Shown here: in pieces, positions 1-64,000 of the stretch
Position numbering within the stretch: position 1 is the stretch's first letter
Layout of the letters: each line of letters opens with the position of its first letter
Source of the DNA: Burkholderiales bacterium
Lineage (GTDB): Bacteria > Pseudomonadota > Gammaproteobacteria > Burkholderiales > Burkholderiaceae_C
Assembly: GCA_016191995.1 (NCBI GenBank)
Contig: JACPVA010000186.1
Span: forward strand, 57,670-121,669
Length of the DNA stretch: 64,000 bases
Direction of reading: 5' to 3'
Notes under the pieces: generated by a model
Seen by the model: the letters and a program-made list of their open reading frames with translations, nothing else
Told to the model about the DNA's origin: nothing
Database searches by the model: none
Made by a program: the position numbers and the translations under genes

Positions 1-3000
1 GCGAGCGCGGCCAGGTCCTGCAAGGTGCCGCCGCTGTCGCCGAGGTAGTCCGCCACCTGCGCGAACTGCGCGCTCATGTCGAGCAGCGCGACGAGCTGCT
101 CGCGGCCAGCCTCGGACGCGAGGTCGCGCGACTCGACAAGCGCGCGAAACTGCTCGCGCGTGCTCAGCCCTGCGGCGTCGATCCCGGCGGCGGCCAGGCT
201 CTGCGAGATGCCGCGCGCCGACAGCGCAGCCTGCTCCTCCCGGGAGTAGTACAGCTCCACGAACTGCTGCGTCTTGCCCAGCAGCGCCTCGATCCCGCCG
301 GCCATGCCGACGAGCGACTCGCGCGCGTCGATGCCCAGCGCCGCGATCGACGAGAAGACCCCTCCGAACTGGTTGAGCGACTCGCTCAGCGCCTGCAGCG
401 CGGACAGCCGCTCCAGCGTCTGCAGCGCCGTCTCGCCGCTGGCCTGGTACTGCGCGAGCGCACCGGCGTAGACGCCGGCCAGTCCGTCGGCGAAGCCGCC
501 GACGATCTCAGTGATCTTGGTCTTGATCTCTTCGTCGCTGAGCCCATTGAAGCTGACCTTGATTGACTGGCTGAACTGCTCCATCGCGGCCACGGGCAGG
601 CCGAGCACGTCGACATAGGAGCGCACCGTCGCGGCAACAGCTCCGACGCCGGCGTCCATGGCCGACTCGAAGTCTTCGTCTAGCGCCTGGCGCTTGGTCT
701 TGTCGTTGCGGAACCAGCCGCCCTTGTAGTACTGGTACTGGTTGCCGGCGATCCCTTCAGCCGACAGCTTGCCCTCGATGCCTTCGTCCTTGAGCTTGCG
801 CCCGAAAGCCCGGTTGACCATCCCGCCGATGGCGCCGCCCACGACGGAGCCGATGGGCCCCCAGATTGCGCCGATCGCCGCGCCGATGTTGACCGCGCCG
901 TTTCCGCTGCCCCACGCGGCGTATCCGTTGCTGATTGCGCCGCCGATCGCGCGGCCGCCCATGAACCCGGCGCCGGCGGCGCCGAGCGCGCCCAGGCCGA
1001 CGCCCGCCCCTGTGCCGTACATGCCGGCGCCCGTGTACTGGCTCATCGCGCCGCTGACGGATCCCCAGCCGCCATTCAGGAGGGCCGTCGCCCCGGCGTC
1101 GACACTGCCCGTAAAGCCGCCCAGCATTCCGAGAATGCCGGTGCCGCCGCCTGCCGCGCCGCCCGTCGACGCCGCCGCCGGCCCGCCCAGCAGCGACCCC
1201 ACTGCGCCCGTGACTGGCGCCATGATGGCGCGGATCGTCGGCTGCAGGACCAGCGTCTTGAAGGCGTTGACCAGCGTGTCGCGGAAGGCGTCCATGAAGC
1301 CCTTGCCGGACTCGAAGGCGTGCATCAGCGCATCGGTCAGCCCGCCCTGCACGGACTCGACCGTCTTGGCCCACTCTTCGGCCGTCTCCTTGGCGGCGTC
1401 GCGCGCCTCGATGGCGGCCTCCTTGGCCCAGCCCTCTTCCTTGGCCCGCTTCAGCTCGCGCAGCTCCTCGACCATCATCGAGATGCCGTCGAGCTCCTCG
1501 CCGCGCACGCCGGCGGCCAGCGCGGTCTGCAGCCGCTGCTCGGCCGTGGCCAGCGACTCGGCCAGGCGCGCGCGCTCCAGCTCGCGCAGCTCGGCCTTGC
1601 TCAGGCCAATCTGCGCGGTCTCTTCCTGCAGCTTGCGCACCTGCTCGGCGATCGACTTGCTCTCGTCGAGCGTCGCCGCGATCGACTCGACGCGCTGCTT
1701 GGTCAGCGCCTCGGCGAGTTCCTTGGCCGCCTTGTCGACCTCGGTCTTGCGCTCGAGCTCGGCGCGCTCGGCGGCGATCGCCTCGCGCAGCTGATGGGTG
1801 GCGCGGCTCAACCCCTCCTTGCTGGCGCGGTAGGCCAGCACCGCGTCTTCGCCCAGGCCGAAGGTGGCATTGGCCTCGCGCAGCTTGTCCAGCTCCTTGC
1901 GGTAGCTGTCGATCAGCTTGGACTGCTCCCCGGTGAGCTTGCCTTTGCCGGCGGCGAGCTTCTTGATCTGCCCCTCCTGCTCGGCGTGCGCCTTCTTGGC
2001 CGCGAAGCTCGCGATTGCCTCGTCGGCCATGCTGTCGGTGATCTCGTCGATCTGCTTCTTCGCGGCGCCGTATTCGGCGTCCAGGCGCGCGAGCTCGTCC
2101 GACAGACTCTCGGTGTTGCGGGTGCTCTTGACCACGTCGGCCGCCCAGCCGCGCAGCTTGTTGGCCGCGACATCCAGGCCGAGCGCTTTCAGCCCGACGC
2201 TGAGTTTGTCCAGGAACCAGCCGAGCGCGCCGCCCATGCCTTCGAGCGTGGTGCGCCAGGCCGCGCCGATGTAGGCCCAGGCCTTGCCGGCGCCGAGCTT
2301 GAGCAGCTCCCAGCCGGTCTGCGTGCCGTTGACGAAGGCGATGCCGGCGAGCTGCGCCTCGACGAAGTTCTCGCGCAGCCAGGTGCCGATCTGCCAGCCG
2401 GCGAACGCCGCGGCCAGGACGCCGAAGGCGAGCTGCAGCTTCCCGACCGAGCCGGTGAGCGTGAGCGTGCCCGCGTTGGCCGCCGCCAGCATGCCGGTGA
2501 GCGCGGCGGTGTGCGAGCCCGCGATGGCCGCCGCGAGCTGGTAGCGCACGATGGCGCCGGTGAGCGCCGTCTTGGCCGCAGCGAACGCGCCCACGATGAC
2601 GGGCGCCGCCTTCATCGCCGCCATGTAGCCGAGCACGGCCGGGCCGACCTTGACCGCCAGGTCCAGGAATTTGGCCAGCGGGTCGACGAGGGACGGCAGC
2701 ACGTCGGCGACCGCCTTCAGGCCCCGGGCGATGCTCGTGCTGATCCCGCCCATCTCGCGGTCGAGCGATCCGACCAGGCGCAGCGCGTTGTTCGAGATCT
2801 CGGTGAGCGCCCCGCCGATGGTCGGCGGCATCTGCTGCGCGACCGCGGACAGCTTGTCCGACCCGGCGAGGAAGGCGTCGAAGAAGTCCTTGGTGCCGAG
2901 CTTGCCGTCGAGCACGCGCCGGCGGAGCTCGCCCATGCTCACGCCCGTGCCGTCGAGGTTGGCGGCTACCACGCGCAGCAGCTCCGGCGCGCCGTCGATC

Positions 3001-3539
3001 AGCGAGTTGAACTCCTGCGCCTGCACGGTCGTGCCGGCCATCATCTGCGACAGCTGCAGCAGGGCGCCGGCGGCCGCCTGGCTGGACGTGCCCGACAGCC
3101 GCAGCGACGCCGCCACGCCCTCGGTGAAGCGCGTCATGTCCTTCTGCGACGCGCCCAGGTTGTCGGCCGAGCGCGCCAGGCCGATGTAGAGCTGCCCGAC
3201 CTCCTGCACCGGCTGCTGCATCCGGTTGGCGATGTCCAGCAGCCGCCCGAACTGCGCCGAGGCCTGCGACGTGCCGCCCGTGACGAGCGCCAGCCTTGCG
3301 TTCAGGCTGGTGAAGCCGTCGGCCATCTGCGCCAGCTCGCGCAGGCCGACGCCGAACAGCTGCAGGCCCTGCAGCCCGAGCCACAGGTCGCGCAGGCGGC
3401 CGATCTGGGTGCTGATGGAGCTGACGCCCGCACCCATGCGTTGCGGCATGTCGCCCAGCGCCTGGCCCACGCGCTGCACGTCGGCCTGCGCCTGCGCGGC
3501 GCCGGACACGCTCAGCCGGATGTTGACCGATTCAGACAC
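1..3539 (-). CDS. Phage tail tape measure protein (3' end outside window)
   Basis: Manual translation from GTG at 3539: MSESVNIRLSVSGAAQAQADVQRVG...LFGVGLRELAQMADGFTSLNARLALVTGG...ALLQLSQMMAGTTVQAQEFNSLIDGAPELL (tape-measure domain); follows tail chaperone genes; missing from the ORF track because it runs off the window. Confidence 0.92.
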   Translation of the reverse strand, partial: MSESVNIRLSVSGAAQAQADVQRVGQALGDMPQRMGAGVSSISTQIGRLRDLWLGLQGLQLFGVGLRELAQMADGFTSLNARLALVTGGTSQASAQFGRLLDIANRMQQPVQEVGQLYIGLARSADNLGASQKDMTRFTEGVAASLRLSGTSSQAAAGALLQLSQMMAGTTVQAQEFNSLIDGAPELLRVVAANLDGTGVSMGELRRRVLDGKLGTKDFFDAFLAGSDKLSAVAQQMPPTIGGALTEISNNALRLVGSLDREMGGISTSIARGLKAVADVLPSLVDPLAKFLDLAVKVGPAVLGYMAAMKAAPVIVGAFAAAKTALTGAIVRYQLAAAIAGSHTAALTGMLAAANAGTLTLTGSVGKLQLAFGVLAAAFAGWQIGTWLRENFVEAQLAGIAFVNGTQTGWELLKLGAGKAWAYIGAAWRTTLEGMGGALGWFLDKLSVGLKALGLDVAANKLRGWAADVVKSTRNTESLSDELARLDAEYGAAKKQIDEITDSMADEAIASFAAKKAHAEQEGQIKKLAAGKGKLTGEQSKLIDSYRKELDKLREANATFGLGEDAVLAYRASKEGLSRATHQLREAIAAERAELERKTEVDKAAKELAEALTKQRVESIAATLDESKSIAEQVRKLQEETAQIGLSKAELRELERARLAESLATAEQRLQTALAAGVRGEELDGISMMVEELRELKRAKEEGWAKEAAIEARDAAKETAEEWAKTVESVQGGLTDALMHAFESGKGFMDAFRDTLVNAFKTLVLQPTIRAIMAPVTGAVGSLLGGPAAASTGGAAGGGTGILGMLGGFTGSVDAGATALLNGGWGSVSGAMSQYTGAGMYGTGAGVGLGALGAAGAGFMGGRAIGGAISNGYAAWGSGNGAVNIGAAIGAIWGPIGSVVGGAIGGMVNRAFGRKLKDEGIEGKLSAEGIAGNQYQYYKGGWFRNDKTKRQALDEDFESAMDAGVGAVAATVRSYVDVLGLPVAAMEQFSQSIKVSFNGLSDEEIKTKITEIVGGFADGLAGVYAGALAQYQASGETALQTLERLSALQALSESLNQFGGVFSSIAALGIDARESLVGMAGGIEALLGKTQQFVELYYSREEQAALSARGISQSLAAAGIDAAGLSTREQFRALVESRDLASEAGREQLVALLDMSAQFAQVADYLGDSGGTLQDLAAL

Positions 3540-3579
3540 GGGCCGCCCTCACCGGCGCCGGGCGGCGCACAATCGGCCC

Positions 3580-3852
3580 ATGCTCGAACTTGTCGCGCTC
3601 CTTGCCCTTGCCGGCGCGCTGAAACTGCCCGGCGCGTGGCGCTGGCTGGCCTTCGGGCTGCTCGGCCCGGTGGCGCTGGTGCTGGCGGTGGCGTGGTGGC
3701 AGCGCACCGACCTGGCCGCGCAGCCGTGGTGGTGGTACCTCGGCATGCTGGCCGTGGCGGGGCTGGCGTTCGAGAACGAGCGCGCCCGGCTCAGGCGTGG
3801 CCGCTCCTCGAGCGACGATCGGCCCAGGCCGCCAGGGCGGCGAACTCCATGA
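3580..3852 (+). CDS. Small membrane protein, antisense to the tail operon (moron-like)
   Basis: 90 aa MLELVALLALAGALKLPGAWRWLAFGLLGPVALVLAVAWWQRTDLAAQPWWWYLGMLAVAGLAF..., about three hydrophobic segments. Confidence 0.5.
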   Translation: MLELVALLALAGALKLPGAWRWLAFGLLGPVALVLAVAWWQRTDLAAQPWWWYLGMLAVAGLAFENERARLRRGRSSSDDRPRPPGRRTP

Positions 3853-4180
3853 CGCACAGGTCGGCGAAGATGCGCTCGCGCCGGGCCCCCAGCGCCCGGA
3901 ATGCCGGGCTGGAACGCACGCCGGCATAGTCCAGCCCGGTCGGGCCCGCGAAGCCGCCGTGGCGCCACTGGGTCTGCACGGCACACCAGAGTTCGAGCGC
4001 CGGCACGTGCTGCGGCCACAGCCAGAATGCGCCGTCGCGCGCGTCGTCGGCGTCGCCTGCCCGGCACAGCCCGAAGGCCGCCAGGGCTGCGTCCGTGTCG
4101 TCGCCTGCTGGTGCATCGTCATCACCGCCGAGCCTCAGTTCGCCGAGCGCCAGCAGCCGCCCGGCCTCGGTCAGTTTCCC
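3791..4180 (-). CDS. DUF1799-like tail assembly chaperone extension, probably made by -1 frameshift from the upstream TAC
   Basis: W-A-V-Q-T-Q-W-R...G.GLDY motif; frame is open from slippery GGGAAAC (4180-4174) to the stop at 3791. Confidence 0.8.
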   Translation of the reverse strand, partial: GKLTEAGRLLALGELRLGGDDDAPAGDDTDAALAAFGLCRAGDADDARDGAFWLWPQHVPALELWCAVQTQWRHGGFAGPTGLDYAGVRSSPAFRALGARRERIFADLCVMEFAALAAWADRRSRSGHA

Positions 4181-4578
4181 CGGCGGTCCCGCGCCTCGGT
4201 GCGCACGGCGTCGCCGATGGCCTTCATCACCGCAACCGTCAGGATGGCCTCCGCGCCCATGAGGTCGAGCATCAAGGAGAACGCCTCCCGGCTGAAGGGG
4301 GCCGGCTTGTCGTCGTCGTCCAGCACGAGCCGCTGGTCGCGCCAGTCGTGCACCACGTCGAACAGCATGCTGCGGGCAGCGCGGCCGAGCTCCTCGGCCG
4401 ACGCCTCGTTGCCGAGTGCCGCCAGGCGCAAGACCTCGCTGAACGCCTCGGCGGATTCGGCCTGCGTCAGCCGGCGCAGCACCAGCGTGAACGAGAACGT
4501 CACGTCGCGCGAGCCGTCGCGCACCACCAGGCTCACGGGCGCATCGATGAATGAGCCGACCTTCAGCTTCAGGGCCAT
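4171..4578 (-). CDS. Phage tail assembly chaperone
   Basis: 135 aa between tail tube and tape measure; ends R-G-N-stop over GGGAAAC. Confidence 0.8.
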   Translation of the reverse strand: MALKLKVGSFIDAPVSLVVRDGSRDVTFSFTLVLRRLTQAESAEAFSEVLRLAALGNEASAEELGRAARSMLFDVVHDWRDQRLVLDDDDKPAPFSREAFSLMLDLMGAEAILTVAVMKAIGDAVRTEARDRRGN

Positions 4579-4585
4579 GGGTGCC

Positions 4586-5548
4586 TTACTGGGTGACGAC
4601 GCGGATCTCGTCGTTGCCGGACGACGGCACCAGGCGCAGGTCGAACCCGATCAGGCGCGATCCGGTGATCTCCTCCTTGCGCGGGTTGATCAGCTGCACC
4701 GCCGGCGCGTAGAGGATGATCTTGTTGCCCGCGGCGGTGCCGATCGTCAGGCCCAGGCCCTGCGTGGTGTTGGCCTTGACCGTGCCCATGAAGGTCACTT
4801 CCTGCGCCGCGGTCAGATCGACCTGCAGGCTGCCGGTGACGCTGCGGTCGGTCAGGTCGACGCGCTCGACGCTGAGCAACGGCACGAAGTTGACCGCGTT
4901 GCCCCAGTCGAGGTCGAGCCCGGTGGAGGGGTAGACCGTGCCGCCCGACAGCGCGCCGGCCGCGTAGGTGCAGCCGAGGGTGATGTCCACGACGTTGGCC
5001 TTGGCCATCGTCGGCGGCGTCTTCCATGCGGTGAGCGTGACCGACGGGTTGGCCACCGCGGTGACGCCGCCGTCGATGCCGGTGAACTCGAACTGCAGCT
5101 TCGGCCGGTCGCCGGCCTTGGCCGACAGCCGCACGTTGCCCATCGCGCCCAGCAGCTTATGCAGCACGCCGTCGTCGTGCCAATAGATGGTGACCGTCTT
5201 CAACGACGTGCTGACGGGCGTGTACTCGACGCGGTTCGGGGTCGCAAGCGACGCCTCGGCATGGGCGCAGGCCTGCATCAGCGCGCCCCAGGCCGGGGCG
5301 GTGGCCGCGGTACCGCTGCCGGCCAGCTCGACCGTGAACGAGCAGCGCACGAAGCCCGTGGCGACGAGCTGCTCGCTGCCGCCGAAGTAGGGGCGGATCA
5401 GCGCGCGGTCGACGTTCTGGGCCTCCAGCGGCGTGATGCTCAGCTCGCTGACCAGCACGGCGTTGGCGGCACCGGTGGGCACGGCATCGGTTCCCGCCGT
5501 GACCTCGATCTTGGCCAGGATGGCCGTGTTGCGGATGTAGCGCGGCAT
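4586..5548 (-). CDS. Phage major tail tube protein
   Basis: 320 aa MPRYIRNTAILAKIEVTAGTDAVPTGAANAVLVSEL...; beta-rich; position after capsid, before chaperones. Confidence 0.85.
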   Translation of the reverse strand: MPRYIRNTAILAKIEVTAGTDAVPTGAANAVLVSELSITPLEAQNVDRALIRPYFGGSEQLVATGFVRCSFTVELAGSGTAATAPAWGALMQACAHAEASLATPNRVEYTPVSTSLKTVTIYWHDDGVLHKLLGAMGNVRLSAKAGDRPKLQFEFTGIDGGVTAVANPSVTLTAWKTPPTMAKANVVDITLGCTYAAGALSGGTVYPSTGLDLDWGNAVNFVPLLSVERVDLTDRSVTGSLQVDLTAAQEVTFMGTVKANTTQGLGLTIGTAAGNKIILYAPAVQLINPRKEEITGSRLIGFDLRLVPSSGNDEIRVVTQ

Positions 5549-5554
5549 CTCGTG

Positions 5555-5692
5555 TCACTCCTGGGGTTCGTCTTGCGGCGGTGGCGGCGGCACGGGCACC
5601 CATCGACCGGCCTGGCCGTCCCAGGTCCAGCTGCCGCCGCCGGGCGGCGTGCCCTGAGGCTCGATGGGTGCTCGTGACGCGGTCTCGCTCAC
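5555..5692 (-). CDS. Small Pro-rich phage protein
   Basis: Manual translation MSETASRAPIEPQGTPPGGGSWTWDGQAGRWVPVPPPPQDEPQE fills the gap between genes. Confidence 0.6.
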   Translation of the reverse strand: MSETASRAPIEPQGTPPGGGSWTWDGQAGRWVPVPPPPPQDEPQE

Positions 5693-5699
5693 CGCGGAC

Positions 5700-5906
5700 T
5701 CACTGCTTGGCGGCCTTGCTGGCCGGCGCGAATTCCGGGCGCAGCGTCAGCCTTGGCGCCTCGGCGGCCGTCACGGCCGCCTCGCGTTCGGCGTTGCTGG
5801 CTCGCTCCGCATCGATGATGCGCAGGCCGCCCTTGCGGGCCAGAGCCTTGACATCCTCGACATAGCGGAATGTCGGGTGCTCGACGAGCCAGATCTTCTT
5901 GCTCAT
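5700..5906 (-). CDS. Hypothetical phage protein downstream of capsid
   Basis: 68 aa MSKKIWLVEHPTFRYVEDVKALARKGGLRIIDA; GGAG RBS. Confidence 0.7.
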   Translation of the reverse strand: MSKKIWLVEHPTFRYVEDVKALARKGGLRIIDAERASNAEREAAVTAAEAPRLTLRPEFAPASKAAKQ

Positions 5907-5921
5907 GGAGACGCCTTCCGG

Positions 5922-6893
5922 TCAGCTCTTGGCCTGGTCGCCGATCAGCACCACGCCGGCGGTATGCTTGATGTCGGTGGCGACCTTGTCCCAGTTCGTG
6001 CCCGTCGCCAGCTCGGCGTCGGTGGGCGACTTGCCGCCGTTGGTCTCGTCCCAGGTGTAGCCCTTGAGGGCCAGGCCAAACGAGTAGTCAACCTGCATCG
6101 TGGTCTCGATTCGGGTCTGGCCGTTGCTGGTCTCGATGTTGCTGACCACGTCCCCGCCATCGAACACCGTGGCAGCCCCGGACGTCAGGCCGAGCACATA
6201 CTGCTTGTTCGGGGCGCCGGCCACGAACAGCGACGGGGCATCGGTGACGATCACGCGCTTGCCCAGCAGCTCGACAACCGTCACGTTGCCGAACTCGAAC
6301 AGCTGCTGCGCGTTGGCCAGGTTCAGGCCGATCAGCTTGTGATAAACCTCGCCGGTCATCACGTTGGCCACGATGTTCCCGCTGGCGTCGCCGAACTTGG
6401 CGTGCGCGCCATTCAGGCCCGCATACGTGATGCCGTTGGTGGCGCTCACGTCGTTGGTGGCCGCCGCCTGGTTGGCGATGGCCGCGCGCAGCGCCGCGAC
6501 GGCGGTGTTGAGTTGATCCTTCAGCAGCGCCTCGGCGAAGTTGCGCGAGGCGACCTCGATGCCTTCGGCCGTGGGCTTGTTCAGCCAGGTGAGCTGCGAC
6601 GGTTCGTAGCGGATCGGGCCGAACCCGCCGGCGACCTTCACCGCGCTGAGCTTCAGCTGCGTCAGGTCCGTGGCTGCGGCCGCACCTTGAGCCGCGTAGC
6701 GGTCGACGCGGCGCTGCGCGCTGTGGACCGCGGCGAAGAACGACTCCTGAAGGAAGTCGCCGGTGAAGCCGCTCGTGGTCAGGCGGATCGCGCCCGCGCT
6801 TGACGCGTTGAATTTGTCGACCATCTGGGCCAGTGACTCGATGGTCGCCGGCATGACGTACTGGTTGAAGACCTGCATCTGGGACAGCGACAT
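5922..6893 (-). CDS. Major capsid protein
   Basis: 323 aa MSLSQMQVFNQYVMPATIESLAQMVDKFN...YSFGLALKGYTWDETNGGKSPTDAELATGTNW; follows scaffold. Confidence 0.88.
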   Translation of the reverse strand: MSLSQMQVFNQYVMPATIESLAQMVDKFNASSAGAIRLTTSGFTGDFLQESFFAAVHSAQRRVDRYAAQGAAAATDLTQLKLSAVKVAGGFGPIRYEPSQLTWLNKPTAEGIEVASRNFAEALLKDQLNTAVAALRAAIANQAAATNDVSATNGITYAGLNGAHAKFGDASGNIVANVMTGEVYHKLIGLNLANAQQLFEFGNVTVVELLGKRVIVTDAPSLFVAGAPNKQYVLGLTSGAATVFDGGDVVSNIETSNGQTRIETTMQVDYSFGLALKGYTWDETNGGKSPTDAELATGTNWDKVATDIKHTAGVVLIGDQAKS

Positions 6894-6925
6894 GGCGTGT
6901 GCTCCTGCTCAGTGGTGTGCGGCAG

Positions 6926-7618
6926 TCAGCCCCGCTGACCAGCCAGTTCGGGAAACCGCGCGGCGATGGCCGACACCCGCGCTTCGCGGTCGCCGGAGAG
7001 ATCGCCCTTCTTGCTGTTGCCGGAGCCATTTGGTCCGTTGCCGCTGCCCCGGTAGCCGCTCCCTTGGCCGCCGGCGTCCTCCGGGAGCAGGTAGTCGGGC
7101 CGGGTCTTGGCGAACCAGGCAACGCCCTCCTTGAGCGGGACGAGCTTGCCGTCCTCGGTCTTGAAGAGCAGGTCGTCGCCCTCTTCCTGCACGTGGCGCT
7201 CGATGAGCACCCGCACATCCGAGGGATTCCTGAATCGGTGGCCCTCCAGGGACGACGCGATCGCGCTCTCGCGGTTGCGCGTCTTGAGCGCGCCGCCCAG
7301 CTCGTCGCGGGCCTTGATCGCGTCGTCGCGCTCTCGCGCGACCCGGGCGAGCTTGGCCTCGTACTGCTTGACGGCGTCGGCCTGGCCTTTTGCGTCGGGC
7401 AGCTTGTCGAGGTCGGCATCGACCTCCACGCCCAGCCTCTCCGCGAACGCCTGCAGCCGGTCGCCCAGCTCCTTGAGCTTGGCGTCCTTGCCCTTGCGGC
7501 CGTCGATCGACTCCTTGCGCGCAGCGTCCCGCTGCCCGGTGAGCTCAGCCACGAAGGCCACGAGCTTGCCGTGCGTGTCGTCGTCGAGTGTCTTGCCCTT
7601 GAGTGCTTCCAGATCCAT
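6926..7618 (-). CDS. Capsid scaffolding protein
   Basis: Coiled-coil MDLEALKGKTLDDDTHGKL... with Gly-rich C-terminal linker GGQGSGYRGSG, directly upstream of capsid; AGGAG before ATG 7618. Confidence 0.75.
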   Translation of the reverse strand: MDLEALKGKTLDDDTHGKLVAFVAELTGQRDAARKESIDGRKGKDAKLKELGDRLQAFAERLGVEVDADLDKLPDAKGQADAVKQYEAKLARVARERDDAIKARDELGGALKTRNRESAIASSLEGHRFRNPSDVRVLIERHVQEEGDDLLFKTEDGKLVPLKEGVAWFAKTRPDYLLPEDAGGQGSGYRGSGNGPNGSGNSKKGDLSGDREARVSAIAARFPELAGQRG

Positions 7619-7688
7619 GCGGTGGCTCCTGCAGCGCGGCGCCGTCCCGGCTGGCCGTCGCACGGACCATCCCGGTCCGATGGCGCGA

Positions 7689-7747
7689 ACCATAGGGGCG
7701 CGTCGTGCCATGTTGGTTGCGGCTTTGGCACAGCGCGCGGCGACCAT
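7689..7747. promoter_or_regulatory. Candidate bidirectional late promoter / activator site
   Basis: GTGCCA(7705-7710)-N15-TGGCAC(7726-7731), with -10-like hexamers exactly 10 bp outside each half-site: TATGGT on minus (7694-7689) and GACCAT on plus (7742-7747). Confidence 0.5.
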
Positions 7748-7755
7748 GCCGCCCC

Positions 7756-9174
7756 ATGGATTGGCTCACGTACCGGCGCCGCTACGCGTTTCTGGCCGAC
7801 GTCCTGGAGGGCATCGGAGGCTTCAAGCCCGTCACCACGCTCGAGCAGGAGAACGGCCGGGCCGTGTACCGGCTCGCCGGCCCCACGCACCTGGTGCGCT
7901 ACCCGCGCGAGAGCGACGAGAAGTTCGGCGCCCGCAACCGGCTGGCCACCTACGAGAACCACCTACGCAGTGCCTGCGACCGATTCGTCGGCTTCCTCGC
8001 ACGCAGACGGCCGCACCGTAGCGAGGCTGACGCGCCGCTCGTGAAGCTCTTCCTCGAAGACGCGGACCTGTGCGGCAACCACCTCGATCGCTTCCTGATC
8101 TCGACGGCCACGCAGCTGCGCGCCCGGGGCGTCATGCTGGTCGTGATCGACAAGCCCGAGGGGCAGGCTCCCCAGGACCTGGCCACGCAGACCAGGCGCC
8201 GCGCCGTGCCCTACGTGCGCACCGCCGCGCCCGAGGATGTCGTGTTCTGGCGCATGGACAGCCTCGACGCGCGCTTCGCGGAGATCACGCTCGCGGCGTT
8301 CGAGTGGTGGGGCGACAAGCTGATCGAGGTCGAGCGCACCTACACCGTCACGGGCTGGGAGGTGCGCAAGGCCGGGGGCGGCCAGGTACTGGCCGCAGGC
8401 ACGCACCCATTCGGCGAATGCCCGGTGCTGCCCGTGACCGAAACCGGCGCCCCGTTTCCGGTGCTGGGCAAGTATGAGCAGATCGCCGACCTGAGCACGC
8501 GCCTTTTCAATGCGCGCAGCGAGCTCGACGAGATCCTGCGCGGCCAGACCTTCAGCTTGCTGACCCTGCAGGTTCCGCCCGACCATGCGGCGGGATTCGA
8601 CGCGGCCAAGGTAGGCGCGACGATCGGCACGCACAGCATGCTGGTGCACTCGGGTGACATGCCCGGGTTCATCGCGCCAGACGCAGGGCCGGCGCAGACC
8701 TACCTGGCCGTGATCGAGCAGCTGCGCGATGCGATCGCACGCATCGCGATGGAGGACATCAACGCCCCGGCCAAGTTTGCCTCGTCGGAGTCAGGTGCGG
8801 CGCGCCGCATGCGCTTCGACGCCATGAACGCCGAGCTCGTGGCCTTCAGCATGCAGCTGCAGGGGCTCGAACGCAGGATCTGGGCACTTTTCCACCGGGC
8901 GCTTGGCACCGAGGACCGGGTGAAGGTGCAGTGGCCCACGGACTACAACCTGGCCGACAGCACCGCCGAACTCGACATCCTCGCCTTGATGCAGAGCACG
9001 GGCTTCCCGCCCGAGGCACTTGCCGCCAAGCAGCGCGCGATCGCGGCCATCGAGTTCGACAACGAAGACGACGTGGTCAAGGCCGCCGTTGACGCCGCCA
9101 TCGACCAGGGCGCCCAGCGCGCCGCTGCTGGCGCCCCCGACCCGTCAGACGAAGACGGCCACGAAGAAGGCTGA
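7756..9174 (+). CDS. Phage portal protein
   Basis: 472 aa MDWLTYRRRYAFLADVLEG...HPFGECPVLPV...SESGAARRMRFDAMNAEL...VKVQWPTDY (SPP1-like portal motifs). Confidence 0.8.
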   Translation: MDWLTYRRRYAFLADVLEGIGGFKPVTTLEQENGRAVYRLAGPTHLVRYPRESDEKFGARNRLATYENHLRSACDRFVGFLARRRPHRSEADAPLVKLFLEDADLCGNHLDRFLISTATQLRARGVMLVVIDKPEGQAPQDLATQTRRRAVPYVRTAAPEDVVFWRMDSLDARFAEITLAAFEWWGDKLIEVERTYTVTGWEVRKAGGGQVLAAGTHPFGECPVLPVTETGAPFPVLGKYEQIADLSTRLFNARSELDEILRGQTFSLLTLQVPPDHAAGFDAAKVGATIGTHSMLVHSGDMPGFIAPDAGPAQTYLAVIEQLRDAIARIAMEDINAPAKFASSESGAARRMRFDAMNAELVAFSMQLQGLERRIWALFHRALGTEDRVKVQWPTDYNLADSTAELDILALMQSTGFPPEALAAKQRAIAAIEFDNEDDVVKAAVDAAIDQGAQRAAAGAPDPSDEDGHEEG

Positions 9175-9251
9175 CCATGCCGGCCTCTGCAGTCTCATGT
9201 GGGCCGTCGGTGCGCGACCCGAGCCCTCCCCCCTGACCCAAGGAGCCTGAC

Positions 9252-9743
9252 ATGGCCGCATCCATCGCATTTCGCCTCGCCGGCGGCGCTGCCAACGCCG
9301 ACCCGCTGCTGTCCATCGGCGGCGTCATGAGCAGCGTCGCCGTCACGGCCAACACGCTGTTCGACACAGTGAGCGCCGGCGAGGCCAGCGCGGGCGATGC
9401 CGAGTACCGCAAGGTGTTCATCTACAACGACGGCGACAAGGCACTGACCAACGTCGTCGTCTGGATCAACGACCAGCCCGTGCAAGGCGTCATCGGACTG
9501 GCGCTCGACGGTGCCGGGAAGAACGCCGATGGCGAGACGGTGGCGAACGAGAACACGGCGCCCACCGGCGAGACCTTCGACGACACCACCGACCCGGTGG
9601 CCAATGCGCTGGCCGTGCCCGACCTGTCCGCCGGCGACCGCCATGCGATCTGGCTGCGCCGCACGATCAGCGCGAGCACGCCTGGCGTGGCGCTGGGGTC
9701 CAACGCAGCATCGCTGCGGGTGGACTACGAGTACGTCCCGTAA
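9252..9743 (+). CDS. Putative virion structural protein
   Basis: 163 aa beta-rich; AGGAG RBS; in the portal operon. Confidence 0.65.
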   Translation: MAASIAFRLAGGAANADPLLSIGGVMSSVAVTANTLFDTVSAGEASAGDAEYRKVFIYNDGDKALTNVVVWINDQPVQGVIGLALDGAGKNADGETVANENTAPTGETFDDTTDPVANALAVPDLSAGDRHAIWLRRTISASTPGVALGSNAASLRVDYEYVP

Positions 9744-9953
9744 TGCCGTACCGCGGCATCGTCGTGGCCCTCGTGCTCGTCACCCGCCGCACGGCGCGGC
9801 ATTGGTGGCAGCGGTGGCGGGTGCTGGCGCGGTGCGCGGTGCGGAGCGGGGAGTGACGAAGTGCCCACATACCTACGCGGCGGCCGGCGCTCGCGTGGTG
9901 GCGTTTTTTCGCAGGTTGCGCCGGCTACTGGCGCGTAACTCAGGAGCATCAAC

Positions 9954-10460
9954 ATGTTGACGGATATCCAGATTGCCGCGGTCCGAACGGCATGTTTTGG
10001 CGACCCAACAGCCGCGGCCTTGATTGCCGCCGGCAACGCCAACGGCCTGCTGGAGCATCTGAACACCGAAACGACATTCATCGTATGGCGGCCCGTGGTG
10101 GATGTGGAGGAAATCGGGCGTGTTGTGAGTTATGTTGCCGTGGTCAACTTGACGGCGACCAACTTGTCGCGCGTGACGAACTTTTTGGCCTTGAACCGCG
10201 AATCGTTCGACCCCTCGCGCAGTGATATTCGGCAGTATTTCGCCGATGCGTTTTCTGGGGCGCTCGGCGGGCAGGGGCAAAATACCCGTGATGCGCTGGA
10301 GGCCATGTATCGGCGCGCGGCACTTCGGGTCGAGGCCATGCTGGCAACCGGAACTGGTTCTACCGCATCCCCAGGGATACTTTCGTACGAAGGTACTCTG
10401 GCGCCATACGAAGCTACCGCCATCGTATTCCACGATGACGGGACGATTTGGACGCCTTAA
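9954..10460 (+). CDS. Hypothetical phage protein (AT-richer module)
   Basis: 168 aa MLTDIQIAAVRTACFGDPTAAALIAAGNANGL...; AGGAG RBS. Confidence 0.7.
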   Translation: MLTDIQIAAVRTACFGDPTAAALIAAGNANGLLEHLNTETTFIVWRPVVDVEEIGRVVSYVAVVNLTATNLSRVTNFLALNRESFDPSRSDIRQYFADAFSGALGGQGQNTRDALEAMYRRAALRVEAMLATGTGSTASPGILSYEGTLAPYEATAIVFHDDGTIWTP

Positions 10461-10474
10461 ATCCGGGGTAACTC

Positions 10475-10864
10475 ATGGCAAAAACTCTAGCACGCACTGC
10501 AATCATCAGTAGCGCGGTGAACACCGCCGGCAGCGCCACGCGCGGCAGAGTTGACTGTGTTGCCGTCGATGGCGGAATCGTTTCTTTTCGTATTACCAAC
10601 GGTGCCACCGGTCCAACTGCGCAGTGCTTTGCGCGCATTCTGATTGCACATAAAGATTCCGCCATGCCGGCCGCCGGAGCCGAAGCCACAGGAGATCTTG
10701 ACTGGAAACAGATTCTTGAAATCGGGGGTGGTGCGTCCGCGAACGCTTCTTCACGTGGAAGTTACGTTTTCGGCCCGGAAGTCGCATATCTGGAAATCGA
10801 ATTCAGCGGTAATACGGGGCAGGATGTGACGGTCGAGGCGCACGCTACCACGTACGTTTACTAA
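10475..10864 (+). CDS. Hypothetical beta-sandwich phage protein
   Basis: 129 aa MAKTLARTAIISS...ITNGATGPTAQC...YLEIEFSGNTGQDVTVEA. Confidence 0.7.
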   Translation: MAKTLARTAIISSAVNTAGSATRGRVDCVAVDGGIVSFRITNGATGPTAQCFARILIAHKDSAMPAAGAEATGDLDWKQILEIGGGASANASSRGSYVFGPEVAYLEIEFSGNTGQDVTVEAHATTYVY

Positions 10865-10865
10865 G

Positions 10866-11714
10866 ATGCTCGACCGCAGGATAATCACATTGCCGGAAAC
10901 GGTGATGCCTTTGTCGGGCACACCAGCATCGCCGTGGGCTCATAACCTTGGCTTGACGCGCTTATGGAGCTTCAACGGCGATATGTTGCCAAGAGACTCA
11001 CTGAGCGCCCAACGAACACTTACGGACCCCGATCTTTGTGCTAGGCAGAGCGCCGGGGAAGGTGGTCCGGGAATAGGTTTCTCCCCCGCGAATCTTTACA
11101 ACCGAGTGGTCGCTAGCGGATCTCCGTTTTACGGAGAGGCGCGCACACAGATTTTTGCGTTGTCACTGCTGAATACCAGCGATACTACTTGGAGAGTGCT
11201 GACCACGACGAAAAACAACGGTGGCACGACCAGCTCTCAGTTCCAGTATCAGTTTGTGATCGGCATAAAGGCATCAACTCGGCAGGTCGGAGCCTCAAAC
11301 AGTATGACGGCGCTGGATTCGGGCGTGATCAGCTTGATTCCCGGTTTGAATTTCGTGGCCGTGGCATACGCAAGAAATATTGCGACTAGAGTTACGGTCA
11401 ACGGTAGATACGCGGGCACCACGGACGCAATGGCAAGTACCGCGGCAGACGGAACGTGCGGCATAGGATACACGCGATATTCCGGCTATGCCTTGTCGCC
11501 GAGCGTTGCCGTAATAAACGCCCTGGCTGTATTGCCCTACGCCGCAGATGATGCACTTGCGGCTGAACTAACTCACCGTTTTCGTGAGTTATTTCAAAAA
11601 CGCCGAATTATGGTGCCGAGAAGCATCGGCGCTGCAGCCCCAACGCTGTCCGACCTGAAAGCCGTCAGCATCACGTCCAGCACGGTGCAAGGCACCTACG
11701 ACTACGCTTTCTGA
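10866..11714 (+). CDS. LamG/ConA-like lectin-fold protein, putative receptor-binding protein
   Basis: 282 aa; LWSFNG start, FVAVAY...RVTVNGR core typical of LamG-like jelly rolls; low GC. Confidence 0.5.
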   Translation: MLDRRIITLPETVMPLSGTPASPWAHNLGLTRLWSFNGDMLPRDSLSAQRTLTDPDLCARQSAGEGGPGIGFSPANLYNRVVASGSPFYGEARTQIFALSLLNTSDTTWRVLTTTKNNGGTTSSQFQYQFVIGIKASTRQVGASNSMTALDSGVISLIPGLNFVAVAYARNIATRVTVNGRYAGTTDAMASTAADGTCGIGYTRYSGYALSPSVAVINALAVLPYAADDALAAELTHRFRELFQKRRIMVPRSIGAAAPTLSDLKAVSITSSTVQGTYDYAF

Positions 11715-11720
11715 GCAGCC

Positions 11721-12989
11721 GTGGCCGCAACCCTCTATTTCGCAACATTCACGTCGGCCAATACGCCGACATGGGCGCGCGCAGACATTGGCAACGGGCG
11801 CAACGGGTTCTCGGCAACCGGCTACGTCACCAGCGACACGACGACGAGCGGCGTCCCAACGAGCGGCAGCGGCAACGACACCAGCGCAGGCATCACGCTG
11901 ACCGGCCTGAGCGCAGGCACTGCCTACAAGGTCTGGCTGATCTGGGACGACGGGACCAACAGTAGCAATCTGGTCGGAAGCACGGAGTTCACGACCACCG
12001 CACAGGGCAACGCCAGCATCGCCCTCGCGTTCGCGGTCCGCGCGGCCACCAGTGCGTCTGTCGCAGTCGGCTACCCGGTGCGCGCGTCAGGCTCGGCCCA
12101 GGTCGGCGTCGGGTATGCGGTGCGCACCGCGGCCAGCCAGCAGGTCGCCCTCGGCTACGGGGTTCGGGAGGCGTCCAGCGCGGCCGTGCCCATCGGCTAT
12201 GAGGCGCGCAGCGCCGGCAATGCGTCGGTCGCGCTCGGCTACGTAGTGCGCGGCGCAGGCACAAGCCAGGTCGCAGCCGGCTACAGCGTGCGCGATGCAT
12301 CGTCGGCCACCATCGCCACTGGCTACGCCGTCCGGTCCGCCTCCTCGGCCACGGTTGCCATCGGCTACGAGATCGACGCCGCAGTCGGCGCCGGATCGGC
12401 CGCGGTCGCCATCGGCTACAGCGTGCGCGCGGCCAGCAGCGACGCGATCGGACTCGGCTACGCGGTCCGCTCGGCAGGGCTGGCGTCGATCGCCGCGGGG
12501 TATGCTGTACGGGCCGCGTCCTCGGCGCAGGCCCAGGTCGGCTACGCCATCCGCGATAGCGGCAGCAGCGCGGCGGCGCTGGGCTACGAGGTCCAGGCCG
12601 CCGCCGGCGCGGGCTCCGCCACGGTCGCGATCGGCTACGCAGTGGCTGCCACCGGCAGCGCACAGGTCGCCGCCGGCTATGCGGTGCGCGCCGCCGGCTC
12701 GTGGGCAGTTGGCGCCGGCTACGCCGTGCGCTCGGCCGGGCTCGACAGCGTGCCGGTCGGCTACGTCGTGCGCAGCGCTGGGTCCGCGCTGGTGGCGGTG
12801 GGCTACGGCGTCGGCGCGACGGGCTATGCGACGGTCGCGCTTGGATACTCGGTTTCCGGCGTATACGTGTGGCCGCTGCCGGCCCCGCGCTACACCATCT
12901 CGGCCGCGGCCCGTCGCACGCTGTTGCGCGCACCGGCCCGTCGCACGCTGTTGCGCGCACCGGCCCGTCGCACGGAGATCACGGCATGA
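11721..12989 (+). CDS. Putative tail fibre with FN3-like N-terminus and 14-aa GYAVR repeats
   Basis: ITLTGLSAGTAYKVWL (FN3-like), then about 20 repeats of SxxVAxGYAVRxAx. Confidence 0.6.
   Translation: MAATLYFATFTSANTPTWARADIGNGRNGFSATGYVTSDTTTSGVPTSGSGNDTSAGITLTGLSAGTAYKVWLIWDDGTNSSNLVGSTEFTTTAQGNASIALAFAVRAATSASVAVGYPVRASGSAQVGVGYAVRTAASQQVALGYGVREASSAAVPIGYEARSAGNASVALGYVVRGAGTSQVAAGYSVRDASSATIATGYAVRSASSATVAIGYEIDAAVGAGSAAVAIGYSVRAASSDAIGLGYAVRSAGLASIAAGYAVRAASSAQAQVGYAIRDSGSSAAALGYEVQAAAGAGSATVAIGYAVAATGSAQVAAGYAVRAAGSWAVGAGYAVRSAGLDSVPVGYVVRSAGSALVAVGYGVGATGYATVALGYSVSGVYVWPLPAPRYTISAAARRTLLRAPARRTLLRAPARRTEITA
12907..12974 (+). repeat. 27-bp tandem repeat x2.5 (encodes ARRTLLRAP)
   Basis: CGGCCCGTCGCACGCTGTTGCGCGCAC at 12907 and 12934, partial copy at 12961. 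Confidence 0.9.
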
Positions 12990-13297
12990 CCCGCACGATC
13001 AGCAACCCGGGCTTCTCGCCCAAGGACCCGTCCGAGGTTCTCGATCTCGGTTTCGACTTCGCCTCGCTGACGGCCGCGCCGCTGTCGCCCGTGGTGACAA
13101 TCGCGCGCCACGCAGGTGCCGACGACCCGGCCCCGGAGGCGGTACTCTCTGGCGCGCCCAACGTCAGCGGCGCGACGGTGATTCAGCGCGTGCTGGGCGG
13201 CGTGGCGGGCACCGACTACGTGCTGCGCTGCCAGGTGCAGGACGCCACTGGCCAGATCTACGTGCTCTCCGGCGTGCTCCCGGTGCGGGCAGCATGA
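12986..13297 (+). CDS. Phage fibre-tail adaptor-like protein
   Basis: 103 aa MTRTISNPGFSPKDPSEVLDLGFDF...GGVAGTDYVLRCQV; ATGA overlap with upstream gene. Confidence 0.7.
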   Translation: MTRTISNPGFSPKDPSEVLDLGFDFASLTAAPLSPVVTIARHAGADDPAPEAVLSGAPNVSGATVIQRVLGGVAGTDYVLRCQVQDATGQIYVLSGVLPVRAA

Positions 13298-13734
13298 AGC
13301 TGAAGCTCGATATCGCCGGCGACCAGGCCGTGCGCGACCGGCTGCTGCGCATCGGCTCGTCGCCGCGCAAGGTCCTGGACCAGACCGCGGTCGATGTCGA
13401 GGACTACATCCGCGACGAGGCCGCGGTGCACCAGCGTACAGGGTCCCTCGTCAGTTCGGTCTACAAGCGTCGCATCACCGATGGCTGGGAGCTGGGCCAC
13501 GACCCGCGGCGCGCCCCGCACGCCGTGTTCGTGCACTGGGGCACCAGGCCACACAAAATCCGCCCACGACACAAGAAGGCCCTGCGCTGGCCCTCGGGCG
13601 GTGCCGGCTTCGTCTTCGCGCGCGGGGCGAACCATCCTGGCTACCTTGGCGACCCGTGGCTCACGCGCGCAGCGGCACGCGCCCCGCAGATGTTCAAGGC
13701 CCGGCTGCGCGTGCAACTGAACAAGGAGGGCTGA
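13294..13734 (+). CDS. HK97 gp10-like tail completion/neck protein
   Basis: RTGSLVSSV...HAVFVHWGTRPHKIRP...HPG....PWL motifs. Confidence 0.75.
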   Translation: MKLKLDIAGDQAVRDRLLRIGSSPRKVLDQTAVDVEDYIRDEAAVHQRTGSLVSSVYKRRITDGWELGHDPRRAPHAVFVHWGTRPHKIRPRHKKALRWPSGGAGFVFARGANHPGYLGDPWLTRAAARAPQMFKARLRVQLNKEG

Positions 13735-13735
13735 C

Positions 13736-14059
13736 ATGCCTTTGGCCAACCCCTACGCCGACGCCTACCTGGCGCCGCTCGTCACCCTGGCACGCGAGGA
13801 CCAGGCTGCAAGCGAAATCGCGATGCTGGGCACCTTCCCGGACGAGTGGACCAGCCGGCTGACGGTGCTGCGCGCCTACATCATCACCTGCACCGAGAGC
13901 ATGAAGTCCTCGGACGACACCTTCGCGGCCAAACTCTCCGCCTACCGCAAGGAGTTCGACGCCGCGCTGCCTCAAGCGCGCTCCGCGCAGGCGACCGTCG
14001 ACGCCGACACGACCTCAGGCGGGTCGAGCGTCTTCTCGGTCGAGCTGGAGCGCTCCTGA
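13736..14059 (+). CDS. Putative head-tail adaptor
   Basis: 107 aa helical MPLANPYADAYLAPLV...LRAYIITC; position among connector genes. Confidence 0.6.
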   Translation: MPLANPYADAYLAPLVTLAREDQAASEIAMLGTFPDEWTSRLTVLRAYIITCTESMKSSDDTFAAKLSAYRKEFDAALPQARSAQATVDADTTSGGSSVFSVELERS

Positions 14060-14439
14060 TGGACGCCATGACGACGCTGGAGACGCTGCGCGACGCGTTC
14101 GCGGCCGTGGAGGGTGTGGCCACGTCTGGCATCGGCCTCGAAGCGAACATGACGCCCGACGACTACCCGATGGTCCGCATCGTTCCGTCGAAGCTGGCGG
14201 ACGCGACTGTAATCGGCCGCAGGCGCATCGAGGCGCTGATCTACTTCGGCCAGCCGGTGCACGAGTTCACCGGGGGGCTCGAATCACTCTACGCCGAGCT
14301 GTTCGCCATGGAGGCCGCGCTGATCGACGCCGCCCGGCTCACGCCGGGCATCATCTTCGACTACCAGGAGACGATCCTCGACGAGGACCGGATCGAGGCC
14401 TACAAGCTGATGGCCATCCGGGCGACGATCGAGGGATGA
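14059..14439 (+). CDS. Putative tail terminator
   Basis: 126 aa MDAMTTLETLRDAFAAVEGV...DYPMVRIVP; TGATG coupling. Confidence 0.55.
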   Translation: MDAMTTLETLRDAFAAVEGVATSGIGLEANMTPDDYPMVRIVPSKLADATVIGRRRIEALIYFGQPVHEFTGGLESLYAELFAMEAALIDAARLTPGIIFDYQETILDEDRIEAYKLMAIRATIEG

Positions 14440-14861
14440 CCGTCATCGCCTGGGACGGGGCCGCGCTGGCGGCCGACAAGCGAGCGGTCATCGGTGGCGG
14501 CATCGCGCGCACCGTGACCAAGATTGTGCGCCGCGGCGACGCTCTGCTGGGCATCACCGGCGACTGGGATGTCGGCGCCGAGCTGCGTGCCTGGTGGATC
14601 GGCGGGGCCGACCCGATGCAGTTCCCGGTCAAGGCGCGCGAAGGCGGCGCAACCCTCATCGTCATCCAGCGCGGGCGGATCTTCAGCTACGTGTCCGGGC
14701 CCCATCCCATGGAGATCGAGGCCCCCCGGGCCGCCTGGGGCAGCGGGCGGGACTACGCCGAAGCGGCGATGCTGCTGGGCTGCGACGCGCGCCGCGCGGT
14801 GGAAGTCGCCTGTGAACTGCAGACCGACTGTGGCAACGGGGTCGACGTGCTGGCGCTGTAG
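14436..14861 (+). CDS. Ntn-hydrolase (HslV/proteasome beta-subunit-like) protein
   Basis: M-T-V-I-A-W-D-G...AADKR...TKI...GITG...AWGSG; Thr1, Asp17/Lys33-like and GSG motifs. Confidence 0.7.
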   Translation: MTVIAWDGAALAADKRAVIGGGIARTVTKIVRRGDALLGITGDWDVGAELRAWWIGGADPMQFPVKAREGGATLIVIQRGRIFSYVSGPHPMEIEAPRAAWGSGRDYAEAAMLLGCDARRAVEVACELQTDCGNGVDVLAL

Positions 14862-14869
14862 CCTGCGCG

Positions 14870-15100
14870 TCAGGCGGCCCGGCGCTCGGGGCTGATCGCC
14901 GGGGCGCTCCAGACCAACCCCAGATCCTGCTCGTCGAGCACCTCGGTTGCGACAGTTTCACCTTGATCGTCGGCGAACTCGACCAAGTACGCCCGCCGCG
15001 GCTTGGCGAAGACCGACACGACCGTTCCGCGAGCGCCCGCCTCCAAGCCCGCCGACGGCAGCGCTCGTTTGAGGGACACGACATCGAGGTCAGAGATCAT
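14870..15100 (-). CDS. DUF4926-family protein, putative immunity/antitoxin
   Basis: 76 aa LDVVSLKRALPSAGLEAGARGTVVSVF...AYLVEFADDQGETVA; overlaps the stop of the upstream gene. Confidence 0.75.
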   Translation of the reverse strand: MISDLDVVSLKRALPSAGLEAGARGTVVSVFAKPRRAYLVEFADDQGETVATEVLDEQDLGLVWSAPAISPERRAA

Positions 15101-16565
15101 TGCGCTTGCGCCTCACGTAGGCCGAAACCAGCCGCGGATGATTTTCGCCTTCGAGGATCATCCACCCTGTTCGGACGATACCACTGCCCGCCGGGCCTGT
15201 CACCGGAACGTCGACCGTGTACTCGCGCCCGAAGGGCTTGCGGCCCCGCTCGACCGCCGGTGACGCAGGCAGGGCGCGGAGGATCTCTGCCTCAAGCTGC
15301 GCCCGGGTGCTTCGGTCGAACCCCAGCACCGCAGCGATGACGCGAGCCTTGTGCCCGCCCTCCGGGTGGTCCGGGTTGAGCACGTAGTCCCGCAGCTTGG
15401 CCGTCGGGATGACCGCCCGGTCGAAACCCGGCAGAGCGTCCGGGTGCGCCAGGGCGCCGCCAGCCGCACCATCGCCCAGCCGCTGCGTCCGGTACTGGGC
15501 CTTGACGCCCGCATCCCACACCGCCACCGGATCGGCCCCCGCCAGGACCTGGTGCAGCCGCGCCTTCGAGCCCACGATGCGCGCGGCCTCGGCCGCCGGC
15601 AGCCCGCGGATGAAGGCCTGGGCCGCCATCGGCTGCGGCCTGGCATCGGTCAGGTCGAGATCCGGCCGCGAACGCAGCACGCACCGGCAAAAAGGGTGGA
15701 ACGGCGGCCGCGGCGCCTTGGCCTTCGGGTAGCAGCCGCGCCCCAGGCCGAACAGGTCGGCGCGCGCGTGCATGTCGCAGATGTCGGGCACCGGGTGCCT
15801 CGGATTCAGCAGCACCTGCACGACCTCGAGCTCGTCCTCGCCCATGAACTCGCGCGCCACCTCGGCCTGGTGCGCACGGTGCAGCTCGGTGCGGGCGATG
15901 CGCTCGGCGACGTACCTGTTCTTCTCGTGCTGCGCGACCCACAGGAGCCGTTTGAGGGCATCTTGGCCCCCACCCTGCTCCCACCGCTCGAACGCCTCCA
16001 GGTAAGCCGCCCTGAGGGCCGTGGTGCGCAGCCTGGCCGCCTGTTGCTGGCCATTGGTCATCAGCGCGGTCAGCTCGCGACGCGCGCGCGGGTCCTCGGT
16101 GAGCTTGCGCAAGGCCTTGGGCAGCTCCGCCCGCACGGCGCCTTCCAGCGGACGCCGGATGCCATCGTCGACGTTGTATCCATCGTACAGCCGCCGCGCC
16201 AGCTCTCGGGCCTGCGTCACGCCCTTGGCGTGCTCGCGCACGATCGCCGTGACTTCGGCGGCTACGGCCTGAGAGTGCCGATACAGGCGCTGCGCCAGCG
16301 TGATCTCGCCCACCGGCAGCGCGCGCACCAGTGCCGCGCCCACCGAGCGGTCGAGCAGGATGCCAAAGGCCTGGGCCAGCGCCTGCGCCACGCCGCCGCC
16401 GAACTCGACCTGCACGGCCAGAATGGCCTGGCGGGGCGACATGCCGGGGTTGGCCATCAGCAGCCGCCACATGCGCTCGAACGCGGCCTTGGCCAGGGTG
16501 TCGATCAGCACCTGCGCCCGGCGCTGCGCCTGGCGTGCGCGGTCTCCGATCGGCTCGTCAGCCAC
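15090..16565 (-). CDS. MuF-like minor head protein with C-terminal DUF6883-like putative toxin domain
   Basis: MuF-like C..C...PPFHPFCRC motif, then IPTAKLRDYVLNPDHPEGGHKARV...VRTGWMI...PRLVSAYV; GTG start at 16565. Confidence 0.75.
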   Translation of the reverse strand: MADEPIGDRARQAQRRAQVLIDTLAKAAFERMWRLLMANPGMSPRQAILAVQVEFGGGVAQALAQAFGILLDRSVGAALVRALPVGEITLAQRLYRHSQAVAAEVTAIVREHAKGVTQARELARRLYDGYNVDDGIRRPLEGAVRAELPKALRKLTEDPRARRELTALMTNGQQQAARLRTTALRAAYLEAFERWEQGGGQDALKRLLWVAQHEKNRYVAERIARTELHRAHQAEVAREFMGEDELEVVQVLLNPRHPVPDICDMHARADLFGLGRGCYPKAKAPRPPFHPFCRCVLRSRPDLDLTDARPQPMAAQAFIRGLPAAEAARIVGSKARLHQVLAGADPVAVWDAGVKAQYRTQRLGDGAAGGALAHPDALPGFDRAVIPTAKLRDYVLNPDHPEGGHKARVIAAVLGFDRSTRAQLEAEILRALPASPAVERGRKPFGREYTVDVPVTGPAGSGIVRTGWMILEGENHPRLVSAYVRRKRNDL

Positions 16566-16881
16566 GCGCCGCCCCCGCCGCATGCCGCTCGATGTCGACG
16601 CGCGCCTGCGCGATCACGCGGTAGGCCGAGCGACGGCTCAGGCCCATGGCCTGCAGGCGGTCGCGCACCGTGGGCGTGGCCTCGCCAAGCAGCAGCATTC
16701 TGCAAGCCGCGACCTCGGCGGCACGGTGCATCCAGCGGCGCTGAGACGGCATGCGGATCAGGCACCGGGCCCAACTCGCGCTGACGGCCTCCATCCGGCG
16801 CACCTGCTCGGGCGTGAGCCAGCAGCTGCGCCGGATCTCGTCGAGCATCGCCTCGTAAGTGGTCGTGCCACTGGCGGTCAT
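16558..16881 (-). CDS. Small protein with C-terminal HTH, candidate late-gene activator
   Basis: 107 aa ending TVRDRLQAMGLSRRSAYRVIAQA; ATGA-coupled to terL. Confidence 0.55.
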   Translation of the reverse strand: MTASGTTTYEAMLDEIRRSCWLTPEQVRRMEAVSASWARCLIRMPSQRRWMHRAAEVAACRMLLLGEATPTVRDRLQAMGLSRRSAYRVIAQARVDIERHAAGAARG

Positions 16882-18107
16882 AGTCCTGGCGCGTTGGCGG
16901 CTACGAAGGACGGACGCAAGGCCGTGCAAATGCCGCTCCACGCGATGGCCAAGGCCATGACCCCGTCGTCGTGCCCTCCCTTGGGCGCGCCGTAGCGCAT
17001 GGAGCCGGATGGCAAGCGTTCCTGGTCGAAGGCCAGCAGCTCGTCGATCAACCAGCGCACCATCGGCAGGCGCAGCTCGCCGCGCTCGAACGCCAGCGCC
17101 AGCGCCTCGATCGCCTCGGCCTTGCTCGCCGAGGTGGTCTGGAACGCGCGTACCGGCAGACGCATGCGCTGCAGCGCCTCCACCAGCGGGCCGCCCATGC
17201 TGTTGGACTCGGCCAGGATCGGCGCGCGCGGGAACCGCTCGTGCAGGGCCCGCAAACGGGCCAGCTGCACCGCGTAGTCGATCTGCGTGAAGCGGTCGAC
17301 CGCCACCACAGCCCTTTCCTTGGCATCGATCACGATGATGACCGTGAAGTCCTCGTGCCGCCCCCAGTCCACCCCGATGACGTAGGCCCGTCCGTCGCCG
17401 GCGTCGCGCGCCCAATGCGCCTCGACCGGAAGTCCGGTGTCGACCGCCGCCGTAACGAGCCGGAACACGCCCCCGCCGTCCTCGAGGAACTGCGCCAGGT
17501 ACTCCTGGGCGAAGATGCGCTCGGGCAGCGTCTGCCGGGCCTGCTCGATCTCATCGGCCGTGATGTGCGGGTTGGCGCTCGTCGGGGCGTGGTGATGGTT
17601 CCAGTCGTCGCGCTGCTGCGCCTGCAGGCTCAGGGCGTGGAAGTAGTTCCGCCCCTTGGGCGTGCTCAGGAACCAGGCGCCGCCCGCGTGGTCGGTCAGC
17701 GTCGGCCGGATGGCCGCCGTCCATGCCTGTTCGAGGTGCCGCGCCATCGCCGCCTCGTCCACGATCACCAGCCCGTACCTGCGGCCGCGGCCAGCGTCCT
17801 CGTCTTCCAGCGTCCAGCAGTCCAGCGCCGCGCCGTTGCGCAGCTCCATGCGGTGCTGCTGCGCGTCGGTGCGCGCGATCATGGCCTTGAGGAACGCCTT
17901 GGCGCTTCGCCAGGCCTCGTCCAGCAGCTTGTAGCTCGGCGCGAACCAGCCAACGTCGAGGCCTCGCCCCAGGCCTCCAGGCGCATGCGGGGCGCCGTAG
18001 TAGGCCAGGGCCAGGCCCATCGTCGTCTTGCCGAAGCGGCGGCCACACGCCACCGTGTTGAACCGGCGCGCGGCCTGCAGGATCGTGCGCTGGCCCTCGT
18101 GCAACAT
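16878..18107 (-). CDS. Terminase large subunit
   Basis: Walker A CGRRFGKT, Walker B LVIVDEAA, STPKG, nuclease GVDWG...D and HDDGVMALA. Confidence 0.95.
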   Translation of the reverse strand: MLHEGQRTILQAARRFNTVACGRRFGKTTMGLALAYYGAPHAPGGLGRGLDVGWFAPSYKLLDEAWRSAKAFLKAMIARTDAQQHRMELRNGAALDCWTLEDEDAGRGRRYGLVIVDEAAMARHLEQAWTAAIRPTLTDHAGGAWFLSTPKGRNYFHALSLQAQQRDDWNHHHAPTSANPHITADEIEQARQTLPERIFAQEYLAQFLEDGGGVFRLVTAAVDTGLPVEAHWARDAGDGRAYVIGVDWGRHEDFTVIIVIDAKERAVVAVDRFTQIDYAVQLARLRALHERFPRAPILAESNSMGGPLVEALQRMRLPVRAFQTTSASKAEAIEALALAFERGELRLPMVRWLIDELLAFDQERLPSGSMRYGAPKGGHDDGVMALAIAWSGICTALRPSFVAANAPGL

Positions 18108-18111
18108 GTGG

Positions 18112-18513
18112 TCAGTCCTCCGGCTTGCGCAGCAGCGCGCGCCAGTCCGGGCCGACGGTGCCGAGGTTGTGCTCCACCTTCTCGGTGTAGAACCCCGCGC
18201 ACTTGCCGCGCAGCTCCTCGGCCTTGATGGCCGGGCCGAACTGGCCTTCGTGGCGCGCCTCGTCGCGCAGCGCGAGGAGGGTGCTCAGGTGCTGCGCGAC
18301 GGTGAACTCGTTGGCTGCGGCGGCCTTGGCCCCGATCTCGGCGACCCTTTCCCGAACCTTGCCGTCGCCGGCGAGCAGTGACGCCTTGCTCCACACCGCC
18401 GCATCCTTCCACGCCGCCGACCGCGGGAACGCGCGCCGGTAGGCCTCGGCCTGGCTGAGGCCCTGCGCCAGGCCGGCGGCGAAGGCCTCGCGCTTGGGCG
18501 TCAGGCCGGCCAC
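18112..18513 (-). CDS. Terminase small subunit
   Basis: LTPKREAFAAGLAQGLSQAEAYRRAF...KAEELRGKCAGFYTEKVEH; directly upstream of terL. Confidence 0.88.
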   Translation of the reverse strand: MAGLTPKREAFAAGLAQGLSQAEAYRRAFPRSAAWKDAAVWSKASLLAGDGKVRERVAEIGAKAAAANEFTVAQHLSTLLALRDEARHEGQFGPAIKAEELRGKCAGFYTEKVEHNLGTVGPDWRALLRKPED

Positions 18514-18872
18514 GAGACCTCCACGCAGACGAAGCCACCGATCTCGCCGGCCGGCGCCATCTCGGGCGGTGGCGTCATCCGCCAGCGGCTGTCGTCGACG
18601 CCGAGCACGTCGGCCAGGCCGTCGAGGCCGGATTTCATGGCCGCGATGCAGTTGTCCAGGTCGCGGCGCCGGCGGTCAGGGGGCACGAAACGCAGATGCA
18701 ACGCCAGGGCCTCTGGAGGCCCCGCCAGGCGCGCGGCGCCCTGCATCCGTGCCGTCCATGCGCACGCGGCCCGGAAGCGCTTCTTGGACCGCGCCAGGCT
18801 CGCCCAGTGCGCATGCCTGGCGTTCGGGCTGAGCTCGGCCGGCGGCCAGGGGAGGATCAGCCGCAGCGCCAT
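18501..18872 (-). CDS. RusA-like Holliday junction endodeoxyribonuclease
   Basis: LPWPPAELSPNAR...FVPPDRRRRDLDN...KSGLDGLADVLGVDDSRW. Confidence 0.85.
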   Translation of the reverse strand: MALRLILPWPPAELSPNARHAHWASLARSKKRFRAACAWTARMQGAARLAGPPEALALHLRFVPPDRRRRDLDNCIAAMKSGLDGLADVLGVDDSRWRMTPPPEMAPAGEIGGFVCVEVSWPA

Positions 18873-19168
18873 CACGCCCCTGCCTGATGTTCGGACCACG
18901 CCTTCACCTCGAGGTGAAGCTCGGCCCAGCCGCCGCCGGCAGCGGCCTGCAGCGCGGCGCGGTAGTCGGCCCGGAACTTGCCGGCGGCCATCGATGCGTG
19001 AAAGCCCGGCGAGCGCGCCAGGCTGCGCACCGTGCAGGCGCGGCAGCCGGCAGCGTAGGTGACGCCGCACAGCGGGTTGGCGGCGTAGGCGGCGCAGGCC
19101 TTGCAGGCTGCGATGCTGGATGGGCGCACAGCAGCCGGCGGCATCAGCGCGACGGTCTCGTCTGGCAT
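18872..19168 (-). CDS. Hypothetical Cys-containing phage protein
   Basis: 98 aa with CKAC...C..C pattern; coupled between neighbours. Confidence 0.55.
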   Translation of the reverse strand: MPDETVALMPPAAVRPSSIAACKACAAYAANPLCGVTYAAGCRACTVRSLARSPGFHASMAAGKFRADYRAALQAAAGGGWAELHLEVKAWSEHQAGA

Positions 19169-19179
19169 GTGGTCGAACC

Positions 19180-19827
19180 TCACGCGGCCCTCCCGATGCG
19201 CTTGATCGCCAGGCCGGCGTCGGCCGCCGGGACAGCCTGGGAGATCGCTGTCTTCGCGGAGCTGGTCCCGAGCTGCTCGACCTGCTGCGCGCGCTGCGAG
19301 TCGCCGATCAGCGATGGCTGCGCCGTGCCATGCCCGCGCAGCGCGTTCGTCGCCTCGTACTCGCCTGGCAGCCGCGCCGGGTATGGGTGATCCGGGCGCA
19401 GCGAGTACGCCCGGTGCAGGTCGGTGAAGCGCTTTTGCGTGAACGGCAGCTCGTCGGTCTCGGAGCGGCAGATCGCCGGCCATCCGCCCATGTCGTTGAT
19501 CGCGGCGTGGATCGCCCCGTCGTCGAAGACGACCGACTGGTACGCGCCGACGCGCTGCATCGCGTCGAGCACCTTGCCCCAGGCGACCAGGCTGCGGTCG
19601 GCCTGCGTGCCGACGATGCGCTTGATGAGGTCGGCCGGCTTGGGCATGAACTGCCCGCCGTCAGGGTCCTCGACCACCGCGCGGAATGCACGCTCGACCT
19701 GCTCGATGTCGAAGCGCTCCAGCGCCGCCCACCACAGCGACATCGCGCCCTCGCTGATCGTGCGGCCGTACAGCTCGGAGCAGGCGCTCAGCGCCACGCT
19801 GAACCTGTCGAAATCCTCAGTCCGCAT
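19180..19827 (-). CDS. DUF6475-like replication accessory protein (helicase loader/inhibitor-like)
   Basis: FMPKPADLIK...AWGKV...VVFDDGAIHAAINDMGGW; follows initiator. Confidence 0.75.
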   Translation of the reverse strand: MRTEDFDRFSVALSACSELYGRTISEGAMSLWWAALERFDIEQVERAFRAVVEDPDGGQFMPKPADLIKRIVGTQADRSLVAWGKVLDAMQRVGAYQSVVFDDGAIHAAINDMGGWPAICRSETDELPFTQKRFTDLHRAYSLRPDHPYPARLPGEYEATNALRGHGTAQPSLIGDSQRAQQVEQLGTSSAKTAISQAVPAADAGLAIKRIGRAA

Positions 19828-20776
19828 TCGCTTCCCCTTGCCGTTCGAGCAGCCGCGCCTTGAGCGCCTTGGCGTTGAGCATCGTCTGCATCCCGTGCGG
19901 GCTCATCGCCGTGACGGCGTGGTGCCCGCCGCCGTTGGTCGGGGTGGCGTCCGGCTTCAGCGGGAACAGCCCGGCCCACGACCGGAACGTGCTCTGCCGC
20001 AGCACCTCGGTCGGGTCGTGCCCGGCATCCCGCAGTCGGGCCAGCTCGGCGACCGCCAGGCGCCGGGCGGCAGGCGTCAGCGGCTTGCGGATGGCCCGTC
20101 GCATGCCCTCGAAGCCCTCCCAGGCCGTCGCGTCGACCCAAGGCGGCAGGGGGTCGGGGGCGGGGTCGGGTCGCGCGCGCCTGCGCGCGGGGGGTTCGGG
20201 GGGTATCCCCCCGTTCTCTTTGTATTCTCTGGTTCCGGTTCCGGTTCCGGTTCCGGTTCCGGTGGCGTCGCGTCCGGGGTCAGTCCCCGTCTCGGTTGGC
20301 GTCGCGTCCGGGGTCGCGTCCGGGGTCCGTCCCGCGGTTGTCCCGAGGTTGTCCCGCGGGACATTTGCGGCAAGCTGCGCCCGCTCGGCTTCCATCCGCT
20401 CGCGGTACGCGGCCTTGCGCTCGGACTCCCGGCGCTTGGTGTCGATCATTTCTACCACGCGTTCGGCGATCGTCGCGTGGTAGAGCCGGCCGTCGTCGGC
20501 CTCGGCCCAGCCGCGCATCAGTACCGGCCGCGCCTTGGCAAAGGCCTTGGGCGCCATGCCGATGCGCGCCGCGATCAGCGCATCGTCGCTCGGCAACGAG
20601 CCGCACGGCACCTGTTCCCATGCCGTCGCCCACAGCAACAGCAACCACGGCCGGAGCTCTGGCGTTGCCAGCGCCCATGTGTCCGACTGCCGCACGCGTT
20701 CCATGTCCAGCTCGAACCGCCACCCCTTCGCCCGCGTGTCCGCGGCGTACGGCGCCGCCTTCAGGTCGCTTGTCAT
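19817..20776 (-). CDS. Phage replication initiator (YdaU/DUF1376-like)
   Basis: LLLWATAWEQVPCGSLPSDDALIAAR...GRLYHATIAE; TGTGTG linker; C-terminal WEGFEGMRRAIRKPLT. Confidence 0.8.
   Translation of the reverse strand: MTSDLKAAPYAADTRAKGWRFELDMERVRQSDTWALATPELRPWLLLLWATAWEQVPCGSLPSDDALIAARIGMAPKAFAKARPVLMRGWAEADDGRLYHATIAERVVEMIDTKRRESERKAAYRERMEAERAQLAANVPRDNLGTTAGRTPDATPDATPTETGTDPGRDATGTGTGTGTGTREYKENGGIPPEPPARRRARPDPAPDPLPPWVDATAWEGFEGMRRAIRKPLTPAARRLAVAELARLRDAGHDPTEVLRQSTFRSWAGLFPLKPDATPTNGGGHHAVTAMSPHGMQTMLNAKALKARLLERQGEANAD
20231..20360. repeat. Iteron-like repeats within the initiator gene (probable origin)
   Basis: (GGTTCC)x5 at 20231-20260; GGCGTCGCGTCCGGGGT at 20264 and 20298, partial at 20313; GTCCCG x3. 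Confidence 0.6.
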
Positions 20777-21294
20777 TCCACCTCCAGCCGGCCCTGGCCG
20801 CGCCTGATCCTGCTGACCGTCTGATCGCTCAGGCCGAACTGCCTCGCGAGCGAGCGTCCCGTGACCTGCTTCGGCGCAGCGCGGATGGCGCGGACGACCT
20901 CCAACGGCGTCGGCACCATGCCCCTAGCCGCCCACGCCGCGCGGATGTTCTGGCGCCGCACCTGCACATGCGTCCCGACGAGCGACCGAGCGCGCCGGAT
21001 GTGCAGTCCGATCGCCGCGCGGCTCGCCATCTCGCGCAGGTGCGCCGGGTTCAGGCACAGGCGATTGCCGCAGCAGCGGAAGACAAGATGCCCGTCCAGC
21101 GGCGGCGCCTGCCGGCTGATGTGCCAGGCCGCGAGCGGCCCCGGCATGACGCGCTTCTCGATGCGGCCGTAGTCCAGCGTCCACAGCTTCGGCTGCCCTC
21201 CGCTCGTCGCGCCCTGCCACAGCCAGCAGTGAGAGGCCTGGTCGACGACGCATCGCGCCTTGAGCTGGTCGATCGTGAGCATGCCGCGCTTCAT
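20773..21294 (-). CDS. HNH-like endonuclease with C-terminal HTH
   Basis: HCWLWQGA...CCGNRLCLNPAHL; SLARQFGLSDQTVSRI. Confidence 0.7.
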   Translation of the reverse strand: MKRGMLTIDQLKARCVVDQASHCWLWQGATSGGQPKLWTLDYGRIEKRVMPGPLAAWHISRQAPPLDGHLVFRCCGNRLCLNPAHLREMASRAAIGLHIRRARSLVGTHVQVRRQNIRAAWAARGMVPTPLEVVRAIRAAPKQVTGRSLARQFGLSDQTVSRIRRGQGRLEVE

Positions 21295-21593
21295 GCGTCA
21301 TCCCATTCGAGCACGCGCTCGGCGCGCATGTGCTCGCGCGCCAGCACGTGCAGTGCCTGCAGGTAGTCGGTCGGCACGCACAGCCTGTCGGACGGCACGA
21401 CCTTGAAGCCGAGCTGGTACAGCAGGGCCAGCGCGTCCTCGAGCTTCTCGGTCTTCACGCGGCTGATGGTGGCCTCGCTGACGCCCATGGCGTGGGCCAG
21501 GTTGCGCTGGGTTCCCGGTTCTTGCAGGCACTGCAAGACGCGGCCGTGCGCCTTCCTGGCTCTTTCGCAGGGCGAGCAGGACAGTTCCGTCAT
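21291..21593 (-). CDS. CII-like transcriptional regulator
   Basis: TQRNLAHAMGVSEATISRVK...LYQLGFKVVP; downstream of cro. Confidence 0.75.
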   Translation of the reverse strand: MTELSCSPCERARKAHGRVLQCLQEPGTQRNLAHAMGVSEATISRVKTEKLEDALALLYQLGFKVVPSDRLCVPTDYLQALHVLAREHMRAERVLEWDDA

Positions 21594-21757
21594 GTGCTGC
21601 TCGGGCTACTGGTGGAAGGGCGGGTCAGGCTGCTGCATGGGCGCCGTCCTGCTGTCGTGCGGCGGCCGCGCCCAGGGGTGGCCTGAAGAAATGGGGGGGC
21701 GCCCCGTCCGGGCGTACGCTGGAGGCCTGCACGCACACCAGCCCCGGGAGGGCGCCC

Positions 21758-21988
21758 ATGAAACGAAAGCCCGTCGGGCCGCGCTGCTTCGACATCACGA
21801 TCGACACCCCTCGCGGGCCGTACCGCGGGCAGTGGCGCTGCGATGCGCAGCGAGCCAGCGGGCAAATAGCCGTCTGGTCTGCGGATGGAAGGCGCGAAGC
21901 GACGCTTGGCGCGCATTGGCCGTGGCCGGAGGTGCTGGCAGGTGTGCTCCTAGCCGAAATCGCGCGCGCCGCGGGCAAGCTGACCTGA
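21758..21988 (+). CDS. Small hypothetical protein antisense to the cro operon
   Basis: 76 aa MKRKPVGPRCFDITIDTPRGPYRGQWR; GGGAGGG RBS. Confidence 0.5.
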   Translation: MKRKPVGPRCFDITIDTPRGPYRGQWRCDAQRASGQIAVWSADGRREATLGAHWPWPEVLAGVLLAEIARAAGKLT

Positions 21989-22298
21989 GCACCGCCCGCT
22001 CGATGGCCAGGTACGTGGCGCAGTCGACCGCGTACATGCCAGGGTTCAGCGCGTGCATGCCGTTGGCCGTGTCGCGCTGGATGGCCAGCTGCAGGTGCGT
22101 CATGGCGATGGTCAGCTCCGCGGCCAGGTCCGACGCATCACGAGCTGGCGCCGCTGCTGTTGACGCGGGATCAGGCGCGCACGTTGGCGCTTGGCCTGCT
22201 AGCCGCCGCAGAGCGGGTTCCTGCAGGAGACCAAGGAGATCAAGGTCCCGCGACGCAGTGACCGCCCGATCGGTCACGACAAGCGGCTCAGGCTGCAT
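21795..22298 (-). CDS. Hypothetical protein downstream of cro (3' part doubtful)
   Basis: AGGAGG RBS and overlap with the cro stop; last ~65 codons overlap the + ORF 21758-21988. Confidence 0.4.
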   Translation of the reverse strand: MQPEPLVVTDRAVTASRDLDLLGLLQEPALRRLAGQAPTCAPDPASTAAAPARDASDLAAELTIAMTHLQLAIQRDTANGMHALNPGMYAVDCATYLAIERAVLRSACPRRARFRLGAHLPAPPATANARQASLRAFHPQTRRLFARWLAAHRSATARGTAREGCRS

Positions 22299-22557
22299 CG
22301 CGCGCCACCTCCTTCGGCGCCGCCACGTCCAGGCATGGACGGCCGGCGGGGTGGGGCCATGACGGGTCTGCCACGCGCACCCAGCGCACGTCCGGGCGCA
22401 GCTGCTCGACCGTCACCCGGCCGTCGGTGGCGCGCTCGATTGATGGGCAGCGGTCGGCGGGCGGCCGGCCGCCCCAGCCGATCACGGACGGGGGCTTGAT
22501 GCCCAGCATCCGGGCGACAGCAGTCGGCCCGCCAAGGTCTGAGATGACTGTGGACAT
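22288..22557 (-). CDS. Cro-like repressor (YdaS family)
   Basis: GGPTAVARMLGIKPPSVIGW...CPSIERATDGRVTVEQLRPD. Confidence 0.88.
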   Translation of the reverse strand: MSTVISDLGGPTAVARMLGIKPPSVIGWGGRPPADRCPSIERATDGRVTVEQLRPDVRWVRVADPSWPHPAGRPCLDVAAPKEVARDAA

Positions 22558-22563
22558 GCGCGC

Positions 22564-22591
22564 ATGATAAGGCGGCGCCTAATCATGTCAA
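22564..22591 (-). promoter_or_regulatory. PR-like promoter with overlapping operator
   Basis: Minus strand TTGACA-N16-TATCAT, ATG 6 nt after the -10 (probably leaderless); operator AAGGCGGCGCCTA at 22569-22581. Confidence 0.8.
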
Positions 22592-22632
22592 GCGGAATTG
22601 CCGAACTGGCGCCGGTGGGACCAGATTTGGTG

Positions 22633-23067
22633 ATGCTTACTGGACCAGACCTAGGCGCCGCAATCGAGTCGGCGCGCATCAAGAAGGGCGTCACGAAGGA
22701 GGCTCTCGCCGCGCACTTCGGCGTCAAGCCACCGTCAGTCCAGGACTGGGTCAGACGCGGCACCATCGACAAGGGCAAGCTCGTCGAGCTCTGGCGCTAC
22801 TTCGCCGATGTGGCAGGACCAGAGCATTGGGGGTTGCCGTGGCGGTTCCATCCACACACAGCGATCGCCGAGCCCCCCACCCCCGACCTCCCCGCCGCCC
22901 TGCCCGTCGTCCTGGATGCGCTGGCCGATCTCCCGCTGGCGCGCTGGGCCAGCGTGCGCGCCCAGCTCGAGCTGCTGGCCGGCCACCCCGAGATGCGCGA
23001 CGACGTGCTCGCCGAGCTGAGGCACCTGCTGGCCGAGCCGCGCGGCAAACGCCAGGGCGCGGCGTGA
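22633..23067 (+). CDS. CI-like XRE repressor lacking an S24 peptidase domain
   Basis: AIESARIKKGVTKEALAAHFGVKPPSVQDWVRRG HTH; divergent from cro; about 144 aa. Confidence 0.82.
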   Translation: MLTGPDLGAAIESARIKKGVTKEALAAHFGVKPPSVQDWVRRGTIDKGKLVELWRYFADVAGPEHWGLPWRFHPHTAIAEPPTPDLPAALPVVLDALADLPLARWASVRAQLELLAGHPEMRDDVLAELRHLLAEPRGKRQGAA

Positions 23068-23069
23068 CA

Positions 23070-23210
23070 ATGGCCCGCGTCTATCGTCTGCCGGCGCGGC
23101 CTGCCCGCGCCACTGTCAAGCCTGACAGCTTCGCCCCCCGATCCGCGGGGGTGCAGTGCATCCGCAGTACATGGGGCCTGTTCGCGTCCTCGGCGATGCC
23201 GCCGCGATGA
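23070..23210 (+). CDS. Possible small peptide downstream of cI
   Basis: 46 aa MARVYRLPARPA...; begins 2 nt after the cI stop. Confidence 0.3.
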   Translation: MARVYRLPARPARATVKPDSFAPRSAGVQCIRSTWGLFASSAMPPR

Positions 23211-23229
23211 GCACCGCTGATCCGATGAG

Positions 23230-23598
23230 CTAGGGCAGCAGAGCCCCCACCGGCACGCCCAGCGCGCCGGCCAGCTTCTTCAGCGTGGCCGCGGTGCCGG
23301 CGCGCTTGCCTCCCTCGATCTGACTGACGTAGGGCTTGCTCACGCCGGCCGCATCGGCCAGCGCCTGCAGCGTCAGGCCCCTGTGCTCGCGCCAGGCCTT
23401 CACGGGGCTCGTGCCGTCGGCCATCGCGTGGGCCACCGGTGCCGGGAGGCGCACGCCGTCGTCGTTGGCCACGGCGTCGGCGTAGGCGGCCGCGTCCTCG
23501 GCGTCCTCGACCATCTCCTTGACCCGCTCCCAGATGTCGGCCGGCACCACGTAGAAAAGGCGCTTGCCGTCTTGTTCGATCACTTGCACCCGGCTCAT
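23230..23598 (-). CDS. XRE-HTH antitoxin (HigA-like)
   Basis: VKAWREHRGLTLQALADAAGVSKPYVSQIEGGKR; coupled downstream of the RelE-like toxin. Confidence 0.88.
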   Translation of the reverse strand: MSRVQVIEQDGKRLFYVVPADIWERVKEMVEDAEDAAAYADAVANDDGVRLPAPVAHAMADGTSPVKAWREHRGLTLQALADAAGVSKPYVSQIEGGKRAGTAATLKKLAGALGVPVGALLP

Positions 23599-23849
23599 TC
23601 GTAGGCTCCACCACGCGGCGCGATGCGCAGCACCCGCACGACCACCCGCCCCGAGTCCACGTCGTAGATGACGCGCCAGTCGCCCACGCGCAGCCGATAG
23701 CCCGGCTGCCCGACGAGCGCCTTGACGTTGGCTGCGCCGAACGGATCGCGCGCCAGGGTCTGGATCTTCGACTCGATCAGTTCGCGCACGTTGCGCGGCA
23801 TCCTGGCCAGCGTCCTGGTTGCCTCGCGCGTGTACTCGATCGAGTGCAT
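23595..23849 (-). CDS. relE: RelE/ParE-family toxin
   Basis: 84 aa SIEYTREATRTL...VKALVGQPGYRLRVGDWRVIY...VLRIAPRGGAY. Confidence 0.9.
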   Translation of the reverse strand: MHSIEYTREATRTLARMPRNVRELIESKIQTLARDPFGAANVKALVGQPGYRLRVGDWRVIYDVDSGRVVVRVLRIAPRGGAYE

Positions 23850-23855
23850 GACGCG

Positions 23856-23874
23856 ATGTTAGCACGGCGCTAAC
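23856..23874 (-). promoter_or_regulatory. TA operator palindrome overlapping the -10 box
   Basis: GTTAGC-ACGGC-GCTAAC (23858-23874); minus-strand TGcTAACAT -10, 6 nt before the toxin ATG. Confidence 0.65.
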
Positions 23875-23880
23875 CGCGCT

Positions 23881-24008
23881 CGCGGCTTAGGGCTTGCGAT
23901 CCGCTGGCGAACGCCCCCCCGGTGCACTCCAAGTGCACCGGGTGCACTCCAAGTGCACCGGGGGGCACTCCAGCCAGGGTGAAAGGCCGCGCGGCTTAGG
24001 GTTTGCGA
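23881..24008. repeat. Tandem palindromes inside 19-bp direct repeats
   Basis: GGTGCACTCCAAGTGCACCG at 23921 and 23941 (partial at 23961); CGCGGCTTAGGGYTTGCGA at 23881 and 23990. Confidence 0.85.
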
Positions 24009-24020
24009 GCATGCGTTGAT

Positions 24021-24062
24021 TAGGCGGCGCCTATTGACAGTGATTAGGTGCCGCCTTATGCT
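24021..24062 (+). promoter_or_regulatory. PL-like early promoter with two operators
   Basis: TTGACA(24034-39)-N17-TATGCT(24057-62); operators TAGGCGGCGCCTA (24021-33) and TAGGTGCCGCCTT (24045-57). Confidence 0.85.
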
Positions 24063-24118
24063 CTACCCCACTCCCCCAAGACAAGCCCATTCCGGGCGGG
24101 GGAGTGGGGACACCAGAG

Positions 24119-24385
24119 ATGCACATCATCCGCACCTACTCCGCCGGCGTGCATGTCGGCACACTCAAGCGGCGCGAGGGCCGCGAGGTCGAGCTGACGG
24201 ACGCTAGCCGCATCTGGCGTTGGCGCGGCGCCAACACGTTGCACGAGCTGGCCCTGCACGGGCCGCAACAAAACTGGACGCGCATCAGCGAGCGCGTACC
24301 GTCGATCGTCCTGACCGAGGCGATCGAGATCATCCCTGTGGCCGACGAGGCCCGCGACGCCTTCGCGCCGCGGTGGGCGAAGTGA
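24119..24385 (+). CDS. DUF6948-like phage protein
   Basis: IIRTYSAGVHVGTL...VELTDASRIWRWRGANTLHELALHG...VLTEAIEIIP. Confidence 0.75.
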   Translation: MHIIRTYSAGVHVGTLKRREGREVELTDASRIWRWRGANTLHELALHGPQQNWTRISERVPSIVLTEAIEIIPVADEARDAFAPRWAK

Positions 24386-24732
24386 ACGGCGACGGCTCCG
24401 GCTCCGGCCACGGCTCCGGCTCCGGCTCCGGCTCCGGCTACGGCTACGGCGAAGGCTACGGCGACGGCTACGGCTCCGGCGACGGCTCCGGCTCCGGCTC
24501 CGGCTACGGCTCCGGCGACGGCTCCGGCTACGGCTACGGCTTCGGCTCCGGCTCCGGCTCCGGCTCCGGCGACGGCTCCGGCTCCGGCTCCGGCTACGGC
24601 GACGGCGACGGCTTCGGCTACGGCTCCGGCTCCGGCTCCGGCGACGGCGACGGCTCCGGCTCCGGCTCCGGCTACGGCTCCGGCTCCGGCGACGGCTACG
24701 GCGACGGCTACGGCGACGGCGACGGCACATGA
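24382..24732 (+). CDS. Gly-X repeat protein (GSGSGYGDG)n
   Basis: 116 aa, Gly at nearly every second residue with S/D/Y between; GTGA overlap upstream, ATGA overlap downstream. Confidence 0.7.
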   Translation: MNGDGSGSGHGSGSGSGSGYGYGEGYGDGYGSGDGSGSGSGYGSGDGSGYGYGFGSGSGSGSGDGSGSGSGYGDGDGFGYGSGSGSGDGDGSGSGSGYGSGSGDGYGDGYGDGDGT

Positions 24733-25088
24733 GCGCAGCTCTCGCAACCCAAGGCCCCGGCGACGCGGCGACCTGGGGTCGGCCGACGGGCCACCCGCAC
24801 GACCCGCGCACCGAGGACGACTGCGCCGACAACACGAGTCGGCAGTATCTCGACGAGCTGCCCGTTCTCGTCGGGTACTACGCGGGCAACGCCTACGGCT
24901 GCCGCTACGCGGCCGCCGACATCGAGATCACCGACGTGGTGATCAACGGCCACGAACTCGACCCGCTGCTGTTTGCGCCTGGCGTGCTGTGCGAATGGCA
25001 ACGGGCCATCGCCGCCGAGATCAACGGCGAGCGCGACATGGCCGCCGACTGCGCGGCGATTGACCGACTGGAGGATGGCCGTGATTAG
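24729..25088 (+). CDS. Hypothetical early phage protein
   Basis: 119 aa WGRPTGHPHDPRTEDD; translationally coupled. Confidence 0.65.
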   Translation: MSAALATQGPGDAATWGRPTGHPHDPRTEDDCADNTSRQYLDELPVLVGYYAGNAYGCRYAAADIEITDVVINGHELDPLLFAPGVLCEWQRAIAAEINGERDMAADCAAIDRLEDGRD

Positions 25089-25335
25089 CCCCACCGTGCG
25101 CGACAGGTGGACCTTGTACGCGGCCGCGACGGCCGCGACGGCCGAACCGAAGGGCGAGGCGACGAAGCGCCTCTGCGTCGAGCGAGCGAAAGCTCGTGAC
25201 GAGATCCGCGTCAGCATCGTCGGAGCCGACGCGACGATGCAGCAGGCTGTGTATCTGACCGCCAGCGAGGCACGCGACCTGCGCGACATGCTGGCGCAGG
25301 CCCTTGACATCGACGTGGAGGCTGAAGCCGCATGA
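25081..25335 (+). CDS. Hypothetical early phage protein
   Basis: GTG start with GGAGG RBS; MISPTVRDRWTLY... Confidence 0.55.
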   Translation: MISPTVRDRWTLYAAATAATAEPKGEATKRLCVERAKARDEIRVSIVGADATMQQAVYLTASEARDLRDMLAQALDIDVEAEAA

Positions 25336-25520
25336 ACCACCTGCCCGAATCCCGCAGCGCCATGGCCGGGCGCACGCACTCGCGCGCCTGGCGCCCCGAG
25401 GACTACGCGGCGATCGAGCGCCTGGACCCCGCCGAGCGCTCGGCCCGCCGGATGGAGGCGCTGATCCTCGTCATGTTCCTCGCCAGCGTCGCCTGGTGGC
25501 TGTGGGAGGTCTTCGCATGA
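25332..25520 (+). CDS. Small membrane protein
   Basis: 62 aa, C-terminal TM helix; ATGA coupled. Confidence 0.55.
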   Translation: MNHLPESRSAMAGRTHSRAWRPEDYAAIERLDPAERSARRMEALILVMFLASVAWWLWEVFA

Positions 25521-25765
25521 CCACCCCTCGCATCCCCCGCTCGCGCCCGATGTTCAGCGACACCGTGCCGGTGCCGCCGCCGCGCTGCTCGTCCGACGCT
25601 TGCGGGCAAGGCCGCAAGCCCTGCCCGACCCCGGTCGCCTGCCAGTGTGACGACGACCCGGGCCTGCCCGGCGGCGCCATGGCGCTGTTCATGGCGATCG
25701 GCATCGTTTCGCTGGTCGCCGTCGTGTCCCTGGCGTTCGGCGTCTGCACCGGCGCGCTGCCGTGA
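25517..25765 (+). CDS. Small Cys-rich membrane protein
   Basis: CSSDACGQGRKPCPTPVACQ plus TM helix; ATGA coupled. Confidence 0.55.
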   Translation: MTTPRIPRSRPMFSDTVPVPPPRCSSDACGQGRKPCPTPVACQCDDDPGLPGGAMALFMAIGIVSLVAVVSLAFGVCTGALP

Positions 25766-25802
25766 TCCCAGAAACCTCAACCCACGAATGCGGAGCCCCT
25801 GA

Positions 25803-26663
25803 ATGAACACCCTCGCCACCGTCGAGCGCGCCGAGGTCGCCGACCCCGCCGCCCTCGGCAACCCTTCGGCCTTCCTGTTCGACGCGCAGCGCATGCACGC
25901 GCTGATGCAGTTCGCCGACATGATGTCGCAGGCTGTCGTGACCGTGCCCAAGCACCTGCACAACAAGCCCGCCGACTGCCTGGCCCTGACGCTGCAGGCC
26001 ATGCGCTGGGGCATGGACCCCTACGTGGTGGCCGGCAAGACGCACGTCGTCAACGGCAACCTGGGCTACGAGGCGCAGCTCGTGGTGGCGGTGCTCAAGA
26101 ACTCCGGCGCGGTGAAGGGCCGGCCGCACTACGAATACCGCGGCGACGGCCAGGCGCTGGAATGCCGCGCGGGCTTCGTGCCGGCCGGCGAGGACGCCAT
26201 CGTCTGGACCGAATGGCTTGGCATCGGATCGATCACCACCAAGAACTCGCCCCTGTGGAAGGTCAACCCGAAGCAGCAGTTCGGCTACCTGCAGGCGCGC
26301 AACTGGGCGCGGCTGTACGCGCCCGACGCGCTGCTCGGCGTCTACACCGACGACGAGCTGCAGGTGATGCCGTCCCCGCCCGAGAAGCACATGGGCGCGG
26401 CCGAAGTCGTCCGGCCTGCCCTGCCGGACTACGCGCAGGCCGACTTCGAGAAGAACATGCCTGCGTGGGCCCGGTTGGTGGCCGGCGGCAAGAAGTCCCC
26501 CGGCGAGCTGCTCGCCATGCTGTCCACCAAGGCCACCTTCAGCGAGGAGCAGAAAGCCCGCATCCTGTCGCTGAAGAAGGCGGCGCCGGAGCCGGCCCCT
26601 GTGGCGCCGCCGGTCGTCGACCCGTTCGTCGCCGAAATGGACGCGGCCGAGGAGGAGCTGTGA
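25803..26663 (+). CDS. recT: RecT-family single-strand annealing protein
   Basis: VPKHL..KPADCLA...AMRWGMDPYVVAGKTHVVNGNLGYEAQL...WKVNPKQQ...ARNWARLYAPDALLGVYTDDE. Confidence 0.88.
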   Translation: MNTLATVERAEVADPAALGNPSAFLFDAQRMHALMQFADMMSQAVVTVPKHLHNKPADCLALTLQAMRWGMDPYVVAGKTHVVNGNLGYEAQLVVAVLKNSGAVKGRPHYEYRGDGQALECRAGFVPAGEDAIVWTEWLGIGSITTKNSPLWKVNPKQQFGYLQARNWARLYAPDALLGVYTDDELQVMPSPPEKHMGAAEVVRPALPDYAQADFEKNMPAWARLVAGGKKSPGELLAMLSTKATFSEEQKARILSLKKAAPEPAPVAPPVVDPFVAEMDAAEEEL

Positions 26664-28432
26664 TGCGCATCCACGACTTGATCCAGGGCTCCCCCGAGTG
26701 GGCGGCGTACCGGGCCGGCCACTTCAACGCCAGCGACGCGCCGGCCATGCTGGGCGTGAGCCCGTACAAGAGCCGCGCCCAGCTGCTGCGCGAGCTGCAC
26801 ACCGGCGTCGCCGCCGAGATCGATACCGCGACGCACATGCGGTTCGCCAACGGACATCGCGCCGAGGCCCTGGCCCGCCCGCTGGCCGAGGAGTTCATCG
26901 GCGCCGAGCTGTACCCAGTGGTCGGCAGCGACGGCCGGTTGTCGGCCAGCTTCGACGGCCTGACGCTCGACGAGATCACGTGCTTCGAGCACAAGGCGCT
27001 CAACGACGAGCTGCGCGCGTCCTTCCGCGCGATTGCCGACGGCGCCGATGCGCAGCAGGCCTTGCCGCTGCATCACCGCGCGCAGATGGAACAGCAGCTG
27101 CTCGTCAGCGGTGCCGAGCGCGTGCTGTTCATGACCAGCGCCTGGACGCCGGATGACGATCTGATCGAGGAAATGCACTGCTGGTACTACCCCGACGCCA
27201 CGCTGCGCCGGCAGATCCTCGACGGCTGGGCGCAGTTCGAGCGCGACCTGGCCGCCTACGTGCTGCCGGACGCCGCGCCGGCCGCGCCTGTCGGCACGGC
27301 CCCGGAGACGCTGCCGGCGCTGCGCATCGAGGTCACCGGCGCCGTCACGGCCAGCAACCTGGCAGAGTTCAAGGCCACTGCGCTGGGCGCCATCCGGGCC
27401 GTCAACCGCAAGTTGACGACCGACCAGGACTTCGCAGACGCCGAGAAGGCCGTGAAGTGGTGCGCCGAGGTCGAGTCGCGCCTGAAGGCCGCGAAGGAGC
27501 ACGCGCTGAGCCAGACGGCCGACATCGACGCGCTGTTCCGCGCGCTCGACGACATCGGAGCCGAGGCCCGCGCCGTGCGCCTGGACCTGGACAAGCTGGT
27601 GACCCGCCGCAAGACCGAGGTCAAGGAGGAGGCGGTGGTGCGGGCGCGGCGCGCTCTGGACGAGCACGTCGCGCGGCTGAACGCCGAGATCGCCCCGATG
27701 CGGCTGCCGGCCATGGCGGCAGACTTCGCGGGCTGCATCAAGGGCCTGAAGTCGGTGGCCAGCATGCACGACAAGCTCGACGGCCTGCTGGCCGCCACGA
27801 AGATCGCTGCCGAAGCCGATGCGCGCGCCATCCGCGAAAACGTGGCGACGTTCCAGCGCGATGCCGCCGGCTTCGAGTTCCTGTTCGCCGACCTGGGCCA
27901 GGTGGTGCACAAGGCCGCCGACGACTTCGCGGCTCTGCTGCAGGCGCGCATCGCAACGCACAGGGCGGCCGAGGAAGCCCGGGCTCGCGCACGCGCGGAG
28001 GCCGAGGCCCGCGCGGCTGAGCAGCGCCGGCAGGCCGAGGAACTGGCCGCGGCGCGGGCCGAGTCGGCGCGGCTGGAAGCGCAGGCCGTGGAGAACCGAG
28101 CTCGGGCTGCCGCCGCCACTGTCGCGGCTCCTGCGCCTGTCGTCTCGCCGCCGGCCCATTCCGTCGCGGTTTCGGCGCCGATCGCTCCGCCGCCGGCCGC
28201 TCCAGTTCCGCCGGCGCACGCCGACGAGCGCGCCACGCTGGCGCTGGGCGTCATCTGCGGGCGCCTGTGCTTCACGGTCAGCGCTGCCTTCGTGACCAAC
28301 GTGCTGCGCGTCGAGCCATGCAAGGCGGGCGCGTCGCTGCTGTTCACCGAGCGCCAGTTCGAGCAGATCTGCGCGCAGCTGGTCAGCCACATCGGCGCGA
28401 TAGCCGAGCTGTACTCCGGGGAGCCAGCATGA
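26663..28432 (+). CDS. YqaJ/lambda-exonuclease-like protein with long coiled-coil C-terminus
   Basis: QGSPEW...ASDAPAMLGVSPYKSR...SASFDGL...FEHK...QMEQQL. Confidence 0.88.
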   Translation: MRIHDLIQGSPEWAAYRAGHFNASDAPAMLGVSPYKSRAQLLRELHTGVAAEIDTATHMRFANGHRAEALARPLAEEFIGAELYPVVGSDGRLSASFDGLTLDEITCFEHKALNDELRASFRAIADGADAQQALPLHHRAQMEQQLLVSGAERVLFMTSAWTPDDDLIEEMHCWYYPDATLRRQILDGWAQFERDLAAYVLPDAAPAAPVGTAPETLPALRIEVTGAVTASNLAEFKATALGAIRAVNRKLTTDQDFADAEKAVKWCAEVESRLKAAKEHALSQTADIDALFRALDDIGAEARAVRLDLDKLVTRRKTEVKEEAVVRARRALDEHVARLNAEIAPMRLPAMAADFAGCIKGLKSVASMHDKLDGLLAATKIAAEADARAIRENVATFQRDAAGFEFLFADLGQVVHKAADDFAALLQARIATHRAAEEARARARAEAEARAAEQRRQAEELAAARAESARLEAQAVENRARAAAATVAAPAPVVSPPAHSVAVSAPIAPPPAAPVPPAHADERATLALGVICGRLCFTVSAAFVTNVLRVEPCKAGASLLFTERQFEQICAQLVSHIGAIAELYSGEPA

Positions 28433-28473
28433 GCGGACAGGGGGCAAGGATGAGTGACCTGCTCACGGCGGCG

Positions 28474-28500
28474 CGCGTCCGCTCGAATGCGGGGTTAGAT
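28474..28500 (+). other. attC-like half site
   Basis: GCTCGAAT-GCGGG-GTTAGAT: L box, 5-bp spacer, GTTRRRY core; partner half not found upstream. Confidence 0.6.
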
Positions 28501-28528
28501 GGCGATTTTCAACGAGAGGAACCAATGC

Positions 28529-28903
28529 ATGAAGACGACGATTGAGTGGCTAGACCCCAAGATCAACCCGCCCCCGTTTGGGCAGCAGTTCATGGCGCTG
28601 CTGGGCGGACAGGGGAGCACCGATTGCCTGCGCACGACGACTCCCTATGTCAAGGTGGCGAACCTGGTGATGCGGCGCGACGGCCCGAACTGTGAAGACG
28701 ACAGCGACTACCGCGACTTCCTTGCGGACGAGCGAGGAGCCGCAGCATTTGACGACTACCAATTCCACTTGGTTGACTTCGACCAGTACACATACGGTGA
28801 TGACAGCGACTGTCTTGACTGGTATTCGGATTCGATTGTCGCGTGGGCTCCGATGCCTGACTTTTCGGAGCTGCTGGCGGAGACGCGGGCGGAAGCCATC
28901 TAA
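28529..28903 (+). CDS. Hypothetical acidic protein (gene-cassette-like)
   Basis: 124 aa MKTTIEWLDPK...IVAWAPMP; GAGAGG RBS; stop TAA lies inside ATCTAAC. Confidence 0.7.
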   Translation: MKTTIEWLDPKINPPPFGQQFMALLGGQGSTDCLRTTTPYVKVANLVMRRDGPNCEDDSDYRDFLADERGAAAFDDYQFHLVDFDQYTYGDDSDCLDWYSDSIVAWAPMPDFSELLAETRAEAI

Positions 28904-28965
28904 CGATTGAGCTGAACGGCCCGCGCGCTCGGGCCTTCAATACGCGGTCGAGCGAAGGGTTCGAC
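28898..28965 (+). other. Degenerate attC-like site
   Basis: ATCTAAC-GATTGA-GCTGAAC-[GGCCCG/CGGGCC hairpin]-GGTCGAGC-GAAGG-GTTCGAC. Confidence 0.6.
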
Positions 28966-28994
28966 ATCGGTGTGCCGACGGCGAAAGGACAGAC

Positions 28995-29351
28995 ATGCGA
29001 GACGCAGTGGACGAGGCAATCAGCGCTGGCGCGCTGGAGCAGGAAACGCCCGGCGAGCGCGCCGACCGCGAACGCTGGGAGCGCGCCATCAGCCGCAAGG
29101 AGAGCGCGCTGCGCGTGCTCGGGCCGCTTGGTTTCGATGACCTTCACGATGCCGAGCGCCCGGGCGCGATCGTTCACGGCGGCGCGGGCGTGGTGCTGGA
29201 CGCGGCGGTGATCAAGCCGCAAGACGTGGTGCCCGAGCTGCTGCGCATTGGGCGCGAGCGCGGCGTGGCGGCCCTGCGGCGCGACCTGAGGGCCGTCATT
29301 GGGTTGGTGGGCGTCGGCGGTTGCGAAATGGGCACGAATGCTGAGCTGTGA
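28995..29351 (+). CDS. Hypothetical protein (gene-cassette-like)
   Basis: 118 aa; AAGGA RBS; ends GTNAEL over an attC-left-half-like remnant. Confidence 0.6.
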   Translation: MRDAVDEAISAGALEQETPGERADRERWERAISRKESALRVLGPLGFDDLHDAERPGAIVHGGAGVVLDAAVIKPQDVVPELLRIGRERGVAALRRDLRAVIGLVGVGGCEMGTNAEL

Positions 29352-29775
29352 CTGCGACAACGACGACGCCGAATGGTGGTACGACGACACCTGTGGAGTC
29401 GAGCCACTGACGACGAAGCGCATGCGGCGCTGCTGCTCGTGCAGGGAACGCATCGCCGTGGGCGAGGACTGCAGACCGTTTCGGCGCTGGCGGACGGTGA
29501 ACGAATACAGCGACCTGCGCGTGCTGGTGAGCCTTTACGGCGATGGTGGCGAGCTGCCGCTGCCGACGTGGTATCTCTGCGACCGCTGCGCCGGGCTGTA
29601 TGAGTCGCTGGATGCGTGTGGATTCTGCGGTCTGCTCGGCCAGGACTTGCGCGAGACGTGCCGCGAGTACGCTCAGATGCAGCGCGCGGCGGGCGTTTTC
29701 CGTGGGCAGATGGCGCGGACGCCTAACGCAGAAGTCAGCGGCGCCGGAACGGCGTCCGCTGGACTGCCGGGTTAG
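29338..29775 (+). CDS. Cys-rich (zinc-binding) hypothetical protein reading through an attC site
   Basis: CCSC, CDRC, CGFC motifs; C-terminus PNAEVSGAGTASAGLPG is encoded by the attC. Confidence 0.7.
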   Translation: MLSCDCDNDDAEWWYDDTCGVEPLTTKRMRRCCSCRERIAVGEDCRPFRRWRTVNEYSDLRVLVSLYGDGGELPLPTWYLCDRCAGLYESLDACGFCGLLGQDLRETCREYAQMQRAAGVFRGQMARTPNAEVSGAGTASAGLPG

Positions 29776-29777
29776 CG
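29721..29777 (+). other. Complete 57-bp attC-like recombination site
   Basis: GCCTAAC-GCAGA-AGTCAGC-GGCGCCGGAACGGCGTCC-GCTGGACT-GCCGG-GTTAGCG; hairpin with an extra G in the L box and an extra T in the stem. Confidence 0.8.
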
Positions 29778-29798
29778 GTTTTTTACTTGGAGACGACA

Positions 29799-30677
29799 AT
29801 GAAATTTGCAAAGCAAACACCGGAAGCCACGGTGATGGACATTACCCCGGCGACCGCCAGAGAAATGCTTGAAACAAGCCCCGGCAATCGCCGGCTTCGC
29901 GGCTGGTATGTTGATCTGCTCGCGGCGGCAATGAAGCGCGGTGAATGGCGCGTGACAAGCCAGGGGATCGGGTTTGATCTTCTCGGGCGCTTGCGTGACG
30001 CTCACCACAGATTGCACGCCTGCATTCAGGCTGGTGTTTCGTTTCCGTCCGTGGTGGTTTTTGGAATGCGAACCGACGCCTACGAAGTGACAGACACAGG
30101 GATGGTGCGCACCTACGCCGACCGGTTGGACGAAGCTCCCGCCGTTGCCGAAGTGCTGCGGCTTGGCTGCCAGTACGCGCTGGGCTCGACAAAGCCCACC
30201 ATTGACCAGATGAAGCCAATCATCGACGCCGGCCTCGGAGATGCGGCGCGATCGTTGATCGAGTTTTGCGGCTCGAGGCGCAGGTATTTCGCGGCCGCTC
30301 CAATGAAGCTGGCAGCCTGCATCACGATCATGAACGGAGGGAATGCAGACTTCGTTTTGCAGCAATACCGCGCGATGTGTTCTCTTGATTTTGATGCCAT
30401 GTCAAAGTCAGCGCAGGCACTGGTTCGGCAGGTTGATAGCGGGAAAGCGCGCGCCCACGAAACTCGCGAAGCGCTGGCGAGAGGATTCCGGGTTTTCGAC
30501 AAAGACCGGCACGGCGTCAGCAAGATTCAGATCAGCGACGCCGATACAGATGCAGCTGTTGAACTGGTGCGTTCAGTGCTGCGCAACTCTGTCGGCGAAG
30601 AACCCGAAGCCCGCAAAAGTCGGCGTTGGCAGGACGGCGGCATGCGAGGCACGGGCATGACCGCTGACGCAATCTAG
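29799..30677 (+). CDS. ParB/sulfiredoxin-like N-terminal domain protein
   Basis: ITPATAREML...NRRL...AMKRGEWRVTSQGIGFD..G.L.DAHHRL.A; GGAG RBS. Confidence 0.65.
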   Translation: MKFAKQTPEATVMDITPATAREMLETSPGNRRLRGWYVDLLAAAMKRGEWRVTSQGIGFDLLGRLRDAHHRLHACIQAGVSFPSVVVFGMRTDAYEVTDTGMVRTYADRLDEAPAVAEVLRLGCQYALGSTKPTIDQMKPIIDAGLGDAARSLIEFCGSRRRYFAAAPMKLAACITIMNGGNADFVLQQYRAMCSLDFDAMSKSAQALVRQVDSGKARAHETREALARGFRVFDKDRHGVSKIQISDADTDAAVELVRSVLRNSVGEEPEARKSRRWQDGGMRGTGMTADAI

Positions 30678-30844
30678 GGCGCACCCGTGCGCCCATAACC
30701 GCCTCCGCCGCAGCACCCCCATGCTAACCGCCTCCCGCGCCGCCGCCCGCCGCCAGCTCGTGCAGCTGCTCGTCGAGCGCGCGCTGCGCGACCTGCGGGC
30801 GCACAATGCCAGCCCCGGCCAGGACGCCGACCCGGACCACGACG

Positions 30845-32467
<1,623 letters not shown>

Positions 32468-32622
32468 GCTGAGCCGGTGATGATAGCACAGCATGGGCCC
32501 GCGCGGGGTCTCGCTTTCCCTGCGCCGCGGGTCTCGCGGCGGCGGCATGCGCGTAGCATCATCCGCGCTTCGCTTCGCGGCATTGCGCCGTCGCTCGCGC
32601 CAACCTCCACCTCCATGCGGGA

Positions 32623-33303
32623 ATGAGCCAGACGATGGGGTCGATCGGGCCGACGGCGCCGGCAGGGCCGGGCCGCGTCGTGCCGCGTGTCCTGCTCGTC
32701 GACGACCACGAACTCGTCCGCGTCGGCGTTCGCACGACCTGCTCCGAGCTGCTCGCGATCGAGATCGACTGGATCGAGGCGGCGACGCTGGAGGATGCGA
32801 TGCGCCTGTATGCATCGCAGCCGGGGATCGACGCGGTGCTGCTCGACCTCAACCTGGCCGACTGCAAGGGGCTGCAAGGCCTCAAGCGCTTTCTGCACGC
32901 CTTCCCGGAGGCGCGCATCGCGATCTTCAGCGGCACGCAGGACGACTTCGTCATCGCGCAGGCGCGCGCGCTCGGCGCGGTGGCCTACATCCCCAAGGGG
33001 ACGCAGTCGGCGCAGATGCGCGAGACGCTGCTCGCGCTGCTGCCGTCGACCGCCGGCGCCAGGCTGCCGGCGGTGTCGTCGGCGCTGTTTCCGCGCATGC
33101 CCGCGTCGGCGATGATCGACCGCGTGGCCGAACTCGGCCCGCGCCACCTCGAGATCCTGGAGCTGGTGCTGTCGGGTTGCACGAACCAGGAGATCAGCCA
33201 GGCGACGCATCTGTCGCTGGGCACGGTGAAGAACTATGTGTCGTCGCTGCTGCTCGCGCTGGACGTGCGATCGCGCTCGCACCTCATCAGCCTCTTTCGC
33301 TGA
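32623..33303 (+). CDS. NarL/LuxR-family response regulator
   Basis: VLLVDDH...VLLDLNL receiver domain; GCTNQEISQATHLSLGTVKNYVSSLL HTH. Confidence 0.93.
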   Translation: MSQTMGSIGPTAPAGPGRVVPRVLLVDDHELVRVGVRTTCSELLAIEIDWIEAATLEDAMRLYASQPGIDAVLLDLNLADCKGLQGLKRFLHAFPEARIAIFSGTQDDFVIAQARALGAVAYIPKGTQSAQMRETLLALLPSTAGARLPAVSSALFPRMPASAMIDRVAELGPRHLEILELVLSGCTNQEISQATHLSLGTVKNYVSSLLLALDVRSRSHLISLFR

Positions 33304-33453
33304 CCCCGCAGGCGGAACCCGCACGCGGGGCAGGCCCCGGCGCCGTGGCGCCACCGGCGCCCGGGTGCAGCTCCGAAGCGCGCCGCGCGATCGCCGCGGC
33401 GCGTCGACGGCCGCGCGCGCGCGCGCCGTCGGCAAGAGCGCCGAGCCGATCCG

Positions 33454-35313
33454 GTGAACGATCCCGGCTCGCCGGCGCGCTCGCATCTGCTCGTCGTCGA
33501 GGGCGGGTCGTCGGCGGACGATCCGGTCGAGCGGCTGCACGCGGAGCGCCGGGCGCAGCGACGGCGGGTCGCCGACGCCGCGCTGCGCGCGGTGCCGTGG
33601 CCGGTCCTGTCGGCCCTGCTCGCGGCCTGGGCCGGCGCGGGCCTGCTGTTCGCCCTCGTCGAACAATCGGGCGCGGCCGCCGTGGCGGGTCGGCCGCCGG
33701 CGCCGCTGGCGGCCAACGCCAGCGGGCTGCTGGCCGGGCTGCCGCTGCCGCCGTGGGTCGCGTTCGTCTGGGCGGCGGCGATGCTCGGGCTGGCCGCGGC
33801 GCTGGTCTGGCCGCCGCAGGCGCTGTCGCAGCGGCTGCATCGGCCGCAGCCGAACGTACCCACCCTGGTGGCCGCGCTGCTGGCGCTGGTCGTCGCCGCG
33901 CCCGGCATCTGGATGTCGGCGCCGGCGGACGCGCCGTGGGCGATGTCGGCGGCCGTGCTCGCGGTCGCGTCGGCGGCGCTGCTGGCGCCGTTGCGCGGCC
34001 CGGCGCTGGCGGCCGCCGCCGTGCCGTTGCTCGTCACGCTGCCGGCGGCGCTGGCGGGGCGGCCGCTGCGGCTCGTCGCCGGCGCCGCCGCCGCCGCGGT
34101 GGCGGCCACCGTCGCCCTCGCGCTGCACCGGGCGTGGCGGGTGCAGGCGCTGCACGGCATCGATCAGGACGACGCCGCGCTCGCGCTGCAGCAGTCGCTG
34201 CTCGCGGCCGAGCGCGGCGCCGAGGAGCGCGGCCGCTTCCTCGCCGTCGCGAGCCACGACCTGCGCCAGCCGGTGCACGCGCTCGGGCTGTTCGCCGCCA
34301 CGTTGCACAAGCGGCTGCAGGCCGGGCCGGATGCCGCGCTGGCACGCCACCTGATGGGCGCGGTCGATGCGCTCGAGCGCTCGTTCACCGCGGTGCTCGA
34401 CATCTCGCGCCTGGATGCCGGGTCGGTGGCGCCGGCGCTGCAGACCTTCCCGTTGCGCGACCTGTTCCGCCGCTTGCACATGCAGTATGCGGGGCAGGCC
34501 GAGCTCGCCGGCTTGGGGCTGCGCTTCGCACCGGCCGGGCGCTGGGTGACGAGCGACCCGCAGCTGCTCGAGCGGATGCTGGGCAACCTGGTGCAGAACG
34601 CGATCCGGCACACGACGCAGGGCGGCGTCGTCGTCGTCGCGCGGCGGCGTGGCGGCTGGGTCAATGTCGAGGTCTGGGACACCGGCAGCGGCATCGCCGC
34701 GCAGGACCTGCCGCGCGTGTTCGAGGAGTTCGTCCGCGTCGGGCCCGGTCCGCGCGACCGCAGCCAGGGCCTGGGCATGGGGCTGGCGATCGTGCGCCGG
34801 CTGGCGCGTGTGCTCGGCCACCGGCTGGAGATCGCCTCGACGCCAGGCCGCGGGACCATGGTCCGCATCGGCATCGCCGCCGGCGAGCTGCTCGCGATGG
34901 GCCAGCCGCTGGCGCCCGCCGACACCGTCCCGATGGCGATGACCGAGCCGCAGATGGTGCTGGTGGTCGACGACGAGGCACCGATCCGCGAGGGCCTGAG
35001 GCTGCTGCTGCAGGAATGGGGCTTCCACGCCGTGACCGCTGCCGATGCCGAGCAGGCCGAGCAGGCGGTGCACGCGCTCGAGGGGCGGGTCGACCTCGTG
35101 CTCAGCGACCTGCACCTGGGCCCGGGCGCGGACGGGCTGCGCGTCGTGGCCGAGGTCCGGCGGCTGTGCGGCAGGCCGGTGCCGGCGATCCTGATCACCG
35201 GCGACGTGACGCGCCGTGGCCCGAACAGGCTGGACACCGGGTCCGACCCGGTGTTGTTCAAGCCGGTGCAGCCGCGCCAGCTGTACGAGGCGATGCGCGC
35301 GGTGCTGCGCTGA
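33454..35313 (+). CDS. Membrane hybrid sensor histidine kinase
   Basis: TM helices; ASHDLRQP H-box; NLVQNA, DTGSGI, GLGMGL boxes; C-terminal receiver VLVVDDE...SDLHL. Confidence 0.93.
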   Translation: MNDPGSPARSHLLVVEGGSSADDPVERLHAERRAQRRRVADAALRAVPWPVLSALLAAWAGAGLLFALVEQSGAAAVAGRPPAPLAANASGLLAGLPLPPWVAFVWAAAMLGLAAALVWPPQALSQRLHRPQPNVPTLVAALLALVVAAPGIWMSAPADAPWAMSAAVLAVASAALLAPLRGPALAAAAVPLLVTLPAALAGRPLRLVAGAAAAAVAATVALALHRAWRVQALHGIDQDDAALALQQSLLAAERGAEERGRFLAVASHDLRQPVHALGLFAATLHKRLQAGPDAALARHLMGAVDALERSFTAVLDISRLDAGSVAPALQTFPLRDLFRRLHMQYAGQAELAGLGLRFAPAGRWVTSDPQLLERMLGNLVQNAIRHTTQGGVVVVARRRGGWVNVEVWDTGSGIAAQDLPRVFEEFVRVGPGPRDRSQGLGMGLAIVRRLARVLGHRLEIASTPGRGTMVRIGIAAGELLAMGQPLAPADTVPMAMTEPQMVLVVDDEAPIREGLRLLLQEWGFHAVTAADAEQAEQAVHALEGRVDLVLSDLHLGPGADGLRVVAEVRRLCGRPVPAILITGDVTRRGPNRLDTGSDPVLFKPVQPRQLYEAMRAVLR

Positions 35314-35414
35314 CCAGCTCGCCGGGCGCGACCAAAGTCAGTGCGCCGCGACGATGCGCCGACCCACAATCGCCGTGCTCGCGGCGCCCATCCCGTGCCG
35401 CCAGGGGGAGCACG

Positions 35415-36278
35415 ATGAACCCCACCCTACGCTATGGCTCCAGCGGCCAATTCGTCCAGCAGCTGCAGGAGGGGCTGAACAAGCTGCCGTCCAGCCTGCC
35501 AGCGCTCGCGCCCGACGGACGCTACGGCAGCAAGACGCTGGCCCGCGTCAAGGAGTTCCAGTCGGGTCACGCGCTGGGCGCCGACGGCATCGTCGGGCCC
35601 AAGACCTGGGGCGAGCTGCTCGCATTGCTGGCGCAATGGATTCCCGGCGGCGCGCCGGCGGTGCCGGCGACGCCCGAGCCGGCGGTCTCGGGCTACGAGG
35701 CCAAGCTTCCGGCGGCGCTGAAGTGGGCCTCGGACCAGATCGGCAAGGTCGACTTCGGGATCTTCGACAACCAGGGCCGGCCGCTGGGGATCGACTTCGT
35801 CAAGAAGATCTTCGTCGAGGTGGTGCGGCAATACGGCCAGCCGGTCGTGCTCGCCGACGTCAATTTCAAGCCCGACGGCTGGCACGGATCGAAGGTCTGG
35901 GCCCCCGAGCCCTGGGTCGGGCACCCGAAGTACGGCCGCAAGTCCTGGTGCGGGATCTTCGCGACCTGGTGCTACTTCAAGGCCGGGATCCCGGTCTTCT
36001 GGGACCTCGCGAAGGGCCACCCGGTCGGCCCGCCGGATCGCCCGCTGACGCAGGTCGGCGCGCAGAGCCCCGACTTCGTAAGCGGCATCCGTCCCGGCTA
36101 TATGGGTTATGTCAGCAGCTTCCACCACCAGTTCCTGATCGAGGCGGTCAACGACGACGGCCCGGCGCCGACGCTCAGGACGATCGACGGCAACACCAGC
36201 AAGGGGCGGATCCAGCGGCGCGACGGCGACCACCAGGTCGGCAAGGACAACTTCCTGTACCGCCGGTTCTCGGCCTGA
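35415..36278 (+). CDS. Peptidoglycan-binding domain plus CHAP/NlpC-like amidase
   Basis: LRYGSSG...DGRYGSKT...VKEFQ...DGIVGPKTW; SWCGIFATWC...HHQFLI...TIDGNT. Confidence 0.75.
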   Translation: MNPTLRYGSSGQFVQQLQEGLNKLPSSLPALAPDGRYGSKTLARVKEFQSGHALGADGIVGPKTWGELLALLAQWIPGGAPAVPATPEPAVSGYEAKLPAALKWASDQIGKVDFGIFDNQGRPLGIDFVKKIFVEVVRQYGQPVVLADVNFKPDGWHGSKVWAPEPWVGHPKYGRKSWCGIFATWCYFKAGIPVFWDLAKGHPVGPPDRPLTQVGAQSPDFVSGIRPGYMGYVSSFHHQFLIEAVNDDGPAPTLRTIDGNTSKGRIQRRDGDHQVGKDNFLYRRFSA

Positions 36279-36411
36279 TCGCGCGCGGCGGCGCCCCGCG
36301 CCGGCCCGCGGTCGCGGATCGCGAAATGACTTTCGACCGCTGCCCGCCGCGACCCACGCTCCTAGAGTGCCGCCAACGTCCCACCGGGCCCGCCCGAGCG
36401 TCGTACGCCGC

Positions 36412-37434
36412 ATGTCCGCCAACCCCTACGAGGTCGAGCCGCTGATCGCCGCGCTGCGCGCCGATGCGCCGGCGGGCGACAACCTGGAGTACGACCCGGC
36501 ATTCCTGGCGCTCGAGCAGGCCGGCGCCGGCAAGCCCGAGGTCGAATACGGCGACAAGCGCTACCCGGCCGAGCCTCCGGACTGGCAGACGGTGCACGAA
36601 CAGGCGCTGGCACTGGCCGAGCGCACGCGCGACCTGCGGGTGGCGGTGTGGCTGCTGCGCGCCGGCGCGCGATTGCACGGGCTGGAAGGTGCCGCGCGCG
36701 GGCTGGCGCTGCTGCGCGGGATGCTGGAGGGGCTGTGGGACAGCGTGCACCCGCAGCTCGATGCCAGCGATGGCGACGACCCGACGATGCGGCTGTCGGC
36801 GCTGGCATCCTTGTTCAGGCCCGCGGCGGCGCCTGCCGACCTGCTCGCGGCCTCGCTGGCGCCGGTCCGCGGCAGCCTGACGCTGCGCGAGCTGGCGCTC
36901 GGGCTGGGCGCGATCGACCCGGCCTCGGGCGAGGTCGTGCCGACCGAGGCGGGCGTGCTGCAGGCGCTGCAGGGGCTGCTCGCCACGCACGAGGCGCTGG
37001 CGGGCACCGCCGAAGCGGCGCAGCGCGATGCGCGCGCGATCGTGGCGTTGCTCGAGGCACGCCTGGGCCGCGACCGCGCCCCGGACGCCGCGCCGCTGAC
37101 CCGGCTGGTGGACCTTCTGGCCCAGGCCGTCGCGCGGGTGCGCGCGCCGCAGGCAGCGGATGCCGATCGCGGCGCGGCCGCCGGGCCGGCCGGTGCCGCT
37201 GCAGCGCCTGCCGCGGCCGCCGTCGGCGGGATCGCCTCGCGCGACGATGCCGTGCGCGCGATCGGACGCATCTGCGACTGGATCGAGCGCCACGAACCGA
37301 GCAACCCGGCGCCGCTGCTGCTGCGTCGCGCGCAGCGGCTGATGAACAAGAGCTTCCTCGACATCGTGCGCGACCTGGCGCCCAATGGGGTCGACCAGGT
37401 CGAGATGCTCGCCGGGCGTCCCGACGAGGCCTGA
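36412..37434 (+). CDS. tssA: T6SS TssA (ImpA_N)
   Basis: AGDNLEYDPAF...PPDW...TRDLRVA; C-terminal SRDDAVRAI...HEPSNPAPLLLRRA. Confidence 0.92.
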   Translation: MSANPYEVEPLIAALRADAPAGDNLEYDPAFLALEQAGAGKPEVEYGDKRYPAEPPDWQTVHEQALALAERTRDLRVAVWLLRAGARLHGLEGAARGLALLRGMLEGLWDSVHPQLDASDGDDPTMRLSALASLFRPAAAPADLLAASLAPVRGSLTLRELALGLGAIDPASGEVVPTEAGVLQALQGLLATHEALAGTAEAAQRDARAIVALLEARLGRDRAPDAAPLTRLVDLLAQAVARVRAPQAADADRGAAAGPAGAAAAPAAAAVGGIASRDDAVRAIGRICDWIERHEPSNPAPLLLRRAQRLMNKSFLDIVRDLAPNGVDQVEMLAGRPDEA

Positions 37435-37481
37435 CCCTTCGCGACCCCGCGCGCCGCCCATCCACCCAGGAGCCCGAAGCC

Positions 37482-37988
37482 ATGCCGCAAAGCAGCCAGA
37501 AGTTCATCGCCCGCAACCGCGCGCCGCGGGTGCAGATCGAATACGACGTCGAGCTCTACGGCGCCGAGAAGAAGGTCCAGCTTCCGTTCGTGATGGGCGT
37601 GCTCGCCGACCTGTCGGGCAAGCCCGCCGAGCCGCTGCCGCCGGTGGCCGATCGCAAGTTCCTCGAGGTCGACGTCGACAATTTCGACGCCCGCATGAAG
37701 GCGATGAAGCCGCGCGTGGCGTTCCAGGTCCCGAACACCCTGACCGGGGAGGGCAACCTCGCGGTCGAGCTGACCTTCGAGAGCATGGACGACTTCTCGC
37801 CGGCGGCGGTGGCCGCACGGGTCGACGGCCTGAAGCAGCTCCTCGAGGCGCGCCAGCAGCTGGCCAACCTGATCACCTACATGGACGGCAAGACCGGCGC
37901 CGAGGAACTGATCGCCAAGGTGATCAAGGACGAGGCGCTGCTGAAGTCGCTCGCCAGCGCGGGCGCCAAGCCGGCCGAAGGCGGCTGA
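37482..37988 (+). CDS. tssB: T6SS sheath small subunit
   Basis: SSQKFIARNRAPRVQIEYDVELYGAEKKVQLPFVMGVLADLSG. Confidence 0.97.
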   Translation: MPQSSQKFIARNRAPRVQIEYDVELYGAEKKVQLPFVMGVLADLSGKPAEPLPPVADRKFLEVDVDNFDARMKAMKPRVAFQVPNTLTGEGNLAVELTFESMDDFSPAAVAARVDGLKQLLEARQQLANLITYMDGKTGAEELIAKVIKDEALLKSLASAGAKPAEGG

Positions 37989-38044
37989 GCGGCCGCTGCC
38001 GCCACCCCGATCCAGGACCGACAAGCGAATCACGGAGTCGCACC

Positions 38045-39544
38045 ATGGCCGACCAGAACCCCGCCACCCAGGCCTCGCCGCTGCAGGGCGTCACCTACGA
38101 GGGCAACGAGTTCGCGACGCTGCTCAACAAGGAATTCAAGCCCAAGTCCGACGAGGCCAAGTCCGCGGTCGAGCAGGCGGTGCTGACGCTGGCGCAGCAG
38201 GCGCTGGCACGCACGCGGCTGATCGGCGCCGACGTGCTGGTGTCGATCGAGGCCATGATCTCCGAGCTGGACCGCAAGATGTCCGAGCAGCTCAACGCGA
38301 TCCTGCACCACGCGGACTTCCAGCAGATCGAGAGCGCCTGGCGCGGGCTGCACTATCTCGTCAACAACACCGAGACCGACGAGATGCTCAAGATCCGCGT
38401 GATGAACATCTCCAAGGCGGACCTCGGCAAGATGCTCAAGCGCTACAAGGGAACGGCCTGGGACCAGAGCCCGCTGTTCAAGCGCGTCTACGAGGAGGAG
38501 TACGGCCAGTTCGGCGGCGAGCCCATCGGCTGCCTGGTCGGCGACTACTACTTCGATCAGAGCCCACCCGATGTCGAACTGCTGGGCGAGATGTCGAAGA
38601 TCGCCGCCTCGGCACACGCGCCCTTCATCGCCGGCGCCAGCCCGACCGTGATGCAGATGGGCTCGTGGCAGGAGCTGGCCAACCCGCGCGACCTGACCAA
38701 GATCTTCACGACGCCCGAGTACGCCGCCTGGCGCTCGCTGCGCGAGTCCGACGATGCGCGCTACCTTGGGCTGGCGATGCCGCGCTTCCTCTCGCGCCTG
38801 CCCTACGGTGCCAAGACCAGCCCGGTCGACGAGTTCGCGTTCGAGGAGGAGACCGGAGGCGGCGACCACGGCAAGTACACCTGGTCCAACGCCGCGTATG
38901 CGATGGCGGTCAACATCAACCGCTCGTTCAAGCTCTACGGCTGGTGCGCGCGCATCCGCGGCATCGAGTCCGGCGGCGCGGTCGAGGGCTTGCCGACGCA
39001 CACCTTCCCGACCGACGACGGTGGTGTCGACATGAAATGCCCGACCGAGATCGCGATCAGCGACCGGCGCGAGGCCGAGCTCGCCAAGAACGGCTTCATG
39101 CCGCTGGTGCACCGCAAGAACTCGGACTTCGCCGCCTTCATCGGCGCACAGTCGCTGCAGAAGCCCGCCGAATACGACGACCCGGACGCGACCGCCAACG
39201 CCAACCTCGCGGCGCGGCTGCAGTACCTGTTCGCCTGCTGCCGCTTCGCGCATTACCTGAAGTGCATCGTGCGCGACAAGGTCGGCTCGTTCAAGGAGCG
39301 CGCCGACATGGAGCGCTGGCTGAACAACTGGATCATGAACTATGTCGACGGCGACCCCGCCAACTCGTCGGAGACGACCAAGTCGCAAAAGCCGCTGGCC
39401 GCCGCCGAGGTCGTCGTCGAGGAGGTCGAGGGCAACCCTGGCTATTACACGTCCCGCTTCTACCTGCGCCCGCACTACCAGCTCGAGGGGCTGACGGTGT
39501 CGTTGCGCCTGGTGTCCAAACTGCCGTCGCAGAAGAAGGCCTGA
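38045..39544 (+). CDS. tssC: T6SS sheath large subunit
   Basis: ILHHADFQQIESAWRGL...CPTEIAISDRREAELAKNGF...LRPHYQLEGL. Confidence 0.97.
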   Translation: MADQNPATQASPLQGVTYEGNEFATLLNKEFKPKSDEAKSAVEQAVLTLAQQALARTRLIGADVLVSIEAMISELDRKMSEQLNAILHHADFQQIESAWRGLHYLVNNTETDEMLKIRVMNISKADLGKMLKRYKGTAWDQSPLFKRVYEEEYGQFGGEPIGCLVGDYYFDQSPPDVELLGEMSKIAASAHAPFIAGASPTVMQMGSWQELANPRDLTKIFTTPEYAAWRSLRESDDARYLGLAMPRFLSRLPYGAKTSPVDEFAFEEETGGGDHGKYTWSNAAYAMAVNINRSFKLYGWCARIRGIESGGAVEGLPTHTFPTDDGGVDMKCPTEIAISDRREAELAKNGFMPLVHRKNSDFAAFIGAQSLQKPAEYDDPDATANANLAARLQYLFACCRFAHYLKCIVRDKVGSFKERADMERWLNNWIMNYVDGDPANSSETTKSQKPLAAAEVVVEEVEGNPGYYTSRFYLRPHYQLEGLTVSLRLVSKLPSQKKA

Positions 39545-39617
39545 ACACCCCTTCGTCGCATGGCTGGCGCGTGCCGCGAGGCCGCATTTCATCGTCAGAG
39601 TCTGAGGAGATGACATC

Positions 39618-40097
39618 ATGTCGACCGATTGCCATATCAAGTTCGACGGCGTCGAAGGCGAGTCCACGCACAAGGACAACAAGGGCGAGATCGAGGTCGA
39701 GTCCTGGAGTTGGGGCGTCAACAACGCCAGCGGCGGCGCCGCCGGCGGCGGCTCCGGGCGCGGCAAGGCGCAGGCGACCGACTTCATGTTCGTCCACCGC
39801 TACGACAAGGCCTCGCCGGTGCTGGCCAAGCACTGCGCGCAGGGCAAGCACTTCGCCACCGTCGTGCTGACCGCGCGCAAGTCCGGCGAGGGGCAGAAGG
39901 ACTTCCTGAAGGTGACGATGAAGGAGTTCTTCATCACCTCGGTGTCGCCGTCGGGCGGCGGCGGCGGCGACATCATGGAGTCGGTGTCGGGCAGCTTCAA
40001 GGATATCGAGTTCGCCTACAAGCCGCAGGACGACAAGGGCGGGCTCGGCGGCGAGGTCAAGTTCGGCTGGAATACCGCCACGACCGAAGTGCGCTGA
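39618..40097 (+). CDS. hcp: T6SS tube protein Hcp
   Basis: IKFDGVEGESTHKDNKGEIEVESWSWG...DKASPVL. Confidence 0.96.
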   Translation: MSTDCHIKFDGVEGESTHKDNKGEIEVESWSWGVNNASGGAAGGGSGRGKAQATDFMFVHRYDKASPVLAKHCAQGKHFATVVLTARKSGEGQKDFLKVTMKEFFITSVSPSGGGGGDIMESVSGSFKDIEFAYKPQDDKGGLGGEVKFGWNTATTEVR

Positions 40098-40224
40098 GGC
40101 GCGCGCTCGACGAACGCGACGGACAGCACGCCGCGCGCGGCATGGGCCGTGGGCGGCAGGCCGCCCGCCCGTGACGGCGAGCACGCCGCCGTGCCGCGCA
40201 TCATTCGACTTCGAAGGAACCGCC

Positions 40225-40734
40225 ATGACCGCCATCCCCGGCGATGCCTACGGCCAGGGTATCGATGCCTTCCTGCACCTGAGCACGACCACTGCGGGGC
40301 ACGTCAAGGGCGAGTCGAGCGTCCCGGGGCACGAGGACGATATCGAGATCCAAGGCTGGAGCCTGGGTGTCGACGCCTCCTCGGCGCAGGGGCAGCGCGC
40401 GCGCGCCCGGCGCGCCTACACCCACTTGCAGCTCGTCAAGGCGGTCGATCGTTCCTCGACCGCGCTGCTGAGCGCGCTGCGCAACAACGAAGTCGTCGAG
40501 GCGAAGCTGACGCTGCGCAAGGCCGGCGAGGGCCAGCACGACTTCTTCAAGATCGAGCTGCGCGATGCACGGGTGGTCTCGCTGCAGCTGGCCTCGGCCG
40601 GCGCGGGGGCGGCCGTCGAGACCCTGGCACTGGCCTTCAGTCGCATCAGCGTCGAGTACGTGCCGCAGCGCAGCACCGGGCAGCGCGGTGGCGGGAGCGA
40701 GTTCGTGGACGAGATCCTCGAGGGGGGATCATGA
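40225..40734 (+). CDS. hcp: Second, divergent Hcp-family protein
   Basis: VKGESSVPGHEDDIEIQGWSLG...KAVDRSSTALL...LTLRKAG. Confidence 0.85.
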   Translation: MTAIPGDAYGQGIDAFLHLSTTTAGHVKGESSVPGHEDDIEIQGWSLGVDASSAQGQRARARRAYTHLQLVKAVDRSSTALLSALRNNEVVEAKLTLRKAGEGQHDFFKIELRDARVVSLQLASAGAGAAVETLALAFSRISVEYVPQRSTGQRGGGSEFVDEILEGGS

Positions 40735-40837
40735 GCGCGCCGGGCCGCTCCCGAGCGCTCATCCCGCAGCGCGCAGCGCGGAGGGGAAGTCCCGTTCGCG
40801 CGCCGGGCCGCTCCCGAGCGCTCATCCCGCAGCGCGC
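40735..40837 (+). repeat. 40-bp direct repeat x2 (63-bp period), intergenic
   Basis: GCGCGCCGGGCCGCTCCCGAGCGCTCATCCCGCAGCGCGC at 40735 and 40798. Confidence 0.9.
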
Positions 40838-40855
40838 GGCGTGGAGGTCATTCCG

Positions 40856-41704
40856 GTGAGCGATCCGGCCACGCTCCTGGCCGCCGGCGACCTGGCCGGC
40901 GCGCTGCACGCGCTCAAGCAGCAGGTCCGCCAGCGCCCGGACGACGTGAAGCTGCGCATCTTCCTGTTCCAGCTGCTGGCCGTGCTCGGCGACTGGAAGA
41001 AGTCGCTCGAGCAGCTCGAGGTCTGCGGCCAGCTCGACGCCGGCACGCTGGCGATGGTCGCGACCTACCGCGCCGCGGTCCAGTGCGAGTCGCTGCGCGA
41101 CGCGGTCTTCGCCGGCCGCACGACGCCGATCGTCTTCGGCCGCCCGCAGCCCTGGGTCGCGCTGCTGGTGCAGGCGCTGCGCGACGACGCCGCCGGCGAC
41201 GCAGCCGCCGCGGCGGCGCACCGCGCGCAGGCCTTCGACGAGGCGCCGGCCAGCGCCGGCACGCTCGACGGCCAGCCCTTCGCGTGGATCGCCGACGCCG
41301 ACTCGCGCCTCGGGCCGGTGCTCGAAGTCGTCATCGCCGGGCGCTACGGCTGGCTGCCGTTCGAGGCGATCGCATCGCTCGAGCTGCAGCCGCCGGAAGA
41401 CCTGCGCGACCTGGTCTGGGCGCCGGCGCACCTGGGCTTCGCGCAGGGTGGCGATACGGTCGCGCTGGTGCCGGTGCGCTATGCCGGCACCGCCGCCGAG
41501 GACGACGGCGCGTTGCGGATGGCGCGCCGCACCGAATGGCTGGCGATCGCCGAAGGGCAGTTCCGCGGCCTCGGCCAGCGGCTGCTGGCCACGGACGACC
41601 GCGAGGTCGGGCTGCTCGAATGCCGGTCGCTGCGCATGGCCTCTGCGACGCCCGGGGCCGGGACGGGCGATGCGGCCGGCGACGCCGGGCCACCGACGGC
41701 CTGA
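40856..41704 (+). CDS. tagJ: T6SS accessory TagJ/ImpE
   Basis: LKQQVRQRPDD..LRIFLFQLL...WIADADSRLGPVLE...DLRDLVW. Confidence 0.92.
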   Translation: MSDPATLLAAGDLAGALHALKQQVRQRPDDVKLRIFLFQLLAVLGDWKKSLEQLEVCGQLDAGTLAMVATYRAAVQCESLRDAVFAGRTTPIVFGRPQPWVALLVQALRDDAAGDAAAAAAHRAQAFDEAPASAGTLDGQPFAWIADADSRLGPVLEVVIAGRYGWLPFEAIASLELQPPEDLRDLVWAPAHLGFAQGGDTVALVPVRYAGTAAEDDGALRMARRTEWLAIAEGQFRGLGQRLLATDDREVGLLECRSLRMASATPGAGTGDAAGDAGPPTA

Positions 41705-41713
41705 CGACGCCCG

Positions 41714-42262
41714 ATGGCGCTGGCCGACGTCCGCGACCGCCTGCAGCCGGCGCTGCTGGACCGCCTGACCGACGACGCCCCGGCCGCGCGCCGCGAGGCC
41801 GACGACGCGCGCGTGATGAGCAAGGCGCAGCTGCGCCAGGCGGTGCTGCGCGACCTGTCGTGGCTGCTCAATGCGGTGCAGCCGCTGCCGGCAGCGGTGG
41901 CGCGCGCCAACCCGGCGCTGGCCGCCAGCGTGCTGAACTACGGCCTGCCGCCGATGTCCGGGCGGCAGATCTCGCGCCTGGACGTGCACCAGCTGCGGCG
42001 CGACATCCGCGCCGCGATCGAGCGCTTCGAGCCGCGCATCCTGCGCGAGACGCTGGAGGTTCGCGCGCTGCCCGGGCGGCCGCGGCTGGAGGCGCACAAC
42101 CGCATCGAGTTCGAGATCAGCGGCCAGCTCTGGGGCCAGCCGATGCCGATCGAGCTGCTGCTGCGCACCGCGGTCGACCTCGAGTCCGGGCTGGTCGAGC
42201 TGCGCGACGCCGCGGCATCGGCGCCGCGACGCGCGCGCGACGCCGCGGCCGACGGGGCCTGA
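41714..42262 (+). CDS. tssE: T6SS baseplate TssE
   Basis: RLQPALLDRLTDD...RDLSWLLN...SVLNYGLP...RFEPRI. Confidence 0.93.
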   Translation: MALADVRDRLQPALLDRLTDDAPAARREADDARVMSKAQLRQAVLRDLSWLLNAVQPLPAAVARANPALAASVLNYGLPPMSGRQISRLDVHQLRRDIRAAIERFEPRILRETLEVRALPGRPRLEAHNRIEFEISGQLWGQPMPIELLLRTAVDLESGLVELRDAAASAPRRARDAAADGA

Positions 42263-42266
42263 GGCG

Positions 42267-44150
42267 GTGGACCCGCGGCTGCTCAGGCTCTACGGCGAGG
42301 AGCTCGCCCACCTGCGCGAGGTCGGCGCCGAGTTCGCGCAGTCCTTCCCGAAGATCGCCGGCCGGCTCGGCATGGAGGGCATGGAGGTCGCCGATCCCTA
42401 TGTCGAGCGGCTGCTCGAGGGCTTCGCCTTCCTCGCCGCGCGCGTGCAGCTTCGCCTGGACGCAGAGCACCCGCGGCTGGTCGCGCACCTGCTGGAGTCG
42501 ATCTACCCCGACTTCCTCGCCCCGGTGCCGTCGATGATGGTGGCCGAGTTGGCCGCCGACGCGAGCGACCCCAACCTCGCGCGCGGCTACACCGTGCCGC
42601 GCGGCAGCGCGCTGGTGTCGCGGCTGCCGCGCGGCCAGGATACGCGCTGCGAATTCCGCACCGCGCACGCGGTGACGCTGTGGCCGGTGTCGATCGCCGC
42701 GGCCAGCTATGCGAGCCACCTGCCGGACCTGCCGGCGTCGCGCCTGCCGCAGCTCGGCGCGATGCGCGGCGCGCTGCGGCTGCGGCTGTGCTGCGGCGGC
42801 GGCACGCGCTTCGCCGGGCCCGGGCTGGACCGGCTGGCGGTCTATATCGCCGCCCCCGACGATGTCGCCTTCCAGCTGCACGAGCTGCTCGGCGGCGCGC
42901 TCGGCAGCTGGGTCGTCGCCGCGGCCGGCGCCACGGCCGACCCCGGCGCCGGCTGGCGCGGCCCCGACAGCGTCGTCGCGCGCGGATTCGGCGAGGACGA
43001 GGCGCTGCTGCCGGTCTCGCTGCGCGCGTTCAGCGGCCACCGGCTGCTGCAGGAGGTCGCCGCGCTGCCGCAGCGGCTGATGTTCTTCGAGCTGCGCGAC
43101 CTGGCGTCGCGGCTGGCGGCGGTCGACGCCGAGGAGGTCGAGATCGTCGTGCCGCTGGCGCGCGGCCAGCCCGCGCTCGAGCCGGTGGTCGACGGCGCGA
43201 GCTTCGCGCTGCACTGCACGCCGGCGATCAACCTGCAGCGCAAACGGCTGGACCGCGTGCTGCTGTCGCCCGGGCAGTGGGAGTACCACCTGATGCCCGA
43301 CCGCACGCGGCCGATCGACTTCGAGGTCCACCATGTCGAGTCGGTCGTCGGCCACGGCAGCGGCGCGCCGCGCGAGTACCGGGCGCTGTACGACACGCAC
43401 CACGATGTCGCGCCCGGCGACGCCGGCGGCTACGTGACGCGGCGCGAGCCGCGGCTGCTGTCGCCGCAGCAACGCAGCAAGGGCACGCGATCGGCCTATA
43501 TCGGCGAGGAGGTCTACCTGTCGCTGGTCGACCCGGCCAACGTGGCCGACGCCGCCGGCGGCGACGAGGTGCGCCAGCTCTCGGTCGTCGCCTGGGTCAG
43601 CAACCGCGACCTGCCGCTGCTGCTGCCGCAGGCCGGCAGCGAGGGCGCCAGCGCGTGGCAGCTCGAGACCCCGGGCCCGGTGACCGCGGTGCGTGTGCTG
43701 CGCGGGCCGACGCGGCCGGCGTCGCGGCTGGCCGCGGGGGCGGCCGACTGGCGGCTCGTCGGCCAGCTCGCGGCGTCGCACGCCTCGCTGCACGGCAGCC
43801 CCGACGAGGCGGCGCGCGCGCTGCGCGCCGCGCTCGAGCTCTATGGCGCGCCCGGCGACGCCAGCTGGGCGCGCCAGGTCGGCGCGCTGCGGTCGCTGGA
43901 GGTCACGCCGGTGGTGCGCCGGCTGCCGTTTGCCGGCCCGCTGTGCTTCGGCCGCGGCAGCGCGGTCAGCGCCGAGTTCGACGAGCTCGCCTTCCAGGGC
44001 GCGGGGCTGCACCTGCTCGGCAGCGCGCTGGAGCACTGGTTCTCGCGCCACGCGGCGATCAACAGCTTCATCGAGTTCACGCTGCACAGCACGCAGCGCG
44101 GGCTGGTGCGGCGCTGGGCGCCGCGTCTCGGGCTGAGGGAGACGGTGTGA
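42267..44150 (+). CDS. tssF: T6SS baseplate TssF
   Basis: MDPRLLRLYGEELAHLRE...DPYVERLLEGFAFL...LHCTPAINL...INSF. Confidence 0.96.
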   Translation: MDPRLLRLYGEELAHLREVGAEFAQSFPKIAGRLGMEGMEVADPYVERLLEGFAFLAARVQLRLDAEHPRLVAHLLESIYPDFLAPVPSMMVAELAADASDPNLARGYTVPRGSALVSRLPRGQDTRCEFRTAHAVTLWPVSIAAASYASHLPDLPASRLPQLGAMRGALRLRLCCGGGTRFAGPGLDRLAVYIAAPDDVAFQLHELLGGALGSWVVAAAGATADPGAGWRGPDSVVARGFGEDEALLPVSLRAFSGHRLLQEVAALPQRLMFFELRDLASRLAAVDAEEVEIVVPLARGQPALEPVVDGASFALHCTPAINLQRKRLDRVLLSPGQWEYHLMPDRTRPIDFEVHHVESVVGHGSGAPREYRALYDTHHDVAPGDAGGYVTRREPRLLSPQQRSKGTRSAYIGEEVYLSLVDPANVADAAGGDEVRQLSVVAWVSNRDLPLLLPQAGSEGASAWQLETPGPVTAVRVLRGPTRPASRLAAGAADWRLVGQLAASHASLHGSPDEAARALRAALELYGAPGDASWARQVGALRSLEVTPVVRRLPFAGPLCFGRGSAVSAEFDELAFQGAGLHLLGSALEHWFSRHAAINSFIEFTLHSTQRGLVRRWAPRLGLRETV

Positions 44151-45289
44151 GCGCGACGAGGCGCCCGCCCGCAGGCGTCGGACCCGCGCCGGCGCATGCG
44201 GCGCCGCCGCGCCGCGCGGACGCCGCGGGCGCCGCACCCGAGCCGCTGGACGCGCTGCTCGACGCCGTCGGTGGCGCGCCCTGGGCGCACGACTTCTTCG
44301 CCCTGTTGCGCAAGGTCGAGCGACTGCGCCCCGACCTGCCGCGGCTCGGGCGCGCACGCCGGCCGCGCCAGGAGCCGCTGCGCCTGGGGCAGGAGCCCGA
44401 GCTCGACTTCGCGCCGGCGGCACTGGCGGCGCTGGACCGGCGCGGCGCCGCGCCGCGGCTCGGGGTGCGCTTCCTCGGCCTGCTCGGCCCGCAGGGGCCG
44501 ATGCCGCTGCACCTGACCGAGTATGTACGCGAGCGGCTGCGCCACCATGGCGATGCGGCGCCGGCGCGCTTCCTCGACATCTTCCACCACCGCATGCTGC
44601 TGCTGTTCTACCGCGCCTGGGCGCAGGCGCAGCCGGTGGTGCAGGCCGACCGGGCGCAGGACGACCGCTATGCGGCCTGGCTCGATGCGCTGGCCGGGCT
44701 GGACGGCGCGCCCGAGCGCGTCGGCGCGCTGCCGAAGACGGCGCTGCGGTTCCAGGCCGGTTGGCTCGCCGGGCGCAGCGCGCACCCCGAGGCGCTGGCG
44801 AAGTCGCTGGCGCACTACTTCGGCGTCCCGGCGCGGGTCGAGCCCTTCGTCGCCGGCGTGCTGGCGCTACCGCTGCAGGCGCGCTCGCGCCTGGGCCACG
44901 CCCGCAACCGGGCCGAGCGCGCGCAGCTGGCGGCCGCGCGGCTGGGCGCGAGCGCGAATGCCGGCAGCCGCGTGCCGGACCGCCAGCACCGCTTCCGCGT
45001 CCACCTGGGCCCGCTGACGCTCGCGCGCTACGAGCGCTTTCTTCCCGACGGCGACGCCTGGCCGGCGCTGCAGACCTGGGTGCGCGAGCTCGCCGGCACC
45101 GACAAGGCCTGGGACCTGTGCCTGCACCTGCGCGGCGACGAGCTGCCGCCGCCGCGGCTCGGCAGCCGGGTGCGGCTCGGCTTGACGAGCTGGCTCGGCC
45201 GCGCCGCGGCGCCCGAGCGCAGCGACCTGCGGCTCGCGCCGCGCCCTGGATGGCCGCCGGCGGCGGCCCGAGGAGCCTGCGATGGCTGA
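44147..45289 (+). CDS. tssG: T6SS baseplate TssG
   Basis: DFFALLR...RLGQEPELDFAP...GLLGPQGPMPLHLTEY...FLDIFHHR. Confidence 0.94.
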   Translation: MSATRRPPAGVGPAPAHAAPPRRADAAGAAPEPLDALLDAVGGAPWAHDFFALLRKVERLRPDLPRLGRARRPRQEPLRLGQEPELDFAPAALAALDRRGAAPRLGVRFLGLLGPQGPMPLHLTEYVRERLRHHGDAAPARFLDIFHHRMLLLFYRAWAQAQPVVQADRAQDDRYAAWLDALAGLDGAPERVGALPKTALRFQAGWLAGRSAHPEALAKSLAHYFGVPARVEPFVAGVLALPLQARSRLGHARNRAERAQLAAARLGASANAGSRVPDRQHRFRVHLGPLTLARYERFLPDGDAWPALQTWVRELAGTDKAWDLCLHLRGDELPPPRLGSRVRLGLTSWLGRAAAPERSDLRLAPRPGWPPAAARGACDG

Positions 45290-48188
45290 GATCTCGCGCG
45301 CCGCGCTGTTCGGCAAGCTCGACCCGCTGGCCTACAAGGCGATCGAGGGCGCGACCGTGCTGTGCAAGCTGCGCGGCAACCCCTACGTCGAGCTGCAGCA
45401 CTGGTTCCAGCAGATTCTCAACACGTCCGACAGCGACCTGCACCGCATCGTGCGCCACTTCGAGATCGACCCCTCGGTGCTGGCGTCGGACCTCACCACG
45501 TCGCTCGACCGGCTGCCGCGCGGCGCGGCGTCGATCACCGACCTGTCGAGCTTCGTCGAGAACGCGGTCGAGCGCGGCTGGGTCTATGCGACGCTGATGT
45601 TCGGCGAGCCGCGCGTGCGCAGCGGGCACCTGCTGGTCGGGCTGCTGAAGACCGCCTCGTTGCGCGGCGCGCTGATGGGGGTGTCGCGCCAGTTCGAGCG
45701 CGTCCGCGTCGACGAGCTGTGCGAGCGCTTCGGCGCGCTGCTCGCGGGATCGCCCGAGGCGCAGGCGGCGATGCTGCCGGCCGACGCGGCGCCCGGCGAG
45801 GCCAGCGGCGCGATCGCGCCGGCCGCGCTCGGCCGGCGCGAGGCGCTGGCGCGCTTCACGAGCGACCTGACGGCGCAGGCGCGCGAAGGACGCATGGACC
45901 CGATCGTCGGCCGCGACGACGAGATCCGGCAGCTGGTCGACATCCTGATGCGCCGGCGCCAGAACAACCCGATCCTGGTCGGCGAGGCCGGGGTCGGCAA
46001 GACCGCGGTCGTCGAGGGCTTCGCGCAGCGCATCGTGCGCGGCGACGTGCCGCCGGCGCTGCGCGAGGTCGAGCTGCTGGCGCTGGACGTCGGGCTGCTG
46101 CAGGCCGGCGCGAGCATGAAGGGCGAGTTCGAGCAGCGCCTGCGCTCGGTCATCGACGAGGTCCAGGCCAGCGCGCGGCCGATCATCCTGTTCATCGACG
46201 AGACGCACACGCTGGTCGGCGCCGGCGGCGCGGCCGGCACCGGCGACGCTGCCAACCTGCTCAAGCCGGCGCTGGCGCGCGGCGAGCTGCGCACGATCGG
46301 CGCCACGACCTTCGCCGAGTACAAGAAGTACATCGAGAAGGACGCGGCGCTGACGCGGCGTTTCCAGGCGGTGCAGGTCGACGAGCCGACCGAGCCGCTG
46401 GCGATCCTGATGATGCGCGGCGTGGCCAGCACGATGGAGAAGCACCACCAGGTGCAGATCCTCGACGAGGCGCTGGAGGCCGCGGTGCGGCTGGCGCACC
46501 GCTACATCCCGGCGCGCCAGCTGCCCGACAAGTCGGTCAGCCTTCTCGACACCGCCTGCGCGCGGGTGGCGGTCAGCCTGCACGCGACCCCGGCCGAGGT
46601 CGACGACAGCGCGCGGCGCATCGAGGCGCTGGAGACCGAGCAGGGCATCATCGCGCGCGAGTCGGCGATCGGCATCGACACCGCGCAGCGCGAGCCGGCC
46701 GTGGCCGCGCAGCTGGCGGCCGAGCACGAGCGGCTGGCGGCGCTGCAGACGCGCTGGGCGGCGGAGAAGGCGCTGGTCGAGCGGCTGCTGGCGCTGCGCG
46801 CGGCGCTGCGCGACGGCAAGCGCGCGGTCGAGGGCACCGGCAGTGCGCTGGAGCGGCATGTCGATGCGGTGGCGGAGCAGTCTCCTGCCGGGCTGACCGG
46901 GGCCAGTGCCGGCGACGGCGCCGGCAACGGGGCCGGTGCGATCGGGCCGGCCGGCGCGCCGGCCGGCCCCGACAGCGCGGCCGCCGCTCCGGACGCCGCC
47001 GAAGCTGCCGCATCACCCAACGCCGACAGCCCGTTGCCCGGCGCTGCTCCCGGAGAGCCCGTCCCGCCGGAGGAAACCGACGAGGCCAGGCAGGCGCGCC
47101 GAGCCATTCAGCGCGAGGAACTGCGCCAGGTCCAGGCCGAGCTCGCCGCGCTGCAGGGCGAGCACCCGCTGATGCTGCCGACGGTCGACGCCCAGGCGGT
47201 CGCGAGTGTGGTCGGCGACTGGACCGGGATCCCGGTCGGCCGCATGACGGCCAACGAGATCGAGACCATCCTGGAGCTGCCGCGCAGGCTCGGCGAGCGC
47301 GTGATCGGGCAGGACTACGCGATGCAGGCCATCGCGCGGCGCATCCAGACCGCGCGCGCCGGGCTGGACAACCCCGGCAAGCCGATCGGCGTCTTCCTGC
47401 TGACCGGCACCTCCGGCGTCGGCAAGACCGAGACCGCGATCGCGCTGGCCGAGGCGCTGTACGGCGGCGAGCACAACCTGGTCGTCATCAACATGAGCGA
47501 GTTCCAGGAGGCGCACACCGTCTCCACGCTCAAGGGCGCGCCGCCGGGCTATGTCGGCTACGGCGAGGGCGGGGTGCTGACCGAGGCGGTGCGGCGCAAG
47601 CCGTATTCGGTGGTGCTGCTCGACGAGGTCGAGAAGGCGCACCGCGACGTGCACGAGATCTTCTACCAAGTCTTCGACAAGGGCTTCATGGAGGACGGCG
47701 AGGGCCGCTTCATCGACTTCAAGAATACGCTGATCCTGCTGACGACCAATGTCGGCACCGAGCTGATCGAGCAGCTGTGCAAGGACCCGGAGCTGATGCC
47801 CGGCCCCGAGGCGATGGCCAAGGCGCTGCGCGAGCCGCTGCTGAAGGTCTTCCCGCCGGCGCTGCTCGGGCGGCTGGTGACGATCCCGTACTACCCGCTG
47901 TCCGACGAGGTGCTGGCGCGCATCGTGCAACTGCAGCTCGGCCGCATCCGCAAGCGCGTCGAGCAGCGCTACCGCATCCCGCTGGAGGTCGACGACGCCG
48001 TCGTGCAGCTCGTCGTCTCGCGCTGCACCGAGAGCGAGTCCGGCGGCCGCATGATCGACGCCATCCTGACCAACACCATGCTGCCGGCGATCAGCCGCGA
48101 GTTCCTGCAGCGGATGATGGAAGGCGCGCCGATCGAGCGCGTGCGCGTCGGCGTGGCGGGCGGCGACTTCAGCTATGACTTCGGATGA
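45282..48188 (+). CDS. tssH: T6SS ATPase ClpV
   Basis: LRGNPYVELQHW; two Walker A motifs (GEAGVGKT, GTSGVGKT); GAPPGYVGY. Confidence 0.97.
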   Translation: MAEISRAALFGKLDPLAYKAIEGATVLCKLRGNPYVELQHWFQQILNTSDSDLHRIVRHFEIDPSVLASDLTTSLDRLPRGAASITDLSSFVENAVERGWVYATLMFGEPRVRSGHLLVGLLKTASLRGALMGVSRQFERVRVDELCERFGALLAGSPEAQAAMLPADAAPGEASGAIAPAALGRREALARFTSDLTAQAREGRMDPIVGRDDEIRQLVDILMRRRQNNPILVGEAGVGKTAVVEGFAQRIVRGDVPPALREVELLALDVGLLQAGASMKGEFEQRLRSVIDEVQASARPIILFIDETHTLVGAGGAAGTGDAANLLKPALARGELRTIGATTFAEYKKYIEKDAALTRRFQAVQVDEPTEPLAILMMRGVASTMEKHHQVQILDEALEAAVRLAHRYIPARQLPDKSVSLLDTACARVAVSLHATPAEVDDSARRIEALETEQGIIARESAIGIDTAQREPAVAAQLAAEHERLAALQTRWAAEKALVERLLALRAALRDGKRAVEGTGSALERHVDAVAEQSPAGLTGASAGDGAGNGAGAIGPAGAPAGPDSAAAAPDAAEAAASPNADSPLPGAAPGEPVPPEETDEARQARRAIQREELRQVQAELAALQGEHPLMLPTVDAQAVASVVGDWTGIPVGRMTANEIETILELPRRLGERVIGQDYAMQAIARRIQTARAGLDNPGKPIGVFLLTGTSGVGKTETAIALAEALYGGEHNLVVINMSEFQEAHTVSTLKGAPPGYVGYGEGGVLTEAVRRKPYSVVLLDEVEKAHRDVHEIFYQVFDKGFMEDGEGRFIDFKNTLILLTTNVGTELIEQLCKDPELMPGPEAMAKALREPLLKVFPPALLGRLVTIPYYPLSDEVLARIVQLQLGRIRKRVEQRYRIPLEVDDAVVQLVVSRCTESESGGRMIDAILTNTMLPAISREFLQRMMEGAPIERVRVGVAGGDFSYDFG

Positions 48189-48305
48189 GGCTGCGGGCGC
48201 GGCCGGCGACGGCATGGAACGCGGCCGCATGACTTTCGGCGCTGGGCGCGTCGCGCGGCTGCGCAGACCATCATGGGGCCGCGCCTGGTGCGCGGCGAGC
48301 ATCCG

Positions 48306-50582
48306 ATGGCGCCGCCGATCACGCTGAGCTCGCCCTTCCCCGCGGCCGACCTGCGGCTGGCGTCGCTGCGCCTGAGCGCGGGGCTGAGCCGCATGGAGGC
48401 GATGCAGCTCGACCTGCTCAGCCCGATGCCCGACCTCGCGCCGGAGAAGATCCTCGGGCGGCGCGTCGGCATCGCGGTGGCGCTGGCCGACGACAGCACG
48501 CGCCAGCTCGGCGGCCATGTCACCGCCTTCGGCCTGGGGGTGCACGAGGGCGGCATGTACCGCTACGAGGCCGAGGTCCGGCCCTGGCTGTGGGCGCTGA
48601 CGCGGACCGCCGACTGCCGCATCTTCCAGGACCTGAGCGTGCCCGACATCGTGCGCAAGGTCTTCGACGACCACGCCGGCATCGCCGCCTTCGACTTCAA
48701 GCTGCAGCGCAGCTACCGCAAGCGTGTCTACTGCGTGCAGTACCGCGAGACCGACTTCGACTTCGTCGCCCGGCTGCTGGAGGACGAGGGCATCACCTGG
48801 TACTTCGAGCACACCGACGCCGAGGACCGCATGGTGCTGGTCGACGCCGCCGACGCGCACGCGATGGCGCCGGGCTGCGACGCGCTGCCGTACTACGACA
48901 ATATCGGCCAGACCCCGCCCGACAGGCCCTATGTCTTCGACCTGCGCTTCGCGCGCTCGGTGCGCACCGGCCGCGTCGCGCTGACGAGCTACGACTTCGA
49001 GCGCCCGTCGACCGCGCTCGGCGTGACGCAGCAGCTGCAGCGCGCGCACGAGCTGGCCGATGCCGAGTGCTTCGACTTCCAGGGCGACTATGTCGTCAAG
49101 GACGACGGCCAGCAGCAGGCCGACACCCGGATCGACGAGTGGCAGTCGCTGCACGAGCGCATGCACGGCAGCACGACGGTGCAGACGATGGCCGTCGGCT
49201 CGAGGCTGGCGGTCAGCGGCCACCCGCGCGCCGACCGCAACGCCGACGGCGAGGGGGGCGGCGACTTCCTGTGCGTCGAGATGGAGCTGCGCGCGCGCAA
49301 CCCGGGGGTCGAGTCCGGGCGTGACCCGGGCAGCTGGGACTGCAGCTTCGTCGCCCAGCCGGGCGCGCAGCAGTTCCGCCCGCTGCGGCGCACGCCGCGC
49401 CCGATCATGCGCGGCCCGCAGACGGCGGTCGTCGTCGGCCCGGCGGGCGAGGAGATCCACACCGACAAGTACGGCCGCGTCAAGGTCCAGTTCCACTGGG
49501 ACCGCTACGGCGGCAAGGACGAGAAGAGCTCGTGCTGGGTGCGCGTGTCGAGCCCCTGGGCCGGCAAGCGATTCGGCTTCGTCCAGATCCCGCGCATCGG
49601 GCAGGAGGTCGTCGTCGACTTCCTGGAGGGCGACCCGGACCAGCCGCTGATCACCGGCCGCGTCTACAACGCCGAGCAGATGCCGCCGTGGGACCTGCCG
49701 GCCAATGCGACGCAAAGCGGCGTGCTGACGCGCAGCAGCAAGGGCGGCGCCTACGGCAACGCCAACGCGATCCGGTTCGAGGACAAGACCGGCAGCGAGC
49801 AGCTGTGGATCCACGCCGAGAAGAACCAGGATATCGAGGTCGAGAACGACGAGACGCACTGGGTCGGCCACGACCGCACGAAGACGATCGACCACGACGA
49901 GACCAGCCACATCAAGCACGATCGCACCGAGACGGTCGACAACAACGAGACGATCACGATCGGCGTCGACCGCACCGAGCAGGTGGGCAACAACGAATCG
50001 ATCACGATCGGTGTCAACCGGACCGAGCAGGTCGGCGCCAACGAGACGATCAAGATCGGTGCCAATCGCACCGAGACGGTCGGCGCCAACGAGTCGATCA
50101 CGATCGGCGCCAACCGCACGATCAGCGTCGGCGCCAGCGAGACCGCGACGGTGGCGCTGCAGCGCACGCATACCGTCGGCGTCAACGAGACGATCGCGAT
50201 CGGCGCCGCGCAGGAGATCGCGATCGGTGCGGCGCAGGTGGTGGCGGTGGGCGCGACCCAGAGCATCAGCGTCGGCGCCAGCCAGAGCACCGACGTCGGC
50301 GCCAACCGCAGCGTCCAGGTCGGTGGCGATCAGTCGACCACGGTCGGCAAGGGCCGAAGCACCCAGGTCGGCAAGGACGACGCGCTGAAGGTCGGCAAGA
50401 ACCTCGTCATCGACGCCGGCGACAGCGTGACGATCAAGACCGGCAGCGCCAGCATCACGATGAAGAAGGACGGGACGATCGTGATCAAGGGCAAGGACAT
50501 CACGGTCAACGGCTCGGGCAAGATCAACGTGAAGGCGTCATCCGACGTCGTGATCAAGGGCAGCAAGGTCGGCATCAACTGA
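48306..50582 (+). CDS. vgrG: T6SS spike VgrG with gp5-type C-terminal beta repeats
   Basis: YCVQYRETDFDFVARLLEDEG...GPQTAVVVG...TDKYGRVKVQFHWDR...IPRIGQEVVVDFLEGDPDQP; repeated ETITIGxNRTExVG. Confidence 0.96.
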   Translation: MAPPITLSSPFPAADLRLASLRLSAGLSRMEAMQLDLLSPMPDLAPEKILGRRVGIAVALADDSTRQLGGHVTAFGLGVHEGGMYRYEAEVRPWLWALTRTADCRIFQDLSVPDIVRKVFDDHAGIAAFDFKLQRSYRKRVYCVQYRETDFDFVARLLEDEGITWYFEHTDAEDRMVLVDAADAHAMAPGCDALPYYDNIGQTPPDRPYVFDLRFARSVRTGRVALTSYDFERPSTALGVTQQLQRAHELADAECFDFQGDYVVKDDGQQQADTRIDEWQSLHERMHGSTTVQTMAVGSRLAVSGHPRADRNADGEGGGDFLCVEMELRARNPGVESGRDPGSWDCSFVAQPGAQQFRPLRRTPRPIMRGPQTAVVVGPAGEEIHTDKYGRVKVQFHWDRYGGKDEKSSCWVRVSSPWAGKRFGFVQIPRIGQEVVVDFLEGDPDQPLITGRVYNAEQMPPWDLPANATQSGVLTRSSKGGAYGNANAIRFEDKTGSEQLWIHAEKNQDIEVENDETHWVGHDRTKTIDHDETSHIKHDRTETVDNNETITIGVDRTEQVGNNESITIGVNRTEQVGANETIKIGANRTETVGANESITIGANRTISVGASETATVALQRTHTVGVNETIAIGAAQEIAIGAAQVVAVGATQSISVGASQSTDVGANRSVQVGGDQSTTVGKGRSTQVGKDDALKVGKNLVIDAGDSVTIKTGSASITMKKDGTIVIKGKDITVNGSGKINVKASSDVVIKGSKVGIN

Positions 50583-50592
50583 ACGGGCCGCG

Positions 50593-51129
50593 ATGAAACC
50601 CGACGACGACCCCTTCGTCCCGCTCGCGGCGCGTGCGCTGGCCGACGAGCTCGACCTGTTGCGGCGGCCGACTGCGCATGGCACCGTGCCCGCGCCGATG
50701 CTGCCGGGCGTGCCGGTGATCGGCAGGCTCGAGGGCTTCGACCTCACCGAGCAGCCCCTGGTCTCGCAGCTCGCCGCATGCCCGGGCGAGGTCGTCCCGG
50801 CGCGCGCGACGGTGGCGCTGCGGCGCGCGCAGGTCGGGCGCGAGGTGCTCGTGGTCTTCGCCGATGGCGACCCGCATGCGCCCGTCGTCATCGGGGCCCT
50901 GGAGCCGCGGCCGCTGCGGGCCGACGACGAGCCGCCGCGGCTGCCGTTGGCCGTGACCGTCGACGGCGACCGTCATGTCATCGAGGCCGACCGCGAGGTC
51001 GTCCTGCGCTGCGGCGACGCCAGCATCACCTTGACGCGGGCGGGCAAGGTGATCATCAAGGGCAGCTACATCCTCAGCCGCAGCACCGGCTACCACAAGA
51101 TCAAGGGCGCGGCGATCGACCTCAACTGA
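50593..51129 (+). CDS. DUF6484-like T6SS-associated protein
   Basis: GREVLVVFADGDPHAPVVIG...LRCGDASITLTRAGKVIIKG. Confidence 0.8.
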   Translation: MKPDDDPFVPLAARALADELDLLRRPTAHGTVPAPMLPGVPVIGRLEGFDLTEQPLVSQLAACPGEVVPARATVALRRAQVGREVLVVFADGDPHAPVVIGALEPRPLRADDEPPRLPLAVTVDGDRHVIEADREVVLRCGDASITLTRAGKVIIKGSYILSRSTGYHKIKGAAIDLN

Positions 51130-51164
51130 GGCCGCGCCATCGACCCCGCGCTGGCGACACGACG

Positions 51165-52226
51165 ATGTGGCAGGTCGACAATCGCACCCCATTTGCCGCC
51201 GAACGCGGCTGGGTGCGCGACCGCGACGGCGCCGAGGTCTGGCTGGTGGCGGTGAAGGCCACCTTCGACATCCTGCCCGACGGCTCGACCGCGGTGGCGA
51301 AGGAGCAGCCCCCGGTACTGCGCCTGCCCGAGCACCATGGCGAACCGGGCCAGAGCAGCATCAAGTACGACGCCGACCTGGTGCTGACGAAGAAGACGAC
51401 CGACATCGTCGTCGTCGGCCACGCCCACGCGCCGGGCGGGCGCGCGGTATCGCAGCTGGACTGCGGCTTCCAGGTCGGCCCGGTACGCAAGCTGCTGCGC
51501 GTCTTCGGCGACCGCAGCTGGGGCGCGCTCGGCCCGACCCGCCCCGAGCCCTTCGTCACCATGCCGCTGATCTGGGAGCGCGCCTACGGCGGCGTGGACC
51601 GGAAGTCGGACGCGCCCGAGAAGAACTGGGACTGGCGCAATCCGGTCGGCACGGGCTTCGCCGTCTCGTCGCGCAACGCGCAGGGGCTGGCGCTGCCGAA
51701 TATCGAGGATCCCAAGCAGCTGATCGGCGCATGGAACGACCGCCCGGCGCCGGCGGGCTTCGGCGTCGTCGCCAGCCACTGGCAGCCGCGCGTGGGCTTC
51801 GCCGGTACCTACGACGAGAGGTGGATGAAGACGCGCGCGCCGCTGCTGGCCGAGGACATGGACGAGCGTTGGTACCAGAGCGCACCGGCCGATCAGCAGG
51901 CGCCGGCCTTCCTGCGCGGCGGCGAGCCGGTCGTGCTGCACAACCTGAGCCCGCAGGGGCGGCTGCAGTTCGTGCTGCCGAAGGTCTACCTCGGGTTCGA
52001 GACGCGCTTCTACGACGGCACACGCCAACTGCACGATCGACGCGCGCTACACACCGTCATCCTCGAGCCCGACCACGCCAGCGGAGCGCGCGTCTCGCTG
52101 GTATGGCATTCGGCGCTGCCCTGCCACTTCAAGGTGCAGAAGCTCGAACGCACGGTGGTGACGCTCAAGGCCGACCTGAGCCGCGGCCAGCCCGTGCGGG
52201 CCGAACCGGAGCTGGAGGTCGGCTGA
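51165..52226 (+). CDS. DUF2169 T6SS adaptor
   Basis: WQVDNRTPFAAE...LVAVKATFDI...MPLIWERAYGG...PAPAGFG. Confidence 0.9.
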   Translation: MWQVDNRTPFAAERGWVRDRDGAEVWLVAVKATFDILPDGSTAVAKEQPPVLRLPEHHGEPGQSSIKYDADLVLTKKTTDIVVVGHAHAPGGRAVSQLDCGFQVGPVRKLLRVFGDRSWGALGPTRPEPFVTMPLIWERAYGGVDRKSDAPEKNWDWRNPVGTGFAVSSRNAQGLALPNIEDPKQLIGAWNDRPAPAGFGVVASHWQPRVGFAGTYDERWMKTRAPLLAEDMDERWYQSAPADQQAPAFLRGGEPVVLHNLSPQGRLQFVLPKVYLGFETRFYDGTRQLHDRRALHTVILEPDHASGARVSLVWHSALPCHFKVQKLERTVVTLKADLSRGQPVRAEPELEVG

Positions 52227-52227
52227 G

Positions 52228-53283
52228 GTGGCCGAGCGCGTCGTCATCGCCGGCCTCGGCGCCGCCACCGCGGTGGGCCGCGGCGCGTGGGAGAGTGCGG
52301 CCGCCGTTCGCGCGGGCATCAGCGGCTTCGCGCAGCACCCCTACATGATCGACACTGCCGGCGAGCCGATGCGGGTGGCGCTTGCGCCGTGGCTGGACAT
52401 CGGGCTGCAGGGCGTCGAGCGCTTCGTCGCGCTGCTGATGCCGGCGATCGAGGAGGCGCTGGCGGGGCTCGACGCGCCGCGCACGGCGCCGGGGCGCTGG
52501 GCGATCGCGCTGGCGCTGCCCGAACCGCGCCCGGGGCTGCCGGAGCAGTTGGCGCGGGAACTGCTGGCGCGCATCGACGGGCGCTGGGGGGCGCTGTTCG
52601 CCAGCGCCGCCGCGTTCGATGCCGGCCACGCGGCCGGCCTGCTGGGCGTGCACGCGGCGATGACCAAGCTGCGCGCCGGCCAGCTGGACGCCTGCCTCGT
52701 CGCTGGGGTCGAAAGCTACCTCGAGCCCGAGACGCTGGAGTGGCTGGAGGAGAGCGACCAGCTGCACGGCGCCGGGCCGCTGAACAACGCCTGGGGGTTC
52801 GTCCCCGGCGAGGCGGGTGCCGCCATCCTGCTCGCCCGCGAGGAGGTGGTGCGCAGCGAGGGCCTGCAGCCGCTGGGCACGCTGCTGTCCAGCGGCACCG
52901 CGTTCGAGCCCAAGCGCATCAAGACCGAGACCGTCTGCATCGGCGAGGGGCTGACCGAGGCCTTCCGCGCCGCGCTGGCCGCGCTGCCGGCCGGGGCGAA
53001 GGTCAGCGACATCTACTGCGACATGAACGGCGAGCCGTACCGCGCCGACGAGTTCGGGTTCACGGCGCTGCGCACCAAGGAGCACTTCGAATCGGCGTCC
53101 GACTTCGTCGCGCCGGCGGACTGCTGGGGCGACGTCGGGGCGGCCGGCGGGCTGCTGCACATCGTGCTGGCCTGCGCGGCCGCGGGCAAGGGCTATGCCA
53201 ACGGCGAGTTCGCCTTCGCCTGGGCCAGCGCCGAGGGCGGCCAGCGCGCCGCGGCCTTGGTCGCAGCGCGCGCCGGAGCCTGA
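52228..53283 (+). CDS. Beta-ketoacyl-synthase/thiolase-fold T6SS-associated protein
   Basis: GLGAATAVG...LVAGVESYL...GFVPGEAGAA...DMNGEPYRADEFG...WGDVGAA. Confidence 0.85.
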   Translation: MAERVVIAGLGAATAVGRGAWESAAAVRAGISGFAQHPYMIDTAGEPMRVALAPWLDIGLQGVERFVALLMPAIEEALAGLDAPRTAPGRWAIALALPEPRPGLPEQLARELLARIDGRWGALFASAAAFDAGHAAGLLGVHAAMTKLRAGQLDACLVAGVESYLEPETLEWLEESDQLHGAGPLNNAWGFVPGEAGAAILLAREEVVRSEGLQPLGTLLSSGTAFEPKRIKTETVCIGEGLTEAFRAALAALPAGAKVSDIYCDMNGEPYRADEFGFTALRTKEHFESASDFVAPADCWGDVGAAGGLLHIVLACAAAGKGYANGEFAFAWASAEGGQRAAALVAARAGA

Positions 53284-53286
53284 CCC

Positions 53287-54210
53287 ATGCCGGTCAGCGT
53301 CAAGGTCAACGGGGTGGCCAACTCGCTGGTCCACAAGGGCAGCAACGGCGTGTCGGTGGCCACCATGCCCGATGTCTGCAAGACGCCGTCACCGGGCGGG
53401 CCGGTGCCCGTGCCCTACCCGAACATCTCGCAGTCGATCACCTTGGCCAAGGGCACGACCACCGTCAAGGCCGACCGCGGGATGATGATCGCCAACAAGG
53501 GCAGCGAGTTCTCGCTGTCCAACGGCGACAACGCGGGGGTGGCTGGGGGGGTCAAGTCATCCACGTTCATGAAGGAGAGTACGTGGATCCTGTACTCGTT
53601 CGACGTGAAGATGGACGGGAAGGGGGCTTGTCGGCTCTCCGACAAGAAGTTTCAGAATCATGAAAACGCGGTGGACTTGTCTGGAGAGATCCAGGCGATC
53701 GTGGCGACCCGAATGGCGCAGTTGCAGAAGTTCGCATGCGAGTGCAACGAAGAGATCAAGGACAAGAACGCCGACGGTACAGACAACGAGAGAAGTTGCC
53801 AGTTCCTGGGCGTGCTGAAGCACAAGTGCTGCGAGGCCAAGATCAGGGATCACACGAGGCAGGGGCCGAAGTCCGGCGTTAGAGGCGAAACTGGCTTTTC
53901 GGCCACCGGCACACCGCCGAAGACTCTGCAAGGTCCCAGGGGAACCACTGCGCCAGCAGATTCCAGCTGGCCTGACGCCATTATCACCGATGGGCAAGGG
54001 AAACCGCTGAAAGTCGTGGACTTCAAGTTCCAATGTCAACGCGGTGATTCAGACGATTGGCGGGAACAGGGTTGGACGAAGTACAGCAGTGCGAAAGGGT
54101 CCAAGTTTGCGTCACAGAAAGAAAAATACCAGGATCTGAGCAATCGGCTTGGCATCGATCCAGACGAACCATCGCAAGCTCCAGAGCTCATAACGAACGA
54201 GGATTGTTAG
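53287..54210 (+). CDS. PAAR-like (DUF4150) fused to a PD-(D/E)xK/VRR-Nuc-like nuclease effector
   Basis: PDVCKTPSPGGPVPVPYPNIS...SFDVKMDGKGACR; C-terminal WPD...VVDFKFQC...QKEKY. Confidence 0.8.
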   Translation: MPVSVKVNGVANSLVHKGSNGVSVATMPDVCKTPSPGGPVPVPYPNISQSITLAKGTTTVKADRGMMIANKGSEFSLSNGDNAGVAGGVKSSTFMKESTWILYSFDVKMDGKGACRLSDKKFQNHENAVDLSGEIQAIVATRMAQLQKFACECNEEIKDKNADGTDNERSCQFLGVLKHKCCEAKIRDHTRQGPKSGVRGETGFSATGTPPKTLQGPRGTTAPADSSWPDAIITDGQGKPLKVVDFKFQCQRGDSDDWREQGWTKYSSAKGSKFASQKEKYQDLSNRLGIDPDEPSQAPELITNEDC

Positions 54211-54213
54211 CAG

Positions 54214-55149
54214 ATGGACTTGTCTACCCTGGCCGTTTCTCACGCGGGAAAGCTCGTTGCGTTACCGACGATCAGTGTCTGTATCTATTTTTCGAAGGTG
54301 GCCCATGAGATCTCGCGGCCGATTGCCGAAGCTGTGGATGCCTACAGGGAGTTCGTCGGTCGTGAAAAGTTGAATCAGTATTCAGCCAACAGTGGAGATT
54401 GGCGCGCGCTAACCGCGAAGAAGCTTGAAAAGGACATGTCAAAGCTCCGTGACTATCCGAGTGACGTTCTCGCTTTCATCTTAGAGTACAACTCCGGCGA
54501 AGCATTGGTTCACCCAGCTCGTCCCGGTCCTTACGGCGTCTACATTTTTGTCAGGGACAAATTCCTGGAGTCAGCGCCGCTCACGACGAACTTCCTCAGA
54601 CTGGATTTCGACATCGGTTTCATCCTGTCAGACAACGTCGACGCCTTCGTCAGATGGTATACTGATGTCCTTGAGAATTTGCCGTTCCACTCCAGCCATG
54701 CGGGATTCGCCTATAAGCGCCTCGATTACTCGATGGACAAGGCCTCAGTAGGCGTAGACCGGAAGATCTCTCGATACTACGGGTTTGATCCAGGGTATGA
54801 GCCGCTCCGCGACAAGATGCTCGGACGGACTGGCAATCCGCAGTGGCTTAACGCCATAGACAATACTCTGGTCGAAAAACTCGGAGGCGCGGCTCGCATT
54901 TCAAAGGAACTGCCCGCGAGCAGGGTGACGAAGCTGAAGAACGGCTTACTGATTCAAGGGGCGCCCGTGCCTCCGCTTGGCGACATCAACCGTGGTGCGC
55001 CCGATATCGGATCGATTCCAGAGATTGCCAGACTGTTCAAGCCGCTCCGGACTCCGGTGTCAGCGTTCAGAGGGCCAGTTCGCGCACAGGAGTGGCTGGC
55101 CCGGTACGACGAGATGGACAATAGGCCTTGGAACGCATCGACGACATGA
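54214..55149 (+). CDS. DUF3396 (TsiV-like) immunity protein
   Basis: PFHSSHAGFAY...RYYGFD...WLNAIDNTLVEKLGG...LLIQGAPVPPLGD...IARLFKPLR. Confidence 0.85.
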   Translation: MDLSTLAVSHAGKLVALPTISVCIYFSKVAHEISRPIAEAVDAYREFVGREKLNQYSANSGDWRALTAKKLEKDMSKLRDYPSDVLAFILEYNSGEALVHPARPGPYGVYIFVRDKFLESAPLTTNFLRLDFDIGFILSDNVDAFVRWYTDVLENLPFHSSHAGFAYKRLDYSMDKASVGVDRKISRYYGFDPGYEPLRDKMLGRTGNPQWLNAIDNTLVEKLGGAARISKELPASRVTKLKNGLLIQGAPVPPLGDINRGAPDIGSIPEIARLFKPLRTPVSAFRGPVRAQEWLARYDEMDNRPWNASTT

Positions 55150-55892
55150 ACGTCAGACCGTTCTCCTGTGCGTATCTGCCTGCGTTGCGGGTGAACGAGA
55201 CACGAATCGAGCTCGGCTACCGATCGGCGGACGAGGGCCAGAGGGCACGGACGGCGAGTGAGTTCGGAGCGCTGATGTTGTCGATGGCGCATGTGGGCAG
55301 CCACGGTGGATTCAGCGGCGATCAGTTCCATCCTCGTGATTCCAACGTCGCCGTTCGCGATGCCGTAGCTGGAAGCGGCGAGTTCGCTTGGTCATTCGTG
55401 CACTCGAATGTCGGATCGGAGCTCGTGATCGCCTTGGAGAACCTGGCCCATGCCCTGCATTTCCGCGATCGCGATCTGGACGGGGTCAAGATCTGGACGG
55501 CGTTGAGCGCTCAGAGCCAAGGCCTGATGCCTCGAGCCATGAAGCGTTATCAGCCCGTGCCATTCGAATACCTATATGAGGTGGTGTCGCCGACGGTCGT
55601 CGTCGACGTCGAGTTCTCGGACCGGCAGGACGTTCAGCGAATGCAAGTATGTCGCGACGCGTTCGATGCGTGGTATGCGGTGGCGGCCGCCGGCGGGTTC
55701 GCGGACGAGGAGTTCCGCCCGTCAGGCGAAACTGCGATCTTCATCGAGAATGAGCTGCAGATCACGTCAATCGGGATGCAAGTGGTCTACGCGCGCGCTC
55801 AGGTTGGCGAGTCTGGGTTCAATGTACTGACGAACGTGCTGACGCACCTTCATTGCTCAGTCGCTCGTTTGGAGCTAGTGGAAATCGCTTGA
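55146..55892 (+). CDS. Hypothetical protein, possible second immunity protein
   Basis: 248 aa, ATGA-coupled, low GC like the effector tip. Confidence 0.6.
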   Translation: MNVRPFSCAYLPALRVNETRIELGYRSADEGQRARTASEFGALMLSMAHVGSHGGFSGDQFHPRDSNVAVRDAVAGSGEFAWSFVHSNVGSELVIALENLAHALHFRDRDLDGVKIWTALSAQSQGLMPRAMKRYQPVPFEYLYEVVSPTVVVDVEFSDRQDVQRMQVCRDAFDAWYAVAAAGGFADEEFRPSGETAIFIENELQITSIGMQVVYARAQVGESGFNVLTNVLTHLHCSVARLELVEIA

Positions 55893-56038
55893 CGACAGAA
55901 TGCTCGCCGAGACCCCGGCCGGGTGAGGGTCAGGTCTTAAGTCGATAGCCGCAACCGAAATCTCTGAAGCTGAGGGCCAGTCCTGGATCGATACGGCACG
56001 CTCTGGGCGCTCATGGCTTGCCCAACAAGGAGACCGCA

Positions 56039-56935
56039 ATGCCCCTGCACCTACCACCCAAGAACGCTCCCGCCACCCCCGACAGCATCGCCGCCCTGAA
56101 CCAGGCCCTGACCTCGGTCATCGCCGGCCACCCGGGCGCCGTCGAGCCGTGGACCTTCTACGAGGTGCTCGACGCCTATCTGGGCCCCTGGGGTATGCAG
56201 GGCTACCCGATCGGCTACGGCAAGGTCTACTGCATGGCGTTCAACGGCAACGAGGCGCTGGCGCGCAACCCGCAGACCCGCGAGTGGGTGCGCAAGACCA
56301 CCGTCGCGCTGCAGGAGCCTTTGCGCGACCTGGTGGTCGCGCGGTTCCGGGCCGGCACCCTCGCGAAGCTGACCGAACCGGAGCTGCGGGCCCACGCTTT
56401 CGCCGTCCACCCGCAGGCCTACACCCAGGGCGGGCTGACGATGGTGGTGCTGACCGCCCCACAGCTGCTGCCGGTCATCGCGACGATTCCGCACAAGGAG
56501 TTCAGCCCGGCGTCGGAGAACTTCGGCGCCACCATCAAGCAGGTGGCGGCGACGATCGACACCGTGCTGCCGCAGGCTGCGGGCACGGTGCTGGCGGCGA
56601 TGATGCCCGCGCACTCGGGCCTGTTCGCGCGGGCCGCGCAGCGCGACGCCCAGCAGTTCCGCGGCCAGATGGCGCTCAACCAGTGGCTCGCGAACGCGCG
56701 GCGCCAGCTCGACAACGGCGAACTGGACAGCATGGTGCTGCTGACGCGGCTGACCGATCGGCTCAACGCCACCCAGTTCAACGACCAGGGCCTGGCCGCC
56801 GCGGCGCGCCAGGTGGTGCTGGCCGCCGATGCCCGCAAGCGCAAGCTCGCGGCCTACTACCGCGACCAGATCGCGAAGAACCCCGCCCTCGCGCCGCAGG
56901 TCGACCGGCTGCAGCCGGGCTGGAGAAGTTGGTGA
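56039..56935 (+). CDS. Hypothetical protein
   Basis: 298 aa, AAGGAG RBS, host-like codon usage. Confidence 0.7.
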   Translation: MPLHLPPKNAPATPDSIAALNQALTSVIAGHPGAVEPWTFYEVLDAYLGPWGMQGYPIGYGKVYCMAFNGNEALARNPQTREWVRKTTVALQEPLRDLVVARFRAGTLAKLTEPELRAHAFAVHPQAYTQGGLTMVVLTAPQLLPVIATIPHKEFSPASENFGATIKQVAATIDTVLPQAAGTVLAAMMPAHSGLFARAAQRDAQQFRGQMALNQWLANARRQLDNGELDSMVLLTRLTDRLNATQFNDQGLAAAARQVVLAADARKRKLAAYYRDQIAKNPALAPQVDRLQPGWRSW

Positions 56936-57121
56936 GCGCCATGCGCGGCGCGCCAATGCTCAGCGATGAATTCGACACTCCGCCAGCGCGTGGCCCGGTC
57001 CTTGATTTCGCATCGACATGAGTATCTGCGCTCCGTTCAGCAACCGGCGCGCACTACCCCCTTGCGCCGATTGACGCACAATCAGTGCTACACGGATGCT
57101 GTGTCCATAGAGAGGTCAAGA

Positions 57122-57397
57122 ATGTCCAACCTCACCTTGGTCATCGACGATGCTTTGCTGAAGGAAGCCCGCATCAAGGCGCTCCAGGACGACACCAGCG
57201 TCAACGAGATCTGCCGTCGCGCGATCGAGCAATACGTTGGTCGGGGCCCGGATGATGTCGAGCGCCGCGTGGCGGGTTTGCGTGCCAGCTTTGCGCACGC
57301 GCTGCCCAGGCCGGCCGATGCGCCGCCCGCGTGGCAGGGGCGCTCGGCGCTCTACGGAGAGCGCATGCACGAACTCGATCGGCGCCGCCGCAAGTGA
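57122..57397 (+). CDS. RHH-type antitoxin (VapB-like)
   Basis: MSNLTLVIDDALLKEARIKALQDDTSVNEICRRAIEQY. Confidence 0.8.
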   Translation: MSNLTLVIDDALLKEARIKALQDDTSVNEICRRAIEQYVGRGPDDVERRVAGLRASFAHALPRPADAPPAWQGRSALYGERMHELDRRRRK

Positions 57398-57882
57398 AGG
57401 CGTTCTTCGACACCAACGTCGTCGTCTACGCCTATGACGGCAATGCCGGGTCGAAGCGGGGACGTGCCATTGCGCTGATCGAGGCGCACGTGCGGTCCGC
57501 TTCCCTTGTGCTGAGCACGCAGGTTCTTCTCGAGGCCTACAACGCGCTCGTGCGTGCGGCCCTGCTCGACAAGGAGGGCGCGCTTGCCGTCGTCGAGGCC
57601 TTGGCGGAGGAACGTGTCGTCACCACCGACGCCGCGTTCGTGGTGCGTGCCATTCGGCTGGCCCAGCGGCATCGGCTTTCCCACTGGGACGGCATGATCG
57701 TGCAAGCCGCGGTCGATGCCGGATGCACCGTGCTGTTCAGCGAAGACCTGCACGCGGGCATGCGCTTCGGCGATGTGGAAGTCGTGAATCCGTTCTTGGA
57801 CGCCGTTCGCCAACCCCAGCCAAGCCAAGCCACCAGCACCGGCAAGCGCGAGGCGCCGGTTCGCAAGTCGCGTCGCAAGTGA
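57394..57882 (+). CDS. vapC: PIN-domain toxin (VapC-like)
   Basis: FFDTNVVVYA...LSTQVLLE...SHWDGMIVQAA...LFSED. Confidence 0.9.
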   Translation: MKAFFDTNVVVYAYDGNAGSKRGRAIALIEAHVRSASLVLSTQVLLEAYNALVRAALLDKEGALAVVEALAEERVVTTDAAFVVRAIRLAQRHRLSHWDGMIVQAAVDAGCTVLFSEDLHAGMRFGDVEVVNPFLDAVRQPQPSQATSTGKREAPVRKSRRK

Positions 57883-58156
57883 ACAGGGCACTGATCTCGT
57901 CCACCGCGAGTTCCCCCAGCTGCGGATCGTCGATCGCCATGCCTATCGGTTTCGTCACCGCCGGCGCATCGCTGTGCTTGAACGCCGCGCCGACACACGC
58001 CTTCGTGTCGCCCCTCATCGACCCGAACGACCTCACGCACACCGACCGCAGCGCCTTCGGCCTTGTATTCGGGCGCTGCCGTGGGCGCTGCCGTTGACCG
58101 CTCGTTGAAGCCGCTGGACACTGCCGGCCGACATCAGCCCTTGCCAGGAGCCCGAC

Positions 58157-58750
58157 ATGAACCCGGCGAACGATCCCGGCCGCGCACGGCGCGGCATGCT
58201 GGCGATGCGTCCGATCGCTTTCGTCGTCGCCGTGGCCGCCGCTGGCTGCGGCAAGACGGAGCCCCCGGCGCCCGCGGCAGGCCCCCAGGCCGTCCCGTCC
58301 GCGCCGGCCGGCCCCGCGGCGGCGCCGACGTCGACGGCCAGCCTGGACGTCTGCGGTCTGCTGCCCTCCGACCGGCTCGCCGCCGTCATCCCGGGCCACG
58401 ACGGCGGCAGCGCGAGCGGGGATGCATCGCTGCTCGCCGGCGTGAAGAGCCTGCAGTGCAACGTCACCGCCGCGCGCGGCAACGACGTCGACCTGCTGAC
58501 GCTGGTCGTCTCCGTCGCCTCGACCGACGCCCTGCTGGAGCAGATCCGGCCTTCGGGATCTGCCTTCGACGACGAGGACAAGATCGCCGTCGGCGACGGC
58601 GGGTGGATCAAGCGCGGCGCTGGCGACGAGGTCGAGATCGTCGCCAGCAAGGGGCGTTCGGTCCTGCGGCTGACGCTGCTCGCGCCCGCTGCCAGCGCCC
58701 GCGCCGACGCGCTGGTCGCGCTGGCCGCAGTGGTCGCCGCCCGGCTGTAA
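58157..58750 (+). CDS. Putative lipoprotein
   Basis: Hydrophobic signal ending AAGC; LDVCGLL...C motif. Confidence 0.65.
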   Translation: MNPANDPGRARRGMLAMRPIAFVVAVAAAGCGKTEPPAPAAGPQAVPSAPAGPAAAPTSTASLDVCGLLPSDRLAAVIPGHDGGSASGDASLLAGVKSLQCNVTAARGNDVDLLTLVVSVASTDALLEQIRPSGSAFDDEDKIAVGDGGWIKRGAGDEVEIVASKGRSVLRLTLLAPAASARADALVALAAVVAARL

Positions 58751-58845
58751 GCGTGCGCGCTGCCGGCGGCGCTCGGCGGCGCGCGACCGCGACCCTGCCC
58801 GATGATCGCCACCTCGGCTGCACGCCGCCACGCCCGGTCAAGCCC

Positions 58846-59487
58846 ATGGACATGCTGATCCGCCTGTACGCGCTGCTGCCGCAGGCGCCGGCCGATACCG
58901 GCGCCGGCGTCGCGCCCGCTGCTGCGCCGCCGGTACCGTCGCCGATCGCCTCCGGCCTGCTCCGAGCCGGCCCGGGCGATCCGCCCGCCGTGACCCTGCG
59001 CAAGCCGATCGGCCCCGAGCACGACCTGATCGTCGCCTGGGTCGGTCGCGAGTTCGGCCCCGGCTGGGCGAGCGAGGCGTGCGTCGCGCTCGGCAACAGG
59101 CCGGTGTCGCTGTTCGTGGCCGTCGAGTCGGCCCCAGGCGATCGCATGCCCGCCACGACCCAGGCGGCCGCGCCGTCGGCCGCCACGACGACCGAACCCG
59201 CCGCGCGGCCAGGCCCAACGCCGGCCCTCCTCGGCTTCGCCTGCTACGACGCCACCGCGCGCGGCATGGTCGGCCCGATCGGCGTCGCCGACGCGGCGCG
59301 CGGGCGCGGCGTCGGCGCCGCGCTGCTGCGCGCGTGCCTGCGCGACATGCACGCCGCCGGCTACGCCTACGCGGTCGCGGGCGGGGTCGGCGCGCCCGGA
59401 TTCTTCCGCCGCGTCGCCGGCGCGGTCGAGATCCCGGATTCCTCGCCCGGCCCCTATGCCGGGATGCTGCGCCACGGCCCGGATTGA
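58846..59487 (+). CDS. GNAT N-acetyltransferase, copy 1
   Basis: 213 aa; GFACYDATARGMVGPIGVADAARGRGVGAALL acetyl-CoA motif. Confidence 0.88.
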   Translation: MDMLIRLYALLPQAPADTGAGVAPAAAPPVPSPIASGLLRAGPGDPPAVTLRKPIGPEHDLIVAWVGREFGPGWASEACVALGNRPVSLFVAVESAPGDRMPATTQAAAPSAATTTEPAARPGPTPALLGFACYDATARGMVGPIGVADAARGRGVGAALLRACLRDMHAAGYAYAVAGGVGAPGFFRRVAGAVEIPDSSPGPYAGMLRHGPD

Positions 59488-59574
59488 TCACCCGATGTGC
59501 CCGGTGCGACCTTGGCGCCCTGTCCATCATCCCAGGCTCTTTGACATCATCGCACCATGATGCAATGATGCAGC

Positions 59575-59817
59575 ATGCGCACGACCATCGATCTCCCTTC
59601 CGATCTGCATGACGCCATCTCGTCCATCGCGGCCCAGAACCGGCGCAGCCTGAGCCGGACGGTCGCCGACCTGATCCGCCGCGGCTTGGCCGTGCCAGGC
59701 GGCGGCGACGCCGACTCGGCGGGCCAGCTGCGGATCAGCCCGCCCACCGGCCTGCCGCTCGTCCGCTCGGCGCGGCCCGTGAGCGCGGAGGACGTGCGCG
59801 CGCTGGAGGACGAGTAG
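59575..59817 (+). CDS. RHH antitoxin (VapB-like)
   Basis: MRTTIDLPSDLHDAISSIAAQNRRSLSRTVADLIRRGL. Confidence 0.85.
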   Translation: MRTTIDLPSDLHDAISSIAAQNRRSLSRTVADLIRRGLAVPGGGDADSAGQLRISPPTGLPLVRSARPVSAEDVRALEDE

Positions 59818-60245
59818 TGCCGTCGCGCCCCCGCGCGCCGTCGGCGCCGGTGCATCTGCTGGACGGCAACGTGCTGTACGCGCTGATCGACGAAGCCCAT
59901 GTGCACCATGCGGCGGCGCAGCGATGGTTCGCGGCCTTCCCGGGCGACTTCGCGACCTGCCCGATCACCCAGGGCACGCTGCTGCGGCTCGCGATGCGCC
60001 TGGCCGAACGCAGCTTGGCGCAGGCGCTGGCGCTCCTGCAAGCGGTGTCCGACCATCCCAGACATCGCTTCTGGCCCGATGAGCTGGCCTACGCCGACGT
60101 CCGCTGGCACGGCGTCATCGGGCACCGCCAGGTGACCGACGCGTACCTGGCGGCACTGGCCCGGCACCACGGCGCGAAGCTGGCCACCTTCGACCGGGGG
60201 CTTGTCGCGCTTCATCCCGACGTCGGCGCGGCCTTGTTGGCCTGA
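59817..60245 (+). CDS. vapC: VapC-family PIN ribonuclease toxin
   Basis: LLDGNVLYAL...HHAAAQRWF...TCPITQGTLLR...VTDAYLAALA...LATFDRG. Confidence 0.9.
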   Translation: MPSRPRAPSAPVHLLDGNVLYALIDEAHVHHAAAQRWFAAFPGDFATCPITQGTLLRLAMRLAERSLAQALALLQAVSDHPRHRFWPDELAYADVRWHGVIGHRQVTDAYLAALARHHGAKLATFDRGLVALHPDVGAALLA

Positions 60246-60517
60246 CCTGTCGAGACCGCGCGGGCGGTCAGACCCGGCCGTGAGGTGCTCCGCGGGGCCC
60301 GCGCGCCTCGACATGTCCGCCGCGGTTTCGATCCTGCCGAGCTCCCGGGTCCGCTGCCACGGGGATTCGTCTTGACCGGCTCGCAACTGACGCTCCGCGC
60401 CACGATGGCGGCAACTCGATCGGCGACGCGACGCGGCTCGTCGCCCGATGACCACAAGCCGGTTGCGTGCCCGATGATCGCCACCTCGGCTGCCCGCCGT
60501 CCCACCCGACCCCGCCC

Positions 60518-61159
60518 ATGGACATGCTGGTCCACCAGGACGCGCTGCCGCCGCAGGCCCTGACCCATGCCGACACGGGCGCTGCGCCCGACGCGGTGCC
60601 GCCTGCACGGTCGCCGATCAGCCCGCACCCACCGCAAGGCGGTCCGGGCGACCCACCCGTCGTGACCGTCCGCAAGCCGATCGGCCCCGAGCACGACCTG
60701 ACCGTCGCCTGGGTCGCCCGCAGCTTCGGCCCCGGCTGGGCGAGCGAGGTGCGCGTGGCGCTCGACCCACGGCCGGTGACGCTCTTCGTCGCCGTCGGGT
60801 CGTATCCGGCCGACCCTGCTGCGTTCGCGGCACAAGCAGGCGTGCCGCCGGACGGCACAACGACCGAACGCGCAGCGCAGCCAAGCCAGGCGCCGGCCCT
60901 GCTCGGCTTCGCCTGCTACGACGCCACCGCGCGCGGCATGGTCGGCCCGATCGGCGTCGCCGACGCGGCGCGCGGGCGCGGCGTCGGTGCGGCGCTGCTG
61001 CGCGCGTGCCTGCGCGACATGCACGCCGCCGGCTACGCCTACGCGGTCGCGGGCGGGGTCGGCGCGCCCGGGTTCTTCCGCCGCGTCGCCGGCGCGGTCG
61101 AGATCCCGGACTCCTCGCCTGGCCCCTATGCCGGGATGCTGCGCTACGGCCCGGATTGA
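60518..61159 (+). CDS. GNAT N-acetyltransferase, copy 2
   Basis: 213 aa paralog of 58846-59487. Confidence 0.88.
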   Translation: MDMLVHQDALPPQALTHADTGAAPDAVPPARSPISPHPPQGGPGDPPVVTVRKPIGPEHDLTVAWVARSFGPGWASEVRVALDPRPVTLFVAVGSYPADPAAFAAQAGVPPDGTTTERAAQPSQAPALLGFACYDATARGMVGPIGVADAARGRGVGAALLRACLRDMHAAGYAYAVAGGVGAPGFFRRVAGAVEIPDSSPGPYAGMLRYGPD

Positions 61160-61398
61160 TCGCCCGATGCGCCCGGGCGTGACCTTGGTCCTTTGCCAGC
61201 CGGCGCCTCAGGCGCGATGCTCGCGCCGCATGCGCATCGCGCGGCCGGCATGTCCACGTGCGGCGTGCGCCACCTTGTCATCGCCCGCCGTCCGCCTGCC
61301 GCCCACGGTCCCCTGACTGCCCGCAACGCCGTATCCTGCTGGCCTCGACGCGCCCGACCCCTTACGCGCCCCAGCGACCCACGCCGACCGCAGCCCCG

Positions 61399-63572
<2,174 letters not shown>

Positions 63573-63576
<4 letters not shown>

Positions 63577-64000
63577 CCGTGTCGCGCGGCCCGGCGGACG
63601 CGATCCGCAGCGTGCGCATCGCGGCGGCGACGCTCGCGCTGCTCGTTTTCGCCGGCTGCGCCAGCGCGCCGCCGCCGCCGCCGGGCTGGACGCGGCGGCC
63701 GGTGCCGGCGACTGCCGCAGCGCCACCGGATGCCGTCGACCGCTGGCCGGGGGCGAACGGCCAGGTGGCGGGGCGCCACGAGCGGCTGCTGGTCTACGTG
63801 CCAGGCGGCGGCGATACGCTGGAGGGGATCGCCGCGCGCTTCTACGGTAGCGCGGCCGAGGCCTGGCGCCTCGCCGAGGCCAACGCTGCCGCGTGGTCGC
63901 CGCCGTCCGCGGGCCATCCGCTCGTCGTGCCGCTGGTGGAGGCCGACCCGCTGGGCGTCGGGTCCGGCGGCGCCCAGCTCGTCCCGGTGCTGTGCTACCA
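63573..64000 (+). CDS. Lipoprotein with LysM-like domain and probable polysaccharide deacetylase domain (partial)
   Basis: Manual translation from GTG 63573: lipobox FAGC, GDTLEGIAARFYG...WRLAEAN, ends VPVLCY(H). Confidence 0.65.

Follow-up and report, generated by a model that had tools for sequence, protein, structure and literature searches.

A prophage of a groundwater Burkholderiales genome (4.55 Mb) carries, between its RecE-like exonuclease gene and its serine integrase gene, a group of small genes bounded by inverted repeats. This raises the question of whether the repeats are integron attC sites and, if so, how they came to bound genes inside the early-left operon of a phage. A preliminary description, made from the letters of the DNA, had proposed an attC cassette array there. 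We analysed the locus in a 64-kb window, by which we mean the whole stretch of contig C174 under study. The host prophage is complete: genes were found for the major head, portal, TerL, TerS and minor tail proteins, an O-like replication protein (19.8-20.8 kb of the window), RecT, the exonuclease and the serine integrase, and the overlap of the serine integrase gene with a tRNA-Met gene marks the prophage end. The exonuclease stop codon forms the left edge of the array. Our main reading, which we hold with a probability of roughly 0.8, is that 28.4-30.7 kb of the early-left operon is a CALIN that received and exchanged its cassettes through IntI-type recombination and that is by now partly decayed. 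The features are collected in Table 1.

Table 1. Features of the attC array and of its prophage surroundings (positions in the window)
Feature	Position	Strand	Evidence or remark
RecT-like annealing protein gene	25803..26663	+	Pfam RecT 4.9e-19, phrog_561 1.5e-74; early operon, upstream of array
RecE/YqaJ-like exonuclease gene	26663..28432	+	Pfam YqaJ 4.5e-10, phrog_7655 4e-183
Site 3, putative truncated attC	28422..28500	+	bottom strand on +; R1 restricted to this interval: 7 bits, local E 0.04
orfA, 124 aa	28529..28903	+	between GTTAGAT and ATCTAAC; phage early-gene family
Site 2, degenerate attC	28898-28965	bottom strand on +	R1 32.9 bits, E 1e-5, full length
orfB, 118 aa	28995..29351	+	ORF list
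orfC, 145 aa, Cys-rich	29338..29775	+	ORF overlapping site 1
Site 1, intact 57-nt attC	29721-29777	bottom strand on +	R1 44.8 bits, E 1.4e-8, full length, exact coordinates
phrog_5931 protein gene, 292 aa	29799..30677	+	phrog_5931 1.9e-30; cargo right of site 1
Approximate right array edge	30719..30728	+	TGCTAAC (30722-30728), rare CTAAC motif
Large serine recombinase gene (phage integrase)	30806..32434	+	Pfam Resolvase, Recombinase, Zn_ribbon_recom; phrog_95 5e-83
tRNA-Met	32391-32467	-	ARAGORN; overlapped by serine integrase gene

An attC core was taken to consist of inverted boxes RYYYAAC ... GTTRRRY, with AAC and GTT invariant. A scanner combining regular expressions with a stem search proved too unspecific, since it returned 995 candidates from the whole genome, about 20 of them as good as site 1. 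The same scanner exposed the real attC families of the host, and a covariance model followed. This model, R1, was built from 27 attC sites adjoining TIGR02249 integrases of relatives and two host sites, none of it window sequence; it is a purpose-built model distinct from that of IntegronFinder, and its training sites had been chosen by a regular-expression and stem filter. In the training set 94% of the cells were paired, and both sides had changed in 6 of the 9 L-box pairs. When run on the 64-kb window, R1 returned sites 1 and 2 and no further match with E < 1. Over the whole genome only two of R1's own training sites outscored site 1, and site 2 was the fourth-best match. An Rfam search over 28-31 kb gave no significant match.

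Site 1 reads GCCTAAC, GCAGA, AGT CAGCGG, CGCCGGAACGGCG, T, CCGCTG, G, ACT, GCCGG, GTTAGCG. Its R boxes are GCCTAAC and GTTAGCG and its L boxes AGTCAGCGG and CCGCTG-G-ACT; pairing extends to 9 of 9 L-box and 5 of 7 R-box positions, and both spacers are 5 nt long. The cores keep AAC and GTT, with the last two letters of GTTAGCG deviating from RRY. The extrahelical T (29755) and G (29762) both lie on the 3' arm on the + strand, and the single-stranded DNA fold reached -20.5 kcal/mol (z -2.8). In agreement with the preliminary description, which had recognised a complete 57-bp site here, the R1 match includes all L pairs and both extrahelical bases, and the strand with the bulged G and T is the coding strand, as had also been claimed. 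Site 1 is nearly colinear with the 57-nt attC sites of a chromosomal locus (L118), and its 5' half agrees with the C20 sites of the host at 16 of 19 positions, the 5-nt spacer being common to both.

The degenerate full site described earlier at site 2 turned out to be a real attC by its R1 score and degenerate by its pairing: between the boxes ATCTAAC and GTTCGAC the L box is partly decayed, with five L pairs broken, and the fold was no better than that of shuffled sequences. Its ends resemble real attC sites of the same genus (CTAACGaTTGAGCTGA... and ...TCGAGCGAAGGGTT). Site 3 has TGAGCGG / CCGCTCGAATG as L boxes and, as its 3' R box, GTTAGAT (28494-28500), the 5' R box being absent; its 3' half resembles a real attC (L127:14306-14383). 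CATGAGCGG (28427-28435) was rejected as an L box of this site, as it is kept in related phages that diverge after 28435/28436. It is probably part of the exonuclease gene end, and for this reason only the 3' half of site 3, 28474-28500, is secure. Support for a truncated attC at the half site proposed there is weak, coming from a low R1 score and, independently, from a sediment metagenome contig (X3, below) that is identical to the window from 28494 onwards. A further remnant, suspected near 29333-29350, was dismissed, the R1 bit scores being negative. The exactly complementary cores GTTAGAT (28494-28500) and ATCTAAC (28898-28904) do flank orfA as described. The motifs CTAAC/TTAAC occur 12 times in the 64 kb, 5 of them within 28494-30728. 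At the right end, TGCTAAC agrees at six of seven positions with CGCTAAC, the complement of the outer box GTTAGCG of site 1. It was not confirmed as the exact right crossover: in X3, the only comparable variant, homology on the integrase side begins at 30719, with an A>C change at 30726, so that the exact crossover is uncertain, and the edge given by this one variant lies about 8 nt off the predicted core (30719 vs 30727). Sites 1 and 2 are separated by 756 bp. The term CALIN denotes a cluster of two or more attC sites within 4 kb that has no intI close by; 28.4-30.7 kb, with two significant attC sites, a truncated third and no intI on the contig, is a CALIN. It is not a complete integron, as no IntI match was found in the window or elsewhere on contig C174.

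Three cassettes are delimited by these sites when read on the minus (top) strand: about 29727-30727 with the phrog_5931 gene, 28904-29726 with orfB and orfC, and about 28436-28903 with orfA. Every cargo gene is encoded on the attC bottom strand; the genes run opposite to those of normal cassettes and in the same direction as the phage operon. Searches with Pfam at E up to 5 gave no match for orfA, orfB, orfC or the phrog_5931 protein, and orfA had no PHROG match either. Seven homologues of orfA (42-90% identity) were found in phage early regions, within attC arrays at L139-L142 and outside arrays at L143-L148. For orfB no tblastn match was obtained in any locus fetched; its GC3 is 0.84 on the + strand vs 0.77 for the best minus-strand ORF. 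The last ~17 codons and the stop codon of orfC are encoded by site 1, and its one homologue, which in a Gallionella MAG contig (L045) immediately follows the exonuclease gene, aligns to residues 2-114 only, stopping short of the attC. The phrog_5931 protein has one homologue, in L016, and by eye a ParB/Srx-like DxHHR motif. Neither 20 sampled chromosomal arrays of relatives nor the rest of the host genome contained a cargo homologue; across these and the loci fetched, cargo homologues occur in phage contexts only. The cargo had been called AT-richer than the phage backbone. This was borne out in part: the orfA stretch has 58-61% GC, the phrog_5931 stretch 56-66% and orfB/orfC 66-71%, against 67-80% in the flanking exonuclease and integrase genes.

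We then compared natural variants of the array. The sediment metagenome contig X3 is identical to the window from 28494, the G of GTTAGAT, and differs before it; the preceding sequence, CGATCTATCCTTAATC, corresponds, in reverse complement, to part of a host attC. In the activated-sludge contig X5, 28979-29728 is present at 97% identity and the shared GCCTAACG is followed by two other attC sites, with the break at 29728/29729. The segment 29724-29774 alone, core to core, occurs in at least three sediment contigs (X3), with different flanks in each. Related phage contigs from the sediment runs X3/X4 and X7/X8 are homologous to the window up to 28435/28436 and then follow two different continuations. 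Breakpoints unrelated to the TAAC/GTTA cores would have spoken against cassette recombination; the X3 and X5 variants break at these cores. Because pieces 97-99% identical to the window are joined, in other samples, at cores to different attC sites, the variants imply that cassette exchange was recent in the lineage. Joints in X2/X3 with sides of 21-24 nt (e.g. 28075 to 30727) were set aside as likely GC-rich chance matches. In the source sample one assembled form was found, in contigs, which lose rare variants.

The absence of an integron integrase, part of the preliminary description, holds for contig C174, on which TIGR02249 had no match, but not for the genome: a full-length IntI, the only one in the genome, is encoded at C168:289-1233 (TIGR02249, 461 bits). 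The host IntI that had been envisaged as acting in trans is thus present; we assume that it is compatible with the phage sites. The host chromosomal integron consists of array fragments with toxin-antitoxin pairs and attC sites of a type related to site 1, and the other attC type of the host reached only 17-21 bits with R1. Of 151 genomes from the family to which the host belongs, 65 have an IntI gene by TIGR02249.

The same layout recurs, as comparison of contigs shows, in related and unrelated temperate phages. Downstream of the exonuclease gene, and all on its strand, attC matches were found in L009, L019, L055, L008, L068 and L165. The array of L009, a Burkholderiales MAG, is followed in order by IntI (55% identity to host IntI, 424 bits), a phage tyrosine integrase and host ccm genes. 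L139 and L140 carry 10 and 11 plus-strand attC sites with the called genes all on one strand, no RecT or exonuclease gene in the stretch fetched, and Acb2/Tad1 and methylase genes among the cargo. Burkholderiales-type phage contigs reach up to 13 sites. Altogether, viral array cargo matched 51 PHROG families and Pfam N6_N4_Mtase, DNA_methylase, Acb2_Tad1_hairpin and DUF551, so that known anti-defence genes (Acb2/Tad1, orphan methylases) are indeed carried by other phage arrays, and cassette content at the locus differs among relatives. The longest ORF, a crude proxy for gene orientation that was validated only at L139/L140 and for cargo with PHROG matches, lies on the bottom strand in 58 of 70 viral-array intervals vs 2 of 30 chromosomal cassettes (Fisher p = 3e-13); in the chromosomal arrays of relatives it is on the top strand in the other 28. 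A rough calculation predicted hundreds of chance matches in the 14-mer scan of IMG/VR, and therefore only model-confirmed loci were used, and the scan provides no prevalence estimate. Some of the 'viral' contigs in IMG/VR could be mislabelled chromosomal DNA.

The hairpins might instead be intergenic regulatory elements of the phage, intrinsic terminators or mRNA-stabilising stem-loops, that merely resemble attC. Site 1 is stable and is followed by a T6 run (29779-29784), a terminator consensus scan flagged 29761-29781 (one of 9 such sites in the region vs 3.9 expected), and attC sites are said, in work cited within PMC9892861, to act as weak terminators. However, the stem that closes site 1 next to the T run, CTAAC/GTTAG, is AT-rich and 1-3 nt away from it, which would make a poor terminator, and the attC model match covers bulge positions and spacer sequences. 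An IntI gene adjoins such an array in L009, and the variants break at G/TT. The idea of site 1 as a mere terminator was abandoned once it had been compared with real attC sites, and we regard regulatory hairpins as a very improbable account of the locus; a secondary terminator role of site 1 is possible. Nearly as improbable is that a fragment of the host chromosomal integron was taken up by aberrant prophage excision, a route described for Vibrio anguillarum phages and reported by Qi et al. 2023 (PMC9892861). The host does have such an integron, with toxin-antitoxin cassettes and a related attC type, and the resemblance of site 1 to the C20 sites, spacer included, would fit. Against this origin, the array is internal to the prophage, with the integrase gene separating it from the attachment tRNA, its cargo homologues are confined to phage contexts, its genes are oriented opposite to those of chromosomal arrays, and arrays occupy the same locus in several distinct phages.

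A rival with considerably more weight, though we still judge it somewhat less than probable, is that the array is a fossil, captured in an ancestral phage with its own IntI, as in L009, and now ordinary phage DNA on which no integrase acts. The broken L pairs of site 2, the missing crossover box of site 3, the lack of intI in cis and the single form in the source sample agree with it, and since orfC reads through site 1, this site is partly under coding constraint. Yet site 1 retains every structural feature, both extrahelical bases included, nearly identical pieces are elsewhere joined at cores to different attC sites, and the host carries an IntI gene. As one site is intact, one degenerate and one truncated, ongoing shuffling in this prophage is unproven, and its array, partly decayed, may be nearly frozen.

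Under the CALIN reading, cassettes would have been placed and exchanged through IntI-type recombination of folded bottom strands, with the crossover predicted at AA/C (G/TT on the other strand). Because the phage has no intI, only the host IntI, encoded on another contig, could act in this lysogen. A rightward fork from the region of the O-like gene, from which we deduce where the replication origin lies, would take the + strand as lagging-strand template, an orientation that raises cassette excision in Vibrio (Richard et al. 2024, PMC13108822). It is conceivable, though unlikely, that temperate phages of Burkholderiales, and then probably others, have a phage-specific integron system, in which attC-bounded early accessory and anti-defence genes on the recombinogenic bottom strand form a pool distinct from the host integron and turn over with replication and SOS. 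In such a system the bottom strands would serve the early operon as non-template strand and, at the same time, the fork leaving the phage origin as lagging-strand template. Turnover would start when the phage replicates or is induced and SOS-induced IntI is available, supplied either by the phage itself, L009 being the example, or by the host.

Integrons have been regarded chiefly as a means by which bacteria store and rearrange genes, and recent work shows that anti-phage defences are frequent among their cassettes. Should phages store counter-defence genes (Acb2/Tad1, orphan methylases, many small unknowns) as cassettes, both sides of the arms race would share the same recombination machinery; the reversed gene orientation would then offer a design rule for rapid turnover that can be put to the test, and phage attC arrays would flag new anti-defence candidates among small early genes, including orfA, orfB and orfC. 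Taken by itself, the window is a minor case, and its array has partly decayed.

CALINs and integrons in phages have already been described by Qi, Rajabal, Ghaly, Tetu & Gillings 2023 (Front Microbiol, PMC9892861), who surveyed 10,705 phage genomes and reported 17 CALINs, 3 complete integrons and one In0; most had 2-3 sites, and the arrays either had the bacterial orientation or contained divergent sites. In that study phage attC sites recombine with IntI1, and it is proposed that phages gain access to cassettes countering host defences. Our locus shares with those CALINs the integrase-less attC clusters in a phage genome, and orphan DNA methylases are cargo both there and in other phage arrays compared here. 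In contrast to that survey, the array lies in the early-left operon with all genes on the attC bottom strand, as read here from sequence, and the layout is repeated in many Burkholderiales-type phage contigs with more sites. The parts are thus of a known kind, and the inverted early-operon layout is a variant. With the sedentary chromosomal integrons of the family the array has in common the attC architecture and near-identical boxes (the 57-nt sites of L118 share the L boxes TCAGCGG / TCCGCTGGA), whereas those integrons possess intI, attI and top-strand cargo, and the phage array has no intI, phage-type cargo and the opposite orientation. A further likeness is the prophage integron of L009, which has the same order of RecT, exonuclease, array and phage integrase, the same attC polarity and bottom-strand cargo; unlike the window it keeps IntI at the array end, co-directional with the early operon, and its phage integrase is of the tyrosine rather than the serine type. 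In the window IntI was either lost or never present.

Small accessory genes in a fixed slot that vary between related phages also recall morons and hypervariable regions (lambda b, nin-like). Whereas morons usually lie between a promoter and a terminator of their own and are moved by illegitimate or homologous recombination, the units in the window are bounded by attC sites and have natural breakpoints at IntI crossover cores. Expression of the cargo would come from read-through of the early operon. The preliminary description had also invoked RecT/YqaJ as a source of single strand for recombination, which we mention as speculation, and PL as the cassette promoter, a role that co-orientation and one promoter-like match, at 24034-24062, would suggest.

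PHROG searches of the window identified a major head protein, a portal, large and small terminases and a minor tail protein, and the prophage is complete. The window spans C174:57670-121669 of the host draft genome, which comprises 4.55 Mb (72% GC, 199 contigs). Among the public metagenome runs, the whole stretch was present in only one, a groundwater metagenome, which is therefore presumably the source sample. The plus-strand early operon runs from a promoter-like site, through the RecT and exonuclease genes and four cargo genes, to a large serine recombinase gene that overlaps a tRNA-Met. This order and the tRNA overlap place the attC array inside the prophage, one gene from the integrase. 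After the DUF6948 gene at the operon head lies an ORF (24220-24732, plus strand) that consists over nearly its whole length of Gly-X repeats (GSGYGDG...); L055, a locus from a related phage, begins with a similar repeat ORF.

Features of the prophage early region, its cassette units and the host attC families
Feature	Position	Strand	Remark
O-like replication protein gene	19817-20776	-	PHROG search
Promoter-like site	24034-24062		head of plus-strand operon
DUF6948 gene		+	first in operon after promoter-like site
RecT gene	25803-26663	+	
RecE/YqaJ-like exonuclease gene	26663-28432	+	
orfA	28529-28903	+	small gene, function unassigned
orfB	28995-29351	+	small gene, function unassigned
orfC	29338-29775	+	small gene, function unassigned
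phrog_5931 protein gene	29799-30677	+	
Large serine recombinase gene	30806-32434	+	
tRNA-Met	32391-32467		overlapped by 3′ end of recombinase gene
Cassette unit 1	about 30727 to 29727	top (-)	
Cassette unit 2	29726 to 28904	top (-)	
Cassette unit 3	28903 to about 28436	top (-)	orfA
Host attC family	C20:329-396 and C20:1241-1308		contig end
Host 55-nt attC type	C48:26111, C103:34178, C121:2751		contig ends

The array is genuine, a set of integron cassettes carried within a prophage, and the preliminary description was correct on its main points. The NCBIfam integron integrase model TIGR02249 scored above its cut-off in 65 of 151 same-family genomes; DNA adjoining 20 of these integrase genes was fetched, and regular attC arrays were found beside them. 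A home-made covariance model, R1, was built from 27 sites of 57-78 nt in bottom-strand orientation (25 from seven relatives, 2 from host contig C20, the window being excluded). Under the structure that we assigned (7 R-box and 9 L-box pairs), 94% of the cells of this alignment paired, compared with 24-45% in slid-partner controls, and 6 of the 9 L-box pairs carried two-sided changes. Run with filters off on the 64-kb window, R1 gave two full-length plus-strand matches, one exactly at 29721-29777 (site 1; 44.8 bits, E = 1.4e-8), where a complete attC had been proposed, and one at 28898-28965 (site 2; 32.9 bits, E = 1e-5), previously taken for a degenerate full site; the best match in the window beyond these had E = 1.3. 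Nothing else in the genome outscored them apart from the two C20 training sites.

Site 1 has all the canonical features: both R boxes, 5-nt spacers, nine L pairs, a 5-bp terminal stem, and an extrahelical T (29755) and G (29762), both on the 3′ arm. It is nearly colinear with the 57-nt attCs of integron locus L118 and, as folded single-stranded DNA, was more stable than its shuffles (z = -2.8); site 2, 28474-28500 and 29333-29350 were no more stable than shuffled sequence. A T6 run directly follows site 1, from which the site was initially read as a terminator; this reading was dropped on comparison with real attCs. Site 2 has kept both ends, CTAACGaTTGAGCTGA and TCGAGCGAAGGGTT, which match a same-genus attC (L131:4677-4802), and its inner stem has decayed. 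The proposed half site at 28474-28500 reached only 7 bits when searched alone with R1, although a contig match from another metagenome begins at its GTTAGAT core (28494), and the supposed remnant at 29333-29350, with a score below zero, was discarded. The complementary cores described around orfA were recovered, the orfA unit opening with TTAGAT and its own site with ATCTAAC. CTAAC/TTAAC occurs 12 times in the window, 5 of them inside the 2.3-kb array. An Rfam search of the array region returned nothing.

The array had been reported to lack an integron integrase. This holds for the window's own contig, where TIGR02249 found no match, but not for the host genome, which encodes a full-length enzyme (C168:289-1233; 461 bits against a cut-off of 265). 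Host attC families, first located by a crude genome-wide pattern scan, adjoin toxin-antitoxin-like gene pairs, and such pairs beside attCs at contig ends are typical of a fragmented chromosomal integron. The 55-nt type scored only 17-21 bits with R1 because its bulge lies one pair further in. Integron fragments occupy C20:1-3300, C48:25500-26319, C103:34178-34232 and C121:2100-2810, where the assembly breaks at contig ends; they hold HigB/HigA-like and BrnT/BrnA-like pairs and attCs of two types. The host intI gene stands at the start of its contig (C168:1-1233), whose first 159 bp are repeated at C170:1-159, upstream of a thyA-like gene, with a 74-bp copy (92% identical) at C144:4278-4351, beside a low-GC DUF1697-like gene. 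This repeated element has two tandem ~30-nt direct repeats, and its copies stop matching at ...GACAACAC, right before GTTGAAC; its possible identities are an attI-like region and a small mobile repeat.

In L118, the plus strand carries intI, to the right of the array, and is also the strand whose 3′ arm has the bulges; in locus L129 both are reversed. This arrangement fixes the bulged strand as the bottom strand, in agreement with the literature. Of 30 cassettes from six chromosomal arrays of relatives, 28 had the longest ORF on the top strand; all three window intervals had it on the bottom strand. Seven homologues of orfA (42-90% identity), an orfC homologue directly 3′ of the exonuclease gene in locus L045, and the phrog_5931 match of the last cargo gene independently show that three of the four cargo genes are real on the plus strand. 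Since the polarity is also fixed, the earlier assignment of the coding strand to the bulged strand was right. orfC reads across the entire site 1 and stops at the TAG within GTTAGCG; the alignment with its sole homologue, in L045, covers residues 2-114, so the cassette junction may have generated the last ~30 residues as a by-product.

A comparison of cassette content across 80 fetched loci encoding exonuclease relatives revealed that the cargo differs between related phages, since orfA and orfB were absent from all 80, and orfC and the phrog_5931 gene were present in one each. At E values up to 1, R1 matched these loci 20 times, in every case on the strand of the exonuclease gene, with four attC sites in L009, eight in L019 (the array running to the contig end), four downstream in L055, one in L008, and one strong and one weak in L068. 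After the L009 array come, in order, an integron integrase (424 bits, 55% identity to the host's), a Gp37/Gp68-like gene, a tyrosine phage integrase and then the cytochrome c maturation genes of the host; this is a complete integron carried by a prophage, its intI pointing the same way as the early operon. The region (L009:12925-20813, Burkholderiales MAG JACRAZ010000017.1) has a PAPS-reductase-like first cassette and four attCs before IntI, all co-directional with that operon.

Two 37-kb phage contigs from JGI metagenome data, L139 and L140, were reached through homologues of orfA; both contain a P22 Cro-like gene, a superinfection-immunity gene, Lar and tail genes. They carry 10 and 11 plus-strand attC matches, respectively, with one weak minus-strand match in L140; roughly one attC follows each small early gene, and every called gene in the arrays is on the attC strand. 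The arrays (L139:3637-8188 and L140:4838-10174) lie within a P22-like early operon. Cassette products include an Acb2/Tad1 hairpin-domain protein, an N6_N4 methylase, a DHH phosphoesterase-like protein and an orfA homologue. When 80 IMG/VR loci picked by a 14-mer scan were searched with R1, 110 sites were found at E < 1e-3 in ~35 of the 80, with up to 13 per locus; one locus, L165, encodes RecT and a 76% identical exonuclease with three attC sites downstream. Across 21 viral or phage-like arrays (19 from IMG/VR plus L139 and L140), 58 intervals had their longest ORF on the bottom strand and 12 on the top strand, against 2 and 28 in the chromosomal arrays (Fisher p = 3e-13), longest-ORF orientation being a crude proxy and some IMG/VR contigs possibly non-viral. 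Many of the bottom-strand ORFs were confirmed as real phage genes by database matches: the set of 94 such ORFs matched 51 PHROG families, and Pfam matches included DNA methylases, Acb2/Tad1, DHH phosphoesterase and DUF551.

Near-identical pieces of the array were found on contigs of other public metagenomes. Sediment run X3, of which X4 appears to be a duplicate deposit, has a contig that agrees with the window, apart from one difference, from the G of GTTAGAT (28494) through orfA. Immediately preceding this match are 16 nt, CGATCTATCCTTAATC, identical to the reverse complement of host 55-nt attC positions 8-23, and therefore a different attC of opposite polarity abuts the same core. Here orfA lies between two attCs of opposite polarity, with the crossover points abutting it (TTAGAT ... 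ATCTAA), a geometry that would be expected of an IntI-invertible segment. The exonuclease gene end matches as far as 28435/28436 in sediment runs X3/X4 and X7/X8, past which X7/X8 show two distinct continuations, one common to X3/X4. At least three X3 contigs have 29724-29774 alone in common (TAAC to GTTA), both flanks differing each time. Activated-sludge run X5 has a 4.2-kb contig with a 97% match to 28979-29728; past the shared GCCTAACG, two contigs go on as TTCGAGCTAACCGGCC... and TGGAGGTGAGCCGG..., the starts of other bottom-strand attCs. Breakpoints unrelated to the TAAC/GTTA cores would have spoken against a cassette array; the X3 and X5 breaks lie at cores, the places at which IntI would be expected to cross over. 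The fit is looser at the right edge: the X3 match begins at 30719, which is 8 nt to the left of the crossover as predicted, and has A>C at 30726. No recombination event in the window's lysogen was seen in the metagenome contigs.

Beyond these observations of attC sites, polarity, gene orientation, recurrence and core breakpoints, we propose that IntI, here the host enzyme acting in trans, would exchange cassettes on folded bottom strands, and that the cargo would be expressed by read-through from the early promoter. Because the O-like replication gene lies to the left, a rightward fork would take the plus strand, which carries the bottom strands, as lagging-strand template. In Vibrio cholerae, this orientation raises cassette excision from <7e-5 to 3e-2 (Richard et al. 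2024, PMC13108822). From that increase and the presumed fork direction, we hypothesize that phage arrays sit in the high-turnover orientation with their genes still co-directional with the operon. L139 and L140 do not require a role for RecT and the exonuclease as a source of single-stranded DNA.

Phage-borne integron parts are already a known kind, since a screen of 10,705 phage genomes reported three complete integrons, one In0 element and 17 CALINs (attC clusters without an integron integrase), with orphan methylases among the cargo and five phage attCs that recombined with IntI1 (Qi et al. 2023, PMC9892861). The window array, two of whose three sites are damaged, is a small, partly decayed member of this kind. 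Its layout, in which genes occupy the bottom strand, is recurrent and apparently undescribed; our literature search found no description of the inverted early-operon layout. Well outside the integrase end of the prophage, a low-GC island (~40-55% GC, 53880-54900) contains 4 of the 12 CTAAC/TTAAC motifs in the window, together with an R1 match to the R box only (54188-54212, E = 1.3), without attC structure; it resembles a small secreted-toxin tail with a possible immunity gene after it.
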